Shown: in pieces, positions 1 through 25,264 of the stretch | How the letters are laid out: every line of letters begins with the position of its first letter | How positions within the stretch are numbered: position 1 is the first letter of the stretch | Origin: Candidatus Galligastranaerophilus intestinigallinarum | GTDB taxonomy: Bacteria > Cyanobacteriota > Vampirovibrionia > Gastranaerophilales > Gastranaerophilaceae | Assembly: GCA_018715855.1 (NCBI GenBank) | Contig: DVKW01000109.1 | Span: 1 to 25,264, forward strand | Reading direction: 5' to 3' | DNA: 25,264 bases | Program-made: the position numbers and the translations under genes | Notes under the pieces: generated by a model | Seen by the model: the letters and a program-made list of their open reading frames with translations, nothing else | Database searches by the model: none | What the model was told of the DNA's origin: nothing

Positions 1-80
1 CTATAAATTAGCCTCAAAGTTCCAACAACTCGGCAATTTAGACTCAAAATCCTTATCTCAAATGTCCTGATAAACTATAC

Positions 81-391
81 TTGGATCCTGACAGGAACTT
101 AATGAGGTTAAATATATTAATGGTAAAATTCGCGCCTTGGAGACTCTGCCGACTGAAAAAGTGACTAAATGTCACTTTTGAAGGAGAGGGCAAAAGCGAA
201 GCGATTGCACAAGGGCAGGAACTTAATGAGGTTAAATATATTAATGGTGAAAATTCGCGCCTTGGAGACTCGGCCGACTGAAAAAGTGACTAAATGTCAC
301 TTTTGAAGGAGAGGGCAAAAGCGAAGCGTTTGCATCCCGACAGGAACTTAATGAGGTTAAATATATTAATGGTGAAAATTCGCGCCTGGAG
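81..391. repeat. Tandem repeat downstream of tRNA-Arg: two full ~125-bp units (92-215, 216-340) plus a partial third (341-391) that runs into the tRNA 3' end
   Basis: CAGGAACTTAATGAGGTTAAATATATTAATGGT(G)AAAATTCGCGCCT starts at 92, 216 and 341 (periods 124 and 125). Units 1 and 2 differ by one indel, two substitutions and the last 6 nt. TTGGATCCTGA (81-91) resembles TTGCATCCCGA (330-340). Confidence 0.95.
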
Positions 392-454
392 GGATTCGAA
401 CCCCCGACCTTTTGGTTCGTAGCCAAACACTCTATCCAACTGAGCTACAGGCGC
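381..454 (-). tRNA. tRNA-Arg (anticodon ACG), CCA not encoded
   Basis: The reverse complement folds as GCGCCTG TA GCTC AGTTGGATA GAGT G TTTGG CT-ACG-AA CCAAA AGGTC GGGGG TTCGAAT CCCTC CAGGCGC G. Confidence 0.97.
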
Positions 455-698
455 AAATATTAAATTTTCAAATTTCCCATGTCAGTTGGATAGAGCTTGA
501 TTTTTCCTATTGTTTGAATTTTGTTTTCAACAAAATATCAAACGGCCAACTGAGCAAGAGAGCGCAAATATTAAATTTTCAAATTTCCCATGTCAGTTAT
601 TATAGAGTTGAATTTTTCCTATTGTTTGAATTTTGTTTTCAACAAAATATCAAACGGCCAACTGAGCTACAGGCGCATAAAAATATTTAATTTTCAAA
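436..698. repeat. Tandem repeat upstream of tRNA-Arg: ~110-112-bp units starting at 436, 546 and 658 (third partial), each containing the tRNA 5' end
   Basis: CCAACTGAGC..GCGC occurs at 436, 546 and 658. Positions 658-676 are an exact copy of the 19 tRNA 5'-terminal nt (GCGCCTGTAGCTCAGTTGG on the minus strand). The unit bodies 455-545 and 566-657 are nearly identical. Confidence 0.95.
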
Positions 699-730
699 CA
701 TTTTGCCAAATGCGACAAAACAACATAACT

Positions 731-758
731 ATTCTACCCAAAAAAGCTAAATAATCAA
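731..758 (-). promoter_or_regulatory. Putative sigma70-type promoter for the tRNA-Arg locus
   Basis: Minus strand TTGATT (753-758), 16-nt spacer, TAGAAT (731-736). It lies directly after the TPR gene stop codon. Motif match only. Confidence 0.5.
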
Positions 759-2444
759 CTAAAACCTTTTGTTATTTTTAATTATTGTTTCACTGCCTCT
801 TACAATAGAATTCCAAAATTCAGATTCATGGATATTTCCCGATTTTTCAGCGATATCTGCAGCAAACTTTTTGTAGTTCAAGTCGTTTGGTTCAATTTCA
901 ACAGCTTCTTTAATATACAACATGGCATCATTATAAAAACCAAGGCCAAAGTTGCTAACAGCTGCTTGAAAATAATATTTTGCAGGCTGCGGGTTTAGTT
1001 CAAGCGCCGTTGTAATTAAGCTAAGCGCTTTTTTGTATTCTTCTTTTTTATTTAAAATTAAACCTTTAAAATAATAGCTTTCGGCATTGTTTTTATCTAA
1101 TTCAATTAATTTATCCAAAGAATTAATTGCGCTATCATATTCTTTTTTTCTGTAAAAAATTCTTGCTTTTGAATTTAAAAAGCTTGCAATTTCACCGTAA
1201 GAAGAATATTTTTCAATCAATTCTTCCGCTTTTTCATACATTTCATTATCAATCAATAAATCAACATATTCTGAAACCGTATGAATGGAATCGGGGTAAT
1301 GTTCAAGGTGTTTTTCATAAAATTCCATTGCTTTTTTATCAAGTTTTAAATCTTTATAAATTGAACCCAAAGTATCAAGAAGTGTTAAATCATCTCTAAC
1401 TTTCGGGTTTTCATTATATATTTTTTCAAGTTTTTCTTTTGCAGATACAATTTCCCCCTTTTTATATTCAACAACTGCTCTTAAAATTTCTGCCTGAACC
1501 TTAAAGTTAGACATAGGGTCAATTAAAGTTAAATTAAAAAGTGCGTTATCATAATCTTTTTGTTTTTCAAAAACCCAAGCCAGCAAAAGATACCTTTTAT
1601 CAATTGCGCTTTTTGGTTCGTTTTGTTGAATGCAAAGCGTGATAGATTTTTTTAATGTAGCAATCGCTTCATCAAACCAGTTTACATCCATATAAGCTTT
1701 TGCAAGCTCCAAATAAAATTCTTGAAAAATTCCTTTGCTTAATTTAATTGCAAGGTGGAAATTATCAATTGCTGCAAAAAAATCCTTCCTTTTAACCTGC
1801 ATTAAAGCCTTATAATAATAGCTCATAGGGTCTTTTTTAATTTTTAAAATTTCATCCATTAATTTTTCGGAATTTTTATAATCGCCTTCGTTAAAATAAA
1901 TTAAAGCAAGGTCAAATTTTGCTTCACAAAATGTGGGCGACAATTCAACCACTTTTTTTAAAATTTCTTTTTTGTTTTTATCATCTAAAAGTGAAATTAT
2001 ATATAAAATATCAGGATCGCCTTTTAATTCATCATCAAGCCCTTCATATATTTTTAAAATTTCATTTGCCCTTCCCAATTTTAAAAGCACGCTGAAATAT
2101 TTAACAAAATCTAATGGTTTCTTTGAATGTTCGCAAATTTTTTGAATTAAATTAAGGGCTTTATTATATTCTTTTAAAAGAAAATGAATTTCATAGAGCT
2201 TGTTTTGGCTATGTTCGTGGTTTTTATCAATCTCTAAAACCTTTTCATATTGTTCACTTGCTCTTTCATAATTTTTCAATAAAAAATGCAAATCTGCGAT
2301 AGATGAAATAACTTCTACTGTTGTTTTCTCATCCACATCATCACTTAAAACTTTGTATAAAACCTCAATTGCTTCCTTATAGAGCTTTTGGTTTTTTAGT
2401 TCAAAAGATTGTTTAATATATTTTATGTAATCATTATTTTCCAT
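759..2444 (-). CDS. Tetratricopeptide-repeat (TPR) protein
   Basis: 561-aa ORF with many ~34-aa helical repeats, e.g. AESYYFKGLILNKKEEYKKALSLITTALELNP and AKYYFQAAVSNFGLGFYNDAMLYIKEAVEIEP. Confidence 0.85.
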   Translation of the reverse strand: MENNDYIKYIKQSFELKNQKLYKEAIEVLYKVLSDDVDEKTTVEVISSIADLHFLLKNYERASEQYEKVLEIDKNHEHSQNKLYEIHFLLKEYNKALNLIQKICEHSKKPLDFVKYFSVLLKLGRANEILKIYEGLDDELKGDPDILYIISLLDDKNKKEILKKVVELSPTFCEAKFDLALIYFNEGDYKNSEKLMDEILKIKKDPMSYYYKALMQVKRKDFFAAIDNFHLAIKLSKGIFQEFYLELAKAYMDVNWFDEAIATLKKSITLCIQQNEPKSAIDKRYLLLAWVFEKQKDYDNALFNLTLIDPMSNFKVQAEILRAVVEYKKGEIVSAKEKLEKIYNENPKVRDDLTLLDTLGSIYKDLKLDKKAMEFYEKHLEHYPDSIHTVSEYVDLLIDNEMYEKAEELIEKYSSYGEIASFLNSKARIFYRKKEYDSAINSLDKLIELDKNNAESYYFKGLILNKKEEYKKALSLITTALELNPQPAKYYFQAAVSNFGLGFYNDAMLYIKEAVEIEPNDLNYKKFAADIAEKSGNIHESEFWNSIVRGSETIIKNNKRF

Positions 2445-2547
2445 AAGTAAATTATATAATTTTTTAAAACATTTGTAAAAAAGTTAATATTCTTGCAAAA
2501 AAAGAAGCAAAATATTAATATATTTTTAACAATAAAAGGATTTAAAA

Positions 2548-3441
2548 ATGACCGAAAACGAAAAAGCACGCATACAAAGAGAAGTCAGCCTGCAAAATTT
2601 AAAAGGCAAACCAAAATTATCAAAAAAAACAGCAAACAGCTTTAATTTAGCAGCTTTTGCTTTCCCTGTAATATATAATTTTGTTTACAAAAGAAAAAAG
2701 CTTGCAATCACATTTTTAATTTTAACTTGGATACCCCACTTTATTAATCACTTTGTATCATCAGGGTTTTATTTAACACTTGTTATTACAATTTCAATAT
2801 TAACTTTATTATTAGCCTTTATTTCAGGCTTAACAGGCAATAAAGACGCCTACAATGCAAGAAATTATGACGATGAAATTGACTTTTTAAAAAGCCAAAA
2901 ATGCTGGCTGCCTTTTTCAATTGCAGCAATTGTTGTTCACATTTTAATATTTCCAATGCAAATTACAGGCCATACAAATACAATTCAAATGTTAAAATTA
3001 GCGGAAGCTAAGGAAACTTTAAAACAAGCCGTGGTAAATGGCGCTAATGATGGCAATTTGCTTGGTGTAAATACTGTTGAAAATGATATTCCCGCTTATT
3101 TTGCAAAATATTTAAAAAAAGGCAACTTTAACGGCACAGATACAATAACAATGCCAAACGGAACAACCTTTAAAATAGAAGGCTATTTATACGAATGCGG
3201 CTCTAAAAAACAAAATACATATTATGAACAAAAAACTTCTTGCGCAACCGTTACGATTGATTTAAACGGCAACAAAGGCCCAAATGAAGCAACTTCAATG
3301 GATGAACTTGAAAAAATCAGAAGCCTTGTAAATCGTTCAACAAAATTAAAAGATATATACACTCTCTACGTTTATAACGATGACCTTGCCGCAAAAGCAG
3401 GAACTGTTGAGCAATTTGCGCTTGAAAGATTTGAAAAATAG
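2548..3441 (+). CDS. Membrane protein: N-terminal multi-TM domain (FNxAAF, DUF2628-like) followed by a pilin-like globular domain
   Basis: 297-aa ORF with AAGGA RBS. It has hydrophobic segments at about aa 32-47, 52-95 and 120-137, then an amphipathic helix and a C-terminal C..C.TVTIDLNGNKGPN motif. Family assignments are from recalled motifs. Confidence 0.6.
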   Translation: MTENEKARIQREVSLQNLKGKPKLSKKTANSFNLAAFAFPVIYNFVYKRKKLAITFLILTWIPHFINHFVSSGFYLTLVITISILTLLLAFISGLTGNKDAYNARNYDDEIDFLKSQKCWLPFSIAAIVVHILIFPMQITGHTNTIQMLKLAEAKETLKQAVVNGANDGNLLGVNTVENDIPAYFAKYLKKGNFNGTDTITMPNGTTFKIEGYLYECGSKKQNTYYEQKTSCATVTIDLNGNKGPNEATSMDELEKIRSLVNRSTKLKDIYTLYVYNDDLAAKAGTVEQFALERFEK

Positions 3442-3456
3442 CAAATGAACTTTTTC

Positions 3457-3485
3457 ATGACAACAGAATTTTTTTATATTATTAT
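3457..3485 (+). promoter_or_regulatory. Putative promoter for tRNA-Thr and the kinase
   Basis: ATGACA (3457-3462), 17-nt spacer, TATTAT (3480-3485). Motif match only in AT-rich DNA. Confidence 0.35.
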
Positions 3486-3504
3486 GTAGTAAAGATGGTT
3501 ATTT

Positions 3505-3577
3505 GCCGATGTAGCTCAGTTGGTAGAGCAATCGATTCGTAATCGATAGGTCGTGCGTTCAAGTCGCATCATCGGCA
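3505..3577 (+). tRNA. tRNA-Thr (anticodon CGT)
   Basis: GCCGATG TA GCTC AGTTGGTA GAGC A ATCGA TT-CGT-AA TCGAT AGGTC GTGCG TTCAAGT CGCAT CATCGGC A forms a full cloverleaf. Confidence 0.97.
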
Positions 3578-3596
3578 AATTAAAGAATTTAGAATA

Positions 3597-5405
3597 ATGA
3601 AAAAAAAGTTTGAATTCAGTTTATCAACACAAAATAAACTAATAATTACGGGGTTAGTTGTTTCTACTGCAATTATTATGGCAGTTTCATATTTTGCAAT
3701 CGATAAAATAAGAGAAAAACTTTATGAAAACTATGCAAATTCAGGCCAGCTTTTAGGCAGAACAATTGCCATTCAAAGCTATGAATTAATGAAAAAATCT
3801 GATGTTCAATCTAAGAAAAATTTGTTCAGACAACACGCCAAGCTTGTTTTAGAGGGCAATTCGGATATTTCTTTTGTAACCCATAAAGATGCAAACAACA
3901 AAATAATATATTCAACAACGGAAGAATACCCAAAAAGAGAAAAAGACACCAAAACCACTCTAACAACGCCTGTTTTAAATGAAAAAGGAAACGTTGTGGG
4001 GTATGTTGAAATTGGGCTTAATGCAAACCTTGCAAAATCTATTTCAAATACAACAAAAAATTCAATGCTTGTTGTGTTTGCCATGATGTGGCTTATTTAT
4101 ACAATAGTAATTGTTCTAAACACCATTTTAATAAGGCGGGAATTAGCCATTTTGAGATTAGGGGTTAAAGAAATTTCAAGCGGAAATTTTGGAACAATTT
4201 TAGAAAACGAACAAACAACAGGTGAAATTAAAGAATTATTCACGGCCTTTAACGATATGAGCCAAAGGCTTCATTTATATGAAGAACAAAACATAGACCA
4301 ATTAACATTTGAGAGAAACAAATTTGAATCTGTTTTAATGGGCATTGCAAACGGGGTTGTCGTGTGCGATAAATTCGATAAAGTTGTTCTTGTAAACCCA
4401 TCTGCTCAAAAGCTTTTAAATAAAACCATTTTAAATTCTTCAATTTTAGATTTTGTTGATTCTAAGGGAATAAAATGCTTTAAAACAGGCATTGAAAAAT
4501 TTAAACAAACCCCGATAGATGAAGCGGAAAATAAGCCCCAATCTTTCACAATAACAATAGAAAAAAAAGTTATAAAAGCCATTGTTTCATCTATGTATTC
4601 AAATGTACATGATTATTTAGGCTATATCATAATCTTAATCGACATTACAAAAGATGCTGAAATTGACAAATTAAAAAGCGATTTTATATCAAATGTTTCC
4701 CACGAATTAAGAACGCCTGTTACAATTTTAAGAAGTTATGCAGATACTCTTTATAACTATGGCGAAGATTTCAGTTTTAAAGAACAAAAAGAATTTATCG
4801 GAATTATAAACGATGAAATTATTCACCTAAATAGAATGGTAAATGACATTCTTGATTTTTCAAAAATAGAAGCTGACACAAAACTTGAAAAACAATATCT
4901 GGATATTTCATCTACAATTGAAAAAACCCTTGTGGGGCTTAAAGTTTTAGCAGATGAAAAGAAAATGAAAATTTTTCTTACAAAACAAGACGAGCTCCCT
5001 TTAATTTTATACAACGAAGAAACAATTGAAAGAGTTATAAACAACCTCGTTACAAACGCAATTAAATATTCGCCCGAAAAATCAAAAATAGAAATAACCG
5101 TTGGGCTTACTGCAGACCATAATTATGTAAAAGTCAGCGTAAAAGACCATGGAATAGGAATTGCGCCTGAACTTTTGGATAGAATTTTTGACCGCTTTTA
5201 TAGAGTTGAAAACACAACCCACACAATAAAAGGAACGGGTTTAGGGCTTCATTTGGTTAAAACCGCAATAGAAAAACAGCACAACGGAAAAGTTTTTGTG
5301 GAATCAGAACCGAATAAAGGTTCAACTTTCAGCTTTATTTTGCCTTTACAAGAAGATTTTATTCCTGAAAATAAAAAAGCAGACTATAAGCCGGATTCTG
5401 TTTAA
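3597..5405 (+). CDS. Sensor histidine kinase (TM-periplasmic-TM-HAMP-PAS-HisKA-HATPase), NblS/Hik33-like
   Basis: H-box FISNVSHELRTP, N-box NNLVTNAIKYS, G1 DHGIGI, F-box FDRFYRVE and G2 GTGLGL. There are two TM segments, a HAMP (GEIKELFTAFNDM) and a PAS (GIANGVVVCD...VNPSA). The NblS-like call is from recalled similarity. Confidence 0.9.
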   Translation: MKKKFEFSLSTQNKLIITGLVVSTAIIMAVSYFAIDKIREKLYENYANSGQLLGRTIAIQSYELMKKSDVQSKKNLFRQHAKLVLEGNSDISFVTHKDANNKIIYSTTEEYPKREKDTKTTLTTPVLNEKGNVVGYVEIGLNANLAKSISNTTKNSMLVVFAMMWLIYTIVIVLNTILIRRELAILRLGVKEISSGNFGTILENEQTTGEIKELFTAFNDMSQRLHLYEEQNIDQLTFERNKFESVLMGIANGVVVCDKFDKVVLVNPSAQKLLNKTILNSSILDFVDSKGIKCFKTGIEKFKQTPIDEAENKPQSFTITIEKKVIKAIVSSMYSNVHDYLGYIIILIDITKDAEIDKLKSDFISNVSHELRTPVTILRSYADTLYNYGEDFSFKEQKEFIGIINDEIIHLNRMVNDILDFSKIEADTKLEKQYLDISSTIEKTLVGLKVLADEKKMKIFLTKQDELPLILYNEETIERVINNLVTNAIKYSPEKSKIEITVGLTADHNYVKVSVKDHGIGIAPELLDRIFDRFYRVENTTHTIKGTGLGLHLVKTAIEKQHNGKVFVESEPNKGSTFSFILPLQEDFIPENKKADYKPDSV

Positions 5406-5705
5406 GGTAATCATCTGTCTAATGCGTTTTTTCCTGCAATCTTTAAATAAAAGCGAAAAGTACAATTCTTCTTGCAGATTCAAACTTGCACCCGATTGGG
5501 GTTTACCATGACCTTGGTTTTCACAAACCAAGCGGTGGGCTTTTACCCCGCCGTTGCACCTGTACAAAATTAATTTTGTAGTCTACTTTTCTGTGGCACT
5601 TTCCTCACGCTCGCGCGCACTTGGCTTTCCCAAGCAATCTTGTACTTTGGGTGTCCGGACTTTCCTCATTGCATAAAAAATGCAACGCAATTACCCGTCT
5701 GCTTT
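5376..5705 (-). ncRNA. rnpB: RNase P RNA, bacterial type A (~330 nt)
   Basis: The minus strand has GAGGAAAGTCCGG, AGTGCCACAGAAA, GGTAAACCCC, AGACAGATGA and ACAGAATCCGGCTTA. P1 is AAAGCAGAC/GTCTGCTTT. The segment AGTGCGCGCGAGCGTGAGGA is cyanobacterial-like. Confidence 0.97.
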
Positions 5706-5742
5706 AAAATAAACTATATTTTAAATAACAAATTAATGCAAT

Positions 5743-6765
5743 CTATTTATTTTTTAATTTAAAAATACAAGCTGCCGTTTCTTTGTATGGAACAATTCCT
5801 TTTTTTCTTAATTTAAATTCAGAAACATTTTCAAAACCTGCATTTAAAATGTCAGTTTTCATTCTTTGCTGCTTGCCTCTTGGAATGCCCAATGCTGCAG
5901 AATATCTTGGGTTTACAAGTTTATTTTCAACAGAGCCGACAACCACATAAACATCTTTATTTTTGCCTTTGTTTTCATCCGCTATTTTTTTGAATAAATT
6001 AACATATTCATCAGGGTTAATTTCTGCAAGATAAGCGGCAGAATTTGCAACAACATAAACTTCTTGTTCGGCTCCTTCCGTTGAAGTTAAATAATCTCTC
6101 ATATCACCTGTTTCAAAAGCTATTTCAGGAAGGCCTTCTTGGTTTATTTCATACCAATTAAGCCCGTTACCAATGGTTTTACCGACAACAGGGTCATTTT
6201 CCATATAAACTAAAAACGGGTATTTTTTTGCAAGCTGAATGAAATTATCCGGCCTTGTTGTTTTTTTCAAATGTCTGTTCCAGCCGCTTCCTGATATGGG
6301 GCTTTTTCCAAGCTCTTTTTCATAATCCGAAGCATATTTTTTTTCAATATCGGAGCATACAATTTTGCCTGTTTTTGCTAATTCAACCAATGGCTTTTGC
6401 AAGTCTACTCCTTTTATTTTAACGTTTTCTTTTGCTTTATCTCCCATTGCTTCTTTTAAAGTGATTGCATAAGCAAAGGCTTCAGAACCATCTGAAGAAC
6501 CTAAAACATTAATTTGCGTTTTTTTATTCGGGTCTAAAAGTTTAGAAACTGCAAGTTCGCTTGGCAATTCTCTAAAAATTCTTGTAGAACTTGATTTTAA
6601 GGTGGAAAAATTCGGATGTGTCATTGTATAAATTGCATAAGCTCTTTCTGTTTCGGGTTTTGCATCTGCAAAAATACTTGTAAAAGTCGGTTGATTTTTT
6701 GTTTTCGGTTTGCAATTAAAATTGTTGTTTAAATTGTTGTTAAAGCTTATCGGTGATACTCTCAT
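5743..6765 (-). CDS. CheR-like SAM-dependent methyltransferase domain with an Asn-rich N-terminal leader
   Basis: STRIFRE (R65), INVLGSSDGSEAFAYAI (E95) and IKGVDL...ELAKTG (D121) parallel the CheR motifs T.FFRE, W.AG/ACSTGEEPYS and ATDI...L..A..G with similar spacing. Confidence 0.55.
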   Translation of the reverse strand: MRVSPISFNNNLNNNFNCKPKTKNQPTFTSIFADAKPETERAYAIYTMTHPNFSTLKSSSTRIFRELPSELAVSKLLDPNKKTQINVLGSSDGSEAFAYAITLKEAMGDKAKENVKIKGVDLQKPLVELAKTGKIVCSDIEKKYASDYEKELGKSPISGSGWNRHLKKTTRPDNFIQLAKKYPFLVYMENDPVVGKTIGNGLNWYEINQEGLPEIAFETGDMRDYLTSTEGAEQEVYVVANSAAYLAEINPDEYVNLFKKIADENKGKNKDVYVVVGSVENKLVNPRYSAALGIPRGKQQRMKTDILNAGFENVSEFKLRKKGIVPYKETAACIFKLKNK

Positions 6766-6855
6766 AATCGTTAATCCTTAAAAAATAGTGTGCGCAAAAT
6801 GTATAAAACACAAAAATAAAATATTTTGCAAAAAAAATGTTAAGTTATAAGAAAG

Positions 6856-6898
6856 AATAAGCCTTATTTTTACAAAAGGCTTATTTTTGTGCTAAGAT
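6856..6898 (+). promoter_or_regulatory. Putative promoter of the NfnA-like gene with a 10-bp inverted repeat around the -35 region
   Basis: AATAAGCCTT (6856-6865) and AAGGCTTATT (6876-6885) flank TTTACA (6869-6874). An extended -10, TGcTAAGAT, lies at 6890-6898. Confidence 0.4.
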
Positions 6899-6934
6899 AT
6901 CGATTGAAAATGTATAGAGATAGGAGTTAAAAAA

Positions 6935-7795
6935 TTGGGCTATAAAATTTTATATAAAAATGAAGTTTGCAAAAACCAGTTTGAAATAAGGGTAAAAGCC
7001 CCATATATTACAAAAAATGCTAAAGCAGGGCAATTTATTATTTTAAGAGTTGATAAAAACTCTGAAAGAATTCCCTTAACAATTGCAGATTATGACAGAG
7101 AAAAAGAAGAATTAACAATTGTTTATATGGCAGTTGGCTACACTACAAAAAAACTTGCCAAATTAAACGTTGGCGATGAAATTGAAGACATTGTAGGCCC
7201 ATTAGGCAAACCCACACATATTGAAAAATACGGCACGGTTGTTTGCGTTGCAGGCGGATATGGCGCAGCACCCTGTTATTTAATTTCAAAAGCGTTTAAA
7301 GAAGCAGGCAACAAAGTTTATATGATTATGGGCGCAAGAAATAAAGATTTAATCTTCTGGCAAGATAAAATGAAAGATGCCTGCACGGAACTTATTATTA
7401 CAACAGACGACGGTTCACTTGGCATTAAAGGCTTTACAACAAACGTTATGGCAGACATTATGAAAAAAGAAACCGTAAATTATGCAATAGCAGTTGGCCC
7501 GATGCCTATGATGAAAGCCGTTGCAGACCTTACAAGAGGAACAGGCATAAAAACAGAAGCTTCAATGAACCCTATTATGGTGGATGGCACAGGCATGTGC
7601 GGTGCATGCAGAGTAACAGTTGGCTCTGAAGTTAAATTTGCTTGCGTTGACGGGCCGGATTTTGACGCTCATTTAATTGATTTTGACGAAGTTATGAACA
7701 GGTCTAAAATTTATAAAGACTACGAAAAAAGATGCGATGAAACAAATTGCAATCTTCAAAAACAAGCAAGAGAACTTGAAGCTTCATTGAAATAG
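6935..7795 (+). CDS. FAD/NAD-binding [2Fe-2S] subunit of the NfnA/SudB/PyrK type (sulfide/dihydroorotate dehydrogenase-like)
   Basis: AGQFIILRV, ERIPLTIAD, GPLG, GGYGAAP and DGTGMCGACRV...FACVDGP. TTG start with AGGAG RBS. Confidence 0.9.
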   Translation: MGYKILYKNEVCKNQFEIRVKAPYITKNAKAGQFIILRVDKNSERIPLTIADYDREKEELTIVYMAVGYTTKKLAKLNVGDEIEDIVGPLGKPTHIEKYGTVVCVAGGYGAAPCYLISKAFKEAGNKVYMIMGARNKDLIFWQDKMKDACTELIITTDDGSLGIKGFTTNVMADIMKKETVNYAIAVGPMPMMKAVADLTRGTGIKTEASMNPIMVDGTGMCGACRVTVGSEVKFACVDGPDFDAHLIDFDEVMNRSKIYKDYEKRCDETNCNLQKQARELEASLK

Positions 7796-7805
7796 GAGAT
7801 AAAAA

Positions 7806-7985
7806 ATGGCAAATTCTCAAATTCCCGTATGCCCATTAATGTCTGCGGGCAATGAAATTCCCATAATATGCGTTCAGGAAAGATGCGCATGGTATATTTC
7901 AAACCTTAAAAAATGCACAATGTATGTTGTGGGCCATAACGGCATGCTTGATTTAAAAAAGAAACTGGAAAATAAAAACGATTAA
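7806..7985 (+). CDS. Small 59-aa four-cysteine protein (not in the ORF track)
   Basis: AGGAG at 7794-7798, ATG at 7806 and TAA at 7983-7985. Translation: [59 protein letters not shown]. It fills the gap between the NfnA-like gene and leuC. Confidence 0.75.
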
Positions 7986-7999
7986 GAAGGAAAAAAAAT

Positions 8000-9265
8000 A
8001 TGTCTAGACCGATGACCATTACAGAAAAAATTTTTGCAGCACATTCAGGCAAAGAAAGTGTTAAAGCAGGCGATTTAATTACTGCAAAAGTTGATATAAC
8101 GCTTGCAAACGACATTACAGCCCCTGTTGCAATTAAAGAATTTAATAAAATCGGGGTAGATAATGTTTTTGATGTTACAAGAACGGTTTTTGTTCCTGAC
8201 CATTTTGTTCCGAATAAAGATATAAAATCAGCAGAACAAGTTAATTTAATCAGACAATTTTGCAAAGAAAAAGGGATAGTTAATTTCTTTGAAGTTGGCA
8301 GAATGGGAATTGAACATGCGCTTCTTCCTGATTCGGGGCTTGTTGGCGCAGGCGATTTAATAATCGGTGCAGATTCTCACACTTGCACATATGGCGCTCT
8401 TGGCGCTTTTTCAACAGGTGTTGGCTCAACAGACCTTGCTTGTGCTATGGCATCAGGCGAAACTTGGTTTAAAGTGCCATCAGCCATTAAAGTTGAATTT
8501 AACGGCACATTAAACAAATGGGTTTCAGCCAAAGATTTAATTTTGCACCTTATAGGCGACATTGGAGTTGACGGCGCACTCTATAAAACCCTTGAAATTA
8601 CAGGTTCAGCTATTTCAAATATGGAAATGGACGGCAGATTCACGATTTGCAATATGGCAATTGAAGCAGGTGCAAAAAACGGAATTATTCCGCCTGATGA
8701 AATTACAAGAAAATATTTGGAAGGAAGAGCAAAAAGGCCTTTTAAATTCTATAATTCAGACCCTGATGCGGAATATGAAAGAATTATCAAATACGATGTA
8801 AAAGACATTGAACCAACAGTTGCCTTCCCGCATTTGCCTGAAAATACAAGGCCTATTTCAAAAGTGGGCGATGTTAAAATTAATCAGGTTGTAATCGGAA
8901 GCTGCACAAACGGAAGATTGTCCGACTTAAAAATTGCAGCAGACATTTTAAAAGGCAAAAAAGTTCACCCTGATGTAAGATTAATTGTGTTCCCCGGAAC
9001 TCAAGATATTTACTTAAAAGCAATTGAACTTGGCTATATTCAAACAATTGTTGAAGCTCAAGGTGCTGTTTCAACACCAACTTGCGGCCCATGCTTAGGC
9101 GGCCATGCCGGCATTTTAGCAAAAGGCGAAAGGGCAATTTCAACTACAAACAGAAACTTTGTAGGCAGAATGGGGCACCCTGAATCGGAAGTTTATCTTG
9201 CATCTCCTGCAATTGCTGCAGCAAGCGCAATTAAAGGCAAAATTTGTTCGCCTGATGAACTATAA
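8000..9265 (+). CDS. leuC: 3-isopropylmalate dehydratase large subunit (short LeuC type 2/HacA-like aconitase family)
   Basis: DH motif (VPDH), [15 protein letters not shown], and the Fe-S ligand motifs IGSCTNGR and CGPCLG, plus STTNRNF. 421 aa. Confidence 0.9.
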
Positions 9266-9286
9266 AACTTTTAAAGAGGTAAAAAA

Positions 9287-10132
9287 TTGAAAAAAAATAT
9301 TCTTGCAATTCAAATGAATTCAATTTTAGGCGATACAAGGGCAAACTATGCCAAAATTGATTCAATGATTGAAAAATATTATTCTTCAATACAAGATAAT
9401 TCGGAACTTCCAGATATAATTGTTCTGCCTGAAGTTTGGACATCAGGCTGGGATTGTTCAATTTTTCAAAATTGCATAGATTCATTTAATGAAACAGAAG
9501 ATTTTTTATCAAAAATTGCAAGAAAACATTACGTAAATATTATTGGCGGCTCATATTTAAGGGGGGTTGAAGGCCTTGTTAAAAACTCATGCCCAATTTT
9601 TAACAGAGAAGGCAAACTTCTTCAAAGATACGATAAAATTCACCTTTATGCTCCTGATGGCGAAGCAGAAACCGTAACATCAGGCGATAAACCAGTTATT
9701 GTTCAATTAGACGGCCTTAAAATCGGGCTTTCAATTTGTTACGATATAAGGTTTCCTGAACTTTTCAGAAGCTATATAAATTCGCCATTTACGCCTGAAC
9801 TTTTAATAAATATGTCCGCTTGGCCGTTATCAAGAAAAGAACAATACCAAATAATGGCGCAAGCTCGTGCAATTGAAAACCAATGTTACTTTTTGGCACT
9901 CTCTCAAACAGGGCACATAAAAGGCAATATTAATAATGCAGGCAATTCGCTTATAGTGGAACCTATGGGAAATATTATCGAAAAATTAAGCGAAAAAGAA
10001 GGCTATTTAACAGCCAAAATAAATACAGATATTGTTTATGAAACAAGAAAGAAATTCCCCAACCTTTTAAACAGGAAAATTCACAACTTTGGCTTTGTGC
10101 CTGAATTTTCAGGGGAAATGCAAAATGTATAA
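9287..10132 (+). CDS. Nitrilase/carbon-nitrogen hydrolase family protein (Nit/omega-amidase-like)
   Basis: Glu-Lys-Cys triad motifs LPEVW, YDKIHL and ICYDIRFPE, plus ARAIENQ. TTG start with GAGG RBS. Confidence 0.9.
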   Translation: MKKNILAIQMNSILGDTRANYAKIDSMIEKYYSSIQDNSELPDIIVLPEVWTSGWDCSIFQNCIDSFNETEDFLSKIARKHYVNIIGGSYLRGVEGLVKNSCPIFNREGKLLQRYDKIHLYAPDGEAETVTSGDKPVIVQLDGLKIGLSICYDIRFPELFRSYINSPFTPELLINMSAWPLSRKEQYQIMAQARAIENQCYFLALSQTGHIKGNINNAGNSLIVEPMGNIIEKLSEKEGYLTAKINTDIVYETRKKFPNLLNRKIHNFGFVPEFSGEMQNV

Positions 10133-11504
10133 AAAAATAATCGTTTTATTTTTAGCATTAATATTTTTTAAAGTGCCTGTAATTGCTTCTGATTTTACAG
10201 GTCCGGTTAACGATATTTTAAGTTCATATAATTTTGACCATGATTCGGTTATTTCAATAGCAGTTAAAGACAAAAACGGAGAAAATGTTTATTCAAAAAA
10301 CCAATACAAATATCTAAACCCTGCTTCTGCGCTTAAACTTTTTACAATGGCTGCAAGCTTAAATGAACTTGGGGGAGATTATAAATTTCAAACGGCATTT
10401 TATAAAGACAAAAATAACAACATCTATCTTAAATTATCGGGCGACCCTTTATTAAAAACTGCAGATATTGAACAACTTGCAAAAAACTTAAAACAAAACC
10501 ATAAAGGCAAAATTAACAAAATTTATATAGATGATTCGGTTATAGATATGCTTCCATACCCAAACGGTTGGATGAGCGATGATATTTGGCCGAATTCACC
10601 CAAAATTTCACCTTATATGATAGATTTTAACACCGTTAAGGTAGATTTTTTGCTGTCGGAAGATAAAAAAGATTTAAGAATTGTTCAAAAAAGCCCCTAT
10701 AAATTTTCATTTGTAAATAAATTACAAACAGGCTCTAAAACAGATTTTACATTTATTGAAGATGAAACCCACAATACAATTGATGTAATCGGAACAATTT
10801 CAAGCAGCGTTACGGATAAACCCGTTCCTGTTTTAAACCCAAGATATTTCTTTTGCCAAAAAATGAATGAAGCCATTAATAAAGCAGGAATAAGATTTAC
10901 GGATAAATTTCAATTTGCAAAAACGCCAAAAGATGCCGCATTAATTGCAAAATTTGAGCGCCCCGCAGATGAGGTAATTAAACATATTCTTCAAACAAGC
11001 GATAACATTGGCGCAGAAATGGTTTTCAAAGTTGCAGGCGGAAAATTTGCAAACGAAAACGGCCTTATTAAAAACAGCGCAATGGCTGCAGGCACAACAC
11101 AAAACGGCATTAATATGTTTATTAATTATTACCAAAACTTGGGGCTTGACCCAAGGCAGGTAAGAATAACCGATGGCAGCGGCGTTTCAAGATATAATGC
11201 AATGAATGTGGATTGGATGACAGATGCACTTTCTAAAATAGATTTTGATTTTGAAAAATTCCTTCCAACAGGCGGTGTTGGCACGCTTGATAAAAGATTA
11301 AGAGAAATAAAAGGTTGTGTTTATCTTAAAACAGGCACTTTGGTTGGCTCAAGTTCGCTTGTCGGAATTATAAAAACAAAAGATAATGTTTATTATTATG
11401 CTTCAAACATTATGAGCTATAACAGAAACAAATCTTTGGTAAAAGCAGCGGAAGATGAAATTATTTTTGAAATATACAGAAGAGGTAACGATGAACAAAA
11501 TTAA
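10125..11504 (+). CDS. dacB: D-alanyl-D-alanine carboxypeptidase/endopeptidase (PBP4, peptidase S13)
   Basis: SxxK (PASALK), SxN (SDN), KTG (KTGTL) and DGSGVSRYN. The signal peptide starts at ATG 10125 (start moved from the ORF-track 10089). Confidence 0.88.
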   Translation: MYKKIIVLFLALIFFKVPVIASDFTGPVNDILSSYNFDHDSVISIAVKDKNGENVYSKNQYKYLNPASALKLFTMAASLNELGGDYKFQTAFYKDKNNNIYLKLSGDPLLKTADIEQLAKNLKQNHKGKINKIYIDDSVIDMLPYPNGWMSDDIWPNSPKISPYMIDFNTVKVDFLLSEDKKDLRIVQKSPYKFSFVNKLQTGSKTDFTFIEDETHNTIDVIGTISSSVTDKPVPVLNPRYFFCQKMNEAINKAGIRFTDKFQFAKTPKDAALIAKFERPADEVIKHILQTSDNIGAEMVFKVAGGKFANENGLIKNSAMAAGTTQNGINMFINYYQNLGLDPRQVRITDGSGVSRYNAMNVDWMTDALSKIDFDFEKFLPTGGVGTLDKRLREIKGCVYLKTGTLVGSSSLVGIIKTKDNVYYYASNIMSYNRNKSLVKAAEDEIIFEIYRRGNDEQN

Positions 11505-13056
11505 ATTTTTAATATCATTTTTATTTTTATCTTTAATATTAAGCCCTGTATATGCACAAAATTACAACTGGAACAACAATTTAAGAACGCTTTTTATAGA
11601 TAACGGCGCAAATATTTACACAATAAATATAAGAACATTTGGCGCTAAAGATTACAACAAAAACGATATCATTGAAACGAACCTTGGTGAAGCCAAAGGA
11701 ACATTCATAAATGCAATTCCGAGATTAAAAGAATTAAAAGAGCTTGGTATAAACACAGTTTATCTTTTGCCGATTACAAAAACAGGCAAATTAAAAGCGC
11801 TTGGCACGGCAGGCTCTTTATATGCAATGGATTCATTCAACACAATTGACCCAAACCTTTTAGATGAAACAGATTTTACACCAAGCGTTAAAGGGCAGGC
11901 AAAAAAATTTACGGATGAAGCACACAAGCTTCAAATGCACGTTATTGTTGACCTTCCAAGCTGCGGTTCATATGATATGAGCTTGGAAAAGCCCGAATTA
12001 TTTTTAAAAGATAAAAATAATTCATCCGTTATACCTTCAGATTGGACAGATGTCAGACTTTTTAAAGTTTATGACGATAAGGGCAACTTAAATAAAGCTT
12101 TGGTTGAAGAATATAAAAGCTTTATAGATATGGTTCAAGATATAGGCGTTGACGGCATTAGAGCAGATGTTGCAGCCATTAAACCAAAAGAATTTTGGAT
12201 TGAAATTATTAACTATGCAAGAAAAAATGACCCGCAATTTTTATTCTTGGCAGAAGCTTCACCAAAATGGCAAAACCCCGCAAAAGGTTATCTTCCGTAC
12301 GCTTCTGTTGAAGAATTACTGGAAGCAGGCTTTGACGGATATTATTCGGATTGGTCAGATTTAAAAGAAATTAAAACCAAAAATGATTTATATTCAAAAA
12401 TTGAAGATGATATTAAGCTTATTGAAAAATTTGAAAACAAAAAAGCTTATATAGCAAATTTTGCAACCCATGACCAAGTTAGCCCCGCAACATTGGGGTA
12501 TCCTTATTGGCAAATGGTAAACTGGCTTAATATGACACTTCCCATAAACCCATATACTCTGGATGGCTTCCCTGCGGCAGATACGTATGCTTATAAATTC
12601 CAAAACAAAAAAGCTCAAAAAAGCTATACGGATGATGATACATATTTTGTTCACAAAAATAAATTTGATATTTTTAATTTTTCAAGAGCGCCATACAGCT
12701 TATTGAAAGAAAATTATGATGAAAGCGAATATTTAAGCGCAACAAAGCTAAGATATCTCATGGCGCCATTTATTGCGTCTAAAAAGTGTGATTTTTTAAA
12801 AACGGATAATGCTTCCGTTTTTGCATTCAAAAAAGACTTAGGGCAAGAATTTATAATAGTTATGGGCAACTTAGACTTCATAAATTCACAAAGTGCAAAA
12901 GTTAAAGTTCCAAAAATGAAAAAAGATGATTTTGTTATGCCCTTTAAAATGCAAGATGCACCAATTGCAAAAAACGGCGCTTTTATGGTGAATTTAAAAC
13001 CTTTTGAAATTCAGGTTTTAGCTGTTAAAAAAATGCCGAAACAAAAGAAAAATTAA
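11491..13056 (+). CDS. Secreted alpha-amylase family (GH13) glycoside hydrolase
   Basis: GINTVYLLPI, GSLYA, GIRADVAA (nucleophile), LAEA (acid/base) and THDQ. The signal peptide MNKIKFLISFLFLSLILSPVYAQ starts at ATG 11491 with GAGG RBS. Confidence 0.85.
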   Translation: MNKIKFLISFLFLSLILSPVYAQNYNWNNNLRTLFIDNGANIYTINIRTFGAKDYNKNDIIETNLGEAKGTFINAIPRLKELKELGINTVYLLPITKTGKLKALGTAGSLYAMDSFNTIDPNLLDETDFTPSVKGQAKKFTDEAHKLQMHVIVDLPSCGSYDMSLEKPELFLKDKNNSSVIPSDWTDVRLFKVYDDKGNLNKALVEEYKSFIDMVQDIGVDGIRADVAAIKPKEFWIEIINYARKNDPQFLFLAEASPKWQNPAKGYLPYASVEELLEAGFDGYYSDWSDLKEIKTKNDLYSKIEDDIKLIEKFENKKAYIANFATHDQVSPATLGYPYWQMVNWLNMTLPINPYTLDGFPAADTYAYKFQNKKAQKSYTDDDTYFVHKNKFDIFNFSRAPYSLLKENYDESEYLSATKLRYLMAPFIASKKCDFLKTDNASVFAFKKDLGQEFIIVMGNLDFINSQSAKVKVPKMKKDDFVMPFKMQDAPIAKNGAFMVNLKPFEIQVLAVKKMPKQKKN

Positions 13057-14264
13057 ACCTCTAAAACAGGCTTAATTGCTCTTTTTAAAATGCCTAAACA
13101 TTTTGCAATCGTAATACCGTAGTTTGTAATTTCCACGTTGTTTTCTTTTGCAATGTTTATTCTGTTTAAAACTTCTCTTCTTGTTGTCATGCAAGCACCA
13201 CAGTGGATAATTAAAGAATATTTTTCAATCGATGTCGGAAAATCATGGCCTGAATAATGTTCAAAATTAAGTTTTTTATTTGTATAAGCTCTCAATAATT
13301 TTGGAATTTTAACTCTGCCTATATCGTCTTCAACGGGGTGATGCGAACAAGATTCAAGAATTAAAATTGTGTCGTCATCTTTCAATTTATCAATTTTTTC
13401 TGCACCCAAATATAATGTTTTAAGATCACCCTTTAATCTTGCAAAAAGAATTGAAAAAGAAGTTAGCATAATATCATCGGGAACAATTTCCGCCACCTCT
13501 TTAAACGCTTGAGAATCGCAAACAACAAGCTTTGGTTTTATTTTTTGGTTGTCTATTGCTTGTTTTAATTTATCAGGTGTTACAACAATTGAAATTGAAT
13601 TGTTATCTAACATTTCCCTTATGGCATTTACCTGAGGCAAAATAATTCTTCCTTTTGGCGCTTCTTTATCTATCGGAATAACCAAAACAGCAGTTTCATT
13701 TTCATGAACAATATCTGACATTATAATTTTGCTGTTTACAAATTCATCAGGCACAATTTTGATTAAAGAAGAAATAAATTCAACCACAAAGTTATCTTTT
13801 TTAATTGCAGATGTATTTAAAACAACATTTGCATTTTGCACTAAAAATTCAAAATCAAGAGGGTTAATTTGTCCTAAATCATTTTTATTAATAACTGAAA
13901 TAATTGGAATATTTTTATTTTTAATTTCAGATAAAAAGTTTTTTTCAATTTCGGTTAATGGTTCAAAATCTGAAACAAAAACAACAACATCACACCTTAA
14001 AAGTGCTTTTTTTGTTTTTTCAACTCTTAAACTGCCAAGTTCGCCAATATCGTCAATACCTGCAGTATCAAGCAAAGTAACAGGGCCAACAGGCAAAAGC
14101 TCCATAGATTTTTGGTTAACATCTGTTGTTGTGCCTTTTACATTTGAAACAACAGAAAGCTCTTGTCCTATAATTTTATTTACCAAGCTTGATTTGCCCG
14201 CATTTCTTTTTCCAAAAAAACCGATATGTAATCTTAAACCTTTTGTAGTTGAAAGCATTTTCAT
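13053..14264 (-). CDS. hydF: [FeFe]-hydrogenase H-cluster maturation GTPase HydF
   Basis: P-loop GKRNAGKSS, GTTTD, DTAG and NKxD, with Fe-S motifs ESCSHH and HCGACM. Confidence 0.95.
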   Translation of the reverse strand: MKMLSTTKGLRLHIGFFGKRNAGKSSLVNKIIGQELSVVSNVKGTTTDVNQKSMELLPVGPVTLLDTAGIDDIGELGSLRVEKTKKALLRCDVVVFVSDFEPLTEIEKNFLSEIKNKNIPIISVINKNDLGQINPLDFEFLVQNANVVLNTSAIKKDNFVVEFISSLIKIVPDEFVNSKIIMSDIVHENETAVLVIPIDKEAPKGRIILPQVNAIREMLDNNSISIVVTPDKLKQAIDNQKIKPKLVVCDSQAFKEVAEIVPDDIMLTSFSILFARLKGDLKTLYLGAEKIDKLKDDDTILILESCSHHPVEDDIGRVKIPKLLRAYTNKKLNFEHYSGHDFPTSIEKYSLIIHCGACMTTRREVLNRINIAKENNVEITNYGITIAKCLGILKRAIKPVLEV

Positions 14265-14312
14265 TTTCCTTTCGATATAGTATAATTGAACTATAAAAAA
14301 AGGAGTTTTTAA

Positions 14313-14501
14313 ATGGCTAAAATCTTAATTTCCATGCCGGATAAGTTCTTAGAATCCATTGATAAATTAGCAACAGATGAACAAAGAACAAGAAGCGAAT
14401 TGATAAGAGAAGCCTTGAGAAGCTATTTAAGAAGCGCCCACACAATTAATTCAAAACGTGCATTAAAAAATGCAGACATTTTAGATGACCTTTTAAACTA
14501 A
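14313..14501 (+). CDS. Ribbon-helix-helix (CopG/NikR-like) DNA-binding protein
   Basis: KILISMP...IDKLA...TRSELIREALRSYL matches the RHH pattern. AGGAG RBS. Confidence 0.85.
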   Translation: MAKILISMPDKFLESIDKLATDEQRTRSELIREALRSYLRSAHTINSKRALKNADILDDLLN

Positions 14502-15460
14502 AGATTTTTAATTTCATCCGTAATTAATTTTAACTCGTCTGAAACAGGCGGGTTTTTGGCTTGGTGCAAATATTCCCTTATAATTTTTGCAAAATCCGCC
14601 TTTTTGAATTCACCCCAACCGTTGTTTTTAAAACAATCATGCAATTCAACAACGGCATGCCCGTTTTCTTCAAATTCGTTTTCATTATTTAACATGTTTT
14701 GTGCAAAATGAAAATTAAGCGCATTTTTAATTAACTTGCCCGTTAAAATGTCCTCAAATTCGCCCGTTTTAATTAAATGCAGCTTATCTTTATTTCTTAA
14801 TTTCGGAATAATTAAATTTGCAATTTCTTTGGCATCTGAGTCAAGAAGAATAAATATAGGAATCTTAATTTCTTCAATTAATTTGTAATACTTTCTTGCC
14901 ACTTGGTTTTTGCCGCCTGCACCAAGAACAAAAATTCCTTCTTTTTTAAAATCAAGCCCCAAAATTTTTGCAAATTCAATTAATAAAATTTCTTCCGTTA
15001 TTCCTTCAACCAAAACAACTTTTGAAACAGGAAAAAGAGTTGCATATTTTTCTCTTGTTTCATTTGAAGTTAAATTATTTTGAAATTTTAACCTCTTTAA
15101 ATTCAAAGGCAAAGTGTTTTCATCAAGCAAATTAATTAGAGCCAAAAAGTCTATTTTTGAATTTAAAAATTCCCTATCTTCATTAGTTAAATAAAAAATT
15201 TTTTCTTCATCATTTTTAATAATTTCGTTTAATTTTAAATCTGTTAAATTTTTAGCTGCGGAATTTAAAATTGTTTGCGCAAGTTCAATTTTTCTTGACA
15301 TTTGAATATCGGAAAGTTTTTCATCGGTTTGAATTAAATATTTTGATAAAACATCGTCAATAACCCTTATATACCTTTCAGAAACGGGTTTAAACCGTGT
15401 CAATCTGTCAAGGCAAATTTGAATATATTCAATTTCAGGAATCTTAAATTTCATTTGCAA
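14498..15460 (-). CDS. OLD-family-like TOPRIM domain protein without an ATPase domain (start TTG 15460 or ATG 15454)
   Basis: VVLVEGITEE, GAGGK, ILLDSD and GEFEDIL. No Walker A motif is present in the 320 aa. Confidence 0.75.
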   Translation of the reverse strand: MQMKFKIPEIEYIQICLDRLTRFKPVSERYIRVIDDVLSKYLIQTDEKLSDIQMSRKIELAQTILNSAAKNLTDLKLNEIIKNDEEKIFYLTNEDREFLNSKIDFLALINLLDENTLPLNLKRLKFQNNLTSNETREKYATLFPVSKVVLVEGITEEILLIEFAKILGLDFKKEGIFVLGAGGKNQVARKYYKLIEEIKIPIFILLDSDAKEIANLIIPKLRNKDKLHLIKTGEFEDILTGKLIKNALNFHFAQNMLNNENEFEENGHAVVELHDCFKNNGWGEFKKADFAKIIREYLHQAKNPPVSDELKLITDEIKNL

Positions 15461-15556
15461 ACTAAAAAAACCTTTTTTATAATTGTAAAATCAAACAGCC
15501 CAAAAAGGCAATTTTTTTAATTCCCGTGTTTTAAAAAGTATAAGGGCACAGTTTCG

Positions 15557-16948
15557 ATGATAAATAATATAGGGCAGTATAACAGCAATAATATAAAAAA
15601 TCTTCAATCAGCGCCATCAGTTAACCAAAGTTTTAATGGCGCAAAATCAACAAGTGCTGCATCAGAGCCTTCATTTTTATTTTTTCCTTTGAGGAAAGAA
15701 AACGTTTCAAATATATCTGCCCCAAAAACAAAATTAACCACAAAAGAAGAATTTGATTCATATAATGCCCTTTTATATGCTTTTTCAACGTCAGATACGG
15801 AAAAAACAAGCCCACAAGATAACGTTTCAAGACAAACAAAGCTTGATGCCCTTTTAAAAAACGGTGTACTTTTGAATAATAATTCAAACGACAAATCAAC
15901 CGTTCTTCAAAATTTAACAAAAACCATAAATAACCCACGTGCTGCCAATATGGACAATTTAAAAATTGCAGGGCAAATTATAGACACTTTATATAACCCC
16001 GCAATTATAACCCAAAGGTTTGGCGATATTCCGAAAGAAGCACAAACTTTTGTGATGAATAAAGACATTGAAGGCAACTTTGTTAAAGGCGCAAACGGTT
16101 CAATTAACCTGCAAGGTTCAGGCACTTGTGTTGCAGCAAGTGTAGAATTTCATATGGCAAACAAACACCCTGCGGAATTCTCTCGCTGGGCGGAATCTTT
16201 AACAAGCCCCGAAATAAGCGTTAAAAAAGAAATAAATTTATCGGCACTTTCAAAAAACCCGATGAATGCAATTTGGCTTTTAAGAGAATTTGGCGTTAAA
16301 CCGGAAACTATGAATTTTTACAAAGCAAAATTAAACCTAAAACCAGATGAAAACGCAATTGTAAGGGCGCAAATCCAAGATAACTATTGGGATATGGGCG
16401 AAAGAAGCATTCTTGATGTTTTATTCCAATCAACTTTAATGCAATTAGGTTCACAGCAAAGCTATAATTCCCTTACAGATATGAGAGCAGGCAAATTTAA
16501 TTCTAACCCGCAAGGCTTAATTGAATTTGAAAAAACTTTTATTGAATCTATTGTTGAAAATCAGGAAAGAACATCAATTGTATATCAAAATGTAGATAAC
16601 GACCAAAATTTATTAGGTTGGAACACTGATTTATCCGTTATTCAAAAACACATAACAGATACAATAGATATGGGCGAAGATGTTATAGCGGGCTATGTTT
16701 TAACCGCAAAAGAATGCAATGAACCTGCAGACAACCCGAATAAAATTGTAAACGGTCATGAAATCACAATTGTCGGCTACAAAAAAGGGCTGGACGGCAA
16801 ATTAACTTTTGTTTGCAACGATACGGATGACGATAAAAACAAATTTGTTGAATATTCGGCAGATTATCTGCTTCCCAAAATTCACCACGCAGGTTACCCT
16901 GTTGAAATTGTAGAAGACGGCACACAAGCCACAAAGCAAGTTGCTTAA
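15557..16948 (+). CDS. Hypothetical protein with a putative papain-like cysteine protease triad and an Asn/Ser-rich N-terminal leader
   Basis: QGSGTC (Q186, C191), GHEITIVGY (H401) and FVCND (N421/D422). 463-aa ORF. Confidence 0.6.
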   Translation: MINNIGQYNSNNIKNLQSAPSVNQSFNGAKSTSAASEPSFLFFPLRKENVSNISAPKTKLTTKEEFDSYNALLYAFSTSDTEKTSPQDNVSRQTKLDALLKNGVLLNNNSNDKSTVLQNLTKTINNPRAANMDNLKIAGQIIDTLYNPAIITQRFGDIPKEAQTFVMNKDIEGNFVKGANGSINLQGSGTCVAASVEFHMANKHPAEFSRWAESLTSPEISVKKEINLSALSKNPMNAIWLLREFGVKPETMNFYKAKLNLKPDENAIVRAQIQDNYWDMGERSILDVLFQSTLMQLGSQQSYNSLTDMRAGKFNSNPQGLIEFEKTFIESIVENQERTSIVYQNVDNDQNLLGWNTDLSVIQKHITDTIDMGEDVIAGYVLTAKECNEPADNPNKIVNGHEITIVGYKKGLDGKLTFVCNDTDDDKNKFVEYSADYLLPKIHHAGYPVEIVEDGTQATKQVA

Positions 16949-17024
16949 AATTCAATACGGTAATTTTTGCTGTTTTTTAAGGGGTTTATTGTAAATAAAG
17001 CTTTAATTGATATAAAAAAATAAA

Positions 17025-17095
17025 AGGCGACACCCGGATTCGAACCGGGGGTAAAAGCTTTGCAGGCTTCTGCCTTACCACTTGGCCATGTCGCC
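17025..17095 (-). tRNA. tRNA-Cys (anticodon GCA)
   Basis: Reverse complement: GGCGACA TG GCC AAGTGGTAA GGC A GAAGC CT-GCA-AA GCTTT TACC CCCGG TTCGAAT CCGGG TGTCGCC T. Confidence 0.97.
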
Positions 17096-17114
17096 ATTTC
17101 AATCAACTTTTAAT

Positions 17115-17143
17115 AATATAAAAAAGACATACCATAAAGTCAA
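17115..17143 (-). promoter_or_regulatory. Putative promoter of tRNA-Cys
   Basis: Minus strand TTGACT (17138-17143), 17-nt spacer, TATATT (17115-17120). Confidence 0.45.
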
Positions 17144-17161
17144 GTTATAAAGAATTACCCC

Positions 17162-17189
17162 TTGAAAATTATTATTCAGCCAATATAAT
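17162..17189 (+). promoter_or_regulatory. Putative promoter of rpmE
   Basis: TTGAAA (17162-17167), 16-nt spacer, TATAAT (17184-17189). Confidence 0.5.
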
Positions 17190-17224
17190 TTATATTAGAC
17201 AAAAAAAGTAAAAGGAATAATGAT

Positions 17225-17425
17225 ATGAAAGAAGGAATACACCCTGATTACAAAAAAACCACAATTAAATGCGTTTGTGGCAATGAAATTGAAACAGGTT
17301 CCGTTGAAGATAACATCACCGTTGAAATTTGCAACGCTTGCCATCCTTTCTTCACAGGCAACCAAAAAATCTTAGACTCTGAAGGTAGAGTTGAAAGATT
17401 CAAAAAACGTTACGAAACAAAATAA
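17225..17425 (+). CDS. rpmE: 50S ribosomal protein L31 (Zn-binding type)
   Basis: [23 protein letters not shown] and [10 protein letters not shown]. Confidence 0.97.
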
Positions 17426-17438
17426 CTTTGTAATTTTT

Positions 17439-17475
17439 AAAATGCGGATGTATATTAATATATATCCGCATTTTT
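17439..17475 (+). terminator. Hairpin, probable intrinsic terminator or attenuator after rpmE
   Basis: AAAATGCGGAT (17439-17449) and ATCCGCATTTT (17464-17474) form an inverted repeat followed by a T tract. Confidence 0.55.
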
Positions 17476-17500
17476 GTATAAAAAACAAAGGAACAATAAA

Positions 17501-18226
17501 ATGGCAAAACAAAAGTTAAGTGTTGAATTAATTTCTATTCCAAACGATATAATTAAAACAATTTATACGGCATGTAAAACTTGTTACAGCGCAAAATTGC
17601 CGTATGAAAACTATTTGAATGCACCCGATGAAGATAAAATGTTATCTTTAATTAAAAGAGTAATAGGTTCAGGCCACTATTCAACAATAGAACATATTCA
17701 ACTCACCTTTGCCGTTCAAAATGTTTCCCGTGCCTGCACCCACCAATTGGTTAGGCATCGCCATATGAGCTTTTCTCAAAAAAGCCAAAGATATGTTAAA
17801 GAAAAAGGCGAATTTGATTATATAATGCCAAAATCAATTGAAAATAACCCTGAACTTGCCAAAAAATTTGAAGATTTTATTCAAAATACATCAAATCTTT
17901 ATCAAGAATTCATTGAAGCGGGCATTTTAGCGGAAGATGCCAGAAGCATTCTTCCAAATGCAGCAGCAAGCTCTTTGGTGGCATCTTTAAATTTAAGAGA
18001 ATTAATTCACCTTGCAAATTTAAGGCTATGCACAAGAGCACAGGCCGAAATAAGAAGTTTGGTAAAAGCCATGACAGATGAAGTTATTAAAAAAGAACCT
18101 TGGCTAAAACCATATCTAGTTCCAAAATGCGAAAGATTAGGCTATTGTGATGAAGATAAATCTTGCGGAAGAATGAAAACAAAAGAAGAATTAATGCACA
18201 CAAATAACTGTGCCGCACCCGTTTAA
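17501..18226 (+). CDS. thyX: FAD-dependent thymidylate synthase ThyX
   Basis: GHYSTIEH, RHRHMSFSQKSQRY (RHRx7S), EDARSILP and RAQAEIR. Start moved to ATG 17501 with AAGGA RBS. Confidence 0.95.
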   Translation: MAKQKLSVELISIPNDIIKTIYTACKTCYSAKLPYENYLNAPDEDKMLSLIKRVIGSGHYSTIEHIQLTFAVQNVSRACTHQLVRHRHMSFSQKSQRYVKEKGEFDYIMPKSIENNPELAKKFEDFIQNTSNLYQEFIEAGILAEDARSILPNAAASSLVASLNLRELIHLANLRLCTRAQAEIRSLVKAMTDEVIKKEPWLKPYLVPKCERLGYCDEDKSCGRMKTKEELMHTNNCAAPV

Positions 18227-18241
18227 AAGGACAAAAACAAA

Positions 18242-19324
18242 ATGAACGACATGCTGGATAAAATTAAACAAATTGAAGAAAAATATATAGAATTGGGGTT
18301 AAAATTATCAGACCCAAACACGGTTAATGATTATGAAAAATTTAAAGAGCTTTCAAAACAAAGAAAAGCAATGGAAGAAACCGTAAATACATATAATGCT
18401 TATAAAGAAACGGTTGATGCCATAAAAGAAGCAAAAGAAATGCTCCATGGCGAAAAAGACCCATCCATGAGGGAATATTTAAACAACGAAATTGCAAACA
18501 ATGAAGCAAAAATCCCCGTTTATGAAGAAAAAATGAAAGTTCTTTTACTTCCGAAAGACCCGATGGATGATAAAGACATTATGCTTGAAATAAGGGGTTC
18601 TGCAGGCGGCGATGAAGCAAACATTTTTGCGGGCGATCTTATGAGAATGTATCTTAAATATGCAAACAACAAGGGCTGGCAAACAAAAATTTTATCAATC
18701 AATGAATGCGAAGCAGGCGGTGTTTCAGAAGTTGTTATTTCAGTTAAAGGCGAAAATGTTTATTCACAATTAAAATATGAATCAGGCGTACATAGGGTTC
18801 AAAGGGTTCCTCAAACGGAATCTCAAGGCAGGGTTCACACATCCACGGCAACGGTTGCAGTTATGCCTGAAGTGGATGATGTTGAAGTTGAACTTAATAT
18901 GAACGATATTGAAATTACAACGGCTCGTTCGGGCGGCGCAGGCGGCCAAAACGTAAACAAAGTTGAAACAGCTGCAAGAGTTTTCCATAAACCGACAGGA
19001 ATTATGATTTTCTGCACGGAAGAAAGGTCGCAACTTCAAAACAAAGAAAGAGCACTTCAAATTTTAAAAGCAAAATTATATGATATGGAAGTGCAAAAAC
19101 AAATGAAAGAAGTAACCGACCTTCGCCGTTCTCAAGTGGGAACAGGGGATAGATCCGAACGTATCAGAACCTATAATTTCCCTCAAGGAAGATTAACAGA
19201 CCACAGAATTAACCACAACTTAAACGTGTGGACTGTTATTGAAGGCGATTTGGATGAATTAATTAAACTTTTAATTGAATATGACCAAAAATTAAAACTT
19301 GAAAAATTGGCTGAAATTCAATAA
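18242..19324 (+). CDS. prfA: Peptide chain release factor 1
   Basis: GGQ ([13 protein letters not shown]), the RF1 PxT motif (RVPQTE) and ESGVHRVQR. Confidence 0.97.
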
Positions 19325-19348
19325 AGAATTTAAAAGGGGAGTATAAAA

Positions 19349-20590
19349 ATGGTTCAATATATTTTAACTGCAGCTTTGGCATTTTTATTCGGTGCAATAA
19401 TTGCAGGTTTTATATTGAATAAAAAACTCGAACTTGAAAAAAACAAAAACCTTGAATTGAACAATGAAAATATAAGTTTAAAAGCCGAATTAAAGGTTTA
19501 TGAAGAAAATAAAGCAAACGAAGAAAACCTAAAAAACCTTATAAAAGAAGAATTTACAAATACCGCAGCAAAAGTTTTAATTGAAAAACAGCAATTTTTA
19601 AATGAACAAAATAAAACTTCCTTAGAAACTTTTTTAAACCCCTTAAAAGAAAAAATAAAAGAATTCCAGCAAAAAGTAGAAAAAGCGGATGAAACAGGCA
19701 AAATAAATACAGCCACCTTGAAAGAAAAAATTGAAGAATTGGTTAAACAAAACCAAATAACATGTAGCCAAACAGAAAAATTATCAAACGCAATTTCTCA
19801 AAATTCAAAATTCAGAGGCTCTATGGGCGAGATGATTTTAGAAAAACTTTTAAAGTCATCAGGTTTAATTGACAAAAAAGAAAACCCAATGGGAAATTAT
19901 GAAACCCAAAAAGGGTTCAGGTCAAAAGATGGTGATACGGGAGTAAAAATTGTAGATGCCGTTATTTACTTATCTGAAGGCAAAAAATCTGTTGTTATAG
20001 ATTCAAAAGCATCTTTAGTTGAATTTATTAATTTTACGGAAACAACAGATGATGATGAAAAACAAAAACATCTAAATGCCTTTTTAGCCGATGTTAAAGA
20101 CAGAATTAAAGAATTGGCAGGTAAATACAACAACTTAGAAGGGCTTATGACCCCTGATTTTACAATTATGTTTATTCCTTTTGAATACCCCCTTACATAC
20201 ATTTATTCAAACCCCGATTTAATTGAATATGCACTTAAAAATAACATTATAATTTCAGGCCCATCAACTTTAATTGCCACTTTAAGAACAATAAATTATT
20301 CTTGGGCACAAAAAAACCAATATGAAAATATTCAAAATATTACAACTTTAGCTAAAAATATTTATGAAAAAACAGCAACTTTAATACAAAAAATTGAAGG
20401 AGTGCAAACTTCTTTTGAAACGGTAAGAAAAAAATTTGACGAGGTATTTTCTACAATAAAAGGAAGAGGCGGCCTTATTGGTCAAGTGGAAAAGCTTAAA
20501 GAATACGGCCTCACACCATCAAAACAAATTGATGAAAAATATTTAGAATCTGAGCCCACGCTTGCAATTGTAGGGCAAAGTCAAGAATAA
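19349..20590 (+). CDS. rmuC: DNA recombination protein RmuC
   Basis: N-terminal TM and coiled coil, RGSMGEMILE, VDAVIYL..GKKSVVIDSKASL, DFTIMFIPFE and GPSTLIATL. Confidence 0.9.
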   Translation: MVQYILTAALAFLFGAIIAGFILNKKLELEKNKNLELNNENISLKAELKVYEENKANEENLKNLIKEEFTNTAAKVLIEKQQFLNEQNKTSLETFLNPLKEKIKEFQQKVEKADETGKINTATLKEKIEELVKQNQITCSQTEKLSNAISQNSKFRGSMGEMILEKLLKSSGLIDKKENPMGNYETQKGFRSKDGDTGVKIVDAVIYLSEGKKSVVIDSKASLVEFINFTETTDDDEKQKHLNAFLADVKDRIKELAGKYNNLEGLMTPDFTIMFIPFEYPLTYIYSNPDLIEYALKNNIIISGPSTLIATLRTINYSWAQKNQYENIQNITTLAKNIYEKTATLIQKIEGVQTSFETVRKKFDEVFSTIKGRGGLIGQVEKLKEYGLTPSKQIDEKYLESEPTLAIVGQSQE

Positions 20591-20597
20591 AAATTTT

Positions 20598-20626
20598 TTG
20601 AAAAAAGAATTTTTGTGTGGTAAACT
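20598..20626 (+). promoter_or_regulatory. Putative promoter of pyrF-ald-proB-proA
   Basis: TTGAAA (20598-20603), 17-nt spacer, extended -10 TGgTAAACT (20618-20626). Confidence 0.5.
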
Positions 20627-20656
20627 ATCAAGGCAGAATAAATAGAAGGGTTAAAT

Positions 20657-21415
20657 ATGGCAGTTTCAAAACCCAAATGTGCAAAAGAAAGAATAATTTT
20701 AGCGCTGGATGTAGATACAATTGAAGAAGCAGAAAAGCTTGTTGCGGAATTAAAAGATTATGTAGGCTTTTTTAAAGTCGGGCTTCAGCTGCAAAGTTTT
20801 GGCTTTGAAGCAAGCGAAATGATTAAAAGCTACGGTTCAAAAGTTTTTTATGATATGAAATTTCACGACATTCCAAATACTGTTGCAAGAGCAAGTGCTA
20901 ATTTGGTTAAAAGAGGAATAGATTTCTTTGACCTTCATATTAAAGGCGGCTCAAAAATGATGAGCGCCACAGTAAAATTGGCAAATGAAACGGCTAAAAG
21001 ATACGGAATGCCAATGCCCACCATTTTAGGGGTTACTTTATTATCAAGCTTTGGGCAAAAAACCTTAACCCAAGAATTAAACGTTAATATGAGCATAGAT
21101 GAATACGTTTCAAGGTTAGCCAGAACCGCCTATGAATCAGGTTTAACAGGCGTTGTAGCTTCAGCTTCGGAAGCTCCCATTATAAGAGAAGAATGCGGCG
21201 ATGATTTCATTATTGTTTGCCCTGCAGTAAGGCCTACTTGGAGTGTTGTAAATGACCAAGTAAGAGTTGTTACGCCTTCTAATGCCGTAAATTCGGGTGT
21301 AGATTATATGGTTGTGGGGCGCCCTGTTACCAATTCGGAAAACAGAATTGAAGCACTTCAATTAATAACCCAAGAAATTGAAGATGCCATGACAGTTGAA
21401 GCCGGCATTATATAA
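20657..21415 (+). CDS. pyrF: Orotidine-5'-phosphate decarboxylase
   Basis: IILALD, FKVG, DMKFHDIPNT (DxKxxDIxxT), CPAVRP...DQVRVVTP and VVGRP. Confidence 0.96.
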   Translation: MAVSKPKCAKERIILALDVDTIEEAEKLVAELKDYVGFFKVGLQLQSFGFEASEMIKSYGSKVFYDMKFHDIPNTVARASANLVKRGIDFFDLHIKGGSKMMSATVKLANETAKRYGMPMPTILGVTLLSSFGQKTLTQELNVNMSIDEYVSRLARTAYESGLTGVVASASEAPIIREECGDDFIIVCPAVRPTWSVVNDQVRVVTPSNAVNSGVDYMVVGRPVTNSENRIEALQLITQEIEDAMTVEAGII

Positions 21416-21429
21416 AAGGAAATTTGTTT

Positions 21430-22578
21430 ATGAAAATGAAATCCGTTTTCGGTGTTGCAAAAGAATTAAAAAAAGATGAAAGCAGAGTTTCGCTAACTCC
21501 TGATTCTGTTAAATTTTTAACCGAGCATAACCACACAATTTATGTTGAAACAAATGCAGGGCTGCTTAGCGGTTTTAGCGATGAAATGTATATAGAAGCA
21601 GGGGCAAAAATTGTGCAAACCAAAGAAGAACTTTGGGATGTTGCAAACGTTATTGTAAAAGTTAAAGAGCCCCAAAAAGAAGAATATTCTTTATTTAAAG
21701 AAGACCAAATAATTTTTTCATATATGCACCTTGCAGTTGAACCCGAGCTTACAAAAAACCTTTTAAAAAAGAAAGTTTGCGCAATTTGTGCAGAATCTAT
21801 TCAAAATAAAAACGGCGATTTTCCGATTTTAAGGCCGATGTCTGAAGTTGCAGGAAGATTAAGCATACAACTTGGCGCACACTATCTTGAACACCAAAAT
21901 GGCGGCGAAGGCATTTTGTTGGGGGGTGTTCCCGGGGTTAGACCTTCAAAAGTTGTTATAATAGGCGGCGGCATAGTTGGTTCAAATGCCGCAAAAGTGG
22001 CACTTGGAATGGGGGCGGATGTTTCTGTTATAGATACAAATTCAGAAAAGCTTGCTATGCTAGATTTTATATTTAACGGCAACATAAAAACCCACTATTC
22101 AAACCCGACAACCGTTTTAGAAGAAGCTAAAAAAGCGGATATATTAGTAACAGCTGTTTTAAAACCCAATCAAATTGCACCTGTTATAGTTAAAGAAGAA
22201 GTAGTGAAGCAAATGAAAAAAGGGTCTTTTTTAATTGACGTTGCAATAGATCAAGGCGGAAACACAGAAACAATAGATAAGCCCACAACCATATCAGACC
22301 CTGTTTATGAAAAATACGGCGTTATTCACTGCGCAATTCCAAACCTTCCTTCTTTAACGCCAAAAACTTCATCTTATGCATATTCTTATGCAATTTTGCC
22401 ATACATTCACCAAATAGGCGAACTTGGCGGCTTTATGGCAATTAAAGAAGTAGATGCTTTATCTAAAGGTGTTAATACATTCAGAGGCGAGGTTACAAAC
22501 CTTGAACTTGCAAACACCTTTGGCTATGAACACACGGAACTGTCGCTCCTTGTAGGTTTTAGGGTGAACAATGGATAA
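21430..22578 (+). CDS. ald: Alanine dehydrogenase
   Basis: KVKEP, YMHLA, PMSEVAGR, GGVPGV, GGGIVG and DVAIDQGG. ATG 21430 was chosen for RBS spacing; the start is uncertain. Confidence 0.93.
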   Translation: MKMKSVFGVAKELKKDESRVSLTPDSVKFLTEHNHTIYVETNAGLLSGFSDEMYIEAGAKIVQTKEELWDVANVIVKVKEPQKEEYSLFKEDQIIFSYMHLAVEPELTKNLLKKKVCAICAESIQNKNGDFPILRPMSEVAGRLSIQLGAHYLEHQNGGEGILLGGVPGVRPSKVVIIGGGIVGSNAAKVALGMGADVSVIDTNSEKLAMLDFIFNGNIKTHYSNPTTVLEEAKKADILVTAVLKPNQIAPVIVKEEVVKQMKKGSFLIDVAIDQGGNTETIDKPTTISDPVYEKYGVIHCAIPNLPSLTPKTSSYAYSYAILPYIHQIGELGGFMAIKEVDALSKGVNTFRGEVTNLELANTFGYEHTELSLLVGFRVNNG

Positions 22579-23683
22579 AAATCAAGTAAAAAGAATTGTT
22601 TTTAAGTTCGGAACGAACATTTTAAAAAACGAAGAGGGCGACATTTGCCTATCAAGGCTATATTCCTTCATAGAAGACATTGCAAAATTATATAAAGAAG
22701 GAAAAGAAGTTTTAATTGTAACATCAGGCGCTGTTGGTTTGGGTGTTAAAAAATTGGGCTTAAAAACCCCTGAAACCACCGTTGATAAACAAGCGGCAGC
22801 ATCTATCGGGCAGCCTATGCTTATTGAAATTTGGCAAGACGGTTTTGACAGGTTCGGAATAAATATCTCGCAAATTCTTTTAATTGAAGATGATTTTTCC
22901 GTAAGAAAAAGATATTTAAGCCTAAGAAGCACTTTATCAAGGCTTTTGGAAGCAGGAATTATTCCCGTTATTAACCAAAACGATGTTATTTTGCCGTCTG
23001 AACTTGAACATGTCAGTTTTTCGGATAACGACAAATTATCTGCCCTTGTTGCAAGCAAATTAGATGCAGATTTACTTGTTATGGTATCAGATATTGACGG
23101 GCTTTTTGATAAAAACCCGAAAGAATATTCTGATGCAAAATTAATTCCTGTTGTAAATAAAGTAACTCCAAAAATTGAAAAATTGGCAACAGGCGCATCC
23201 CTTGGCGGCAGAGGCGGCATGATAACAAAATTAAATGCAGCAAAAGTTGTTACAAATTCAGGCTCAATGGCTATGATTGTAAACGGCTTAACTCCAAATA
23301 TAATAAGAAAAATTTTCACGGAAGAAAACGCAGGCACTTTGTTTTTATCAAACAATAAATTATCTTCTAAACAACGCTGGATAGCTTATGCCACAAATGT
23401 TAGAGGTGAAATTATTGTAAATAAAGGCGCAAAAGAAGCCCTGATTGAAAAACAAAAAAGTTTGCTATCGGTTGGCGTTTTAGACATTAAAGGCAAATTT
23501 GATGCAGGCGAAGTTGTTTGTATTTTAGATGAAAACAAAGAAGAATTTGCAAGAGGTGTTGCAAACTACAATTCAACGGAATGCGAAAAAATTGCAGGCA
23601 AACATAGCTATGAAATTAAAGAAATTTTAGGCTATATGCAAAGCGATGATTTAATAAATAAAGATAATTTGGTGATTTTATGA
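22571..23683 (+). CDS. proB: Glutamate 5-kinase with PUA domain
   Basis: KFGT, VTSGAV, AASIGQ, DNDKLSALVA, GGMITKLNAA and a C-terminal PUA domain. Confidence 0.96.
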   Translation: MDKNQVKRIVFKFGTNILKNEEGDICLSRLYSFIEDIAKLYKEGKEVLIVTSGAVGLGVKKLGLKTPETTVDKQAAASIGQPMLIEIWQDGFDRFGINISQILLIEDDFSVRKRYLSLRSTLSRLLEAGIIPVINQNDVILPSELEHVSFSDNDKLSALVASKLDADLLVMVSDIDGLFDKNPKEYSDAKLIPVVNKVTPKIEKLATGASLGGRGGMITKLNAAKVVTNSGSMAMIVNGLTPNIIRKIFTEENAGTLFLSNNKLSSKQRWIAYATNVRGEIIVNKGAKEALIEKQKSLLSVGVLDIKGKFDAGEVVCILDENKEEFARGVANYNSTECEKIAGKHSYEIKEILGYMQSDDLINKDNLVIL

Positions 23684-24945
23684 TTCAAACCGATAATATT
23701 TTAGAAACCGTAAAAAAAGCTTCAATTGCAAAATCAAAACTTTTCAGTTTATCTGAAGAAAAAAAAGATGAAGCTTTGATGCTTATTGCTCAAGGGGTTG
23801 AAAGAAATAAAGAAAAAATTTTTGAAGAAAACAAAAAAGACCTTGAAAACGCACAAACAATGCTTGATAAAGGTGAAATTTCAAAAGCCACCTTTGACAG
23901 GCTGAAACTTGATGAAAACAAAATGCGAGATATGATAAAAGGCGTTTTTGATGTTATCAGGTTAGATGACCCCGTTAATAAAGTTATATGGGCAAAAGAA
24001 TTGGATGAAGGGCTTGTTTTAAAGAAAGTAACATGCCCGATAGGCCTTATTGGCATTATTTTTGAAGCAAGACCCGATGTTTTAATTCAAATAACATCTC
24101 TTGCAATTAAATCAGGAAACGCTGTTATTTTAAAGGGCGGCAAGGAATCTAACAATACGAATAAAATATTCTTTGAAATTGTGCAAGAAGCTTTATCTAA
24201 CGTGGAAGGTTTTCCTGTTGAAGCCGTTAACCTTGTTTTTTCACATCAAGATATAAACGAACTTTTAAAATTGGATGAATACATTGATTTAATTATTCCA
24301 AGGGGCTCAAACAAGCTTGTTAATTTCATTAAAGAAAACACAAAAATTCCTGTCTTAGGGCATGCTTCAGGCATTTGCCACATTTTTGTAAATAAAGATG
24401 CCAATATAGATATGGCAAAAAAAATTATTTATGATGCAAAAACCCAATACCCGTCAGCTTGTAACAGCGTTGAAACGGTTTTGGTTCACAAAGATTTTGA
24501 AAAAACAGAAGAATTAAAAGAATTTTTAACATCAAACGGCATAAAAGTTATAGAAAACCCTGAAAGGTTTGATGTTGAATATTCAGATAAAATTTTAACC
24601 TTTAAAATAATTGAAAATTTAGATGCTGCAATTGACCATATTAACAAATTCGGCTCACACCACACAGATTGCATAATAACCGAAAACAAAAATGAAGCGG
24701 AAGAATTTTTATCCAAAGTTGATTCAGCAGGCGTTTACCATAATGTTTCAACAAGGTTTGCAGATGGCTTTAGATATGGCTTTGGCGCAGAAGTCGGCAT
24801 TTCAACAAACAAAACTTTAGCAAGAGGCCCTGTCGGCTTAGATGGCTTGTGCGCTTATAAATACAAATTATACGGGCATGGAGAAATTGTTGATGATTAT
24901 TCTAAAGGCAGAAAACAATTTCACCACAAGTTTATTCAACAATAA
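23680..24945 (+). CDS. proA: Gamma-glutamyl phosphate reductase
   Basis: PIGLIGIIFEARP, KSGNAVILKGG, IIPRG, YPSACNSVET and STRFADG...GAEVGIST...RGP. Confidence 0.96.
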   Translation: MIQTDNILETVKKASIAKSKLFSLSEEKKDEALMLIAQGVERNKEKIFEENKKDLENAQTMLDKGEISKATFDRLKLDENKMRDMIKGVFDVIRLDDPVNKVIWAKELDEGLVLKKVTCPIGLIGIIFEARPDVLIQITSLAIKSGNAVILKGGKESNNTNKIFFEIVQEALSNVEGFPVEAVNLVFSHQDINELLKLDEYIDLIIPRGSNKLVNFIKENTKIPVLGHASGICHIFVNKDANIDMAKKIIYDAKTQYPSACNSVETVLVHKDFEKTEELKEFLTSNGIKVIENPERFDVEYSDKILTFKIIENLDAAIDHINKFGSHHTDCIITENKNEAEEFLSKVDSAGVYHNVSTRFADGFRYGFGAEVGISTNKTLARGPVGLDGLCAYKYKLYGHGEIVDDYSKGRKQFHHKFIQQ

Positions 24946-25012
24946 AACGATATAAAAAATTTTTTTGTTTTATAATATTATTCAAGGCATTAATAATCCT
25001 AAGGTTACCACA

Positions 25013-25264
25013 TTGATAGAGAATGAAATAGTAGAAAAAATTAATAAACTAAAAAAAGAGAAGAATGCAGTAATTCTTGCTCATTGCTACCAAAACCCCG
25101 AAATTGATTTGGTGGCAGATTATGTTGGCGATTCTTTGGGGTTATCAAAACTTGCAAGTAAAACAAATGCCGATATTATTGTTTTTGCAGGCGTTTATTT
25201 TATGGCGGAAACCGCCAAAATTTTATCACCCGATAAAAAAGTTTTGCTTCCAAACAAAAAATCA
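25013..25264 (+). CDS. nadA: Quinolinate synthase NadA (5' part, truncated by the window end; not in the ORF track)
   Basis: TTG at 25013 opens [44 protein letters not shown]...[26 protein letters not shown]. Confidence 0.92.

What the first reader, a model, noticed from the sequence alone, without database searches (positions are those of the whole stretch)
81..758. tRNA-Arg(ACG) bracketed on both sides by arrays of its own terminal fragments
Seen: on the tRNA strand the order is putative promoter (731-758), [tRNA 5' 19 nt + hairpin body] x2, the intact tRNA, then [3' flank + hairpin body + tRNA 3'-end mimic] x2. The two arrays have unrelated bodies, and each copies the nearer tRNA end plus its flank. 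Known: integrative elements typically duplicate one tRNA end, usually the 3' end, and E. coli tyrT has downstream repeats carrying tRNA 3' sequence. Both ends arrayed with no integrase nearby is not a pattern I recognise. Inference: either tiny non-autonomous tRNA-targeting elements inserting at the D-loop and T-loop, or a precursor processed by RNase P/RNase Z-type enzymes at the tRNA-like ends into a set of small RNAs.
Basis: partly seen in the sequence, partly recalled or inferred. Interest (0 to 1): 0.75.

Follow-up and report, generated by a model that had tools for sequence, protein, structure and literature searches.

The report
Hairpin cassettes flanking rebuilt tRNA ends
The tRNA-Arg gene of this chicken-gut relative of cyanobacteria is flanked on both sides by small hairpin-bearing DNA cassettes, each stuck to an old broken-off copy of the tRNA end, and the same apparently undescribed arrangement recurs at many tRNA and 5S rRNA genes across the whole order.

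Summary
tRNA-Arg(ACG) lies at 381-454 on the minus strand. Two 111-nt units precede it; two 125-nt units plus a partial third follow it. Each unit carries the nearer tRNA end. Independent metagenomes hold the unit junctions, and sister species carry 0-3 units, so this is not an assembly artefact.

The pattern is not specific to tRNA-Arg. At least 10 tRNA loci on this MAG's contigs carry such units. Sister species carry them at other tRNAs.

In the 80 loci returned (92 copies) it points away from the gene. It abuts a gene fragment that starts in the D-loop, at the T-loop/T-stem border, or in a 5S rRNA loop.

An empty-versus-filled pair at tRNA-Gly(GCC) shows one event: a 68-nt cassette plus a 78-nt local duplication that rebuilds the gene end.

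Best reading (about 50%): tiny non-autonomous DNA cassettes lodged at loop breakpoints, made harmless by re-copying the gene end, then amplified by unequal recombination. No transposase, integrase or reverse transcriptase tracks them. I found no published description in two searches. Earlier notes of this scan describe the same family in other genomes.

The parts
731..758 (-). Promoter-like site TTGATT-16-TAGAAT, the ancestral tRNA promoter
   Evidence: Consensus scan; conserved in sister species with and without units
658..676 (-). Outermost old copy of the tRNA 5' end (19 nt, broken in the D-loop after ..CAGTTGG)
   Evidence: Exact repeat of 436-455
622..656 (-). Hairpin cassette of upstream unit 1
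   Evidence: Fold; compensatory changes between species
593..607 (-). Decayed reverse-complement copy of the D-arm (unit 1)
   Evidence: compare with 482-495
546..565 (-). Second old copy of the tRNA 5' end; the mutated acceptor part is shared with G011 and G001
510..544 (-). Hairpin cassette of upstream unit 2
482..495 (-). Exact 14-nt reverse complement of the tRNA D-arm (430-443), spanning the breakpoint
   Evidence: Inverted repeat I3; it tracks the species' own D-loop
455..481 (-). Re-copied 5' flank next to the intact gene (also at 566-592)
   Evidence: Direct repeats D4/D5; homologous to the flank of unit-free sister species
381..454 (-). Intact tRNA-Arg(ACG)
   Evidence: ARAGORN and Rfam RF00005, 70.3 bits
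345..380 (-). 3' flank, copy 1 (copies 2 and 3 at 220-255 and 96-130)
   Evidence: its start is homologous to the flank of G008, which lacks units
334..344 (-). Worn reverse-complement copy of the T-arm/acceptor border (second copy 209-219, third 81-95)
   Evidence: Read; the same position holds a clear inverted T-arm in many other copies
315..333 (-). Variable hairpin hpX (second copy 190-208)
   Evidence: Fold; a different sequence but still a hairpin in sister species
267..312 (-). Dispersed cassette core M1: TCTC, stem, TGAC-ATTTA-GTCA, stem, TCGGC(C/A)GAGTC (second copy 142-187)
   Evidence: Other copies in the genome; 120+ stretches in other MAGs; covariation
256..266 (-). Old copy of the tRNA 3' end, TCCAAGGCGCG (second copy 131-141)
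   Evidence: matches 381-390 with one extra A

Best explanation
The two arrays are tandem copies of gene-end insertion modules, a lineage-wide feature of Gastranaerophilales (gut Melainabacteria).

Read outward from the intact gene, each module has this order:
- a re-copied gene end plus local flank;
- a short reverse-complement copy of the broken arm;
- sometimes an extra hairpin and a few direct bases of the arm;
- a small hairpin cassette;
- the old gene fragment, directly abutting the cassette. It starts in the D-loop (5' side) or at the T-loop/T-stem border (3' side).

Shown:
- the anatomy;
- dispersal of the downstream cassette to many tRNAs and to 5S rRNA;
- its fixed outward polarity;
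- a conserved hairpin with free covariation of the outer stem;
- gain or loss of whole units between sister species;
- one empty/filled pair in which a 68-nt cassette comes with a 78-nt duplication of local sequence.

Inferred:
- A single strand of the loop-coding DNA is broken at a defined place.
- The 3' end is extended, re-creating the gene end and a variable stretch of flank.
- The cassette is joined to the displaced old end. The insertion is therefore harmless.
- Arrays then grow and shrink by unequal recombination.
- Template switching between the inverted arm copy and the gene could also keep the inverted copy matched to the gene.
- The upstream units of this window are an older, locus-bound lineage of the same architecture.
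For: - The core of the 125-nt unit recurs beside tRNA-Met, tRNA-Thr(GGT), tRNA-Ile and tRNA-Leu in the same genome. Each copy is followed by that tRNA's own end fragment.
- At least 10 tRNA loci in G000 carry such units. In sister genome G002 different tRNAs carry them (Glu, Pro, Lys, Ala).
- 45 of 92 copies have a tRNA on the cassette's 5' side and 1 has a tRNA only on the 3' side. Fragments start 16-19 nt from the 5' end or 11-13 nt from the 3' end.
- The same architecture occurs in 5S rRNA, with 213-nt units.
- Seven hairpin pairs show compensatory change, with 135 double-change cells against 37 in shuffles (0/500). A conserved C.C mismatch is present.
- tRNA-Gly(GCC) is empty in G000 and filled in G011 and G001, with flanks 96% identical.
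- Arg-ACG carries 2 versus 3 units and Arg-TCT 1 versus 2 units between G000 and G011.
- In G002 the tRNA-Glu array holds two different cassette alleles between identical flank copies.
- On the 5' side the cassette is antisense to the tRNA. This argues for a DNA-level rather than an RNA-level element.
Against: - No enzyme tracks the elements. Y1 transposase was found in 16 of 41 relatives, reverse transcriptase in 12 of 41, and neither in G000 or G002.
- Flanks of 92 copies share no gene. There are no copies in viral contigs.
- The upstream hairpin body and the tRNA-Gly insert are unique in their genomes, so no source copy is visible.
- Some copies are clearly inherited, not recent: the same 2-nt deletion occurs in tRNA-Val copies of four MAGs.
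- The outermost flank is often unrelated to the inner flank. A simple duplication predicts this only after long divergence.
- Strand bias relative to replication is inconclusive (26:10, or 16:10 after removing gene-linked copies).
- The origin of the inverted arm copy is not explained by any step I could test.
Confidence: 0.5

Rival explanations
1. The units are selected parts of the tRNA precursor. They would be structured leader and trailer RNAs that control processing, termination or stability of the tRNA. The tRNA-end copies and the antisense D-arm would act by pairing with the tRNA or with each other.
For: The upstream unit is conserved at this locus across at least two genera. Its hairpin shows compensatory changes, and the antisense D-arm follows the species' own D-loop sequence. 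The conserved promoter lies upstream of the whole array, so the units should be transcribed. Metatranscriptome contigs cover leader and trailer units.
Against: Copy number ranges from 0 to 3 among sister species with the same tRNA. Distal copies decay. The same cassette occurs in 5S rRNA, between genes and upstream of pilin-like genes. It is sense on the 3' side and antisense on the 5' side, so it has no common RNA form. On the 3' side it usually lies beyond the terminator. The RNA contigs cannot be told from DNA carry-over. Template switching between nearby inverted repeats can keep the antisense copy matched without selection (established knowledge on quasi-palindrome correction).
Confidence: 0.2
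2. The units are scars of integrase-driven integrative elements. Each element would have brought a replacement tRNA end and was later deleted down to its ends, stacking by accretion as cis-mobilisable elements do.
For: Direct repeats made of a tRNA end are the hallmark of such elements, and tandem accretion is known (own knowledge). An integrase gene lies about 570 nt downstream of tRNA-fMet on contig C220 of the same genome.
Against: No integrase lies on the window's contig. None appeared among the ORFs listed on the contigs that share the downstream unit; these were inspected by eye only, with no family search. No shared gene lies beside 92 copies. Units sit on the 5' side as often as on the 3' side, and in 5S rRNA. 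In the fresh tRNA-Gly case the second flank copy is local sequence, not imported. The same cassette serves many different tRNAs. There are no copies in viral contigs.
Confidence: 0.1
3. The arrays are neutral local duplication by replication slippage, or a mis-assembly of a repeat at a contig end, with no mobile or functional unit involved.
For: The array lies 81 nt from the contig end, and two other contigs fork from the same sequence. Unit gain and loss between species is what unequal crossover gives.
Against: Independent runs and contiguous sister assemblies hold the arrays. A 13-nt loop-and-stem motif occurs 36 times in one complete genome against 0-1 for the control. It always abuts a cognate gene fragment with fixed polarity. 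Slippage cannot produce that.
Confidence: 0.08

Closest known systems
tRNA-linked repeats of E. coli (tyrT 178-bp repeats, rtT)
   Different: Here units occur on both sides and at many tRNAs and 5S rRNA. They contain a dispersed hairpin cassette and an inverted copy of the broken arm. The break is in the D-loop or T-loop.
REP/BIME elements and REPINs mobilised by RAYT (Y1) transposases
   Same: Short, abundant, non-coding hairpins with a conserved sequence core and a covarying stem. They lie outside coding sequence, often behind genes, and are lineage specific.
   Different: No GTAG or CGTC head. No Y1 gene in most genomes that carry the cassettes, and none beside them. REPs are not known to abut gene fragments or to duplicate their target.
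IS200/IS605-derived miniature elements (single-strand 'peel and paste')
   Same: Hairpin near the end. A short motif 5' of the hairpin can pair with the 3' end motif (CTCT with AGAG). The joint is precise, there are no terminal inverted repeats, and the cassette has a fixed polarity.
   Different: IS200/IS605 insertions make no target duplication. Here 32 to more than 150 nt of target are duplicated. There is a single hairpin instead of two, and Y1 transposase is mostly absent.
Integrative elements and CIMEs at tRNA genes
   Same: They restore the tRNA by supplying a copy of its end, leave the old end as a direct repeat, and can stack in tandem.
   Different: No integrase. Units are 100-200 nt. 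5' side use is common, the duplicated flank is local, and one cassette serves many tRNAs.
Inverted triplications from replication template switching (ODIRA; PMC4689423, abstract only, as listed)
   Same: The target arm is present as direct, inverted and direct copies, the signature of two template switches at short inverted repeats.
   Different: Those events are large and sporadic. Here they are 10-20 nt, recurrent, and always tied to a defined cassette at a defined breakpoint.

Membership tests
tRNA-linked repeats (E. coli tyrT type) | Tandem units downstream of a tRNA, each carrying the tRNA 3' end | tested here: met
   Units at 255-379 and 130-254 end in TCCAAGGCGCG, a copy of 381-390
tRNA-linked repeats (E. 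coli tyrT type) | Repeat confined to one tRNA locus, 3' side only | tested here: not met
   The core occurs at many tRNAs, on both sides, and in 5S rRNA
REP/REPIN-RAYT | Imperfect palindrome of 20-40 nt with a conserved GTAG or CGTC head | tested here: not met
   The consensus from 74 copies starts CTACCTCTC and ends TCGGCAGAGTC, with no such head
REP/REPIN-RAYT | A RAYT (Y1) gene in the genome, flanked by the repeats | tested here: not met
   PF01797 absent from G000, G002, G003, G005 and G007. The Y1 gene of G011 has no cassette motif nearby. G000 is only 85% complete.
IS200/IS605 miniature derivatives | Insertion without target duplication, 3' of a fixed 4-5-nt target | tested here: not met
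   The filled tRNA-Gly site has a 78-nt duplication. Other cases range from 32 to more than 150 nt.
IS200/IS605 miniature derivatives | Strand bias towards the lagging-strand template | tested here: inconclusive
   26:10 in the complete genome MEL.A1, or 16:10 without gene-linked copies
Integrative element / CIME | Tyrosine or serine recombinase in or next to the element, or in a related full-length element | tested here: not met
   No PF00589 hit on the window's contig. No shared gene beside 92 copies.
Integrative element / CIME | Direct repeats made of the tRNA end flank the element | tested here: met
Classical MITE | Terminal inverted repeats and a short target duplication of fixed length | tested here: not met
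   The ends CCTCTC and GAGTC are not inverted repeats. Duplication length is variable and long.
Any Rfam RNA family | Match to a curated covariance model | tested here: not met
   Only the tRNAs scored above chance in 1-4000

The most novel reading that the evidence does not exclude
The cassettes are a new class of DNA element. It targets the loop-coding parts of highly expressed structured-RNA genes. It survives because its insertion mechanism itself re-copies the broken gene end. Two routes are conceivable: a loop nick followed by displacement synthesis, or a hairpin cassette capping a broken end. The work would be done by an unrecognised protein or by host replication and repair enzymes alone.
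Probability: 0.3. Interest if true: 0.85.

Novelty: new variant of a known kind. Interest (0 to 1): 0.65.

Why it matters
If the reading holds, it shows a way for selfish DNA to occupy the most conserved and essential genes of a cell without an intron-like splicing step. The element rebuilds the gene end it breaks. That would explain why tRNA and 5S rRNA genes in a whole order of gut bacteria are wrapped in arrays of their own fragments. It would also give a natural marker of strain history and point to an unknown loop-specific DNA-breaking activity. Practically, these arrays break assemblies and can mislead tRNA and island predictors that use tRNA-end repeats as integration scars.

Tried and rejected
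- Rfam at permissive threshold found nothing but tRNAs.
- A larger parent element: the contigs that fork from the same sequence (C246, C106) carry ordinary genes, and no integrase or transposase appeared among the ORFs listed there. These were inspected by eye only. tblastx clustering of 1.8-kb flanks of 92 copies gave only synteny groups.
- Y1 transposase, reverse transcriptase and tyrosine recombinase do not track the elements.
- The Y1 gene of G011 has no cassette motif beside it.
- Viral contigs gave no match.
- Replication strand bias in the complete genome MEL.A1 looked promising at 26:10. It falls to 16:10 once ten copies embedded in a shared upstream region of pilin-like genes are set aside.
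- Public runs are kept only as short unitigs. They show presence and unit junctions but give no copy number, no transcript ends, and cannot separate RNA from DNA carry-over.
- I first read the sequence left of the cassette as a guide complementary to the target. Alignment showed it is partly a direct copy of the old gene, preceded by a true inverted copy.
- I considered a fixed-length target duplication. The lengths vary too much.
- Each upstream unit holds a CTGACA-17-TAATAT match ending 1-2 nt before the tRNA start. A start site there would fall inside the tRNA, so I do not take it as a promoter.
- Two literature searches found no description.

Full report
**What is in the window.** tRNA-Arg(ACG) lies at 381-454 on the minus strand. 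Read along the tRNA strand, the order is:
- a promoter-like site at 758-731;
- an exact 19-nt copy of the tRNA 5' end (676-658);
- two units of about 111 nt;
- the gene;
- two units of 125 nt;
- a third partial unit that ends at 81.

Each upstream unit holds a 35-nt hairpin, a 14-nt reverse complement of the D-arm, about 26 nt of 5' flank and the tRNA's first 19-20 nt. The D-arm complement is perfect in the proximal unit (482-495) and decayed in the distal one (593-607).

Each downstream unit holds about 36 nt of 3' flank, a worn inverted copy of the T-arm border, a variable hairpin, a 46-nt core and an 11-nt copy of the tRNA 3' end. Both unit types fold better than shuffles.

**Is it real?**
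- The window is the first contig of a 252-contig, 85%-complete MAG, and the array begins 81 nt from the contig end.
- Two other contigs fork from the same sequence. The exact downstream copy number in this strain is therefore uncertain.
- Many chicken-gut runs from several studies hold most of the stretch. Unitigs bridge the junction between the two upstream units in two of the four runs laid.
- In sister species with far better assemblies the same locus has 0, 1, 2 or 3 upstream units and 0, 1 or 2 downstream duplications.
- The arrangement is therefore genuine, and it varies between species.

**It is a general feature, not an Arg peculiarity.**
- The core of the downstream unit recurs in the same genome beside tRNA-Met, tRNA-Thr(GGT), tRNA-Ile and tRNA-Leu. 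Each copy is followed by that tRNA's own end fragment.
- A census finds end-fragment copies next to at least 10 tRNA loci on the contigs. These are Arg-ACG, Arg-TCT, Asn, fMet, Ile and Thr-GGT on the 5' side; Arg-ACG, Met and Ser-GCT on the 3' side; and Leu-GAG on both sides.
- In sister genome G002 other tRNAs carry them: Glu, Pro, Lys and Ala.
Nearly all are Candidatus Gastranaerophilales / Melainabacteria MAGs, including the complete genome MEL.A1. This also names the organism's lineage.
- No copy was found in 2.9 million viral contigs.

**Anatomy of the dispersed cassette.**
- An alignment of 74 distinct copies gives a fixed frame: CTACCTCTC, an outer stem, TGAC-ATTTA-GTCA, the outer stem's partner, then TCGGCAGAGTC.
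- The outer stem varies freely but stays paired. Seven pairs show compensatory change, with 135 double-change cells against 37 in shuffles (0 of 500). A C.C mismatch is kept in 54 of 74 copies.
- A conserved loop with a free stem and a kept mismatch is what a protein-recognised hairpin looks like.
- Of 92 copies, 45 have a tRNA on the cassette's 5' side and only one has a tRNA solely on its 3' side.
- On the 3' side of a gene the cassette is in the gene's sense. On the 5' side it is antisense. The sequence after GAGTC is always the outer gene fragment.
- That fragment is the last 11-13 nt of the gene, or the reverse complement of the first 16-19 nt.
- In 5S rRNA the fragment runs from an internal loop to the gene end, and the unit is 213 nt.
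- This symmetry about the gene, with opposite transcript sense on the two sides, argues for a DNA-level element.

**What lies between gene and cassette.**
- Local alignments show a direct copy of the 6-30 nt just inside the breakpoint. This is the remainder of an old gene copy.
- Before it lies a true reverse-complement copy of roughly -13 to +4 around the breakpoint. The inverted copy crosses the breakpoint, so it was templated on an intact gene.
- On the 3' side a further variable hairpin often separates the two.
- The upstream units of the window have the same plan with their own hairpin. That hairpin is unique in this genome but conserved at this locus across at least two genera.
- In those units six pairs show compensatory change. 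The antisense D-arm follows the species' own D-loop (CAGTTGG or CAGCTGG).

**One event seen cleanly.**
- I compared 21 shared tRNA loci of G000 and its close relative G011.
- tRNA-Gly(GCC) has an empty 3' side in G000 and a filled one in G011, with flanks 96% identical.
- The extra 148 nt are a 68-nt insert plus a second copy of the last 8 nt of the tRNA and about 70 nt of local flank.
- The insert comprises 7 nt complementary to the T-stem 3' strand, then TAACCTCT, a hairpin and GTTGAGTC.
- The copy next to the gene carries the extra mismatches near its far end. The insert is also present in G001 but nowhere else in those genomes.
- At other sites the shared stretch is 32-35 nt (tRNA-Pro), about 50 nt (this window) or more than 150 nt (5S rRNA).
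- The same comparison shows whole-unit changes: Arg-ACG 2 versus 3 and Arg-TCT 1 versus 2.
- In G002 the tRNA-Glu array holds two different cassette alleles between identical flank copies.

**How it most likely works.** Any mechanism must account for six facts:
- a precise joint between cassette and outer fragment at a loop;
- fixed outward polarity;
- a long, variable duplication of local sequence that rebuilds the gene;
- an inverted copy of the intact arm;
- arrays that change by whole units;
- no linked enzyme.

My working model (inference) has three steps. A strand break occurs in the loop-coding DNA. The 3' end is extended, which re-creates the gene end and some flank while the old strand is displaced. 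The cassette is joined to the displaced end.

The direct-inverted-direct triplet of the arm points to template switching at the gene's own short palindromes. This is the logic proposed for inverted triplications (PMC4689423; I saw the abstract only). Alternatively a hairpin cassette may cap a broken end. Unequal recombination then changes unit number. Template switching between nearby inverted repeats can keep the antisense copy matched to the gene. I give this family of readings about 50%.

**What speaks against it, and the rivals.**
- Y1 transposase occurs in 16 of 41 relatives and reverse transcriptase in 12 of 41. Neither occurs in G000 or G002. The only integrases in G000 lie on other contigs.
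- Flanks of 92 copies share no gene.
- Several inserts have no source copy in their genome.
- Some copies are old and inherited.
- Strand bias in the complete genome is inconclusive.
- A functional RNA role for the locus-bound upstream units cannot be excluded, given their conservation and likely transcription. But copy number 0-3 among sister species and decay of distal copies argue against necessity.
- Integrase scars and plain slippage fit poorly.

**Novelty.** Two literature searches found no description, and Rfam has no matching family. The scan itself has met this family before on other DNA. Earlier notes describe tRNA-end copies with a conserved hairpin module, structured mini-insertions next to tRNAs, and related repeats behind stop codons in other Gastranaerophilales genomes. 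All left the function unknown.

- the refined anatomy;
- the polarity rule;
- the 5S rRNA case;
- the covariation figures;
- the negative enzyme profiles;
- the empty/filled pair that shows a long local duplication.

Noticed in passing
L024 (G002:C5:55945-56017): ARAGORN calls a tRNA with anticodon TTA ('tRNA-Stop') in a sister genome. It may be a suppressor tRNA or a miscall.
   Followed up: no
G041 (MEL.A1) e.g. 890415, 776294, 514468, 1494858; loci L176-L269: About ten copies of the cassette sit inside a conserved region of roughly 470 nt. That region is shared upstream of divergently oriented pilin-like genes with a prepilin N-terminus. It looks like a shared leader or recombination region for a gene family.
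   Followed up: partly
G041 (MEL.A1), whole genome: By cumulative GC skew (origin near 1.16 Mb, terminus near 0.28 Mb), more than half of the 42 tRNA/tmRNA genes are head-on to replication. That is unusual for bacteria.
   Followed up: no
G000:C220:1051-2211: A 322-aa tyrosine recombinase gene lies about 570 nt downstream of tRNA-fMet, which also has a 5' unit. It may be a classical integrative element at the same tRNA.
   Followed up: no
G000:C246:3071-3196 and G000:C106:9143-9300: Two contigs end with the same tRNA end, flank and first 31 nt of the downstream unit as C1 and C153, then diverge. These are strain variants or second copies that break the assembly.
   Followed up: partly
G000:C219:5265-5344, C50:3071-3149, C46:6755-6830, C180:11397-11456: A second cassette family (CGCCTGCCCC, hairpin, GGGCGAC) lies behind protein-gene terminators, with duplicated terminator regions. 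The same family sits at tRNA-Thr(GGT) in G002.
   Followed up: partly
window:456-485 and 567-596 (minus strand): Each upstream unit holds a CTGACA-17-TAATAT promoter-like match that ends 1-2 nt before the tRNA or fragment start. It is probably not functional, because the start site would fall inside the tRNA.
   Followed up: partly

Follow-up and report, generated by a model that had tools for sequence, protein, structure and literature searches.

How did a tRNA-Arg gene come to be followed by repeated copies of its own 3' end, each joined to the same short insert, and what are these units? The stretch of DNA analysed here, which we call the window, comprises 25,264 nt from Candidatus Galligastranaerophilus intestinigallinarum, a species that according to public runs occurs in chicken-gut metagenomes. 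It corresponds to bases 1-25,264 of contig C1 in a short-read MAG of 1.61 Mb (32% G+C, 252 contigs, 85.5% complete). The repeat array lies at the start of this contig, and because the window opens contig C1, both the copy number and the sequence to the left of the array are limited by the assembly. The locus contains the following features.

Positions 381-454, minus strand: intact tRNA-Arg(ACG) gene, CCA not encoded (Rfam RF00005, 70.3 bits; ARAGORN 380-455).
Positions 256-380, minus strand: unit A, the tRNA-proximal unit, with a core HMM match at 268-313; both hairpins fold (z = -3.1).
Unit A, outer parts, minus strand: trailer copy at 341-380; variable hairpin, from TCGGGA, at 315-340; CCCTCTCC at 308-315.
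Unit A, inner parts, minus strand: conserved hairpin with loop ACATTTAGT at 282-304; TCGGCCGAGT at 268-277; 3'-end mimic CTCCAAGGCGCG at 256-267.
Positions 131-255, minus strand: unit B, with a core HMM match at 143-188 (fold z = -3.6).
Unit B, outer parts, minus strand: trailer copy at 216-255; variable hairpin, from CCCTTG, at 190-215; CCCTCTCC at 183-190.
Unit B, inner parts, minus strand: conserved hairpin at 157-179; TCGGCAGAGT at 143-152; 3'-end mimic at 131-142.
Positions 80-130, minus strand: terminal partial unit, made of a trailer copy at 92-130 (one base shorter) and TCAGGATCCAAG at 80-91, where it breaks off.
Positions 1-79, minus strand: beginning of an island adjoining the array, at the end of the contig.
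Positions 436-698, minus strand: two upstream units of ~112 bp that belong to another insert family.

Tandem Repeats Finder gave a period of 125 bp with 2.4 copies, 94% matches and a score of 541 over 90-391, and the array itself spans 92-391. Each full unit terminates in the tRNA-Arg 3' end plus one A: CGCGCCTTGGAG is found exactly at 131-142 and 256-267, and the tRNA ends with CGCGCCTGGAG at 381-391. On the tRNA strand all three copies of this end are followed by a common flank of 39-40 nt (92-130, 216-255 and 341-380). The coordinates and the repeat finder thus confirm the ~125-bp units with a tRNA 3'-end mimic and a ~40-nt flank that an earlier sequence-only reading had described. The order of parts on the tRNA strand is a 40-nt trailer copy, a 26-nt variable hairpin, CCCTCTCC, a 23-nt hairpin with loop ATTTA, TCGGC(A/C)GAGT and finally CTCCAAGGCGCG, which equals the last 11 nt of tRNA-Arg with one extra A. 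A comparison of units 131-255 and 256-380 shows 7 differences in 125 positions; five of them cluster in 210-215 versus 335-340, and in the fold of unit B CCCTTG pairs with CAAGG of the 3'-end mimic. In the terminal partial unit TCAGGATCCAAG corresponds to the first 12 nt of the variable hairpin; beyond it lie unique sequence and the contig end. Neither terminal inverted repeats nor a target-site duplication were found in the window units.

The sequence-only reading had further proposed that a unit is a degenerate T-arm split by an insert at the T-loop, pointing to a GTCGGG similarity. This 6-mer occurs in the tRNA-proximal unit only (335-341 region), the others having GCCCTTG and, in the terminal partial copy, GTCAGG; in one unit, taken alone, it is not above chance. 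The units also gave no score with the Rfam tRNA covariance model (RF00005) even at E<=10, at which only 381-454 scored, and no other Rfam family matched them in window 1-1000 at that threshold. A simple scan of 1-800 returned no intrinsic terminator. A CRISPR array was discarded, as both parts of the unit are the same within the array and diverse spacers are lacking.

The two ~112-bp units upstream of the gene have the architecture of the downstream units with a different insert, and occur also in the related genomes G011 and G001. Each combines a promoter-like CTGACA-17-TAATAT, a tRNA 5' fragment (the first 19 nt; exact at 658-676, variant at 546-565) and a long hairpin. The leader also contains a perfect 14-nt inverted copy of the D-arm (430-443 / 482-495) that overlaps a -35-like hexamer, and some downstream units of G017 and G042 have inverted T-arm copies at the equivalent relative position.

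Searches for the insert at other tRNA genes, as the sequence-only reading had suggested, did find it, both in the window genome and in relatives. Its constant part is a 46-nt core that consists of CCTCTC, a covarying hairpin with loop ACATTTAGT, and TCGGCAGAGT; the hairpin has 9-13 bp, with an A-tract before and a T-tract after it. When one unit was compared by BLAST with 40 relatives, matches came from 19 of the 24 genomes in the same family and from none of the 16 in other families of the order. A pattern search of a species-representative collection matched the core in at least 120 contigs. Almost every one bears the label Gastranaerophilales, Melainabacteria or Vampirovibrio, and the complete MEL.A1 chromosome and a HiFi chromosome are among them. 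Viral contigs yielded a single copy, in a host flank, and a single chance match within coding sequence. In an alignment of 35 cores the loop and end positions are invariant and six of eight hairpin pairs show compensatory double changes; the units are thus more than a degenerate scar. The constant CCTCTC and TCGGCAGAGT enclose at least five distinct hairpin tops, in every case with the A-tract and T-tract. A start with GTCGG is seen in the variable hairpin only, and in some copies only. No published description of this repeat, or of an integration cassette of its kind, was found by full-text searches of the literature.

The window genome itself has the core at two further tRNA genes. On contig C153 the 3' end and trailer of tRNA-Met(CAT) are followed by a core that is 97% identical to the Arg core, a copy of the tRNA-Met end (CTCCGGGCCCA) and a diverged second trailer, and contig C203 has an inverted core upstream of tRNA-Thr(GGT). 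Contigs C153 (position 1) and C106 (position 9300) end at the same base in tRNA-Met and have 131 nt in common before they diverge, C153 into the standard core and C106 into a variant hairpin without TCGGCAGAGT, which indicates two gene copies or strain variation.

MEL.A1 shows a different distribution: most of its 40 cores, 25 of which share one model score, are distant from tRNAs and embedded in an intergenic repeat of ~90 nt or ~600 nt. The ~600-nt repeat (CP017245) is non-coding, has ~10 copies (L182:40-650 and eight other loci, one spanning the record start), and holds the core within a ~90-nt module whose ends are imperfectly complementary.

About 150 copies obey one rule: the TCGGCAGAGT end is joined to a fragment of a stable-RNA gene that reads outward from the gene interior. 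The core takes the position of a loop (T-loop, D-loop or 5S loop) in a partial gene copy located directly outside the intact gene. The 3' copies are joined between positions 62 and 63 of the tRNA, two nt inside the T-stem 3' strand, as seen at Arg, Met, Phe, Lys, Glu, Gln and Leu-TAG/CAG/CAA. The 5' copies (Val, Met, Pro, Leu-GAG/TAG and Thr) have the entire module in inverse orientation, with the joint in the region of the D-arm. The fragment runs to the end of the transcription unit, either a few nt past the terminator T-run or, for 5' copies, past the -35 box; inward of the core the gene is represented by just 10-25 nt, and its loop lacks 5-6 nt. Across the family, units measure 104-200 bp and the core neighbours at least 12 different RNA genes.

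The HiFi genome, G042, illustrates the rule. Nineteen of its 20 cores lie beside a tRNA or 5S gene, the twentieth being a weak, unconfirmed match near tRNA-Phe, and arrays of 2-4 units are present in this chromosome. Inverted D-loop copies stand upstream of Val, Met, Pro and Leu. At 5S rRNA, the intact gene, trailer and terminator are followed twice by 5S(22-33)-core-5S(40-end)-trailer-terminator. These partial 5S copies lie at L279:979-1094 and 640-960, and in each the core replaces five loop nt.

The T-arm proposal fares better for the family than for the window. In the 'simple' tRNA copies the cognate T-stem 5' strand and TTC make up the left piece; 28% of copies can form all three testable T-stem pairs, versus 7% of mismatched controls, and zero pairs are found in 0% of copies versus 28% of these controls. 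Its restriction to T-loops did not hold, because the core also occurs inverted in D-loops, in the 5S loop and, in MEL.A1, mostly off tRNAs. Interruption of a T-loop is therefore partly supported: it describes the family correctly, is weak for the window and is too narrow overall. Two other readings of the core were rejected. A three-way-junction or ribozyme-like structure is not borne out by the outer closing stem, which has a mean of 5.05 pairs versus 4.93 in shuffled sequence, and although GCCGACTGAA resembles the Neisseria uptake sequence, its copy number is far too low for a DUS-like role.

Two loci bear on which copy of the gene end came with the element. Firstly, two units whose cores differ stand behind the tRNA-Glu(CTC) gene of G002. 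CCA and a trailer with a terminator are present at the end of the gene itself and in the first repeat; the distal copy has no CCA and passes directly into unrelated DNA. Units, CCA and such a trailer are all absent from tRNA-Glu of four sister genomes. Secondly, the proximal and distal trailers of tRNA-Met on C153 are ~70% alike by manual comparison, with compensatory changes in the terminator stem. At both genes the proximal end thus has the marks of one supplied by the element.

The modules also mark the positions of islands, which across relatives range from 4 to 21 kb. At tRNA-Arg of G001 a unit is followed by a 21-kb island that ends in a complete core and a decayed Arg 3' end and trailer; it encodes a chloramphenicol acetyltransferase (CAT), type I restriction-modification (R-M), an OLD-like ATPase, DUF5131 and two reverse transcriptases. 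G003 has a bracketed 8-kb segment at tRNA-Leu(CAG), a 4-kb segment at tRNA-Phe and two further breaks at the same core-loop position, and in G017 an island lies between the tRNA-proximal unit and a distal core plus tRNA end. In G009 the first Arg unit has an island within the loop of its core hairpin, and each joint shows TTCG; without this island, two units and a partial trailer would remain, as in the window. Contig C246 of the window genome has a tRNA-Arg T-arm, trailer and variable hairpin followed by the BipA side, with neither a full unit nor an island; it represents either another allele of the population or an additional copy of the gene. For the G042 island, a search for a distal core with a Leu-CAA end found none.

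On the minus strand, 25 nt of the window (56-80) match at 96% the sequence after the broken core hairpin at tRNA-Arg of G009; therefore, the window array abuts an island. The G009 island-start sequence is in turn homologous to the left end of the 21-kb defence island of G001. Window 1-95 has no significant BLAST similarity to the G001 island end, and the link between window and G001 rests on G009 because G009 matches both. Direct repeats of a tRNA 3' segment, the pattern by which att sites are recognised, flank inserted DNA in the window and in G001, G003, G009 and G017. The anatomy of the units, their distribution and their bracketing of islands are direct observations.

Some island contents deserve mention in their own right. 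On contig C6 of G001 (L224:1154-14565) type I R-M genes stand beside a small tyrosine recombinase, together with an OLD-like AAA_15/TOPRIM protein, and the two adjacent reverse transcriptases possibly form a defence RT pair. The 8-kb segment at tRNA-Leu(CAG) of G003 (L056:2067-10154) is filled by an ORF of 2,695 aa without a Pfam match. Glycosyltransferase genes (GT8, GT2, Stealth) recur beside unit arrays (L122:4141-7304, L056:16196-18247, L001:6072-8429), and GT2 was the commonest neighbour in 77 scanned loci.

Which enzyme could act on the core? No integrase is encoded within the window, and the recurrent neighbours within 2.5 kb of cores include no recombinase, being glycosyltransferases, EF-Tu and similar genes instead. 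A candidate is a tyrosine recombinase of ~185 aa with a Xer-like catalytic domain alone, for which we coin the name SmInt. It was found in 17 of 24 family genomes versus 2 of 16 outside. In 41 genomes, core and SmInt were both present in 17, cores only in 3, SmInt only in 3 and neither in 18, counts in which one genus predominates. Immediately downstream of a tRNA, and in the same orientation, SmInt is found in G042, G017, G002, G013 and G004; it follows a core by 250 nt in G004 (C123) and lies inside the Arg islands of G001 and G009. Such tRNA-, core- or island-linked genes make up about a quarter of the copies examined, and chance, as roughly estimated from the density of tRNA genes, would give a few per cent. 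By tblastn, SmInt was present at one of 77 core-bearing loci, its own locus only, and the sole copy of the window genome (contig C245) is away from tRNAs. Because it is not generally next to cores, SmInt is a candidate enzyme that acts at most in trans. The G001 copy beside the type I R-M genes could be an hsdS-shuffling invertase instead.

From these observations we infer a mobile form, a recombination step, an order of arrival and an enzyme. The units may be miniature, non-autonomous integration cassettes that carry a replacement gene end and accumulate in tandem, a reading to which we give nearly, though not quite, an even chance. A small circular or otherwise mobile unit would recombine with the gene inside the common gene-end segment, by either a site-specific or a Campbell-type event. 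The cassette would supply a new gene end and terminator and push the old end outward, following the target-restoring logic of tRNA-integrating islands, and an array could grow by repeated entry or unequal exchange. The core hairpin would then act as the insertion site for large islands, so that an array forms a row of landing pads. The enzyme would work in trans, with the ~185-aa Xer-like SmInt as candidate.

Several findings count for such cassettes: a common core after the 3' ends of Arg, Met, Phe, Lys, Glu and four tRNA-Leu genes, always joined at 62/63, the cores beside tRNA and 5S genes in G042, the CCA-bearing copies of G002 and the differing trailers of C153, islands between and inside cores, contig C246, the compensatory changes and the co-occurrence with SmInt. 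Against them count that no recombinase regularly adjoins cores and that the C245 SmInt is off-tRNA. One core serving more than ten gene targets is unusual for tyrosine integrases, and in a circular unit the 46-nt core would part two target-like pieces, which is not a classical C-O-C' attP. Moreover, the off-tRNA cores of MEL.A1 look like transposition rather than gene-end integration, and neither a circular form nor an excision product nor an activity was seen.

How does the module compare with known systems? Islands that integrate at tRNA and tmRNA genes, their tandem accretion and their cis-mobilizable remnants (CIMEs) have been reviewed (PMC5704250), and tandem islands linked to ssrA were described for Dehalococcoides (PMC3146451). 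As in these islands, direct repeats of a gene 3' end bracket DNA and the target is restored by the inserted DNA; elements stack at one gene, and small recombinase-less remnants persist between att sites. Unlike these islands, the units are 104-200 bp long and one core is common to more than ten target genes. Modules also occur at 5' ends, inverted and with a promoter, and in 5S rRNA, the core parts the left target-like piece from the gene end, and an adjacent integrase is not the rule. The att scheme of tRNA islands has the identity block begin at the anticodon loop, at the T-loop or at the very 3' end. Here the block begins at position 63, two nt past the T-loop, and the D-loop and 5S copies are outside this scheme.

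REP and REPIN elements, which are moved by single-copy RAYT transposases (PMC3116915), share with the module that they are short, hairpin-forming, intergenic and lineage-specific, with stem covariation and bursts of identical copies (as in MEL.A1), and RAYT genes exist in some genomes of this lineage. However, in the core alignment there is neither a GTAG motif nor an inverted doublet, RAYT is missing from most core genomes, and REPINs lack duplicated gene ends. MITEs are similarly small, non-coding, multi-copy and non-autonomous, but the tRNA-linked copies have neither terminal inverted repeats nor a short target-site duplication; they have a gene-end repeat of 50-130 bp, with 5-6 loop nt lost. 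In MEL.A1 copies the end complementarity is imperfect. An integron attC site is conserved mainly as a hairpin with variable stem sequence, and units stand head-to-tail, as here. Integrons further have cargo at the hairpin and a Xer/IntI-like tyrosine recombinase, paralleled here by the islands and the candidate SmInt. In contrast to integrons, neither an IntI-type integrase nor attI nor a Pc platform was found, the arrays are attached to stable-RNA genes, and every unit repeats one gene end instead of different genes. The module has features of att-site accretion, REPINs and attC cassettes and departs from each in defining respects.

We place the module with tRNA-linked site-specific integration, as a variant of it, and there is a real chance that it is a new kind of element. 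A bolder version, which we consider a minority possibility, is a new class of miniature integrative element for the hairpin loops of stable RNAs, with a SmInt-type enzyme in trans and a hairpin that docks islands. With the same reserve, the replacement gene end with its terminator or promoter may make insertion harmless, and the result may be an integron-like landing-pad system in Melainabacteria for defence and glycosyltransferase islands.

Among the rival explanations, the one that survives best is that a REP/MITE-like hairpin element was put into hairpin loops by an enzyme acting on ssDNA, a RAYT-type Y1 transposase or similar; we regard this as unlikely. The partial gene copies would pre-exist as island scars or arise secondarily, and insertions would survive only in such dispensable pseudo-copies. 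The target is indeed always a hairpin loop (T-loop, opposite-strand D-loop, 5S, or the core's own loop), and there is a mild replichore bias of core orientation (17:5 versus 8:10). MEL.A1, with its 25 cores of identical score, has a single-copy Y1 (IS200-like) transposase of 176 aa flanked by GTAG-type REPs, its sole match among the transposase families tested, and the G-rich and C-rich arms flanking its core resemble the Y1-flanking REP. Still, a Y1 gene is present in 2 of 11 genomes of the genus though cores are in 11 of 11, Y1_Tnp was not found in the window genome (85.5% complete), and the gene also occurs in G015, which has no cores. A RAYT link was rejected on this phyletic pattern and on the gene flanks, since RAYTs are flanked by their own REPs, which differ from the cores. 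Nor would transposition explain why the partial copy invariably reaches from 10-25 nt within the site as far as the terminator or promoter, or the CCA-bearing proximal copies of G002. Single-copy RAYT-type Y1 genes between GTAG(G)-hairpin REPs occur at L213 (1285-1324 and 1923-1961), L214, L215, L229, L231, L232 and L234, and in several genomes a REP copy lies inside the RAYT coding sequence itself. As for other insertion sequences, a search of five genomes found TnpB, IS110 and DDE_Tnp_1 in none of them (in MEL.A1 no TnpB above the cut-off) and rve in only some. MEL.A1, with neither IS110, rve, DDE_Tnp_1 nor TnpB above the cut-off, led us to reject IS110, IS200-605 and DDE elements.

Quite unlikely, too, is that the module is a functional element selected by the host (a bidirectional terminator, a processing signal, or a small RNA or decoy with a tRNA 3'-end mimic), inherited vertically at tRNA loci and forming arrays solely through unequal crossing-over. 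The same tRNA species (Leu-TAG, Phe, Met, Leu-GAG) carry it in several genera, the A-tract/stem/T-tract plan is kept, with compensatory changes, despite full sequence replacement in five variants, and the core is 97% conserved between the Arg and Met loci, where the trailers have diverged. RNA-library contigs span 233-387, and the tRNA and the TPR gene next to it are covered to a similar depth, but such contigs can show neither transcription nor the ends of molecules. A terminator function is at odds with the empty scan of 1-800 and a core stem of only two or three G-C pairs, the outer closing stem is no better than shuffled sequence, Rfam gives no match, and inverted copies upstream of genes would be antisense. 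Presence also varies among close relatives (tRNA-Glu units only in G002), hairpin variants are swapped between sister genomes at tRNA-Met, and islands interrupt the hairpin.

We consider it very unlikely that the units derive from RNA, i.e., that a chimeric transcript starting ~12 nt before the core and ending at the terminator was reverse-transcribed, circularised and integrated by homologous recombination in the common gene-end segment. Units of the 3' type and of 5S do end a few nt after the T-run and start at a short, fairly constant distance before the core, and the G001 tRNA-Arg island has two reverse transcriptases. However, the inverted 5'-type units would need antisense transcripts through the promoter, reverse transcriptases are not regularly nearby, and neither poly(A)-like nor template-jump signatures were seen. 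Lastly, an artefact of assembly, or simple replication slippage at a single locus, suggested by an array at the contig end of a short-read MAG in which public-run unitigs break, has a negligible probability and is already contradicted by the 2-4-unit arrays of the HiFi chromosome and by a core in >120 contigs of many assemblies at no fewer than 12 RNA genes.

Integration at tRNA genes is the classic route for islands, and the sites are normally set by one integrase and one gene. Here, one short module attaches to many RNA genes, at either end, in an uncultured gut lineage, and islands for defence, resistance (CAT) and surface glycans are located at it. If the integration cassettes proposed here are a portable landing pad, this would account for the plasticity of these small genomes (1.6-2.2 Mb) and for the breaks of MAGs at tRNA genes, and would offer a compact, testable recombination site together with a ~185-aa recombinase. 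Even as a family of scars, the partial copy that runs to the end of the transcription unit with a core in its loop provides a key for the annotation of Gastranaerophilales genomes.

Follow-up and report, generated by a model that had tools for sequence, protein, structure and literature searches.

The window analysed in this study, a stretch of 25,264 nucleotides representing the first 25 kb of a contig (C1) from a metagenome-derived genome (G000; 1.6 Mb, 32% G+C, 85% complete), carries on its minus strand an intact gene for tRNA-Arg(ACG) (454 to 381; Rfam RF00005, 70.3 bits), which ARAGORN placed at 380-455, within one base of the Rfam call. Upstream of this gene, two tandem units of about 112 nt were found (436-677; period 112, 2.2 copies and 91% matches by TRF); units of this kind measure 95-116 nt and contain no ORF. 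A probable sigma-70 promoter, TTGATT-16-TAGAAT (758-731, minus strand), was assigned by promoter prediction and conservation, and it directly follows the stop codon of a TPR ORF (759-2444).

The repeat search showed that 430-443 (CTCTATCCAACTGA) and 482-495 (TCAGTTGGATAGAG) form an inverted repeat of 14 nt with 100% complementarity and arms 38 nt apart, as the preliminary description had stated. One arm, 430-443, is the D-arm of tRNA-Arg(ACG) (nt 12-25), and the other belongs to an inverted D-arm copy, here called anti-D (482-496, minus strand), which complements tRNA nt 12-25 exactly and includes a further G at 496, with the potential for an extra G.U pair with U25. Read on the tRNA strand, 495 to 482 is CUCUAUCCAACUGA, and by the Rfam boundaries it lies 27 nt 5' of tRNA nt 1, in agreement with the earlier claim that a D-arm complement precedes the tRNA 5' end. 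It is the one 14-mer inverted repeat with a spacer of at most 100 nt in the window, compared with a mean of 0.1 in shuffled sequences. The upstream complement to tRNA nt 1-32 had a maximum length of only 4-8 nt at 25 of the 30 tRNAs detected in the genome, and it reached 14 nt for Arg-ACG, 18 nt for Asn, 12 nt for Arg-TCT and 11 nt for Asp. Neither ARAGORN nor Rfam found a plus-strand tRNA over anti-D, and its derivation from an opposite-strand tRNA gene was rejected, the D-arm alone being copied here and the anticodon stem as well in other modules.

Between anti-D and tRNA nt 1 lies an A/U-rich linker of 27 nt (455-481, minus strand; repeat families D6 and D7), which partly copies the native leader through its TTTGAAAATTTAATATT box, a box that stands directly 5' of the tRNA in the module-free relatives G002 and G008. 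On the other side of anti-D, the proximal unit contains an A-rich spacer (497-511, minus strand) with a decayed direct remnant, AAUAGG, of tRNA nt 20-25 (AUAGAG), recognised through the better-preserved relatives G014, L061 and L092, in which ATAGAG(CAT) is intact. This is preceded by hairpin H (512-543, minus strand; GTTTGA.ATTTTG ... CAAAAT TCAAAC, 32 nt) and by a dead 5' tRNA copy (nt 1-19) followed by CC, identified by repeat analysis (544-565, minus strand). Within the dead copy (546-565), nt 1-9 are decayed and nt 10-19 intact, and nt 12-19 can pair with the 3' half of anti-D. The distal unit (567-676, minus strand; TRF; repeat families D3, D6 and D15) consists of an exact copy of tRNA nt 1-19 (658-676), CC, hairpin H (624-655), a counterpart of anti-D (593-607, TCAGTTATTATAGAG) that is degenerate, as had been noted earlier, and a linker. 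When the covariance models of Rfam 15 were run over window positions 1-4000 at E <=1, the tRNA was the sole match and the module matched no family; a hammerhead or other known RNA was rejected on this ground.

The promoter at 758-731, the only good one of the sigma-70 type, precedes the entire array, and nine genus members, some of which lack the module, have it conserved (G000, G001, G002, G003, G007, G008, G009, G010 and G011). The leader predicted from it is about 36 nt in the module-free G002 versus about 270 nt here, both units included. Since the promoter precedes the whole array, anti-D is probably part of the tRNA-Arg(ACG) precursor. The placement of anti-D in the leader, put forward in the preliminary description, therefore stands for a predicted transcript, whose start in silico is upstream and not downstream of anti-D. 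A promoter-like CTGACA-17-TAATAT is present in each unit, its -10 ending 2 nt before tRNA nt 1, and was rejected as an internal promoter in this window, as the start would fall within the tRNA; some other module subtypes possess a good TGATATAAT just after the anti segment. No terminators were predicted at the array, and hairpin H, having no U-tract, was rejected as an intrinsic terminator.

According to nearest-neighbour estimates, which ignore tertiary structure and modifications, a 186-nt precursor (566 to 381) has a minimum free energy of -58.4 kcal/mol with the anti-D:D-arm helix versus -50.6 kcal/mol with the cloverleaf enforced, and the corresponding values for a 344-nt precursor are -98.5 and -83.4 kcal/mol. 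Pairing of the leader with the D-arm is thus predicted to be favoured over the cloverleaf by 8-15 kcal/mol, with pair probabilities of at least 0.95 in the anti-D:D-arm helix, and the proposed competition with cloverleaf folding was borne out at the level of predicted folds. As isolated duplexes, the 14-bp anti-D:D-arm helix was predicted at -21.9 kcal/mol and the 8-bp pairing of the dead copy with anti-D at -10.5 kcal/mol. The leader folded by itself gives a predicted -25.5 kcal/mol with anti-D already paired with the dead 5' copy, and the predicted net gain of the leader invading the tRNA over independent folds is only -5.0 kcal/mol, which the tRNA tertiary structure, absent from the model, could offset. 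Leader pairing was predicted with P 0.49-1.0 in all five module-bearing tRNAs of G000 versus 0.00 in seven control tRNAs.

The same arrangement was found at other tRNA genes of this genome. The anti segment is a perfect 18 nt located 34 nt upstream of tRNA-Asn(GTT) (C134), 12 nt plus a G.U pair at Arg-TCT (C242), 15/16 nt at Asp-GTC (C107), and 15/17 nt at an initiator-type Met-CAT (C220), and at Val-TAC (C19) nt ~24-43 are copied in inverted orientation, with deletions; the inverted part extends into the anticodon stem at fMet, Asp and Val. Each of these five modules has a dead 5' copy and a hairpin, and no hairpin-less module was found among the 30 tRNAs of this genome. The Arg-TCT and Asp-GTC modules share the body CCAAG-hairpin-CGTTATA..AAAGCA, each with its own local fragments, and related hairpin bodies also occur among four tRNA-Arg isoacceptor genes of relatives.

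Within the genus, the number of units at tRNA-Arg(ACG) is zero in G002, G003, G008 and G009, one in G001 and G010, two in G000 and G007, at least two in G005, and three in G011, meaning that the module is absent in 4 of 10 genus members having the same promoter and tRNA. In G000, G011 and G005, distal units have a decayed anti-D versus perfect proximal ones. A covariance model built from 12 units matched 22 of the 151 genomes of the order and left 129 without a match, these counts across relatives not being independent. A pattern scan with one genome per species gave 42 loci, 14 of which are chance matches, most loci lying on contigs titled Candidatus Gastranaerophilales; the one pattern match among viral contigs was rejected as a chance tRNA-Thr match. 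Two convincing modules are on contigs labelled Saccharibacteria and Peribacteria (CPR bacteria), the labels being those deposited and a few genomes probably being mis-binned. A systematic pass yielded about 40 non-redundant modules in Gastranaerophilales, distributed over 10 tRNA species (Arg-ACG, Arg-CCG, Arg-CCT, Arg-TCT, Arg-GCG, Gly-TCC, Val-TAC, Asn-GTT, Asp-GTC and Met-CAT), with anti segments that cover tRNA nt ~10-30 and mostly end 19-36 nt before nt 1. The metagenome scan added one near-identical strain contig (L109), which breaks inside the first unit.

The better-preserved modules contain the hairpin, a direct copy of nt 20-25, a turn of 3-8 nt and, last, the inverted copy. In L092, the clearest example, the parts are nt 1-19, CC, hairpin, ATAGAGCAT, TCA, ATGCTCTATCCAAC, a 56-nt copy of the native leader, and the tRNA. 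The general order is the native leader, dead tRNA nt 1 to 13-20, C(C), the hairpin, a decaying copy of nt 20-25 (sometimes to 34), the turn, an inverted copy running from nt ~28 (sometimes ~44) back to nt ~10, a linker of 19-36 nt, and the tRNA, so that the D-arm region is present three times per module, in direct, inverted and direct orientation. The duplicated gene piece has a right end fixed in the D-loop (nt 13-20), and its left end varies from about -1 to -56. By this layout, the unit amounts to a copy of the D-arm paired with its complement, from which the hairpin branches at nt 19/20. The loop of the G014-type hairpin (TACGAA) resembles the anticodon loop, a likeness that is suggestive only.

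The anti segment always fits the local D-loop, and five covarying variants of D-loop and anti segment were observed (AGTTGG/CCAACT, AGCTGG/CCAGCT, AGATGG/CCATCT, AGCAGG/CCTGCT and AGTCGG/CCGACT). It is matched to the real tRNA rather than just to the dead copy: one subtype has a dead copy ending at nt 14 and an anti segment covering nt 10-22, and in L061 the dead copy has AGTGGG and the anti segment fits the AGTCGG of the tRNA. Covariation with the D-loop among relatives, which had been suggested as a check, is therefore present, and complementarity has been kept through it. RNAalifold picked a 15-bp anti-D:D-arm helix in which three pairs have changes in both partners; the hairpin helix has 13 pairs, 99.4% of cells paired and 5 pairs changed on both sides, and the pairing of the dead copy with anti-D is 84% paired with 2 pairs showing double changes, the controls for such double-change counts being weak for related sequences. 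By our own count, transition mismatches on the tRNA strand are mostly G.U (about 9-10) and rarely A.C (3), a bias that would also fit selection on an RNA or single-strand structure and is only suggestive because of base composition and shared ancestry.

Mean pairwise identity among eight species is 87% in anti-D versus 50% in the adjacent spacer and 40% in the hairpin loop. Conservation of anti-D, on which the preliminary description had made its proposal depend, thus holds where the segment is present, and the segment is missing in 4 of the 10 genus members. Anti-D is as conserved as any part of the unit (0.87 versus 0.50 for the spacer), an observation that, like the mismatch bias, goes against the interpretation we favour.

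We interpret the 14-nt repeat, with a probability of roughly one half, as the fold-back arm of a non-coding module of about 85-115 nt on the 5' side of tRNA genes of Gastranaerophilales, constituting selfish or duplicative DNA, with the pairing in the leader as a side effect. The related hairpin bodies at unrelated tRNAs suggest that the insert moves, its inverted segment being made anew or adapted at every target. DNA rearrangement and mobility would have placed a hairpin at the D-loop and triplicated the D-arm region in direct-inverted-direct order, after which the number of tandem units would grow and shrink. The inverted arm may stay complementary as part of the module's own three-way fold, through homogenisation of close inverted repeats by short-range template switching, or both. 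As the tRNA promoter lies upstream of the array, anti-D would be transcribed in the leader and could trap the D-arm as a side effect, and this trapping may be buffered because the dead 5' copy, transcribed first, would already have paired with anti-D by the time the real D-arm emerges.

All DNA-level readings, the one that we prefer included, share the weakness that no enzyme was found. In G000 (85% complete) there was no match to the Y1 (HUH) transposase PF01797, by which an IS200/IS605 or REP/RAYT relationship would be recognised, nor to the IS110/IS1111 DEDD transposase PF01548 or the reverse transcriptase PF00078, and an intron ribozyme is far larger than the unit. Three tyrosine recombinases are encoded in G000; none is tied to the 5' modules, and one (C220) is located 3' of tRNA-fMet. 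The family has many small GIY-YIG ORFs, but 28 of the 30 best loci are more than 1.5 kb from any tRNA; G000 itself has only a 565-aa GIY-YIG ORF, which by its length is probably UvrC, and one weak fragment. A tRNA-invading GIY-YIG nuclease cassette was rejected here, the small GIY-YIG genes not being linked to tRNAs. The covariance-model search of the 151 genomes found no filled site, in which a larger element would separate the hairpin from anti-D. We know of no transposition or repair pathway that gives direct and inverted target copies around a hairpin.

Several known systems resemble the module in part. tRNA-targeting integrative elements, e.g., tycheposons, leave partial tRNA repeats as attL/attR, accretions and cis-mobilizable remnants (bioRxiv 10.1101/2020.12.28.424599). 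As with these elements, a partial direct tRNA copy flanks the insert and the functional gene is left whole, remnant arrays are formed, presence is patchy in close relatives, and the repeats break assemblies. In this window, tRNA nt 1-19 form an att-type direct repeat upstream of the intact gene, with one copy at 658-676 and a partly decayed one at 546-565. There are no integrase or element genes between the repeats, however, and no half-site indicating a filled locus was found in the 151 genomes. Whereas integrase remnants concern 3' ends and gene-carrying islands, the module duplicates the 5' end (nt 1-19, with the break in the D-loop), its insert is about 90 nt without a gene and with an inverted target copy, no integrase is linked to it, and in place of two fixed att-type boundaries the duplication has a fixed right one (nt 13-20) and a variable left one (about -1 to -56). 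None of the nearest known systems combines the duplication of a 5' gene end with a hairpin and an inverted copy of the target, and no published description of such modules was found in the literature searched.

A different role for anti-D, which we consider unlikely, is that it works in mobility itself, either because the folded strand mimics a double-stranded recombinase target or because it acts as a guide across the insertion point, the latter by analogy with group II intron EBS/IBS pairing or the IS110 bridge RNA. The anti segment does extend across the insertion point (nt 19/20) and is fitted anew to each tRNA that serves as a target, different tRNAs have homologous hairpin bodies, and the spacing of the anti segment to nt 1 is narrow (19-36 nt in most loci). 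Many of the hairpin loops are C-GAA-G or C-GNNA-G, which are unusually stable DNA mini-hairpin loops, and units of about 100 nt would be plausible as single-stranded circles. In the integron attC and the CTX-phage attP(+), a single strand folds to rebuild a double-stranded site, with branches and extrahelical bases marking that site; the single strand of the module likewise contains a sequence together with an inverted copy of it. The modules have no linked candidate enzyme, however, and in particular none of the IntI or Xer type; attC and attP(+) duplicate no gene end, and known systems of such kinds leave no duplicated 19-nt gene end. The left boundary of the duplicated leader, ranging from about -1 to -56, is also unlike a recombinase-defined site. 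Hairpin energies showed no clear bias between strands (mean -0.2 kcal/mol), a weak test on a set contaminated by tRNA self-hits. Integron-attC-like R boxes in the hairpin (GTT...AAC) were dropped as their orientation is the reverse of that in attC.

Somewhat less probable in our judgement is a host maturation switch, in which anti-D would block the cloverleaf and RNase P cleavage, the dead copy would serve as an anti-anti-D decoy, and the two states would gate the supply of mature tRNA. The promoter upstream of the array is consistent with this, as are the predicted anti-D:D-arm helix (P at least 0.95, 8-15 kcal/mol below the cloverleaf-enforced fold) and the predicted leader pairing in the five module-bearing tRNAs but not in the seven controls; the net gain of only -5.0 kcal/mol would place the two states near balance once the tertiary energy of the tRNA is allowed for. 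The covariation at three pairs, the excess of G.U mismatches, and the existence of two mutually exclusive pairings with double changes (the 15-pair anti-D:D-arm helix and the dead copy with anti-D) point in the same direction. Engineered leader-sequestering elements, such as a designed RNase P riboswitch, control RNase P cleavage (PMC7897497), and natural pairing of the leader with the 3' end inhibits RNase P binding (PMC9433436). In those cases leader pairing alters the fold of the pre-tRNA, hence its processing, and the two-state competition predicted here is similar; they sequester the leader or extend the acceptor stem, whereas here the leader would invade the D-arm. Control of this kind is a prediction for the module, which has no ligand-binding part and is dispensable in close relatives.

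Against a maturation switch, 4 of 10 genus members with this tRNA and promoter lack the module, as do 129 of the 151 genomes searched in the order, the 10 tRNA species at which it occurs are unrelated and share no physiological logic, and no sensing element or Rfam family was recognised in it. Moreover, it is always accompanied by the duplicated gene end, a signature of DNA rearrangement, and by the hairpin, and the covariation is not diagnostic, as template switching can produce the same pattern (PMC8794818). A switch dedicated to the ACG tRNA, the main proposal of the preliminary description, is therefore unlikely and finds no support in the distribution of the module.

The alternative origin suggested there, a template-switch scar from the event that made the repeats, comes nearer the mark than the switch. 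tRNA genes are highly transcribed and are structured obstacles to replication. In its strict form, which we regard as very doubtful, each module would be an independent accident without element or function, one template switch leaving at nt ~19-30, copying back to nt ~10 and returning in the leader. Template switching creates reverse-complement copies in one event, keeps stems perfect and mimics compensatory change (Monttinen and Loytynoja 2022, PMC8794818). The module is like such quasipalindrome correction in its reverse-complement copy, its identical close arms and possibly its direct-inverted-direct layout, which, with a variable upstream return point, is the outcome of a four-point template switch (PMC8794818). 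The exact reverse complement does lie within about 100 nt (14 nt here and up to 18 nt at tRNA-Asn, C134), and distal units decay. Nevertheless, a hairpin is present in every module, its body has no local template, although relatives with empty sites are available for comparison (G002, G003, G008 and G009), and no hairpin-less module was seen among the 30 tRNAs of this genome. Single scars thus leave unexplained the homologous hairpin bodies at unrelated tRNAs and at four tRNA-Arg isoacceptors, and also how common the modules are in one order (22 of 151 genomes, with several tRNAs per genome).

A bolder form of the mobile-module idea, to which we assign an equally low probability, is that the inverted segment is the re-fittable targeting determinant of a new class of tiny, protein-less mobile modules directed to tRNA D-loops, with the decoy/anti-D leader as a cis-acting addiction device. 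The folded strand, DNA or RNA, would display a copy of the target paired to its complement, the hairpin would mark the insertion point, and a host or trans-acting enzyme would insert the unit and regenerate an intact tRNA. The decoy/anti-D pair would then make tRNA maturation depend on the integrity of the module.

A chance match or an assembly artefact at the end of a metagenome contig, for which it could be argued that the window begins at base 1 of the contig, that the near-identical strain contig breaks in the first unit, and that about 0.1 such 14-mers per window are expected by chance in AT-rich sequence, was refuted by recurrence in dozens of independent assemblies and retains a negligible probability, the same architecture being found inside long contigs of many of them (e.g., G011:C1, 126 kb; L083, 1.23 Mb) with locus-specific complementarity of up to 18 nt.

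Under any of the remaining interpretations, an essential and apparently single-copy tRNA gene stands behind a leader with a perfect antisense D-arm copy of 14-18 nt, and such leaders occur at several tRNAs per genome throughout an order of gut bacteria and, it seems, in further phyla. Were the module selfish, it would represent an undescribed colonisation of tRNA genes from the 5' side without killing them, and would account for assembly breaks and confused tRNA annotation at such loci. If the pairing matters for the RNA, it would be a natural invasion of the tRNA body by the leader that controls maturation. The approximately 40 matched pairs of tRNA and anti segment are a data set with which selection on pairing may be separated from homogenisation by template switching.

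The 3' side of tRNA-Arg(ACG) has a repeat array of its own. Units of about 125 nt (90-380, minus strand; TRF period 125, 2.4 copies) lie downstream of the gene and are the 3' counterpart of the 5' module, each consisting of a tRNA 3'-end fragment and a two-hairpin body. This body also adjoins tRNA(CAT) on C153/C106 and, in inverted orientation, is found upstream of tRNA-Thr(GGT) on C203.

Within the source genome (G000), leader complementarity to the leader's own tRNA is strongest at the tRNA-Asn gene on contig C134 (281-352, minus strand). Its upstream 100 nt contain a 5' module, in which a dead copy of nt 1-13 of the tRNA and a hairpin stand ahead of an 18-nt anti segment, and this segment, lying 34 nt upstream of the tRNA, is the perfect complement of nt 10-27. 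Invasion of the tRNA body by the leader is predicted to be favored here by a ddG of -20 kcal/mol.

Clear 5' modules were also observed ahead of tRNA-Arg genes at two loci on contigs labelled Candidatus Saccharibacteria (L081) and Candidatus Peribacteria (L092), each module being composed of a copy of nt 1-19, a hairpin, and an inverted copy of the D-arm. Since both contigs carry CPR labels, the module architecture extends beyond Melainabacteria. In the tRNA-Arg(CCG) subtype of genus g11 (L043, L044, L048, and L050), the dead copy ends at nt 14, and past the anti segment comes a box with good resemblance to a promoter, namely an extended -10 box (TGATATAAT) in L043 and L044 and TACAAT in L048 and L050. 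Units of this subtype may have their own promoter and leave the anti segment untranscribed. The repeat arrays of L035 (contig C1 of G160) and L075 contain stretches of N, either withheld or unresolved sequence.

In the source genome, the upstream regions of tRNA-Thr(GGT) (C203, 6802-6912) and tRNA-Ile(GAT) (C17, 5048-5226) carry a dead 5' tRNA copy followed by an inverted hairpin body of the 3' type, with no clear anti-D segment in either region. At tRNA-Ile(GAT), the duplication also takes in the entire promoter (TTGATA ... TGATAAT).

The two-hairpin body of about 78 nt that is common to the 3' units (window 81-391) was also found after a tRNA(CAT); the contigs concerned are C246 (at its end), C153 (at its start), and C106 (at its end). 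Only its left half is present on C246 and C106, and other DNA follows. This arrangement suggests population variants with a larger insert at that point. A 5' module also lies upstream of an fMet-like tRNA (CAT) on C220 (949-2211); a tyrosine recombinase ORF of 322 aa is located about 570 nt downstream of this tRNA on the opposite strand, and contig C46 carries a matching 3' tRNA fragment.

At L041 (contig C13 of G131), an intact tRNA-Arg(ACG) is closely followed by another tRNA-Arg copy, a dead one, in the region about 30-230 nt downstream, beginning about 30 nt past the gene end. This copy has one D-loop insertion, a hairpin takes the place of its anticodon loop, and its 3' end consists of an intact T-arm and acceptor strand.

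Small nuclease genes appear to be expanded in G019, a genome of the same family as the source genome: 14 GIY-YIG domain matches are spread over many contigs, compared with 1-7 in relatives, and most of the 14 are ORFs of 92-120 aa. At the loci checked, these genes lie away from tRNAs.
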